A stretch of 34,463 nt of DNA from Collinsella sp. (GTDB lineage: Bacteria > Actinomycetota > Coriobacteriia > Coriobacteriales > Coriobacteriaceae). This document shows positions 1-34,463 of the stretch, in pieces. Both the position numbers and the translations under genes were made by a program. The notes under the pieces are model-generated. The model worked only from the letters and a program-made list of their open reading frames with translations. It was not told the origin of the DNA and ran no database searches. The stretch covers positions 1 through 34,463 of the forward strand of contig JAXKFZ010000003.1 in NCBI GenBank assembly GCA_036550635.1. Reading direction: 5' to 3'. The stretch's first letter is position 1, and every line of letters begins with the position of its first letter.

Positions 1-141
1 CGACCTGGAGGAATACATAGTCCACTGGAACACGAGCCGGAGGCAGGTAAGATTGAAGGGCCTGACCCCGGAGGAGTACCGGAATCAGGCCCTCGCGGCC
101 TAGTCGCTATTTAGGGCGTCCAAGATTTGGGGCGCAGTTCA
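1..141 (+). mobile_element. Right end of an IS3-family insertion sequence (transposase C-terminus plus terminal inverted repeat)
   Basis: Frame 2..103 reads DLEEYIVHWNTSRRQVRLKGLTPEEYRNQALAA*, the typical IS3/IS150 OrfB C-terminus. It is followed by ...GTCCAAGATTTGGGGCGCAGTTCA ending in CA at 141, an IS3-type terminal repeat. Confidence 0.85.
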
Positions 142-160
142 CGGGTGACGGGCTTTTCCG

Positions 161-637
161 CTACCAGCCGCGTGCTTCCTCCGCATGTACGAGCTGACGA
201 GCCTCGATCTGGCGAATCATATCGATGCGTCGCTGGTGACGGCCGCCCTCGAACTCGCCGGTGAGCCAGGCGTCGACAATCATTTTGGCCAGCTCGATGC
301 CTACCACACGAGCACCAAATGCGAGCATGTTGGTGTTGTTGTGCTCGCGCGACAGGCGAGCGGAATACGGCTCAGAGCAGGTGCAGCAACGGATACCGCG
401 CACCTTGTTGGCGGCAAGCGAGATGCCCACACCCGTACCGCAGATAACGATACCGCGATCAACCTCGCCGGACATGACAGCGTCCGCCACGGCCTCACCC
501 GCGATGGGATAGTCAAAGCGCTAGGTGCTGTCCGTACCGAAGTTCACGACTTCGTAGCCGTACTTCTCCTGGATATACGCCGTGATGGCTTCCTTGTACT
601 CGACTGCGACGTGGTCGTTTCCAATACCGATCTTCAA
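161..637 (-). pseudogene. rpiB: Ribose-5-phosphate isomerase B (RpiB/LacAB family) with an in-frame TAG at codon 39
   Basis: TTG start at 637 after AAAGGGG. Reads MKIGIGNDHVAVEYK...NFGTDST*RFDYPIAG...CGTGVG...ANKVRGIR...HNNTN...FEGGRHQRR. The stop is at 521-523 and the frame continues intact to 161. Confidence 0.9.
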
Positions 638-709
638 AAGAGACCCCTTTCCATAAGAACCATTCGCGCATGCCGCGCGCTCAATCCGTCCTAATTCGCC
701 GTTCCGCTT

Positions 710-1363
710 CTAATACACCTCGCCGGCGCGCAAACGGCGCAGACACTCCTCGTAACCAGCGTCCTTGCCAAACAGCGCACTGGTGCCCAGGATAAATCCG
801 TCCGCGCCAATGGCGGACAGGTCGCGCACGCGCTCGGGCGAGCAGGCGCCGTCGATCATGAGCTTGAAGCCAAAGCGCTCCTTCAGCGCGGCAAGGCGAC
901 GCACCTTGTCGTTCGTGAACTCGATAAAGCTCTGACCGGCAAAACCCGGATTCACCGTCATGACCATCACGTAATCGCAGAGGTTCAACATCTCCTCGAT
1001 CTCGGAGATAGAGGTGTCGGGGTTCACGGCGATACCGGCGCTCTTGCCGAGGGACTTAATCGCGGCGAGTGTCTTGACCACGTAACGCTCGGACTCCGGA
1101 TGGATATAGATGATGTCCGCGCCGGCGGAGGCGAAAAGTTCAACCTTGCTGGCAGGATTCTCGACCATAAGGTGCACGTCGACGAGCTTGTTGGTGGCAG
1201 CTCGCACGGCCTTGATGTCTTCGAGACCCATGGCGAAATTGGGAACGAAACTGCCGTCCATCACGTCGCAATGGAAGATGTCGATGCCGGCGGCGTCGAG
1301 ATCCTCGACGGTCGCACGCAGATTGCCGTAGTCGGCGCACATGAGACTGGGGCAGAGCAGCAT
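710..1363 (-). CDS. rpe: Ribulose-phosphate 3-epimerase family protein (Rpe / allulose-6-P 3-epimerase-like)
   Basis: PSLMCAD, HCDVMDGSFVPN, DVHLMV, MTVNPGFAGQ and IDG motifs; 217 aa. Confidence 0.9.
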   Translation of the reverse strand: MLLCPSLMCADYGNLRATVEDLDAAGIDIFHCDVMDGSFVPNFAMGLEDIKAVRAATNKLVDVHLMVENPASKVELFASAGADIIYIHPESERYVVKTLAAIKSLGKSAGIAVNPDTSISEIEEMLNLCDYVMVMTVNPGFAGQSFIEFTNDKVRRLAALKERFGFKLMIDGACSPERVRDLSAIGADGFILGTSALFGKDAGYEECLRRLRAGEVY

Positions 1364-1405
1364 AGTGAACTCCTTATCTGCTCGGTGATTATCTACTCGG
1401 TGGTA

Positions 1406-1454
1406 ATTAATCGTTTAACCTTTATCTACAGTCTGGCTGATTAATCGTTTAACC
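1406..1454. promoter_or_regulatory. Two identical 15-bp LacI-type operator-like sites (ATTAATCGTTTAACC) upstream of rpe
   Basis: Exact copies at 1406-1420 and 1440-1454; near-palindromic TTAAnCGnTTAA core with a central CG. Confidence 0.6.
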
Positions 1455-1539
1455 ACGTTGTTAACCTGCAGGCTTTTCCAGATTCACAACGTTGCCATAT
1501 TTGCCTATCTAGCTGGTATCATGCAGGAGCCCGGACCCC

Positions 1540-2283
1540 CTACGCTCCAGGCGTGATCAGGCGCGCGCACTGGGCGATCTTCTCGTCATAGGACTCCGCG
1601 ATAATCGACACACCATCGAACCCAAACGCACGAACATTCGAGAACTGATGGAACTTCGAGCTGTCGCACAGCACGTACGCCTTATTCGAATTCTCGCGCA
1701 CGATGCGCTTCTTCGCCGCCTCAACGTAGGAGGGCGTCATGACGCCGCGGTCCTCGTCAATCGCGTTGGTCCCGATAAACGCCTTATCGAAGTACAGATC
1801 GCGCAGGATCGATTCGGTCATAGAACCGCAGAACGAGGAGTTCACATAGTTGAACTCGCCACCCACCACGATGAGCTGGGCGCGCGTCTCGCTCTTAATC
1901 AGGCACGCCGAGGCATCCGTCGTGTAAATTGTCACGTCGCGGTCGAGCAGCAGACGCAGCAGCGCCGTGCAGGTGGAACCCGAGTCCAAGTAGAGCGTGT
2001 CCCCGTCCTCAACAAAACGCAAGGCGACTTGGGCAATCTGTTCCTTCTCACTCCCGTGTAGGCCCGAACGCGTCGAGATACTCACCTCGTGGACAGCCGA
2101 GAGGAGCCTCACCGCGCCGCCCGAAAGATGCTCAACCTTGCCAAGCGCCTCCAGCTCCTTGAGGTCGCGACGTAGCGTCGAAATAGAGACGCCCGGCAGC
2201 TCCTCCTGCAGCTCGGAAATCCTCGCGAGGCCCGACTTCTGCAGGCACTCTACAATTCGCTCCTGGCGCTCATACGGAATCAT
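1540..2283 (-). CDS. DeoR/GlpR-family transcriptional regulator
   Basis: Probable start MIPYERQERI at 2283 after GGAGAGG. HTH region SISTLRRDLKELE; sensor-domain motifs LDSGSTC, DKAFIG and CDSSKF. Confidence 0.9.
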   Translation of the reverse strand: MIPYERQERIVECLQKSGLARISELQEELPGVSISTLRRDLKELEALGKVEHLSGGAVRLLSAVHEVSISTRSGLHGSEKEQIAQVALRFVEDGDTLYLDSGSTCTALLRLLLDRDVTIYTTDASACLIKSETRAQLIVVGGEFNYVNSSFCGSMTESILRDLYFDKAFIGTNAIDEDRGVMTPSYVEAAKKRIVRENSNKAYVLCDSSKFHQFSNVRAFGFDGVSIIAESYDEKIAQCARLITPGA

Positions 2284-2507
2284 ATTGGGAACCTCTCCAA
2301 ACCACTCTGCTTCACGCTCGTTCATTTCTTTTCGAAAAGTGTAACTCACAAGCAGAATAGCGGCCGCCACCTGTTGCGATGACGACCGCTTAATCGATTG
2401 ACCTACCCTCTCGTTCACAATTTGAACGAGGTTGACACACCTCGCGTAAGCGCGACGCTCTTCAAGCGAAGAGAACGACCCTAGGAGAGGCGGCGCATCC
2501 GGGGCTC

Positions 2508-3884
2508 TTAGGCGAGCTGATCCTCCTTGCCGGTGAAGGCGAAGGCAAGAACACCGGCCACGACGGCGGAAATGAGCATGCCGACCATAGCCCAAGCGAA
2601 GTTCATGGGGTCGGAACTCACGAAAGCCGGGAACGTAGTGACGGAACCGAAGGTGAACGCAGTGGTGACGACCTTCATGATACCGAGGAACGCGCCGCCG
2701 ACGGCACCGCCGATGATCTGCGCAAGCCAGACCTTCTTGTTCTTCACGAGCATACCGAACAGCGTGGGCTCGATGATGGCGGACAGGGCGATCGATACGA
2801 CACCGGTCATCGCGAAGCTCTTGAGCTTCTGGTCGCGGGCCTTGAGGAACACGCCGAAGGCGCAGCCGATAACGGCGAAGTTGCAGGCGAAGGTGAAAGG
2901 GCAGATGTAGTCGAAGCCGTTCTGGGCGATGTTGTTGATCATGATGGGGTTCACGGCCCAGTGGATGCCCATGGACACCAGCACGGACCAGCCGCCGCCA
3001 ACCAGCACGCCGGCGAACACGGAGCTGCGCTCGATCAGCCAGTTGACCACGAAGGCGATGGCCTCACCAGCGTAGACGCCCAGGGAACCGATGACGAGCA
3101 TGGTGAGCGGAACCATAACGATCAGGGAGATGGCGGGCAGCACGACGAGCTTGAGCATCTCGGAAACGTGCTCATCGAGCCACTTGTACAGGTACGAGTA
3201 GACCCAGACAGACAAGATGGCAGGGATAACCGTGGAGTTGTAGTTCATGAGAACCACGGGGATGCCGAAGAAGTCCGTCATGGCGCCGTTGCCCGCGTCG
3301 CCCATGAGGGCGATGAAGTCCGGGTAGAGCAGGCACGCGCCGAGCAGCGCCGACAGGTACGGGCTCGCGCCGAAGCGCTTGCCGGCGGAGAAGCCGAGCA
3401 GCACGGGCAGGAAGTAGAACACGCTCATGGCCAGGGTGTACAGGATGGTGTAGGTACCCGTGCCCTCAGCGATGATGCCGAGCTGGGCGGCCAGGATAAC
3501 GAAGCCGCGCAGGATACCGGAGCCGGCCATGGCGGGCAGCAGCGGGGCAAAGATGCCGGAGATCGCGGAGAAGACCTGGCTGACGATGCTCTCGCCCTCG
3601 TCCTTGGTAGCAGCGGAGATTTCCACGCCCGAACCCTTGACCAGCGGCTCAAACTTCTCGTACAGCTTCGGGACCTCAGTGCCGATGAGAACCTGGTACT
3701 GACCGGCCTTGTTCAGCGTGTTCACAACGCCTTCGACTTCCTTGACCGCAGCGTCGTCGCAAGCCGCGTCGTCTTTGAGATTGAGGCGCAGGCGCGTCGC
3801 GCAGTGCGTCATGCCCGAGATGTTCTCGGGACCACCGACGGCGTCCAGAATCCCCTGAGCCATCGCGTTCCAGTCGCGTTTCAT
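2508..3884 (-). CDS. PTS transporter EIIBC, beta-glucoside/sucrose (Glc) family, with no EIIA domain
   Basis: VGGPENI..HCATRLR EIIB motif, QYQVLIG, multiple TM segments, GIHW and IIEPTLFG; 458 aa. Confidence 0.92.
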   Translation of the reverse strand: MKRDWNAMAQGILDAVGGPENISGMTHCATRLRLNLKDDAACDDAAVKEVEGVVNTLNKAGQYQVLIGTEVPKLYEKFEPLVKGSGVEISAATKDEGESIVSQVFSAISGIFAPLLPAMAGSGILRGFVILAAQLGIIAEGTGTYTILYTLAMSVFYFLPVLLGFSAGKRFGASPYLSALLGACLLYPDFIALMGDAGNGAMTDFFGIPVVLMNYNSTVIPAILSVWVYSYLYKWLDEHVSEMLKLVVLPAISLIVMVPLTMLVIGSLGVYAGEAIAFVVNWLIERSSVFAGVLVGGGWSVLVSMGIHWAVNPIMINNIAQNGFDYICPFTFACNFAVIGCAFGVFLKARDQKLKSFAMTGVVSIALSAIIEPTLFGMLVKNKKVWLAQIIGGAVGGAFLGIMKVVTTAFTFGSVTTFPAFVSSDPMNFAWAMVGMLISAVVAGVLAFAFTGKEDQLA

Positions 3885-3887
3885 TGG

Positions 3888-4826
3888 TTACCTCCCCATT
3901 GCGCAGAAGAGCTCGCGGACAAGCTCGGCTGCCTTAATCGCGTCGTTTGCATCGATAACGGATTGGATCTTCTCCATGCTTACGGTCTCGATGGCGTCGT
4001 TGAGCAGATGGATCATCTGGTCGTTCTGTGCAGCCTCGCCGGCAGCGGGCTCGATGACCGGGAACGTGTCGAAGTAGATTGCGCTGTCGTAACCGTGCTT
4101 CTTCACGTAGTAGAGGAACTCGAGGGTCTTCACCGGCGTGGACGTACCAATCATAAGGCCATCGTCGAAGCGACCGTTGCCGTCGTTTAGGTGAATGCCG
4201 TAGAGCTTGCCCTCGCGGCCGAACAGGTCGGCGGCCATGGCAGGGTTCTCGTGCTTCATGAGCATGTGGCAGTAATCCAGCGTGACGCCCAGGTTCGGGC
4301 GGTCTGCAGCGTTGAGAATCATGCCGGTCATACCCATGGAGTCGATGAACGCGTACGCGCGCTCCTCGTAGGGTTTGTACTCAATCGAGATCTTGAGGTC
4401 GGGCGCGTAGTCGCAAACCTTCTGGAATGCGGCTACGAGCTGGTCGAAGACGCGAGCGTAGGCGATCTGGAAGCTGTAGTCGAAACCGTCGTGGCCGAGC
4501 CAGATGGTCACCGTGTTGCCACCGGCAGTGCGGCAGTAGTCGCACGCCTCGTAGCAGAGCTCAAGGGCTTCCGCGGCAAGGGCATCATCGGCATTGCCCA
4601 GGTCACCGTTGAGGAAGGCGTTGCGGAAGCGCAGCGCGCAGCCGTTCAGCTGCAGGTCGTGAGCTGCGAGCTTGGCGGCCATGTCCTACGCCGTGACACC
4701 TGTGCAGTGCTCGGGGTAGTTGAGGTCGACGTGCGTGAGGCCCACGCTCTGGAACTCCGCGAACACGCGATCAAGATTCTTGTCGCCATCGCGAAAATAG
4801 GAGTTGATACGAGTTGCAAGCTTCAT
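3888..4826 (-). pseudogene. Xylose-isomerase-like TIM-barrel sugar isomerase with an in-frame TAG at codon 47
   Basis: ORFs 4686..4877 and 3888..4682 are in the same frame and separated only by TAG (4686-4688): MKLATRINSY...GVTA*DMAAKL. Motifs EYKPYE, LDYCH, HLNDG..DDGL and YFDTFP. Probable ATG at 4826. Confidence 0.85.
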
Positions 4827-5200
4827 GCTTCTACGTCCTTTACCTTCGTCCTTGATCGTTTCTGCCCGTTCGAGCACCTGATCTATATCCGTAATTCGAT
4901 AAGGGCCGCCGCCTGCGCGCCGGGGCCTACCCTATGCCATGTAGATTACTGCCACGTAAGTTCATTTTCAATCAGTATTTTTCATTCTATTTCTCATTGT
5001 GTCAGAGTTTTTCACCGTATCAAGCCATCTACCTTGTGGTTTTGCTGTTAATCAAGTTTGACCATTCTTGAAATTATTTGATTTTATCTGAACTAATTTG
5101 CCGTTTATCGGTAAAAATCGACCGCTCACGGCTGACGGCGACGCAAGATGGAAGATACTTGCATGAGGAAAAGCACTGAATTCCCAGCGCCGATTCGAAT

Positions 5201-5318
5201 GACGCGATTGGTGACGCGAGCGTCGACGGCCCGAATCTGCCGTCGGCCCCCACTAACCAAAAACGGCGCCGCTCACGCGACGCCGTCATATTCCCTGGTG
5301 CCCCCGGGCGGATTCGAA
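5201..5318. repeat. 118-bp direct repeat (distal copy) ending in a duplicated 23-bp tRNA-Arg 3' end; att-like
   Basis: Matches 8376-8493 with 9 mismatches. 5296-5318 (TGGTGCCCCCGGGCGGATTCGAA) is identical to the tRNA 3' end. Confidence 0.9.
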
Positions 5319-5337
5319 AACTCCCCCCCCGCGGGGA

Positions 5338-5362
5338 AATTGGTGACGCGGGTGTCGACGGC
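5338..5362. repeat. 25-bp direct repeat AATTGGTGACGCGGGTGTCGACGGC bounding the RM cargo
   Basis: Identical to 8381-8405. Confidence 0.9.
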
Positions 5363-5503
5363 GCTGAGCGCTCCGTGTTTTGGTATGTGGATATGGCAGC
5401 CATCAACCTTTCTCGGCATGTGAAACTCTAGGCACATATGAGCATACCTGAGCGACGCAACACATGCGCTCCATCTATCCCAACAAGCTCCAGCGGTACC
5501 CGC

Positions 5504-5588
5504 ACTTCCCATTTCGTGTAGAAAAGGGCCTGTATATACTTCCCATTTCGTGTATTGAATCAGGTAACCACACTTCCCATTTCGTGTA
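5504..5588 (+). repeat. Three exact 17-bp direct repeats ACTTCCCATTTCGTGTA with a 34-bp period
   Basis: Copies at 5504-5520, 5538-5554 and 5572-5588 with unrelated 17-bp spacers, directly upstream of the ATPase fragment. Confidence 0.9.
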
Positions 5589-5611
5589 TACAGCAGCTAG
5601 ATTGGGCAATC

Positions 5612-5770
5612 ATGTCAGTATTCAGACGTACGGCCTACAATAAACTCCTCGATTGGAAAGCGAGCAATGGATCCCGAGCCATCATGCTCGAGGGGGCCCG
5701 CCGCGTTGGAAAAAGCACCCTTGCCCAAGAGTTTGCGCAGTCCAAATACAAATCCCACCTCGTGATCGAC
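5612..5770 (+). pseudogene. N-terminal fragment of an AAA_14-type ATPase
   Basis: MSVFRRTAYNKLLDWK...LEGARRVGKSTL (Walker A)...YKSHLVID. Similarity appears to end after about 53 codons, where the frame runs into the RM terminator. Confidence 0.75.
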
Positions 5771-5786
5771 GAATCTGTTGCGAGTG

Positions 5787-5820
5787 AAAAAAGAAGACCG
5801 GAGACTCAACTGGTCTCCGG
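5787..5820 (-). terminator. Intrinsic terminator of the RM operon
   Basis: Hairpin CCGGAGAC-N7-GTCTCCGG (5798-5820) followed on the minus strand by TCTTCTTTTTT. Confidence 0.7.
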
Positions 5821-5848
5821 CCTCATTTCTAAAAAACGTCTCGTGGTT

Positions 5849-7063
5849 CTACTCGTGCTGTCGGGCTTCTACCAGCCTGCAGAAGTCGTTGACGCTCATG
5901 AGCCATTCCCTTTGCGCGGGCGTGTAGGTTTCGAACAGCGATGAGGGCACAACGAGGCTGAGCCTGTCCTTAGCCATAGCTCGTGTGTAATCCTCACTTA
6001 CGGCGGGCTCAAGTGTTACAAGATGCTTGTCCTCGATTCTGTCAGCCTCATCAAGCACCTGACGCCAACGCTCCTTGATGGTTGTCTTGGCACCGAGCAT
6101 CGTCAGTCGAGCGACAGGGAACTTGGGGTCGTGGTAATCGTCAATAGAGGGAAAGATGAAATCCGGCTTCGATTTGCCCTCGGTGTATTTCTGCGCCGAG
6201 TAGCGTATGCCCCTAGCATCGAATAGCATCGAGAGTTGATTCTCGAACGCCGTCCCCGCACGGGACTTGCGGCGCTGGAAGGCCGACATAGTGGTGCGCA
6301 GCACGCCATCAACATCAAGCGCCGAGCCAAGGTATGGCGCGAGGTCGCGCTCCAAGAGATGCCGCTCGAAGACGCGGAACAGCATCTCTTCGCGTTCGTA
6401 ACAAGCGACCAAGCAGCCATCCGGGTCGCCCGTCCAATCGAGCTTTCCAAGGGTGGAAGCTGAGTAGGCTGAGAAGTCTGCCCCTTTGGGGAAGGACTCG
6501 CCGAATTTCTCGATCATACCGTCGAGGAAGTTCTCCGCTGCGATCGGCATGCTAACTTCGATGCCGATGGACTCCAAAATCCTTGCGGCGATCGACGTGA
6601 TGCGCGTATCCTCCCGAGCAGAGGGCGTAAAACCCTTCTCGCCAACCCCGTCGAGCGCGAAGAGCCAGCGAACTTGAGATTCCGCCGTACTCCCCGCTCG
6701 GGCAAATAGGATTACGACCTCCTTGGCTTCGTGTAGGGCCAAAACCATGAGGTCGCCCGGACGGGCCATGCCCATGGCAGCATTATCGTTGTAGTAGAGC
6801 CTATACTCAGTTCTAGTTGGATGCTTCCTGCGGGCGTCGTACCAAGTGGTATAACCATGGTCGAATATAGGGTCTGCACCATCATCGAGATATGCGAAGG
6901 TAGTTCGCATCCCCTTTATGTCATCGTCTCCGAAAAGCGCGCGCAAAGGCCCCACGCCGTTGAATTCGTGCTGGTGGCTTTTATTGGCCCCCATGATGTC
7001 AACGCCCGCGAGGGTTTTCGCGACAGCACCGTCAAAATACGCGCCAAGTACTCCATAGTCCAT
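5849..7063 (-). CDS. Type II restriction endonuclease, EcoRII-like
   Basis: C-terminal RRKSRAG...E, KPDFIFPS, AKTTIKERWRQVLDEADR and HLVTL match the EcoRII catalytic domain. N-terminal SHQ..TWY..TRTEYRL resembles the EcoRII effector domain. 404 aa. Confidence 0.85.
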   Translation of the reverse strand: MDYGVLGAYFDGAVAKTLAGVDIMGANKSHQHEFNGVGPLRALFGDDDIKGMRTTFAYLDDGADPIFDHGYTTWYDARRKHPTRTEYRLYYNDNAAMGMARPGDLMVLALHEAKEVVILFARAGSTAESQVRWLFALDGVGEKGFTPSAREDTRITSIAARILESIGIEVSMPIAAENFLDGMIEKFGESFPKGADFSAYSASTLGKLDWTGDPDGCLVACYEREEMLFRVFERHLLERDLAPYLGSALDVDGVLRTTMSAFQRRKSRAGTAFENQLSMLFDARGIRYSAQKYTEGKSKPDFIFPSIDDYHDPKFPVARLTMLGAKTTIKERWRQVLDEADRIEDKHLVTLEPAVSEDYTRAMAKDRLSLVVPSSLFETYTPAQREWLMSVNDFCRLVEARQHE

Positions 7064-7064
7064 C

Positions 7065-8213
7065 CTAGAACACCTCCATCATCAACTTCGCGACCGAGCG
7101 CACGACCGGCACGGTCACGGAGTTGCCGAACTGCCTGTATGCCTGAGTATCCGACACCGGGATGATGAACTCATCGGGAAATCCTTGCAGGCGCGCGCAT
7201 TCGCGGGGAGTGAGTTTACGAGGGTTTTTTCCTTCCTGCCCGACCAGAATCTCGCTGCCATCCTTGTGGTACCGGGCGGAAAGCGTCCTTGTCGTGTCCT
7301 CTGGGCCGACCATCGAGTATCCAAAGCCGTGGCCCGCCGCCTCATGCTTTTCGCGATAGGCGCGCAGATAGGCCCATAGCTTATCCGAAATGGTGTAGCG
7401 TTCGTTTGGTTGCTCTTCGAGGATTTCCCCTAGCGTATGTCCCGGTCCCGGCACCTCAAGGTCATCCCACGAGAAGGGAACTTCCTCCCTGAACCCCACG
7501 ATGTAGATGCGCTCCCTGTGCTGGCACGTCCAGTTTTTTGAATCAAGCACTTTCCAGAAAATATGGTATCCAAGGTCCTCCTCAAGCGTCTGTCGTATGA
7601 CCTTGAAGGTCTTCCCGCCGTCGTGACTCGTAAGGTTCTTAACGTTCTCAAGCAAGAAGGCCTTCGGGCGCTTGTCGCGTACGATGCGAGCGACCTCGAA
7701 AAAGAGGGTTCCCTGCGTTTTATCCTCAAAGCCGGTGGGTCTCCCCAAAGATTGCTTCTTCGAAACGCCTGCAAGGGAGAATGGCTGACAAGGAAAGCCT
7801 GCGAGCAGGACATCGAAGTCCGGTATATCGTTTGATGCGACCTGACGGATGTCGCCCGCCGGGGTCTCTCCATAGTTCATCCGGTAGGTTTTCTGGGCGA
7901 ACTTATCCCACTCGCAAGAGAAGACGCACCTACCGCCAAGCTCCTGGAACGGCATTCGTATACCGCCGATGCCCGCGAAGAGATCGCAGAAGGTAAAAGG
8001 CGCGTCGCTGCGCTCCCCTTGGTCAAATGGAGCCCCCGCATCGAGCGATGCGATAAAGGCGCATTCAGCCGCCGTTGGACTAGTATCCCCAGACTCCCAG
8101 CGCCGAACGGTGCGTTCGCCAGACGAGCCCATACCAAGGGCGGCGGCGAACTCCTTTTGGGTGAGGCCGAGGTCAATTCTCTTTTGCGCTATATCAGCTG
8201 CATTTAGTTGCAT
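7065..8213 (-). CDS. dcm: C5-cytosine DNA methyltransferase (Dcm/M.EcoRII-like, probably CCWGG) with an N-terminal XRE HTH
   Basis: DLFAGIGG, AGFPCQPFSLAGVSKK, TQGTLFF, ENVKNL, RTLSARYHKDG and QFGNSV motifs. N-terminus LGLTQKEFAAALG...TVRRWESG is an HTH. Confidence 0.9.
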   Translation of the reverse strand: MQLNAADIAQKRIDLGLTQKEFAAALGMGSSGERTVRRWESGDTSPTAAECAFIASLDAGAPFDQGERSDAPFTFCDLFAGIGGIRMPFQELGGRCVFSCEWDKFAQKTYRMNYGETPAGDIRQVASNDIPDFDVLLAGFPCQPFSLAGVSKKQSLGRPTGFEDKTQGTLFFEVARIVRDKRPKAFLLENVKNLTSHDGGKTFKVIRQTLEEDLGYHIFWKVLDSKNWTCQHRERIYIVGFREEVPFSWDDLEVPGPGHTLGEILEEQPNERYTISDKLWAYLRAYREKHEAAGHGFGYSMVGPEDTTRTLSARYHKDGSEILVGQEGKNPRKLTPRECARLQGFPDEFIIPVSDTQAYRQFGNSVTVPVVRSVAKLMMEVF

Positions 8214-8375
8214 GGGACGCCTATCTTGGTTGAAAAACGGTCAAACTGTCCTGTATTTACCACAGCGTTAGTCTATCACCCCGAGCGGACATGTCTTCCC
8301 CTTGCTTCAGTCCGCCTCTAAACCCCGTAGCATCAACTGGGCTTTAGGGCTTGGACACTCTACCGGAGGGCTCTA

Positions 8376-8493
8376 GACGCAATTGGTGACGCGGGTGTCG
8401 ACGGCCCGAATCCGCCGGCGGCCCCCGCAAACCAGAAACGGCGCCGCTCCCGCGACGCCGTCATATTCCCTGGTGCCCCCGGGCGGATTCGAA
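8376..8493. repeat. 118-bp direct repeat (tRNA-proximal copy) containing an inverted copy of the tRNA 3' half and a terminator-like hairpin
   Basis: Matches 5201-5318. 8391-8416 is an inverted copy of 8482-8507 (24/26). Hairpin ACGGCGCCGC-TCCC-GCGACGCCGT at 8438-8461. Confidence 0.85.
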
Positions 8494-8546
8494 CCGTCGA
8501 CACCCGCTTTAGGAGAGCGGTGCTCTATCCCCTGAGCTACGGAGGC
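8471..8546 (-). tRNA. tRNA-Arg(CCT)
   Basis: GCCTCCGTAGCTCAGGGGATAGAGCACCGCTCTCCTAAAGCGGGTGTCGACGGTTCGAATCCGCCCGGGGGCACCA; cloverleaf, anticodon loop CTCCTAA, encoded CCA. Confidence 0.97.
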
Positions 8547-8649
8547 ATGTTGTACTAGTGTAGCAGATTTGCCCCTTGGCCATGTAGCGCATGGCCACTC
8601 ATCAAGAAGGCTCTGCAGCGAATTATCGCCGTAGAGCCTTCTCAATAAC

Positions 8650-8821
8650 GGAAAATTATAACCCAGAATAACGCAAAATAATGGGATGGGGTTTCCTCTA
8701 ACCACATGTAAGGGAAATTCCATCCCGGTATTCGGCTAAAAAATGGGACAAGCTATCCCAACTGGCGCTCAAAAGGAAAATGCATCCCGGAATGAGAACG
8801 AATTCCGGGATGCATTTTCCG
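8650..8821. repeat. Tandem array of three 48-bp palindromic units (16-16-16) with a 62-bp period (family C)
   Basis: Units at 8650-8697, 8712-8759 and 8774-8821, consensus about CGGAAAnnGCATCCCG-N16-CGGGATGCnnTTTCCG. The last unit forms a perfect 19-bp stem that can also terminate the man operon. Confidence 0.75.
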
Positions 8822-8838
8822 CCATCTATCGCAGACGA

Positions 8839-9237
8839 CTAGTCGCCTTTGTGAAAGAGGCTTTTGATGGCAGCAGGGATGCTCTTGGCGCCCTTGGCCG
8901 TCACATCGATAAAGTCGGGCGAACGCACAAGCTTATCCTCGTCGACGTACTTGCGGACCGCGCGCAACGTCTCTTTGTCGTCGCGCGTCGAAAACGTAAA
9001 GTGACCGTTGTCCTTGGTGAAGATGGCAAAACGCGTGATCTTCTTGGTGCCGCGTAAAACCTCGGCGGCAATATAGTCGACCTCGTCCCACGGGATTTGA
9101 ATATAATCCTCGGGATTGCGCTCGTTGTAATACTCGAACGCCTTATTGCCCACCATCACGTTACCGTGGCTGGTAAGCCCCATCAGGCAGGTTGCCGGCG
9201 TTGCCAGATCGACCGTGCTGTTCTGAGATTGCGCCAT
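8839..9237 (-). CDS. manO: DUF956 / ManO-like protein
   Basis: MAQSQNSTVDL...GNVMVGNKAFEYYNERNPEDYIQIPWDEVDYI; lies downstream of the man-PTS genes; start after GGAGGG. Confidence 0.85.
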   Translation of the reverse strand: MAQSQNSTVDLATPATCLMGLTSHGNVMVGNKAFEYYNERNPEDYIQIPWDEVDYIAAEVLRGTKKITRFAIFTKDNGHFTFSTRDDKETLRAVRKYVDEDKLVRSPDFIDVTAKGAKSIPAAIKSLFHKGD

Positions 9238-9357
9238 GCGCGCCTCGCCCTCCAAATAAAACAATCGGACCGCATCCAGTGTACCCACCGGGTGCGGTCC
9301 GTTTCAATGGCTCAAAAGCCCTTGCCTAGCAATTCTCGGTCTTAAGCCGAAACGTGC

Positions 9358-10278
9358 TTACATGAAGCCGCAGACGCGACCGATGATGCCGATGGCGAAG
9401 AGAGCCAGGATGATGACGATCGGGCTGACCTTCTTCTTGAGGAGCTTGCAGACCAGCAGGGTCAGGCACACGGCGGCAAGGCCGGGGATGAGCTGATCGA
9501 GGTTGGCCTGAAGCGTGGTGACCTTCACCTGATCAAGGGCGTTAGCACCGATGGAGTTATACATCGTCAGTGCTTCCTTGACACCCTCAGAACCGGAGGG
9601 CAGGTTAGCCCAGTCGATAAAGGCGCCAGCAGACTGCGTGACCTTGGAGACGACCGGGGTGAAGGAGATGGACACCCAGCGCTCGACCAGGGCGCCGATG
9701 ATGAACATACCCAGGATGGATGCACCCTCGGTGACCTTGCCCATCAGACCGCCGGAGAGGTCCTTGGCGATGGAGGAGCCGACCTTGTAGCCAAACTCCT
9801 GCGTGTACCACAGGAAGGCGTAACGGATGATGTTCCACGCGAAGAAGAACAGCAGCGGACCGGCGATGCTGCCGGACAGGGCCAGGGAAGCGCCCAGAGC
9901 GCCCAGAATCGGGCGAAGGGTGAACCAGAAGGCGGGGTCGCCGACGCCGGCGAGCGGGCCCATCATACCGACCTTGACGCCCTGAATGGCGACGTCGTCA
10001 ATCGGGGCACCGTTGGCGCGCTCCTCCTCGAGAGCGAGGGTAACGCCAATGACGGGGGCGGAAACATAGGGGTGGGTGTTATAGAACTCCAGGTGGCGCT
10101 TAAGAGCGGCAATCTGGTCATCCTTGCTGGTGTAGAGCTTCTTGATCGCAGGGATCATTGCGAAGCACCAGCCGCCGTTCTGCATACGCTCGTAGTTCCA
10201 CGAGCCCTGAAGGAACTGATGACGGAAGCAAACCTTCTTGCGGTCAGCCTTGGTGAGCTGAATCTTGTTCTCTGCCAT
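9358..10278 (-). CDS. manZ: PTS mannose-family EIID
   Basis: QGSWNYERMQNGG, KRHLEFYNTHPY and MGPLAGVGD motifs. Confidence 0.95.
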   Translation of the reverse strand: MAENKIQLTKADRKKVCFRHQFLQGSWNYERMQNGGWCFAMIPAIKKLYTSKDDQIAALKRHLEFYNTHPYVSAPVIGVTLALEEERANGAPIDDVAIQGVKVGMMGPLAGVGDPAFWFTLRPILGALGASLALSGSIAGPLLFFFAWNIIRYAFLWYTQEFGYKVGSSIAKDLSGGLMGKVTEGASILGMFIIGALVERWVSISFTPVVSKVTQSAGAFIDWANLPSGSEGVKEALTMYNSIGANALDQVKVTTLQANLDQLIPGLAAVCLTLLVCKLLKKKVSPIVIILALFAIGIIGRVCGFM

Positions 10279-10294
10279 ATGTATCACTCCCCTC

Positions 10295-11113
10295 CTACTC
10301 GTAATCGTTCAGAATGTCGCCGAGCGGGTCACCGGAGCCGCCGCCCATGCCGCCACCCTGCTTGGCCAGATCCTTAAGGCCAAGGTAGATGAGGGCAAGG
10401 GAGATGCCGATGAGGCCAAGGGCGATCAGCGTGAGCTGAGGGATGGCAGCAAGGACAAAGCCGAGGATGAAGAACGGCCAGGTCTCCTTGGTGGCCATCA
10501 TGTTGATAACCATGGCGTAACCGACGGAAGCGACCATGCCGCCGCCGACAGCCATGCCGCCGGACAGCCAGTCGGGCATAGCGTTAAGCGCGTTGGTAAC
10601 AGCCTCGGCCGGGATGATGCACAGAAGTACTGCCGGGATGGCGATACGAAGGCCCTGCATGAGGATGGCAGCGTACTGCCAGCGCTCGATGCCGGAGAAG
10701 TCGCCCTTCTCGGCGCAACCGTCCATGGCGTGAGCGATAGCGGTAGCCAGGGTACGGCAGATCATGGTCAGGAACAGACCAGCGACCGACAGCGGGACGG
10801 CGACGGCGATGGCGGCGGTAACGGCCTTGGCCGAATCGGTGGCGCCACCGTTGAGGGCGAGCACCATGATGATCGAAGAAGCGACCGAGGCCAGAGCGGC
10901 GTCAGGCGCGACAGCGGCGCCGACGTTAGCCCAGCCAAGGGCCATCATCTGGAGCGAACCGCCCAGGAGGATGCCCTCCTGAAGGTGACCGGTTACGAGA
11001 CCGATAAGCGTGCATGCCACGAGCGGCTGATGGAACTGGAACTCATCCAGAATGCCTTCCATACCGGCAAGCAACGCGACAATCGCAACAAGCAGAATAG
11101 TGATTGCAGACAT
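10295..11113 (-). CDS. manY: PTS mannose-family EIIC
   Basis: LDEFQFHQPLVACTLIGL and GWANVGAAVAPDAALAS motifs; C-terminal GDPLGDILNDY. Confidence 0.95.
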   Translation of the reverse strand: MSAITILLVAIVALLAGMEGILDEFQFHQPLVACTLIGLVTGHLQEGILLGGSLQMMALGWANVGAAVAPDAALASVASSIIMVLALNGGATDSAKAVTAAIAVAVPLSVAGLFLTMICRTLATAIAHAMDGCAEKGDFSGIERWQYAAILMQGLRIAIPAVLLCIIPAEAVTNALNAMPDWLSGGMAVGGGMVASVGYAMVINMMATKETWPFFILGFVLAAIPQLTLIALGLIGISLALIYLGLKDLAKQGGGMGGGSGDPLGDILNDYE

Positions 11114-11131
11114 GTATCGGACCCTCCTTTA

Positions 11132-12121
11132 CTATGCTTGAGCGGCCAGTTCGGCCTTAGCTTTCTTCAACATGGCGTCGAGATCCTCGGAGGAATCCGA
11201 AGGAACCTTGCGGACCTCGAACTTGACGCCCTTGGCCTTGAGGGCCTCGAGAGTCTTGACGTCGTCATCGCCCATAGCGACGGCGTTGGTGACGACGACC
11301 TTGCCCTTGGAGTGAGCCATGGAACCGATGTTGACTTCCTTGATGTCGACGCCGGCCTCGATGGCCTTGAGCAGATCCTGCGGGTTCTCGAAGAGCAGCA
11401 TGGCCTTGGTGTCACCAAAACGCGTGTCCTTGACGACCTCGGCCATCTTCTTGATAGGCACGACGTTGGCATGGACTCCCGGAGGGGCAGCCTGCTCGAT
11501 CATGGTCTTGCGGAGCTCGTCGTGAGCAACGCCGTCGGAAACCACGATGATGCGGTTGGGGTTGATCTGCTTGGTCCACGTGGTGGCCACCTGGCCATGA
11601 AGCAGACGGGTGTCGATACGGACGTGGGCAATCTTGATGTGCCCATCGCCGATGACCGTTCCCGGAGGGATGGCGCCTGCAGGAGCAGCGGCGGCCGCAG
11701 CCGGCTTCTTCTCCTCGGGCTCCAGAGACTCGGGCTTGACGCGCACGCCAGCCTTAGCCTCAGTCACGAGATGTTTTGCGATCGCATGTGCAGTGTTCTT
11801 TGCGTCAAAGCGCTGCGAATATGCCTCGATGAGCATAGGCAGGTTGACACCGGTGACGATAGCCCAGGAATCGTGGCCCTCGATGAGCCCGCTGATCTGG
11901 TTGAACGGCGTGCCGCCCCACAGATCAACGAGGAAGAGCACCTGCTCCTGGTCCTCGAAGGAAGCGACTGCTTCCTCGACCTTGGCACGGAAGTCGTCGG
12001 GGCCCATGCTCGGCTCGAGCGAGACCACGGCAACAGACGGCTGATCGCCAAAGACCATCGAGCCCGTCTGCTTGATTCCAGCTGCCAAGTCCCCGTGGCT
12101 AGCAAGAACAATACTTACCAT
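11132..12121 (-). CDS. manX: PTS mannose-family EIIAB
   Basis: IVLASHG, DLWGGTPFN, Ala/Pro linker and RIDTRLLHGQVAT; AGGAGG RBS. Confidence 0.95.
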   Translation of the reverse strand: MVSIVLASHGDLAAGIKQTGSMVFGDQPSVAVVSLEPSMGPDDFRAKVEEAVASFEDQEQVLFLVDLWGGTPFNQISGLIEGHDSWAIVTGVNLPMLIEAYSQRFDAKNTAHAIAKHLVTEAKAGVRVKPESLEPEEKKPAAAAAAPAGAIPPGTVIGDGHIKIAHVRIDTRLLHGQVATTWTKQINPNRIIVVSDGVAHDELRKTMIEQAAPPGVHANVVPIKKMAEVVKDTRFGDTKAMLLFENPQDLLKAIEAGVDIKEVNIGSMAHSKGKVVVTNAVAMGDDDVKTLEALKAKGVKFEVRKVPSDSSEDLDAMLKKAKAELAAQA

Positions 12122-12338
12122 CACATAACCTCCTTTTTGTCTACGTATTTCCTACACGACATGAAAGGAGTATACCTGTTTTGATTGTGGAATTATAGCT
12201 AAATTCGCAAAAGGTTGGATTATTTGTTTAAACGTCTAAGTTTGTTACAAATTGATTACGTTACTGCTTTTTGACTCATTACACGACAAGGCGTCGCTCA
12301 TCAAGCTATGTATTTTATAGATACAAGCAAGCTGTTCA

Positions 12339-12354
12339 TTAATATCGATATTAA
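12339..12354. promoter_or_regulatory. Perfect 16-bp palindrome TTAATATCGATATTAA in the AT-rich man-PTS upstream region
   Basis: Self-complementary; located in an AT-rich intergenic region of about 300 bp. Confidence 0.45.
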
Positions 12355-12448
12355 GCAAGTGCGAATGTGCTCGTACTGTCACTATTTTGTTTAAACAGAC
12401 ATGGCTTGACTATTTGCACGACTTATGATCAACAAAACTACTCAAAAA

Positions 12449-12515
12449 AGTTGCGGTGAAATAGTTCTTGTTTAAGAGTCCGAAGGCTGGATTTAGGAAC
12501 TATTTCACCGCAACT
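12449..12515. repeat. 67-bp palindromic element (family A): AGTTGCGGTGAAATAG-N35-CTATTTCACCGCAACT
   Basis: Perfect 16-bp arms; a second copy with identical geometry lies at 21077-21143. Confidence 0.9.
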
Positions 12516-12526
12516 TATAGGGGATC

Positions 12527-12955
12527 CTAGACGATGTGGAGGGGGTTGGCGGCGTCGACGGCGTCGGGGACGTCGGAAGGGCCGTCGGGGACAGCGTCTG
12601 CCGGGTCCTCGTCGGGGGTCTCGATCTGTTTGATCATGACCTCCTGGCCCTGCAGCAGGTATGTCTCGCCGCTACCGCAATGGGGACAGGTCTTGCCGTG
12701 CTCGACCGTCGCATAGTCGCGGCCACATGCCTCGCAATGCGTCACGGCCTCGACGGGCTCCACAACAAGCTCCGCGCCCTGCGCGATGGGCTTTTTATCT
12801 GCCGCCCAGCGCCAAGCGTCGAGCAGCAACTCGGGAACGACGCCCGAGACCTCGCCCAGCAGCAACGTCACGCTCGAAACGCGACGCACGCCATTGGCAC
12901 GCGCCACGTTCTCAACATCACGAATGATGTGATACACAATCCCGAGCTCGTGCAC
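12527..12955 (-). CDS. hypA: Hydrogenase maturation nickel metallochaperone HypA family
   Basis: N-terminal MHE, GEVSGVVP and two CxxC motifs (CEAC, CPHC); acidic tail; GTG start after AAAGGA. Confidence 0.9.
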   Translation of the reverse strand: MHELGIVYHIIRDVENVARANGVRRVSSVTLLLGEVSGVVPELLLDAWRWAADKKPIAQGAELVVEPVEAVTHCEACGRDYATVEHGKTCPHCGSGETYLLQGQEVMIKQIETPDEDPADAVPDGPSDVPDAVDAANPLHIV

Positions 12956-12988
12956 TATTAATCCTTTCGCCGTTCCCGTTATGGCTAC

Positions 12989-15766
12989 TTATTTCCTACC
13001 AAATTTAATCTTGATGGCGCGCTTCAAAGCATACTTGCCCAGGCTCGGAAGCTTTTGCTCGTATTTGACCATCGTGGAGCACTCGGGGCGGTCGCGATCC
13101 AGATGGATGGCGTCGAACGCGCACTTGGTGGTGCACAGGCCGCAGCCAATGCACTTGTTGGGGTCGACGATCGAGGCGCCGCAGCCCAGGCAGCGGGCGG
13201 TCTCGGCGCGCACCTGCTCCTCGGTAAAGGTCTCAACATACTCGCTAAACGGCGCAGCCTTCTCGCGTTCGCGGTCCACATGCGCAACCTCGCGGCTCGC
13301 GTTGTCGTAGCTCTCGAGCACAACGTCGTTGCGGTCGAGCGCGGTGTAGCGGCGCTGGTTGCGGCCGATGGTGAGCGTGGAGCCCGGCTGCACAAAGCGA
13401 TGGATGGACACGGCGGCCTCGTGACCGGCGGCGATGGCATCGATGGCAAAGCTCGGACCGGTATAGACGTCGCCGCCCACAAAGATGTCGGGCTCGGCAG
13501 TCTGATAGGTCTGGGGATCGGCAAGGGCGCCCCGGCCGCGGCCAAGCTCCACCTTGGAGCCAGCCAGCAGGTCGCCCCACACAATGGACTGGCCAATCGA
13601 CATAACGACACGATCGGCATCGACACGGCGCAGATCGTTCTCGTCGTACTCGGGCGCAAAACGGCCCTCGTCGTCAAAGACACGCGTGCAGCGCTTGAAG
13701 GTGATGCCGCACACGCGACCGGCCTCGTCCAGGTGAATCTCCTTGGGGCCCCATCCGCAGCTGATGTGAGCGCCGTCCTCAACGGCCTCGCGACGCTCCT
13801 CCTCGCTGGCGGGCATCTGAGCCTCGCTCTCCAGGCAGAACATCTCAACATGCTCAGAGCCCAGACGGCAGGCGTTGCGGGCAACGTCGATGGCCACGTT
13901 GCCGCCGCCCACCACAATGGTGCGGCCGGACAGGGAATCGATCTTGCCGCTGTTAACCTCGCGAAGGAAGTCGACGGCCACGGTCACGTCCTCGGCATCC
14001 TCGCCCGGAATACCGGCAAGGCGGCCGCCCTGGCAGCCGATGGCAACATAAAAGGCCTTAAAACCCTGCTCGCGCAGCTCATCGAGCGTCACATCGCGAC
14101 CGACCTCCACGCCATAGCGGAACTCGGCACCCATCAGGCGAATGATCTCGACCTCGGCCTCGATAACGTCCTTCTCCAGCTTAAAGCTGGGAATACCGTA
14201 GGTGAGCATGCCGCCCGGACGCTCGTTCTTCTCGAACACGACGGGCTTATAGCCCTTCTCGGCCAGATAAAAAGCGCAGGACAGACCGGCCGGGCCGGCA
14301 CCGATGATGGCGATCTTCTGGTCGAAGCCGCCGGCACGCGTCGGCGTCACCACGGGCGGGACATAGCGGGTCGCGGCGTCCAGATCGCGCTGGGCGATAA
14401 ACTTCTTGACCTCGTCGATGGCCACGGCGGCGTCCACACGGCCGCGGGTGCAGGCATCCTCACAGCGGCGATTGCACACACGGCCGCAGATAGCGGGCAG
14501 AGGGTTCTCGCGCTTAATGAGTGCTAGGGCCTCGTCATAGCGACCCTGAGCCGCGAGCTTCAAATAGCCCTGAACGGCAACGTGCGCGGGGCAGGCCGTC
14601 TTGCAGGGCGCGGTGCCGGACTCATGCGTCTCGATGCGGTTGTCGTTGCGGTAGTTGGGCGACCACTTGGTGTGGTCCCACTTGGTGGCATCGGGCAGCT
14701 CCTGGCGCGGATACTCGGGCACCTGTCCGCCCGCCTTTTTGCTGCAGAGCTTCTGGCCCAGCTTGGCGGCGCCGGCCGGACACACCTCAACGCAGCGACC
14801 GCAGGCCACGCACTTGTCCTTCTCGACCTTGGCGACATAGGCCGAGCGCGACAGGTTGGGCGTGTTGAACAGCTGCGAGGTGCGCAGGGCGTAGCACACG
14901 TTGACGTTGCAGTTGCAGATGGCGAAGATCTTGTTCTCGCCGTCAATGTTGGTGATCTGGTGCACAAAGCCGTTGTCCTCGGCCTGGCGCAGGATGTCGT
15001 AGACCTCGTCGCGGGTCACGTAATGGCCACGATCGGTCTCGACCACGTAGTCGGCCATATCGCCCACGGCGATGCACCAATCGGCCGGGTCGTCGGCACA
15101 GCCCTCACCCATCACGCGACGGCTCGCACGGCAGCTGCAGGTGCTGGCGGCATACTTACCCTCGTATTTGTCGAGCCAGTGCTCGATATGCTCAATAGGC
15201 ACCGAGGTGCTCGCGGCATCGATGGCCTTCTCGACCGGAATGACGTGCATGCCGATGCCGGCGCCTCCGGGCGGCACCATCGGCGTGGCCTTGGACAGCG
15301 GACCCTTGGACGCCTGCTCAAAGAACTTGGCGTAGACCGGATGCTCATCGAGCTGGCTCACGCGCATGTTGAGGAACTCGGCAGAACCCGGCACCAGCAT
15401 GGGCAGGACCCACTGCTTGGCGCGCTCGGGGTTTTCCCAGTTATACTCGAGCAGACCCGTGTAGCTCATGTCGTCGAGCATCTTCTCGATATCGGCCTCG
15501 GGCATGCCGGTGAGCTTGACCATCTCGGGCAGCGTATAGGGACGGCGCATCTTCATCTTGCAGAGTACCTCGGCCTGCTCGTCAGTCGCGGCCTCGGCAA
15601 ACGACCAGTACTCGTAGCCCAGCAGCTCGTCGCGATGCAGCAGGCGGTTAGTGCAGTGCTCGCACAGTTTGACGATGGCCTCGCGCGGATGCTCCGGCAG
15701 CGGCGGCACAAACTCCGCACCGATATCGGGCTCGGTGTAGCTAATCCCCGGTCCGTTGAGAATCAT
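12989..15766 (-). CDS. Large multi-[4Fe-4S], FAD/NAD(P)-dependent oxidoreductase (GltD-like core with ferredoxin domains)
   Basis: CVACGRCVEVCP, APCKTACPAH, CGRVCNRRCEDAC, IIGAGPAG, VVGGGNVAID, RCLGC and CIGCGLCTTKC motifs. Probable start MILNGPG at 15766 (925 aa). Confidence 0.88.
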   Translation of the reverse strand: MILNGPGISYTEPDIGAEFVPPLPEHPREAIVKLCEHCTNRLLHRDELLGYEYWSFAEAATDEQAEVLCKMKMRRPYTLPEMVKLTGMPEADIEKMLDDMSYTGLLEYNWENPERAKQWVLPMLVPGSAEFLNMRVSQLDEHPVYAKFFEQASKGPLSKATPMVPPGGAGIGMHVIPVEKAIDAASTSVPIEHIEHWLDKYEGKYAASTCSCRASRRVMGEGCADDPADWCIAVGDMADYVVETDRGHYVTRDEVYDILRQAEDNGFVHQITNIDGENKIFAICNCNVNVCYALRTSQLFNTPNLSRSAYVAKVEKDKCVACGRCVEVCPAGAAKLGQKLCSKKAGGQVPEYPRQELPDATKWDHTKWSPNYRNDNRIETHESGTAPCKTACPAHVAVQGYLKLAAQGRYDEALALIKRENPLPAICGRVCNRRCEDACTRGRVDAAVAIDEVKKFIAQRDLDAATRYVPPVVTPTRAGGFDQKIAIIGAGPAGLSCAFYLAEKGYKPVVFEKNERPGGMLTYGIPSFKLEKDVIEAEVEIIRLMGAEFRYGVEVGRDVTLDELREQGFKAFYVAIGCQGGRLAGIPGEDAEDVTVAVDFLREVNSGKIDSLSGRTIVVGGGNVAIDVARNACRLGSEHVEMFCLESEAQMPASEEERREAVEDGAHISCGWGPKEIHLDEAGRVCGITFKRCTRVFDDEGRFAPEYDENDLRRVDADRVVMSIGQSIVWGDLLAGSKVELGRGRGALADPQTYQTAEPDIFVGGDVYTGPSFAIDAIAAGHEAAVSIHRFVQPGSTLTIGRNQRRYTALDRNDVVLESYDNASREVAHVDREREKAAPFSEYVETFTEEQVRAETARCLGCGASIVDPNKCIGCGLCTTKCAFDAIHLDRDRPECSTMVKYEQKLPSLGKYALKRAIKIKFGRK

Positions 15767-15860
15767 AGTCGTCCCTTCTCTTGCCACAGCCCGGCGAGAC
15801 CGCAGCACCCCTCTTTTTTTGCAGGCCGGGCATGCCCCCATGCCGTTCACCCGCCATTAG

Positions 15861-15898
15861 TTGACATTGTGTCAAAAATAGTATTGACGAACCGTCAA
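15861..15898. promoter_or_regulatory. Two TTGAC-N5-GTCAA palindromes, probable TetR operators in the divergent promoter
   Basis: TTGACATTGTGTCAA at 15861-15875 and TTGACGAACCGTCAA at 15884-15898. Confidence 0.7.
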
Positions 15899-15956
15899 CA
15901 ATATTCAAGACTGTTAGGCGAACGGTCAGGCAAAAGAGGATGAAAGGCGGCAAAAC

Positions 15957-16619
15957 ATGGGCAACAACGCAGCAGATACCTCTGTGGTCGATGCCGTCCC
16001 TGCATCCGATAGCGCGGCAAAGCGCCTGACGGGCGACGAACGCCGTCGCGAGATCCTCGATGCCGTGCGCACCGTAAGCTCCGAGTTGGGCGTGTCCCAC
16101 CTATCGGTATCGGCCGTGACCAAACGAGCCGGCTGCACGCGTTCATTGTTCTACCACTACTTTGCCGACATGGACGCCGCCGTCACCGCTGTTATGGACG
16201 AGGCGATCGACGGCTTTATCTCCGAGCTCGAGCAGTGGAATGCCAACCGCATCGTCGGTGATATTGAGGGCGCGCTCGACACCGTCGCCCCGCTCTTTAA
16301 GCGCCTGGTCGCCAGCGGCCACGAGCTGCCGAGTACGCTCACCTCAAGCAGCGGCGCGCTCTACGGCGGCTTTTTGCACAACGTGGTCCAGCGCGTGGCG
16401 CAGTATATCTGCGACACCACCGTGGTGGACTTTGTCGCCCATCATGAGCTACGCATCGACCATGTCTACGAGACGTTCTACACCCTCATCATGGGGTTGT
16501 TGATGTATATCCGTACGCACCCCGATGTGCCCGACGAGACGGTCAAAGAAATCATCGCCTCGACACTCCACATCGAGGGCTATACCGCCAAGTATCCGGA
16601 GCGCAAGCCCCAGAACTGA
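15957..16619 (+). CDS. TetR/AcrR-family transcriptional regulator
   Basis: RRREILDA...GVSHLSVSAVTKRAGCTRSLFYHYF HTH. Confidence 0.92.
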   Translation: MGNNAADTSVVDAVPASDSAAKRLTGDERRREILDAVRTVSSELGVSHLSVSAVTKRAGCTRSLFYHYFADMDAAVTAVMDEAIDGFISELEQWNANRIVGDIEGALDTVAPLFKRLVASGHELPSTLTSSSGALYGGFLHNVVQRVAQYICDTTVVDFVAHHELRIDHVYETFYTLIMGLLMYIRTHPDVPDETVKEIIASTLHIEGYTAKYPERKPQN

Positions 16620-16682
16620 CGACATTTGGCCAAACTGCCCGCGATCAGAAGAGGGGCCGCGGGCGTGTGAAAGGAGAGCAGC

Positions 16683-17690
16683 ATGCTGTTCGATGTTTGG
16701 GGTAGCGATACCCTTATCCACTGGGCCGGCTGGGCCATGGTCTTTATTGGCCTGATCGTGCTCAACGAGGTCGGCCGCCGCACCAAGCTCGGCGCAGCCA
16801 TCATCTTTGGCGTGGCTCCGCTGGCCATGACCATCTACTGCGTCGCCATCGCCGTCGGCGTTTCGCAGGGTGCCGAGTGGGCGCTCACCAACCCCACCCA
16901 TGTGTACCAGAACAGCTGGTTCCACTACGCCAAAGTGTACGCGGCGCTGGCCGGTTGCTGGGGCTTCATTGCCATTAAGTACCAGTGGGGCAAAATCGGC
17001 AAGGCGCATTGGTTCCGCGCGTGGCCGTTTGTGATCGTCGCCATCAACATCATGATCGCCGTCGTGTCCGACTTTGAGAGCGCCTATCACTTCTTTGTCC
17101 TGGGCGAGTCCACCTGGGTCACCTCCGAGGGCGCCACGCAGCTGGCCGGCTGGAACAACGTGTTCAACGGTATCGCGGGCATCATCAACATCTTCTGCAT
17201 GACCGGTTGGTGGAGCGTCTACGCCTCCGAGGACAAGACCGACATGCTGTGGCCCGACATGACCTGGGTCTACATCATCGCCTACGATATCTGGAACTTC
17301 TGCTACACCTACAACTGCCTGCCCACCCACTCCTGGTTCTGCGGCTTTGCGCTGCTGCTGGCGCCCACCGTCGCCGCCTTTATCTGGAACAAGGGCGGCT
17401 GGATTCAGAACCGCGCCTTTACGCTGGCCATTTGGTGCATGTTTGCCCAGGTGTTCCCGTACTTCCAGGAGGAGTCCATCTTTGTGACGCACTCCACGCT
17501 CGATCCCGGCGCCGCCACCGCGGTCTCGGTCGCCGCGCTAATCGCCAACATCGCCGCGATCATCTACGTCGCCTACCGTGCCAAGAAGCTCGGCCGCAAT
17601 CCCTACAAGCAGGATGTCTTTGAGGGCACCAGCGATTGGGAGAAGGCCACTGCCCGCCGCGCCAAGGTTGATTACGCGCACGCCGAGTAA
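16683..17690 (+). CDS. Polytopic membrane protein, DUF5692-like
   Basis: About 9 hydrophobic segments, Trp-rich, motifs WFHYAKVY, INIMIAV, DMLWPDM, YDIWNFCYTYNC and WIQNRA; AAAGGAG RBS. Confidence 0.75.
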   Translation: MLFDVWGSDTLIHWAGWAMVFIGLIVLNEVGRRTKLGAAIIFGVAPLAMTIYCVAIAVGVSQGAEWALTNPTHVYQNSWFHYAKVYAALAGCWGFIAIKYQWGKIGKAHWFRAWPFVIVAINIMIAVVSDFESAYHFFVLGESTWVTSEGATQLAGWNNVFNGIAGIINIFCMTGWWSVYASEDKTDMLWPDMTWVYIIAYDIWNFCYTYNCLPTHSWFCGFALLLAPTVAAFIWNKGGWIQNRAFTLAIWCMFAQVFPYFQEESIFVTHSTLDPGAATAVSVAALIANIAAIIYVAYRAKKLGRNPYKQDVFEGTSDWEKATARRAKVDYAHAE

Positions 17691-17761
17691 CGTGCCTGGC
17701 GCAGACATCGCTTGAGCGCGAAGCAGCATAGCCGGCTCCGCGCAACTCAACGCATTGCAGA

Positions 17762-17801
17762 GCCCCCGGAATGTGATTCGTTCGCGTTCCGGGGGCCTTT
17801 T
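17762..17801 (+). terminator. Intrinsic terminator
   Basis: GCCCCCGGAA...TTCCGGGGGC followed by CTTTT. Confidence 0.7.
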
Positions 17802-17923
17802 GCTGCCGCGAGGATGCGGCCGAACGATGCGCTCAGGTTAAATCAAATCTTATATTTCATACGCGCTTTATATGGCTCCATTTTTGGGTACAGTGTTGAG
17901 CCGATATTGAGCTTGGGGGATGT

Positions 17924-19420
17924 ATGAATGATGAGACGATGGGCCAAGAGGATGCGGCCCAAGATGCAGAAGCGTGTGCCGAAGCCCTGGAGAGCCTAGA
18001 CCGGATTTCACTTGATGAGATTGCGTTTGACGATTCGGGCGTTGATGTGCAGGATGAGTCGGAAGCCGAGGCGCAGTCCGATGATCAGGATGCAGACGAC
18101 GTTGAGCCTGCCGAAGATGAGGCAGATCACGAAGACACCGAATGCGAGGCCGACGACCAGCCCGAATCCGACACGAGCGAGGAAACCATCTTGCTCGACA
18201 ACTTGCCGGCCGAAGATTCGCTGACCCGCGAGCTCCCTGGCTTAGGCTCTGCGCCTGCCGTGGACGAGACCATCGCCATGGGCGATATTCCCCTGCCGTC
18301 CGTTCCCTCGGCACGCGAGGCCGAGGTTCGCCATCGCAAAATGTCGCCCAAGCGCCGCAATCTGATGGTTGCCGGCGTCGTAGCCGTCGCGCTTGTTGCC
18401 GGCGGCGCAGGCTATGCTGCCTGGAACGGATATCAACAAGAGCAGGCTGCCGTGCTTGCCGCAAACGCCCATACCATGATGTCGGTGCAGATTGGCGTGC
18501 ATGCCGCGGGCCTCGACTGCTCAACTGGCTCCAAGATTCCCGTGCAGGTGAGCGGACAAGATTCCGACGGTTCTTCCGTGAGCGAAACGCTCTACGTTGA
18601 CGAGCACGGCCGCGGCATCAAACTGCTGCCCGGCGATTACACGCTCTCCATCGCTGCCTCCCCCATCGCGGCCGACGGCACCATCTATACCGTCCCGACC
18701 ACCAAGACGCAGGTCACCGTTAAGAGCGATGGACAGGATTTAAGTGCCCAGGCCACCTTTAAGCTCAAGGTGCCTTCGGCCGACACGGTGACTGACGACC
18801 AGATCGATGCCGCCGCCAAGTATGCCGAGGAGGGCGGTGCGAGCTCCGCCGCGGCTGCCAAAGTGCTCCAGCAGGCAGCAACCGCGCGGCGCGACGCCGC
18901 CGTCAATGCCGTGAGCGCGCAAAAGGCACAGGCGTCCCGTGATGCTGACGCTCGCCACAAGGCAACCGACCTCTACCAGCTCGATATTCCCGTCGAGTGG
19001 TACGGCAAGGTCGCAACTTGGCAAAACGGAAGCACGCTATGCATCTATCTGGGCGACGACGCCAATACGCCGCTCGTGACGCTCGTCGCGGTGCGCGAGG
19101 GCGAGAGCTTTACGCCCGATGAAGGCGATACGGTTTTGGGCGCGGCCAATCTAGGCAACGGTTATACCGTCTACGCCAGCGGCCCCGTCTATCCGTACGT
19201 GGTGCCCCAGACCATCAACGGACAGACGCAGAACCCCGTGTCAACCTACCCCATGGACACGGCCATTGAGCTTGTCGAGCTTACGACCGGCAACCGCTAT
19301 ACGTATAGCCAGATCAAGAACGACCTGATTGGCAAAGACGGCAACGCAGACGCCGCCACCAAACTCGAGACCGACTACCTCGCGCAGATCCTGCTGCCGA
19401 GTATCAAAGCCCAGGACTAG
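17924..19420 (+). CDS. Hypothetical single-pass membrane protein with an acidic low-complexity N-terminus and a large extracytoplasmic region
   Basis: D/E-rich first ~110 aa, then KRRN and a hydrophobic helix, beta-rich domains and an Ala-rich helix; 498 aa. Confidence 0.8.
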   Translation: MNDETMGQEDAAQDAEACAEALESLDRISLDEIAFDDSGVDVQDESEAEAQSDDQDADDVEPAEDEADHEDTECEADDQPESDTSEETILLDNLPAEDSLTRELPGLGSAPAVDETIAMGDIPLPSVPSAREAEVRHRKMSPKRRNLMVAGVVAVALVAGGAGYAAWNGYQQEQAAVLAANAHTMMSVQIGVHAAGLDCSTGSKIPVQVSGQDSDGSSVSETLYVDEHGRGIKLLPGDYTLSIAASPIAADGTIYTVPTTKTQVTVKSDGQDLSAQATFKLKVPSADTVTDDQIDAAAKYAEEGGASSAAAAKVLQQAATARRDAAVNAVSAQKAQASRDADARHKATDLYQLDIPVEWYGKVATWQNGSTLCIYLGDDANTPLVTLVAVREGESFTPDEGDTVLGAANLGNGYTVYASGPVYPYVVPQTINGQTQNPVSTYPMDTAIELVELTTGNRYTYSQIKNDLIGKDGNADAATKLETDYLAQILLPSIKAQD

Positions 19421-19493
19421 CCTGGCGCAGCAAGGTGCTCCCCAACCGTGATGAGGGAGCCAGGAGGTCCTGACCCCACAGGTCCATAGATGA

Positions 19494-20846
19494 TTAGGCA
19501 AGGAGCCACTTCCATGCGGGCACAACGTGGACCACACCGTGCTCGCATGAAATATCGGTCTGTTCATCCATGGTAACGATTGCCGACTCGCCAAGATCGA
19601 ACTGGGCCATCGAGGCATCAAGCGCGGCAATTTCGCGCTCGCGCGTTTTCTCACGTGCCATATCCGCACTCACCTGAATCAGGCTATAAGCCCGCATGAG
19701 AAGCGCGTCCCCAGCCACAAAGTCCACCTCATGGCTTTTGCTCTTCTCTTTGATCAGCAGGCGACAGACCGAGCCGGTCCTCACCGCGGGAGTCTTTCTT
19801 CTTAGCGCATTGAACACTGCGGTCTCGAGCCTCTGGCCCTGGTCCAATGCCGATGCCGGAGAGAATGCTCCAAACATCGCAGGGTCGACAGCGTAGACCT
19901 TAGACGCAGACCGCATGTTATTTGCCAGTGAACGCGTGAACTCCGGCACAGAAAATAACAGGTAGGCGTCCTCATAATACTCAAGTAAATCGCTAAGCGA
20001 ATTACGACTGACGGGTATCTGTCTGCTCTTGAACTCGTTGTACACTTTGTTCACTGACAGCTCTCGTCCCGAAGATGCCATACACCGCGTCAAGAACAGC
20101 GATGCCAGGCGAGGGTTCTTGACGTCGTAACGTTCAACGACGTCCATGGCGACCGTTCGCGAAGCATATTCCTGTAGCAGCTGAATCGCGTCTGCAGGCG
20201 TCTGCTCAAGTGTCGCAATGAATCCCCCTCGTTCAAGATACCCGATCAGATGATGTCGAAGCAGCGCTGCATCGCTCGGGGAAAAGGTCGCATCTGGCTC
20301 GAGAACGCTCCCCGTCTTATATCGAACGTATTCCGAAAAACTCAACGGAAAAAGCTCTCGCACAAGAGAACGACCCCTGAACTCGCTCTTAAGTTCTGAG
20401 GACAGCATCTTAGAAGAAGATCCCGTCACATAGACGGTCGCTTTCTCCGTATCGACTACACGCCGCAGAAACGCACCCCATTCGGGAATTTCCTGGATCT
20501 CGTCAAAGAAAATGTAAGCGCCCTCGGTTCGAGCAACAGGATACAGCGCATAGAACGTGTCGAGCACGTCCGCCAGCAGCGATGGCTCATACGGGCGCAA
20601 GCGCTCATCCTCAAAATTGAAGTAAAGCATCCGGTCAAGCTCGACGCCCCGGCTCTGAAGCCGCCGCATCTCCTGATACAGGCGATACGTCTTTCCACAA
20701 CGGCGGGCCCCCACAATCACATTTACGATGTTGTCGCGCTTTGGCTCCTGTGGGTTTCCTAGATCAAGGTCTCGCTCAAAAACCTGCGGAACCCCCTGCT
20801 GTTCAAAGTCCTTTATTTTCTGGGCGATCAAGTCGTTGAATGCCAT
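19494..20846 (-). CDS. AAA+ ATPase, AAA_14 + DUF4143 type
   Basis: GARRCGKT (Walker A), FFDEIQ (Walker B), VTGSSS, GGF, KVYAVDP and C-terminal EVDFV...IQV (PD-(D/E)XK-like). Confidence 0.85.
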   Translation of the reverse strand: MAFNDLIAQKIKDFEQQGVPQVFERDLDLGNPQEPKRDNIVNVIVGARRCGKTYRLYQEMRRLQSRGVELDRMLYFNFEDERLRPYEPSLLADVLDTFYALYPVARTEGAYIFFDEIQEIPEWGAFLRRVVDTEKATVYVTGSSSKMLSSELKSEFRGRSLVRELFPLSFSEYVRYKTGSVLEPDATFSPSDAALLRHHLIGYLERGGFIATLEQTPADAIQLLQEYASRTVAMDVVERYDVKNPRLASLFLTRCMASSGRELSVNKVYNEFKSRQIPVSRNSLSDLLEYYEDAYLLFSVPEFTRSLANNMRSASKVYAVDPAMFGAFSPASALDQGQRLETAVFNALRRKTPAVRTGSVCRLLIKEKSKSHEVDFVAGDALLMRAYSLIQVSADMAREKTREREIAALDASMAQFDLGESAIVTMDEQTDISCEHGVVHVVPAWKWLLA

Positions 20847-20854
20847 GATTCTCC

Positions 20855-20943
20855 AATCTTGCTCTCTAGCTAATCAAAATTATAGCGATTCTTGATTAAT
20901 TAGAGAGCAAGATTATGTCTGACTTGATTAACACTTAAGCAAG
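20855..20943. promoter_or_regulatory. Three CTTG-N13-CAA(G/A) boxes at 32-33-bp spacing upstream of the ATPase; the first two form a 23-bp inverted repeat
   Basis: Boxes at 20858-20878, 20891-20911 and 20923-20943; inverted repeat arms at 20855-20877 and 20892-20914. Confidence 0.6.
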
Positions 20944-21076
20944 TTTTTTCACTATTACTGCTCGAAGGATGCCGAGTGGCTGAGAGGACAACCAAGCCCG
21001 AATGCGACTCCCTGGACAGTCGATTTGGGACGGGGCTTTTTTGACTACCGTCCCCCTGTAGAAAAATCCCTAACGC

Positions 21077-21143
21077 AGTTGCGGTGAAATAGGGATTGTT
21101 TTTGCTGGTCAAACCGCAAAACAGTCCCTATTTCACCGCAACT
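21077..21143. repeat. 67-bp palindromic element (family A), second copy
   Basis: Same 16-bp arms and 35-bp interior length as 12449-12515, with a different interior sequence. Confidence 0.9.
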
Positions 21144-21167
21144 TTTTGGTGGCCTTTTTGGTGGCAC

Positions 21168-21362
21168 TCAGCGCCAGGGGTCGGCTTCGAACATTGGCTC
21201 GCGCTCGGGGCGGCGATCGCTGTAGGGATCGTAGCCGTCATCGTCCTCGTTCTCGGCACGGATGTAGGGGTCGCGCGGCTTGGGTGCCGGTTTAGACGGA
21301 GTCTTCGGTGCGGCGGGCGCCGCCTCAGCCACCGGTGCGTTCGTCTTGTTCTCGTCTTTCAT
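21168..21362 (-). CDS. Small hypothetical protein (64 aa), Pro/Ala-rich with an acidic DDDGYDPYSD motif
   Basis: AAGGAG RBS 8 nt before ATG (MKDENK...); GC-rich codon usage. Confidence 0.65.
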   Translation of the reverse strand: MKDENKTNAPVAEAAPAAPKTPSKPAPKPRDPYIRAENEDDDGYDPYSDRRPEREPMFEADPWR

Positions 21363-21414
21363 CTGCATAGCTCCTTGCCATGTGCTCACGTTCAACACCA
21401 TCGATTGTCGCACG

Positions 21415-21451
21415 AAAAAGGGCGGCGGACCCAATCGGATCCGCCGCCCTT
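21415..21451 (-). terminator. clpB terminator
   Basis: AAGGGCGGCGGA / TCCGCCGCCCTT stem with a T-tract on the minus strand. Confidence 0.75.
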
Positions 21452-21494
21452 GGCGTTCGGCTCAAAAGGCAGATTTTAAGGCATGGCCCAAAAT

Positions 21495-24122
21495 CTACTC
21501 GGCGTCGGGGACCTCGTAGGTGGCCGCCGGCGTATTGTCGCACACGACGGTAAAGCCGCCGTCCTTGTCGACATCGACCGTCACCTGATCGCCCTCGCGC
21601 ACCGTGCCGTCGATGATAGCGGCGGCGATGGCATCCACGACCTCGCGCTGGACCAGACGCTTGAGCGGACGGGCGCCAAAGACCGGGTCCAGGCCGCCCA
21701 CGGCGAGCATCTGCTTGGCCGCCGGGGTGATGGCAAGCGTCATGCGCTCCTTGGCCAGACGCGCGCGGACGTCGGCGAGCTGGATGTCGACGATCTTCTC
21801 GATCTGCGCCATGCCGAGCGGATGGAACACCACGATATCGTCGATACGGTTGAGGAACTCGGGGCGGAAGGTCTGAGCCATGGCCGCGTTGACCTGATGG
21901 CGCATCTCCTCCTCGTCCTTGCCGGAAAGCTCGGCGATGGCCTTGGAACCCACGTTAGACGTCATGATGATGATCGTGTTCTTGAAGGACACCTGGCGAC
22001 CCTGACCGTCAGTCAGACGGCCGTCGTCAAGCACCTGCAGCAGCACGTTAAAGACATCCGGATGGGCCTTCTCCATCTCGTCGAGCAAGATCACGGAGTA
22101 CGGACGACGGCGCACGGCCTCGGTGAGCTGGCCGCCCTCGTCGTAGCCCACGTATCCCGGAGGCGCACCGATCAGACGCTGGACGCTGAACTTCTCCATA
22201 TACTCGGACATGTCGATACGCACGAGCGCACGCTCGTCATCGAACAGGCACTCGGCCAGCGCCTTGGCGAGCTCGGTCTTGCCCACGCCGGTGGGGCCCA
22301 GGAAGAAGAAGCTGCCGATGGGCTTGTCCGGATCGGAGAGACCCGCACGGCTGCGACGCACGGCCGCGGCGACAGCGGAGACCGCCTCGTCCTGGCCGAT
22401 GACGCGCTTATGCAGCTCGCCCTCCAGGCCCTTCAGCTTGTCGAGCTCGCCCTGCATCATCTTGGAGACGGGCACACCGGTCCAAGCGCTCACGACCTCG
22501 GCGATCTCATCGGAGGTCACCTGCTCGTTCAGGCCCTCGCCGTCCTGCTGCTTTTGCGCCTCGAGCGCGGCCTCGGAATCCTGAATCTGCTGCTGCAAGC
22601 CCGGGATCACGGAGTAGCGCAGCTCGGACGCACGGCCCAGGTCGCCATTGCGCGTCGCGCGCTCCTCTTCGCTCTTGGCCTCATCGAGCTGGCCCTTGAG
22701 CTCCTGCACGTGGTCGATGGCGTTCTTCTGGTTGAGCCAGCCGGCCTTTTGCACGTTGAGCTTTTCCTGAACCTCGGCAATCTCCTGGCGCAAGGCCTCC
22801 AGACGCTCCTTGGAAGCGTCATCGGTCTCCTTCATGAGTGCCTGCTCCTCGATCTGCAGCTGGGTGAGCTGACGCGTGGTGGCATCGATCTCGACCGGCA
22901 TGCTGTCGAGCTCCATGCGCAGGCGGCTTGCCGCCTCATCGACCAGGTCGATGGCCTTGTCGGGCAGGAAACGGTCGGCGATGTAGCGATCGGAGAGGTC
23001 GGCAGCTGCCACGAGCGCGCTATCGGTGATATGCACGCCGTGGAAGATCTCGTACTTCTCCTTCAAGCCACGCAGGATCGAAATGGTGTCCTCGACGGTG
23101 GGCTCGCTGACCATCACGGTCTGGAAACGACGGGCGAGCGCCGCGTCCTTCTCGATGTACTTGCGGTATTCGTCGAGCGTGGTCGCGCCGATCGCATGCA
23201 GGTCGCCACGGGCGAGCGCAGGCTTGAGGATGTTGCCGGCGTCCATGGAGCCCTCGGTGGCACCCGCGCCCACGATGGTGTGGAGCTCATCGATGAACAG
23301 GATGACCTTGCCCTCGGATTTTTGCACTTCTTTGAGCACGGCCTTCAAGCGGTCCTCGAACTCGCCGCGGTACTTGGCGCCGGCGACCAGCGCGCTCATG
23401 TCGAGCTCGATGAGGTCGCGGTCGCGCAGGGTGCTCGGCACGTCGCCGGCCACGATACGCTGGGCGATACCTTCGACGATGGCTGTCTTGCCGACGCCCG
23501 GCTCGCCAATGAGCACGGGGTTGTTCTTGGTGCGGCGGGACAGGACCTGGATGGTACGGCGAATCTCGTCGGTACGACCGATGACAGGGTCGAGCTTGCC
23601 GGCGCGGGCAAGGTCGCAGATGTTGCGTCCGTACTGCTCTAGTGCCTCAAACTGAGTCTTGTCCTCGGCAGACGTCACGCGGTCATCGCCGCGCAGCTCC
23701 TCATAGACCTGCTCGATGCGCTCCTTGGTCACGCTGGCATCGCGCAGCACGCGGCCCGCCTCGCCCTTGTCCTCGGCAAGCGCCATAAGCAGGTGCTCGG
23801 TCACCACAAAGCTGTCACCCATCTTGGTGGCCTTTTTCTCGGCCTTCTCGATGACACGGACGAGCTCGTTGGACAGGCCCATCTGCTGGCCCTCGCCCGA
23901 AACCTTGGGCGCGTGGTCGATGGCATCCTGTGTGGAGCGTGCAAGCTGAGCCGGGTCGGCACCGATGCGCTCAATGATCACGGAGATATTGCGCTCGCCG
24001 GCACCGAGCAGGGCAGACAGCAGGTGAATCGGCTCCACCGCGCCGGCCTGCGCGTCAGCAGCCGTGCTCATGGCGGTCTGCAACGCCTCGCGCGACGTCA
24101 TTGCTAGCTTATCGATTCTCAT
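21495..24122 (-). CDS. clpB: ATP-dependent chaperone ClpB
   Basis: Two AAA modules ([16 protein letters not shown]), coiled-coil middle domain, GAPPGYVGY and GARPLKR motifs; 875 aa. Confidence 0.97.
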
Positions 24123-24211
24123 GGAATCACCTCTCTTGGGGCGGCCGCCCTACGGGGCGGCTTCACGTTGTTCGAGAAGTATTGTTGCCAGCTTTGCGCG
24201 ATCTTATACAC

Positions 24212-24238
24212 AAATCTAAGTCTCTATATATAAGATTT
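24212..24238. promoter_or_regulatory. HAIR-like (probable HspR) operator AAATCTAAGT-N7-TATAAGATTT upstream of clpB
   Basis: Both 10-bp arms and the 7-bp spacing are identical to the site upstream of dnaK (33760-33786). Confidence 0.75.
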
Positions 24239-24300
24239 TCTGAGTGATTGAAAGATAGGAAGCAGGTGCGCTCACCCGCTACGGCCTCGTCCCCTTACTA

Positions 24301-24436
24301 TCTCAATCTGTAACATCTAGTCAGCAAATAGAGCTCTATCTGTTACAAATCGAGACGAACAGAAAACACCCGGATCAAAAATCTAAATCTGTAACACCAG
24401 GCCCACTTTTAGCGGCCAAGATGTTACAGATCGAGA
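24301..24436. repeat. Pair of 55-bp palindromic units (family B): TCTCRATCTGTAACA-N25-TGTTACAGATYGAGA
   Basis: Units at 24301-24355 and 24382-24436. Confidence 0.88.
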
Positions 24437-24446
24437 CAGACCGAAA

Positions 24447-24481
24447 ACCACCACAAAGAGGGCAGGCACCTTTGTGGTGGT
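24447..24481 (+). repeat. 35-bp hairpin repeat R1: ACCACCACAAAG-N11-CTTTGTGGTGGT
   Basis: Loop AGGGCAGGCAC; four copies between 24447 and 26353. Confidence 0.92.
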
Positions 24482-24489
24482 CGCGGTCT

Positions 24490-25161
24490 CTACTCCTTCG
24501 CCGAACCCGTACTTCCCGATTCGACGGTCCAGGGCATCTCATCCTCGAACAGCCATGTACGGGCAGACCCACTATCGCGTGCAGTCTGCGGGTCAGGCAA
24601 GCAGGTCTGTTTATAGGCATCTTGGATACACTGACCCATAAAATCGTTGAGCTCGGTCTGGTCGCCCTCCATGACATAGGCGACATCGCCGTCCATGATG
24701 TAGATGCCCGGACCCTCATTGCCCTCGTAGCCCGGATCGTACGAGACATCACATAACTTTGCGCCGTTTGCAGTGTCCAGCTCGATGGAAGAGTGGCATC
24801 CGCCAACCATGTCGTTCGCTTTTGCCCGATAGGACGCATATCCGTACCAACGCTTAAATGTTTTGCCCTTGAGTAGCTCGGACGCCCTATCGATCAGGCT
24901 TGTATCCGTGGTATAGCGCATGGCCCCAAGCTGAATACGCGGATAATTGCTAATACCCAGCACAGCCGGCTGCTCATCAAAATCAACGGTAATGGTCTCG
25001 GGCTTGTCGTCGCCGGTCAGAAGTTCGACAGATTGAGTCACAGGCTTGACCACCGGCTCCGTCACCGCAGCAGGTAGAAATGCCATACCGACAGCGCCCG
25101 CGCCAACCACAGCGATCGCAAGCGCCAAGACAATCAATCCAATACGGGCAGGACTTCTCAC
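24490..25161 (-). CDS. Hypothetical membrane-anchored or secreted protein (about 223 aa)
   Basis: GTG start after GAGGTG; N-terminal hydrophobic helix; no recognisable domain; stop codon 8 bp from R1. Confidence 0.7.
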   Translation of the reverse strand: MRSPARIGLIVLALAIAVVGAGAVGMAFLPAAVTEPVVKPVTQSVELLTGDDKPETITVDFDEQPAVLGISNYPRIQLGAMRYTTDTSLIDRASELLKGKTFKRWYGYASYRAKANDMVGGCHSSIELDTANGAKLCDVSYDPGYEGNEGPGIYIMDGDVAYVMEGDQTELNDFMGQCIQDAYKQTCLPDPQTARDSGSARTWLFEDEMPWTVESGSTGSAKE

Positions 25162-25250
25162 AGCAAAGCACCTCACAATGCAAGCCTTCACCACCTGCAC
25201 TAATGATATCGCCAGCCAGCACTATTACCTAAAGGAGCCGCGCGCTCCTC

Positions 25251-25285
25251 ACCACCACAAGGGGGACAGGCACCTTTGTGGTGGT
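25251..25285 (+). repeat. 35-bp hairpin repeat R2
   Basis: ACCACCACAAGG-GGGACAGGCAC-CTTTGTGGTGGT followed by TTTCGAC. Confidence 0.92.
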
Positions 25286-25395
25286 TTTCGACGCTAACGG
25301 TCGACCATCTCGCGCCATGAGATTAAACTTGAATTGTTCTCTGAACATATCCATTTCTGCCTATCCTCAACAGATCTTTGTCTCGAGGAGCGCAT

Positions 25396-26064
25396 ATGAA
25401 GCCGTCTCATTCCACCGGTCGCAACGTCATCGCCATTCTCGCCATACCCATCGTGATGCTCTTCCTTATCGTCATCACGCCCTTTTCTTTTGGTATCGCC
25501 TCGCCCTTCGATCTTTGCGGGATGATCGACGCCGGCTCGCGTGCCACCTCGCTCTCCTTTGTCTGCCGTGGCGTGTTCTACGAATATGCAATTCCCACCG
25601 GAAGTTGGCAGTCCAAGTTACCGTTGCTCGGCAAGGTCGACGGATGCTCCCCCTATTTCTGCCTTGAACCTCAGGCGCTAAACTATCTGATCGACGACCA
25701 GCCACTCGACTCCATCACCCTCGCCTACGACTACGCACCAAACACCGATAAGCGTCACATGAACCAAGTCCTCGACAAGATGCTTGGACAGTGCGGGCTC
25801 ACCGAGGAGGCCGGTCGAACCATCTATAGCAACCAGAAATTAAAGCGAACAGAACTCCGCCGTGTCGGAAAAATCAAAGGGCGAAACGGGGCCGCCTACT
25901 GGGATGCTTGGGCAACACGCGACAAGGGCGAATTCGGACACAGCACCTATATGGTCACTGTCTACACCAAAGACGGAATTAAGGACAATGTTGACGATTT
26001 CGCGTCATCCAAACTCGGCATCCCCAAAACAATCAAGCCCGCCAGCCCAGATGAAATCCTGTAG
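25396..26064 (+). CDS. Hypothetical membrane-anchored protein (222 aa)
   Basis: ATG after GAGGAG; N-terminal TM helix VIAILAIPIVMLFLIVITPF; no recognisable domain. Confidence 0.72.
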   Translation: MKPSHSTGRNVIAILAIPIVMLFLIVITPFSFGIASPFDLCGMIDAGSRATSLSFVCRGVFYEYAIPTGSWQSKLPLLGKVDGCSPYFCLEPQALNYLIDDQPLDSITLAYDYAPNTDKRHMNQVLDKMLGQCGLTEEAGRTIYSNQKLKRTELRRVGKIKGRNGAAYWDAWATRDKGEFGHSTYMVTVYTKDGIKDNVDDFASSKLGIPKTIKPASPDEIL

Positions 26065-26118
26065 AGACGCTCATTAGAATGTCGTTCAGCGAGCACGGCA
26101 GCATCGAGCTCGCCCCCC

Positions 26119-26153
26119 ACCACCACGAAAGGGACAGGCCCCTTTGTGGTGGT
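26119..26153 (+). repeat. 35-bp hairpin repeat R3
   Basis: ACCACCACGAAA-GGGACAGGCCC-CTTTGTGGTGGT followed by TTTCGGC. Confidence 0.9.
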
Positions 26154-26175
26154 TTTCGGCTCTGGCACTCGACTG

Positions 26176-26310
26176 TCTCGATCTGTAACATCTAGCGGCC
26201 CTTTTCGATCTTAGATGTTACAGATTGAGATGAAATGATCAGCGGCGATCGTTTGTCTCAATCTGTAACAACCGCTCGTCAAATAGGGGCCCAGATGTTA
26301 CAGGTCGAGA
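26176..26310. repeat. Second pair of 55-bp family-B palindromic units
   Basis: Units at 26176-26230 and 26256-26310. Confidence 0.88.
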
Positions 26311-26318
26311 CAAACGGG

Positions 26319-26353
26319 ACCACCACAAAGGCGCCTGTTCCCTTTGTGGTGGT
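26319..26353 (-). repeat. 35-bp hairpin repeat R4, loop inverted relative to R1-R3
   Basis: Loop GCGCCTGTTCC is the reverse complement of GGAACAGGCGC. Confidence 0.9.
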
Positions 26354-26360
26354 TTTCGAC

Positions 26361-26391
26361 AAAAAGAAGCCGCCCCATTAACAGAGGCGGC
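26361..26391 (-). terminator. Probable terminator downstream of the hydratase gene
   Basis: GCCGCCCC-N7-GAGGCGGC stem followed on the minus strand by TTCTTTTT. Confidence 0.6.
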
Positions 26392-26453
26392 ATCAAGCAA
26401 GTCTATTTATTGGCGTCCCTCAAGACCCAACGAGAACGCAGAAATGTAGCCCA

Positions 26454-26517
26454 GGGCTTACCCTTTCCCGAACGCGACCCTCGCGAAGCGCGTGAGCGGG
26501 CGGGAAAGGGTAAGCCC
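26454..26517. repeat. REP-like stem-loop with perfect 17-bp arms
   Basis: GGGCTTACCCTTTCCCG / CGGGAAAGGGTAAGCCC enclosing a 30-nt loop that contains GCGAAGC. Confidence 0.7.
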
Positions 26518-26537
26518 CGGGCGGACAATTAAGTGCG

Positions 26538-28838
26538 TTACTCGGCAGCGGCCTTGAACTTGTTGTAGTTGATCAGGCAGCCGGCCTTGACGATGGCACG
26601 CTCCTCTGCCGTCATATCGGCAATGTAGAGCTCAATCTGCTCAACCGCACCGTCGGCACGCACCACGTAGGCAGCGATGTTCTTCAGGTCGCCATCGAGC
26701 GCGGCACGGATACCCGGCACAAAGACGTAGTCGCCCACCTCAAAGTTGGGCTCCGCCTCCATCTGGAAGGGCACCATGCCCCAGTTCATCACGTTGGAGC
26801 GATAGCGCTTGGTGGCGTACTCGTGGACGATGTTGGCCAGGCCGCCAATCACGCGCTGGCAGCTCGCGGCCTGCTCGCGGGCGGAACCGTCGCCGGGCTT
26901 CTTGGCATAGAGCATAGAGCCGTACTCGGTCGCCTTGGCATCGGCCGTGACACCCGCGCCGGCCAGTGCCTCAAACACGCTGGCAAGCTCAGCATCGAGT
27001 GCCGTCAGGTCGCCCGCGGCCTCGCCGGCAACGCGGCGCTTCTCCACGGCGTCGACCTCCTTGGAGCGGCCCACGTAGGCCGGGTCGCGGCGGCTGAGCG
27101 TAAACTCGGCCAGGCCCAGCGGGTTGGAGCGGAAGGAGCTCGTCTCGCCCGAGGGAATGAGCTCGTCGGTCGTGGTGACCGGGTCCATGATCTTGGAGCA
27201 CACCTTGAGCAGGATGTCGTCGCCGAGAGGCTCCATCGCGGGCCACGGCTTGATGTTGGGGCCCTCGACCAGCTCGTCGGCAGGCTCCGCCTTGCCAAAG
27301 CCCCAGTACACGCGCTTTTTGTACGGCGCGTCGTCAAAGGTGTACTCGCAGGCCTCGTCCCAAGTCTCCTCGGGCAGGTCGGTCGCCGGCGTCAGGACGC
27401 CGCCGTTGGCAGCCGTCGCCGCAATGGAACGGGCGTCCATCAGGGCCACGGCGCTCAGCTGGCCATTACCCGGCTTGGAACCCTCGCGGTTGGGGAAGTT
27501 GCGCGTGGTGTGGCGGATCGAAAGGCCATTGTTGGCGGGCGTGTCGCCGGCGCCGAAGCACGGGCCGCAGAACGCCGTGCGCACAATCGCGCCGGCCTCC
27601 ATAAGGTCGTAGATGTAGCCGCGGCGTGTAAGCTCGAGTGCCACGGGCTGGCTCGTGGGATAGACCGACAGCGAGAACTCGCCGCAGCCGGTGTTGGCGC
27701 CCTTGAGCACGCGGGCAGCCTGGACCACGGAGTCGTAGTTGCCGCCCGAACAGCCGGCGATAACGCCCTGCTGCACGTGCAGCTTGCCGTCGACGATCTT
27801 GTCGAGCAGGCTAAAGTGCGTCTTGCCCTCGCCGATCTTGGCGGCCTCGAGCTCCACCTCGTGCAGGATGTCCTCGAGGTTCTCGTTGAGCTCGTCGATC
27901 TCAAAGCCGTTGGAAGGATGGAACGGCAGCGCGATCATGGGCTTGATGCTCGACAGGTCGACCTCGACACAGCCGTCGTAGTAGGCAACATCGGCGGGCT
28001 TGAGCTCGCGGTAGTCGTCGCCGCGGCCGTGCATGGTCAAAAACGCGTGCGTGTCCTCGTCGGTGGCCCAGATGCTCGACAGGCAGGTGGTCTCGGTGGT
28101 CATGACATCGACGCCATTGCGGTAGTCGGTCGTCATGCTCGCGATGCCGGGGCCCACAAACTCCATGACCTTGTTCTTAACGTAGCCCTTGGCAAAGACG
28201 GCGCGGATGATGGCGAGCGCCACGTCGTGCGGGCCAACGCCGGGGCGCGGGGCGCCCGTGAGGTAGATGGCAACGACGCCGGGATAGGCGACATCGTAGG
28301 TGTCGCGCAGCAGCTGCTTTGCCAGCTCGCCACCGCCCTCGCCCACGGCCATGGTGCCCAGAGCGCCGTAGCGGGTGTGCGAGTCGGAGCCCAGGATCAT
28401 CTTGCCACAGCCGGCGAAATTCTCACGCATAAAGGAGTGGATGACGGCGATGTGCGGCGGGACGAAGATGCCGCCGTACTTCTTGGCAGCCGAGAGACCA
28501 AAGACGTGGTCGTCCTCGTTGATGGTGCCGCCCACGGCGCACAGCGAGTTGTGGCAGTTGGTGAGCACGTAGGGCAGCGGGAACTGCTCCATGCCCGAGG
28601 CGCGCGCCGTCTGGATGATGCCGACAAAGGTGATGTCGTGGCTCGCCATGGCGTCGAAGCGAATCTTGAGCGCCTCGGGATCTCCGGACGTATTGTGTGC
28701 CTGGAGGATCGAATACGCGATGGTGCCGCGCTTGGCATCCTCGGGCGTCTGCGTAATACCGCGCTCGGCAGCCTCGGCCTCAGGCACAACCTCGCTGCCA
28801 CCGCGCAGGTAGATGCCGTCCTCGTACAGCTTAACCAT
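26538..28838 (-). CDS. ybhJ: Aconitase-family hydratase, YbhJ-like
   Basis: [63 protein letters not shown] and swivel-domain TTTDELIP motifs; probable start MVKLYEDG. Confidence 0.85.
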
Positions 28839-29010
28839 ACTGTCTCCCACTCTGCCCGAAAGGCTCGGGCGCATAGCATACATTCGTTCAATATCGTGCC
28901 ATAGAACGGTTGCGAGTGGGTTGCGAATCTACACGTTCACTTTATCTCGGTAAAGTAAAGGATGAACCCGGCGAGGGCCGGCAGATTTAGTGCAAGAGTG
29001 TCCCTTTCGA

Positions 29011-29090
29011 CTAGTCATTTAAGAACGTCCCCAATGACTAGACGAGGGATGTCCCACAGTGCCGGCACAAAAGGAACGTCCCCAAGTGCC
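29011..29090 (-). repeat. Two short hairpins with a GGGGACGTTC loop (REP-like)
   Basis: CTAGTCATT-taagaacgtcccc-AATGACTAG (29011-29041) and GGCAC-aaaaggaacgtccccaa-GTGCC (29064-29090). Confidence 0.6.
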
Positions 29091-29157
29091 AACCAAAGCA
29101 ACGCCGCAGGTTGAGGACGGACAGCGAGCGGACCGCATTTGAGGCAAGGTGACGTGA

Positions 29158-29191
29158 AACGAAAGGGCGCTGACCTTCTGGTCGCGCCCTT
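29158..29191 (-). terminator. Probable terminator of the dnaK-hspR operon
   Basis: AAGGGCGC(T)GACC-TTCT-GGTCGCGCCCTT stem ending in TTTCGTTT on the minus strand. Confidence 0.6.
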
Positions 29192-29267
29192 GAAGTTGAA
29201 CGTCAGATTGTCCAAATGCGGCCCGCGCAGCGTCGAGCCGTTACGCCGTTCGGCAGAACGGCGGAAC

Positions 29268-29684
29268 CTACAGATCTCCTCCGGCACCCAGCAGCTTGCG
29301 CATGACCTGCTCGGGGTTGACTGAGCCGTCGCGCGGGGCCAGGGCGGTGATCTTCTTCTGCATCTTGTACTCGTGGAGCTCTTCCTCGAGCTGGCGCACA
29401 CGGGCACGGAGTTTCTCGTTCTCGCGCTCGCGCTCCTCGGCACGCTCCTTCATATCGAGGATACGCACCACGCCGGCAAGGTTGATGCCCTCGTCAGTGA
29501 GCTGGTTGATGAGCTCCAGGCGCTCGATATCGGCACGCGAGTAAAGACGCGTGTTGCCGCCCGAACGCTGGGGGTTCACCAGGCCCTTGGACTCGTAGAC
29601 GCGCAGAGTCTGCGGGTGCATGCCGGTCAGCTCAGCCGCCACGCTGATCATGTACAGCGGTTTGTTCCTATTGTCCTCGGCCAT
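29268..29684 (-). CDS. hspR: Heat-shock repressor HspR (MerR family)
   Basis: YMISVAAELTGMHPQTLRVYE...GINLAGV; last gene of the dnaK operon. Confidence 0.93.
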   Translation of the reverse strand: MAEDNRNKPLYMISVAAELTGMHPQTLRVYESKGLVNPQRSGGNTRLYSRADIERLELINQLTDEGINLAGVVRILDMKERAEERERENEKLRARVRQLEEELHEYKMQKKITALAPRDGSVNPEQVMRKLLGAGGDL

Positions 29685-29838
29685 ACTCACAGACCCCTTC
29701 TTAATCAACCTCATCCCAAAGCGGCTTTCCCAGGCACCCGACCTTGGCCTTCAAACCGTCGCTCGCGTACCCGAGTACGCGTCGCTCCTCTTTCAGGCCA
29801 ATCTCGAGCACCTGGAAAACCCGCCTCGGGCTCCATTT

Positions 29839-30804
29839 TTAATACGTCGCCTTGTAACGGTTGACCTTCTCGCGATAGTCGCGCGTGTCGGCCTCGCGCA
29901 ACTTGGTCATGGCCTCGCGTTCATCGTCGGACAGGTTCGTGGGAACTTGCACCTTGATCTCGACAAGCAACGCGCCCGTGCGGCCGCGATGCTTGACGTC
30001 GGGCGCACCCATCTCCTTAAAGCGGAACTTCTTGCCCGTCTGGGTACCCGCGGGCACCTTCAGACGAACCGTCGCGCCACCGGGCGTGGGCACGTCCACC
30101 GTGCAGCCGAGCGCCGCCTCGTACACCGAGATCGGCACCTCCATGGTCACATCGGCACCCTTGCGCTTAAACAGCGGGTGCTCCTCGACGTGCGTGGTCA
30201 CGACCAGGTCACCGCGCTCGCCGCCGGCGACGCCGTACTCGCCGCGGCGCTTATAGCGCAGCTTGCCGCCATCGACCGCGCCCGCGGGCACCGAGACCGT
30301 AATGGTCTGCTGTTCACCCGTCGAGGGAATGCGGTAGGTGACCTTGTGCGTCACGCCGCGAAACGCATCCTCGGCCGTCACGTCGACGGTCAGCGACAGA
30401 TCGCCGCCCTTGCGCGCGCGGCTGCGGCCCGAGCCGGCACCCGCGGCGCCGGCAGCTCCGGCAAAGCCCGAGCCCCAATCGCTGCCCCAGGCACCGTTGC
30501 CGCTAAAGATGCTGTCGAAGATATCGCCCCAGCCGCTCGCGCCGGCACCGGCACCATAGCCACCGCCGTACGCGCCGCCCGCGCCCGGCATGCCGCCAAA
30601 CATGAGCATCTGGTCGTACTCTTTGCGCTTCTTCTCGTCCGAAAGCGTCTCGTAGGCCTCGCTAATCTCCTTAAACTTGGCCTCGTCGCCGCCGGCATCG
30701 GGGTGATATTTTTGCGCGAGCTTACGGAACGCGCTCTTGATCTCTTTGTCGGAGGCGCTCTTGGATACGCCCAGGATGTCATAAAAGGTTTTGCCTGCAG
30801 CCAT
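29839..30804 (-). CDS. dnaJ: DnaJ class B (CbpA-like) co-chaperone lacking the zinc-finger region
   Basis: J-domain with HPD, G/F-rich linker and C-terminal domain; no CxxCxGxG repeats. Confidence 0.92.
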
Positions 30805-30874
30805 CGTAGCTCCTCTCCTGTTACGTCCGCCGCCCTTGTGGACGACGGCTCATGCTTTCATATGGCACTAGGCC

Positions 30875-30907
30875 AGAAAGGGCCCCGGGTGTTGCCCCGG
30901 GGCCCTT
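30875..30907 (-). terminator. Strong hairpin / internal terminator between grpE and dnaJ
   Basis: AAGGGCCCCGGG / CCCGGGGCCCTT 12-bp stem immediately after the grpE stop codon. Confidence 0.6.
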
Positions 30908-30912
30908 CTCAA

Positions 30913-31755
30913 TTACTCCTCGGTGCTCTCGGCCGTATCGGCCGCAGCATCCTCGGGCGCCGCTTCGGGCTCCGGTGCGGGGCGCTTCTCGCCACCATAG
31001 GTCACCGTCACCATCGCGGAGCGCAGGATGCGATCCGCCATACGATAGCCCTTCTGGTACACGTCGTTGACGGTCTCATCGTACTGCGCGGCGTCCTCGA
31101 CACGTCCCACGGCCTGGTGCTCGAGCGGATCGAACGCCTCGCCCTTGGGGTCGATGGGCTCCACGCCCTCGTGCGCAAACACGTCGAGCAGCTTGGCGTG
31201 CACCGCGTCAACGCCATCGACGAACTGCTTAAAGTCATCGGACAGCTCCTGGCTGCGGGCATGGTCAATGGCGCGCTCGATATCGTCGACCACCGGCAGC
31301 AGCGCGGTGACGAGCTTCTCGGTCGCGCGCTCACGCTCGGCGATGCGCTCGTTGGCGGTGCGGCGACGGAAGTTCTCCCAGTCGGCCTGCAGGCGGGCGG
31401 TGCGCTCGGTGGCGTCCTTCGCCTTGTCCTCGGCGGCCTTCTGAGCCTCTGCCGCAGCATCGAGCTCGCTGCGCACGTCGGCAAGCTCCTTTTGGGCCTG
31501 CTCGAACTTGAGCTTAAAGTCGTTGTCGGCGGCTTCCTCACCGGCACGGATAGCGGCTTCCACCATCTCGTCCTCGGTCATCGTCGCCTCCTTGTTGGAA
31601 TCCTCTACCTGGTTCTCGGCAGCCTCGGCGGCCGCGGCCTCATTGGCCTCGGTATCGTCGACGGCCTCTACGGGAATCTTCACGTCCTTCTCCTCAGAGT
31701 CAACGGGGGCGGCGCCAGCGGCAGCCGCCTCCGTGCGAGCTTTACGGGCGGACAT
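30913..31755 (-). CDS. grpE: Nucleotide exchange factor GrpE
   Basis: RLQADWENFRRR, LLPVVDDIERA, FDPLEHQAV and QKGY..RILRSAMV motifs; long acidic N-terminus. Confidence 0.95.
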   Translation of the reverse strand: MSARKARTEAAAAGAAPVDSEEKDVKIPVEAVDDTEANEAAAAEAAENQVEDSNKEATMTEDEMVEAAIRAGEEAADNDFKLKFEQAQKELADVRSELDAAAEAQKAAEDKAKDATERTARLQADWENFRRRTANERIAERERATEKLVTALLPVVDDIERAIDHARSQELSDDFKQFVDGVDAVHAKLLDVFAHEGVEPIDPKGEAFDPLEHQAVGRVEDAAQYDETVNDVYQKGYRMADRILRSAMVTVTYGGEKRPAPEPEAAPEDAAADTAESTEE

Positions 31756-31757
31756 GA

Positions 31758-33650
<1,893 letters not shown>

Positions 33651-33759
33651 TAGAAATTCCCTCTCTCTTGTGCGTTTGCACCGACTCGGCGGTCTGCCGA
33701 GCGGTGTTTCGGCTTGTCTTTCAGGATGTAGTGTATCCCCTTATGGGCCGGAATATACA

Positions 33760-33786
33760 AAATCTAAGTCAATTCATATAAGATTT
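33760..33786. promoter_or_regulatory. HAIR-like (probable HspR) operator upstream of dnaK
   Basis: AAATCTAAGT-CAATTCA-TATAAGATTT; same arms as the clpB site. Confidence 0.75.
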
Positions 33787-33913
33787 CTTATTGCTGAGAG
33801 TTTAGGTTCTTAAATGCGCAGGTAGATGCGCTGAATGAGTTCTCGGCAAATCTATTGAGATCTATGTAGAGATGGCTGAGGTTTGCGTCCGGGGGTGCCT
33901 GGGGGCCGTCTTG

Positions 33914-34085
33914 CGGAAAGCTCATCCCGGTTTGAGCGTGGATTCCGGGTCGCAGTTTCCGTCTGAAGGCTCAACCGGAAACCGTATCCCGTTTTGAGAG
34001 CTGATACCGGCTCGCATTTTCCGCTAGCGGGCCTAACCGGAAACTGCAACCCGTTTTTCGACAAAATAATGGGATGCGGTTTCCG
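33914..34085. repeat. Second family-C array: three 48-bp palindromic units with a 62-bp period
   Basis: Units at 33914-33961, 33976-34023 and 34038-34085, each CGGAAA...CCCG-N16-...TTTCCG. Confidence 0.8.
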
Positions 34086-34219
34086 CAAGCACGCTCAATC
34101 GCCCTATATTTCAAGTCACCTTTAGCTAACATTTACGCAGCTCAACGGCCCCACCTGCGCGTTTTTTAGTAAACCTTGGCATACTCGGCGAACGGTATGA
34201 AGATGCCGGCCAGAGGGTA

Positions 34220-34247
34220 TTGCAAACGGTCGCTCCCGTGGTATGTT
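34220..34247 (+). promoter_or_regulatory. Candidate sigma-70 promoter for the ferredoxin gene
   Basis: TTGCAA-N16-TATGTT with an extended -10 TG. Confidence 0.5.
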
Positions 34248-34308
34248 TTTGCCCGAATCAAACCGGCGCGCATCGCCTGTAGCGTCGGTCAACAGAGAGG
34301 AAACTACC

Positions 34309-34463
34309 ATGGCTCATCCCGTAATTGATGCCGACGAGTGCATCGCTTGTGGCGTTTGCGTCGACTCCTGCCCCGCTGGCGTTCTGGAGCTCCAGGACGT
34401 CGCTACCGTCGCTGACGAGGACTCCTGCGTCGCCTGTGGCGCTTGCCAGGACGCTTGCCCCGC
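34309..34463 (+). CDS. 2x[4Fe-4S] ferredoxin (runs off the window end; absent from the ORF track)
   Basis: MAHPVIDADECIACGVCVDSCPAGVLELQDVATVADEDSCVACGACQDACP; two CxxCxxCxxxCP motifs; GAGAGGAAA RBS. Confidence 0.92.
   Translation, partial: MAHPVIDADECIACGVCVDSCPAGVLELQDVATVADEDSCVACGACQDACP

Follow-up and report, generated by a model that had tools for sequence, protein, structure and literature searches.

Short repeated palindromes and gene-bounding repeats are known from several bacterial systems. REP elements with their BIME mosaics, and the REPIN-RAYT systems, are repeats of enterobacteria and pseudomonads, and RAYT uses a conserved 5' tetranucleotide (GTAG-like). In the intergenic mosaics of Neisseria, dRS3 repeats flank RS units, and pairs of uptake sequences act as terminators. 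The attC sites of integrons are 57-141 bp long and have RYYYAAC and GTTRRRY ends and extrahelical bases. Our study concerns a 34.5-kb stretch of Collinsella DNA (hereafter, the window), in which a block between clpB and an aconitase-family gene contains four copies of a hairpin (R), four copies of a longer palindrome (B), and two unrelated genes (geneA and geneB). A preliminary description of this block had tentatively interpreted it as a gene-capture array in which R is the cassette boundary. We find instead that R is not specific to the block: it is a dispersed gene-end repeat of many ordinary Collinsella genes, found behind the stops of housekeeping genes at no fewer than 54 distinct sites, and what had been taken for an array is a repeat-rich, strain-variable spot. 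Full-text searching of the literature found no description of such a genus-wide gene-end hairpin or of phased B palindromes; the passages of PMC8040213 and PMC7771070 that bear on the subject mention Collinsella and REPs in passing only and do not describe the R or B repeats.

The left neighbor of the block is the ClpB gene (21495-24122, minus strand), and its right neighbor is the aconitase-family gene (26538-28883, minus strand), which converges on geneB. This agrees with the setting first proposed, between clpB and ybhJ and without an integrase or transposase, as scans of the window ORFs (13 in one and 15 in another) revealed neither domain; intI, attI, and Pc were not found at the block either. 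The two genes, geneA (24490-25161, minus strand, 223 aa) and geneB (25396-26064, plus strand, 222 aa), are divergent, and each has a separate upstream region. Our sequence scan identified exactly four copies of R in the window, all of them inside the block and with 0-2 mismatches (matches at 24448-24480, 25252-25284, 26120-26152, and 26320-26352), and zero copies in 100 shuffles; the start-to-start spacings are 804, 868, and 200 bp, so the copy number and the first two distances given in the preliminary description were correct. R is a 35-bp GC-rich hairpin with perfect 12-13-bp arms (ACCACCACAAAG/CTTTGTGGTGGT) and an 11-nt loop. R1 (24447..24481, minus strand) lies 8 bp past the geneA stop, as had been noticed, carries the T-tract TTTTCGG on the minus strand, and folds with -30.2 kcal/mol (z -5.0); its position is that in which a geneA terminator would lie, ahead of the clpB promoter region. 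R2 (25251..25285, plus strand) is in the region from which the two genes diverge, 89 nt from the start of geneA and 110 nt from that of geneB, a site that is atypical for the R family. R3 (26119..26153, plus strand) lies 54 bp past the geneB stop and is followed by TTTTCGG, and R4 (26319..26353), whose loop is inverted relative to that of R3, closes an R-B-B-R mosaic module, a type that at other loci lies between convergent genes. The palindromes B1 (24300..24356) and B2 (24382..24441, 81 bp after B1) precede R1, and B3 (26175..26231, -30.2 kcal/mol, z -6.7) and B4 (26251..26310, 80 bp after B3) separate R3 from R4. The modules on the left and right of the block are inverted copies of each other (three inverted matches, 75%, 70%, and 89% complementary). 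All the elements originally listed are present in the order B-B-R1, geneA, R2, geneB, R3, B-B-R4; only the bracketing of the last part required correction, the right module being in fact R3-B-B-R4.

The claim that R1-R3 point the same way is valid for the loop, which is in plus orientation in these three copies and in minus orientation in R4. It fails for the flanking A/T tracts, by which R1 is opposite to the rest: R1 has CGAAAA upstream and no T-tract after it, whereas R2-R4 are followed by TTTTCG. The rule of the terminator prediction tool selected R1 only. R2 and R3, together with their flanks, form a direct repeat of 73 nt with 79% identity (25240-25312, plus strand for this left copy, and 26108-26180) that bounds the geneB unit; about 38 nt of this repeat are flank, and this homology extending beyond R suits ordinary homologous recombination. 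On the right of the block there is an ordinary terminator-like hairpin with a T-run (26359..26391, minus strand), located 3' of the aconitase-family gene, and a palindrome with 27-bp arms, unrelated to R and B, just 3' of the same gene (26449..26522). The sole match of the whole window at the Rfam gathering threshold was a tRNA-Arg; a match of the latter palindrome to mir-2041, obtained at E<=1 over 24100-26560, was discarded as chance (29 bits, where the gathering score is 70), and consequently R and B match no Rfam family. The sequence at 24299/24300 and past 26310/26353 shows no target-site duplication.

We searched species-representative genomes for R with a pattern that required exact arms and fixed 20 of the 35 positions. 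At least 133 stretches bear R, nearly all of them under record titles that name Collinsella, and most of these loci have just the approximately 38-bp R in common with the window. When 143 R sites were compared with their 250-nt flanks, they fell into 27 orthologous groups and 27 singletons, that is, at least 54 distinct sites. Of the 166 copies among the matches listed, 105 have the same 11-nt loop, GGGACAGGCAC, and a logo of 46 independent sites presents 35 nearly invariant nucleotides. The logo also contains A at three positions upstream (27, 33, and 36 of the 46 sites) and T at positions +1, +2, and +3 downstream (39, 37, and 29 sites), so that R measures about 45 bp if the AAA/TTT flanks are counted; apart from these A/T tracts, it has no conserved 5' tetranucleotide resembling the GTAG of REPs. 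A higher conservation of R than of its flanks within orthologous groups (0.94 vs 0.86-0.91) was not retained as evidence, given the 20 of 35 positions fixed by the scan pattern, and the comparison of L035 with L017/L056 as an empty site for R insertion was abandoned because the right-hand neighbor of L035 differs.

The location of R in the genus is that of a gene-end element. The 37 independent sites whose setting was determined are convergent (16), tandem (18), or divergent (3), and in 27 of the 34 independent sites with an adjacent gene 3' end the stop codon is at most 20 bp from R. Only 5 of 95 sites are inside a called ORF, and those ORF calls looked spurious. The neighbors are housekeeping genes, including those for shikimate, histidine, and aromatic amino-acid enzymes, Lgt, GlmS, TyrRS, ribosomal L1/L11, FtsH, BipA, and similar proteins. 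A recombinase next to R, which the preliminary description had proposed to look for, did not appear: of the 138 clusters of proteins encoded up to 2 kb from R among the loci listed, none is a transposase, an integrase, or a Y1 transposase. R folds with -24 to -30 kcal/mol (z -3.6 to -5.0). Its T-tract is short (3-4 T) and hardly commoner on sides with a gene end (50 of 84) than on sides without one (54 of 106), and the terminator function of R is therefore putative. In 6 of the 27 groups, orthologous sites have the loop in opposite directions, so its direction carries little meaning. A REP-like, terminator-like repeat at gene ends, such as R, would by itself leave a single gene in each R interval, with no need of capture.

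The second repeat, B, is a palindrome of 55-60 nt (57-60 nt in the block) with 15-bp inverted arms (TCTCRATCTGTAACA / TGTTACAGATYGAGA) and a variable 25-nt center. Modules of the form R-(B)2-4-R, or of R with a B array, occur in 16 further loci among those listed; in L017, L053, and L056, for example, they lie between a gene for a pseudouridine synthase or a kinase-like protein and one for a regulator or oxidoreductase that converges on it. B recurs every 80-81 bp in 27 of 29 intervals, and the interior sequence is variable. When 48 B units were folded to a consensus, pairing was confined to the invariant arms; covariation was nil (a term of 0.04), and the interior had no structure in common, which leaves B unsupported as a structured RNA. 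At the single variable position of the arms, A-C mismatches occur in 11 of the 48 units, approximately the expectation for sides that vary independently.

Regarding the two proteins, the preliminary description was right that they are unrelated (BLASTP E=19) and that both begin with a hydrophobic helix, which the AlphaFold models place at residues 7-20 of geneA and 8-31 of geneB; both are probably anchored in the membrane and extracytoplasmic. Neither matches a Pfam family. The geneA model has a confidently folded alpha/beta domain (core pLDDT of about 90), with no match in a PDB fold search at E<=0.001, and the geneB model is poor (mean pLDDT 52). They are not orphans, as had been thought: at E<=0.001, geneA has 136 homologue clusters, from a family nearly confined to Collinsella-type Actinomycetota, and geneB, a conserved hypothetical protein, has 188. 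The best 120 of these 188 clusters are 82-93% identical to geneB, so it is not the variable surface protein that had been supposed. The family profile of geneA matches regions of large LRR proteins that are rich in Flg_new, the InlB B-repeat surface domain (E 1e-11 to 4.5e-5), geneA itself being without a Pfam match at E<=0.01. The Atlas search returned unnamed Actinomycetota clusters only; a DUF5301 lead from it (0.84) was weak and was not trusted, and database ORFs in which geneA is fused to adenylate kinase or FeoB were judged to be assembly chimeras, not alternative contexts. The third-position GC of geneA (0.62) and geneB (0.67) is below that of their neighbors (0.82-0.87). A search for homologues of the two genes at other R-flanked loci had also been proposed; among the at least 133 R loci listed they are present at the clpB locus only (L009/L010, L037).

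Four versions of the locus were compared: the window, L009/L010, L037, and L083. In L037, geneB is absent and the junction is inside R2/R3: the left flank is of the R2 type, whereas R itself and the right flank are of the R3 type; its left side has three B units. In L009, the place where the window, L037, and L083 have R4 is taken by an additional, third B unit, a degenerate copy of R, and an extra paralogue of geneA (geneA2). The relatives therefore differ inside the block, in the presence of geneB, the presence of geneA2, and the number of B units (2 vs 3), and whole-block presence or absence is not the pattern among those compared. Gene content differs between relatives and changes at the repeats, so the outcome that the preliminary description had named as refuting it, with both genes fixed in relatives or breakpoints away from R, is not what we observed.

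On balance, we consider it reasonably probable that a few Collinsella-specific genes for membrane-anchored proteins here form a small islet, variable between strains, amid two dispersed families of intergenic repeats. R would most likely be a bidirectional transcription terminator or an mRNA 3'-end hairpin, REP-like in its dispersal, which could act in both directions because it is flanked by an A-tract and a T-tract; it is a stable GC-rich hairpin directly past the stop codon. Together with B, it would build mosaics of the form R-(B)n-R that separate transcription units. Within the block, R1 would end geneA ahead of the clpB promoter region, R3-B-B-R4 would separate geneB from the converging aconitase-family gene, and R2 alone would be out of place. 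We infer that the loss of geneB, the appearance of geneA2, and the change in B number, each read tentatively in this direction, arose by homologous recombination or replication slippage between repeats, for which R and B would be passive substrates. Besides the short T-tract, two observations go against a passive terminator: R2 lies between divergent gene starts, where a terminator is needless, and a terminator has no need of a conserved asymmetric loop. The near-invariance of the loop, which a passive repeat leaves unexplained, suggests that R spread recently or that a protein recognizes it.

If R and B were instead binding sites of a chromosome-organizing or regulatory DNA-binding protein, with the gene-end position being secondary, the conserved R loop, the invariant B arms without co-variation at their single variable position (A-C in 11 of 48), and the fixed 80-81-bp spacing of B despite its variable interior would all be accommodated; we nevertheless regard this as unlikely, for no candidate protein was found, and a hairpin with a perfect 12-13-bp stem just past stop codons fits a role in RNA or single-stranded DNA. 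The preliminary idea, in which a HUH (RAYT-like) or other recombinase acting in trans recognizes the R hairpin, and single-gene units bounded by R are captured, excised, and swapped, draws on the geneB junction inside R, between copies in direct loop orientation, on the replacement of R4 by the geneA2 indel, on the asymmetric loop, whose constancy (105 of 166 listed copies; 46 independent sites) suits protein recognition, and on the lowered third-position GC of both genes, as is often seen in acquired genes. We find it distinctly improbable when set against the position of R behind housekeeping genes at at least 54 sites, the lack of a recombinase among the 138 flanking clusters listed and in the window ORFs scanned, the confinement of geneA and geneB homologues to the clpB locus among the at least 133 R loci listed, the absence of a GTAG-like tetranucleotide beside R, the approximately 38 nt of flank in the repeat that bounds geneB, and the conservation of geneB (82-93% in the best 120 of 188 clusters). 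A Collinsella recombinase acting in trans on R, for example a domesticated HUH/RAYT-like protein that moved geneB and geneA2 as units, would account for the near-constancy of the asymmetric loop and would amount to a REP-based gene-cassette system in gut Actinomycetota, but we hold this to be very unlikely. The inverted B-B-R modules (24300-24481 and 26119-26310) could also be viewed as the long TIRs of a composite mobile element with two cargo genes, in keeping with their complementarity (75%, 70%, and 89%). This is extremely doubtful, given that the same modules stand alone between unrelated housekeeping genes, that relatives differ within the block and not by its presence or absence as a whole, and that neither a transposase, in the scanned window ORFs or the 138 R-flanking clusters listed, nor a target-site duplication at the block ends was found.

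For the array as first described, the main value of these results is negative, in that the cassette-like appearance of the block stems from a general repeat and not from a dedicated capture system. Collinsella is an abundant and highly diverse genus of the human gut. Repeats of this kind break metagenome assemblies, seed gene gain and loss at strain level, as for geneB and geneA2, and probably mark where transcripts end. They could be used as markers of the genus, and the conservation of the R loop raises a tractable question, namely which protein or process reads it.

Compared with the described systems, the block has the inverted modules of a MITE or composite transposon without a target-site duplication or transposase having been found. 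It recalls an integron in that imperfect palindromes lie between single genes and gene content varies between strains at the repeats; it differs in that no intI, attI, or Pc was found, in the absence of a recombinase domain from the scanned window ORFs and the 138 R-adjacent clusters listed, in the divergent arrangement of geneA and geneB, which have their own upstream regions and are not promoterless co-oriented cassettes, and in the presence of R mostly at housekeeping genes. As the preliminary description had recognized, R is unlike attC and closer to a REP-type hairpin, being dispersed, 35 bp long with perfect arms, and devoid of RYYYAAC/GTTRRRY ends. With Rho-independent terminators it shares a stable GC-rich stem-loop 0-20 bp past stop codons with A-tract and T-tract flanks, whereas ordinary terminators vary in sequence and R is a near-identical 35-mer reused at at least 54 sites, with a T-tract of 3-4 nt that is not tied to gene direction. 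The Neisseria mosaics bear no sequence relation to R or B, but they are similar in organization: as with dRS3 and RS, a short conserved inverted repeat brackets longer units in intergenic arrays beside variable genes, and as with the uptake-sequence pairs, inverted pairs occur at gene ends in the fashion of terminators. R is like the REP and BIME elements in that it is a short (35-nt) GC-rich extragenic palindrome at at least 54 distinct sites, in either orientation and usually just past genes, builds R-(B)n-R mosaic arrays, and coincides with strain-to-strain rearrangements. R has no GTAG-type 5' motif, and no RAYT is encoded among the 138 clusters listed within 2 kb of it; its host belongs to the Coriobacteriia and not to the Proteobacteria, its loop is far more conserved than is known for REPs, and its partner units, the B palindromes of 55-60 nt, differ from those of BIMEs in following a strict period of 80-81 bp.

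The stretch is a Collinsella-type chromosome segment, with Collinsella named in the record titles of related loci, and it contains a heat-shock neighbourhood made up of dnaK, grpE, dnaJ, a MerR/HspR-like gene, an aconitase-family gene, and clpB. The block lies between clpB (21495-24122, minus strand) and the aconitase-family gene (26538-28883, minus strand). From left to right, it comprises the palindromic units B1 (24300-24356) and B2 (24382-24441), the 35-bp hairpin repeat R1 (24447-24481), geneA (24490-25161, minus strand, 223 aa), R2 (25251-25285), geneB (25396-26064, plus strand, 222 aa), R3 (26119-26153), B3 (26175-26231), B4 (26251-26310), and R4 (26319-26353). Within the window, the R pattern matches four times, always in the block; the pattern search found no others in the rest of the window and 100 shuffles gave none. 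The R copies are spaced 804, 868, and 200 bp apart, and the stop codons of geneA and geneB lie 8 bp from R1 and 54 bp from R3, respectively. The anatomy given in the preliminary description, namely hairpins, palindromes, and two unrelated helix-bearing genes, is confirmed. Its statement that R1-R3 share one direction holds for the loop but not for the A/T flank: TTTTCG is found on the plus strand at R2-R4, and R1, which lies downstream of geneA, is directed towards the minus strand. The right-hand module reads geneB, R3, B, B, R4, and the converging aconitase-family gene; on the left, B, B, R1 forms a half module located between geneA and the clpB promoter region.

Our study identified R as a genus-wide gene-end hairpin. 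Scanning the species-representative genome collection with exact R arms and a free middle of 13-17 nt returned at least 133 stretches, with Collinsella in nearly all titles among the matches listed; in the same matches, most loci have only the R of about 38 bp in common with the window, and clustering the 143 R sites that have 250-nt flanks gives 27 orthologous groups and 27 singletons. There are at least 54 distinct genomic R sites. The 11-nt loop, which the pattern left unconstrained, is GGGACAGGCAC in 105 of 166 copies among the matches listed, and a logo of 46 independent sites is near-invariant across all 35 nt, with AAA upstream (27, 33, and 36 sites) and TTT downstream (39, 37, and 29 sites). 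The folding energy of R is -24 to -30 kcal/mol (z -3.6 to -5.0). Genes around R were called with a simple third-position-GC caller built for this analysis, 2-kb flanks being present for 80 of the at least 133 loci. Where both neighbours were callable, 37 independent sites comprised 16 convergent, 18 tandem, and 3 divergent arrangements (28, 47, and 5 with replicates included), and of the 34 independent sites that adjoin the 3' end of a gene, 27 have R starting within 20 bp of the stop codon. Since R typically adjoins stop codons, the 8-bp gap between geneA and R1 is the family norm and not a special feature, and two adjacent copies of such a repeat will bracket one gene anywhere. Among the matches listed, the neighbours are ordinary housekeeping genes, including those for shikimate kinase/dehydrogenase, prephenate dehydratase, HisA/B/F, Lgt, GlmS, TyrRS, ribosomal L1/L11, FtsH, and BipA. 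The loop is inverted between orthologous sites of different species in 6 of the 27 groups among the matches listed (for example, L017:2345-2379 versus L056:2371-2405), which suggests that it may flip in place between perfect arms, bearing in mind that the grouping may mix neighbouring R copies.

In each B unit, a pair of 15-bp arms of invariant sequence (TCTCRATCTGTAACA and the complement) flanks a 25-nt interior that differs from locus to locus, and the period is 80-81 bp in 27 of 29 intervals. In the consensus fold only the invariant arms pair and covariation is absent; at the single variable arm position, A-C mismatches (11 of 48) occur at the frequency predicted by independence, and a structured RNA is therefore unsupported for B. 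Hairpin formation and sequence-specific recognition of the individual arms are equally likely. Neither R nor B has a match in Rfam. Arrays of two to four B units, bordered by R on one side or on both, occur at 16 or more further loci, for example a pseudouridine-synthase gene, R, BBB, R, and a converging DeoR-type gene at L017 and L056. At L053, the order is a kinase-like gene, R, BBB, R, and a converging oxidoreductase gene. The right-hand module of the window has exactly this recurring R-(B)n-R arrangement. Two B-B-R modules also lie in a contig titled Acutalibacteraceae (L038, CAVCBD010000014.1), which is either a mis-binned Collinsella contig or a sign of these repeats outside the genus.

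The clpB-aconitase locus was compared in the window and three relatives (L009/L010, L037, and L083), that is, four loci. L009/L010 is 96% identical to the window at the shared locus. Its R3 is followed by three B units, an R that is degenerate and shortened in the loop, and a geneA paralogue on the minus strand, geneA2 (50% identical), beyond which the sequence rejoins the window near 26370-26413. At the place of geneA2, the window, L037, and L083 carry R4. The last ~70 codons of geneA2 and the next R-B-B module match their geneA counterpart at ~81% of DNA positions (L009:145-1040 versus window 24299-24708), reflecting either gene conversion that covered the 3' end and the repeat module together or a strongly constrained C-terminal motif, TCLPDPQTARDSGSARTWLFEDE. 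L037, ~92-93% identical to the window, lacks geneB and carries, on its clpB side, three B units where the window has two; its single R combines an R2-type left flank with R3-type sequence and right flank, which places the geneB junction at the left edge of R. L083 matches from the 3' end of geneB through the aconitase-family gene. Flanking the geneB unit is a direct repeat of 73 nt, which takes in ~38 nt of neighbouring sequence and the first part of a B arm; two R-B junctions undergoing homologous exchange would be expected to leave such a trace. The four loci do not polarise gain against loss; geneB is so widespread that L037 may have lost a long-standing resident gene. Gene content at the locus thus varies, with junctions located at R, and by the criterion set in the preliminary description its idea of a gene-capture array is not refuted.

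By similarity comparison the two proteins are unrelated, and neither has a Pfam family. They had been called orphans, which does not hold: geneA has 136 homologue clusters and geneB 188, all unnamed or "hypothetical" and from Actinomycetota/Collinsella where the taxon is known. The predicted structures start with a hydrophobic helix in both cases; the geneA model continues with a disordered linker and a confident alpha/beta core (residues 51-210, pLDDT ~90) that matches no solved structure at E<=0.001, and the geneB model is poor. An exhaustive profile search with geneA reached just 50 representative clusters, the weakest matches falling in large LRR surface proteins, in their Flg_new (Listeria-Bacteroides repeat) regions; this is a lead towards a surface domain and does not amount to membership. 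Two database ORFs (P0067 and P0073), in which 75-78% of geneA is fused to part of an adenylate kinase or FeoB, are probably chimeras produced by metagenome assembly. GeneB is highly conserved (92% mean column identity in 18 sequences), and third-position GC is 0.62 in geneA and 0.67 in geneB versus 0.82-0.87 in neighbouring genes. We read both as predicted membrane-anchored proteins outside the cytoplasm.

Other parts of the window also contain repeats. A 132-nt direct repeat (5201-5332 and 8376-8507, 89% identical), overlapping the 3' part of tRNA-Arg(CCT) (8471-8546), brackets EcoRII-type endonuclease and C5 DNA-methylase genes (5849-8213); this arrangement resembles a small island for restriction-modification that has inserted at the tRNA gene, and no integrase was seen there. 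The ~270-nt intergenic stretch 29008-29279, between the aconitase-family and MerR/HspR-like genes, is ~80% identical to L042:3021-3269 and L064:2798-3055 and is thus another dispersed repeat. A third palindromic intergenic family with 26-bp arms (96% complementary) occurs at 21077-21143, 12434-12473, and an unrelated Collinsella locus (L001:573-658). Upstream of dnaK, three tandem 62-nt palindromic units (33914-34099; related single copy at 8774-8835) could contain candidate heat-shock operator sites. The AAA_14/DUF4143 ATPase gene adjoining clpB (19494-20846) failed the third-position-GC filter that its neighbours passed (GC3 >0.62 and above positions 1 and 2) and may be acquired.

We consider it reasonably probable that R is a REP-like dispersed hairpin, that R and B form BIME-like modules, and that the strain differences stem from these repeats. 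The probable role of R would be to terminate transcription in both directions or to stabilise 3' ends; R and B would assemble into mosaic modules, and recombination or slippage between these repeats would generate the differences at the locus. The T-tract beside R is short and not linked to gene direction, which weakens this reading, as do the misplaced R2 and the unexplained conserved loop. That same loop, together with the geneB junction inside R, speaks for the trans-acting hairpin recombinase proposed in the preliminary description; however, among the matches listed, no transposase, integrase, or Y1 domain occurs in any of the 138 protein clusters lying up to 2 kb from R and no geneA or geneB occurs at other R sites, and the logo of 46 independent sites has no GTAG-like motif beside R. 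R-bounded capture failed on these three points, and we regard such a recombinase as improbable.

What is known of REP/RAYT, BIME, neisserial mosaic elements, and attC sites provides the background for comparison. Integron membership of the block fails on every feature tested, and no description of the R or B repeats was found in the portions of the literature returned by a full-text search. R lacks the GTAG-like motif of REP but resembles it as a short dispersed hairpin, and the mosaic modules that R forms with B resemble BIMEs.
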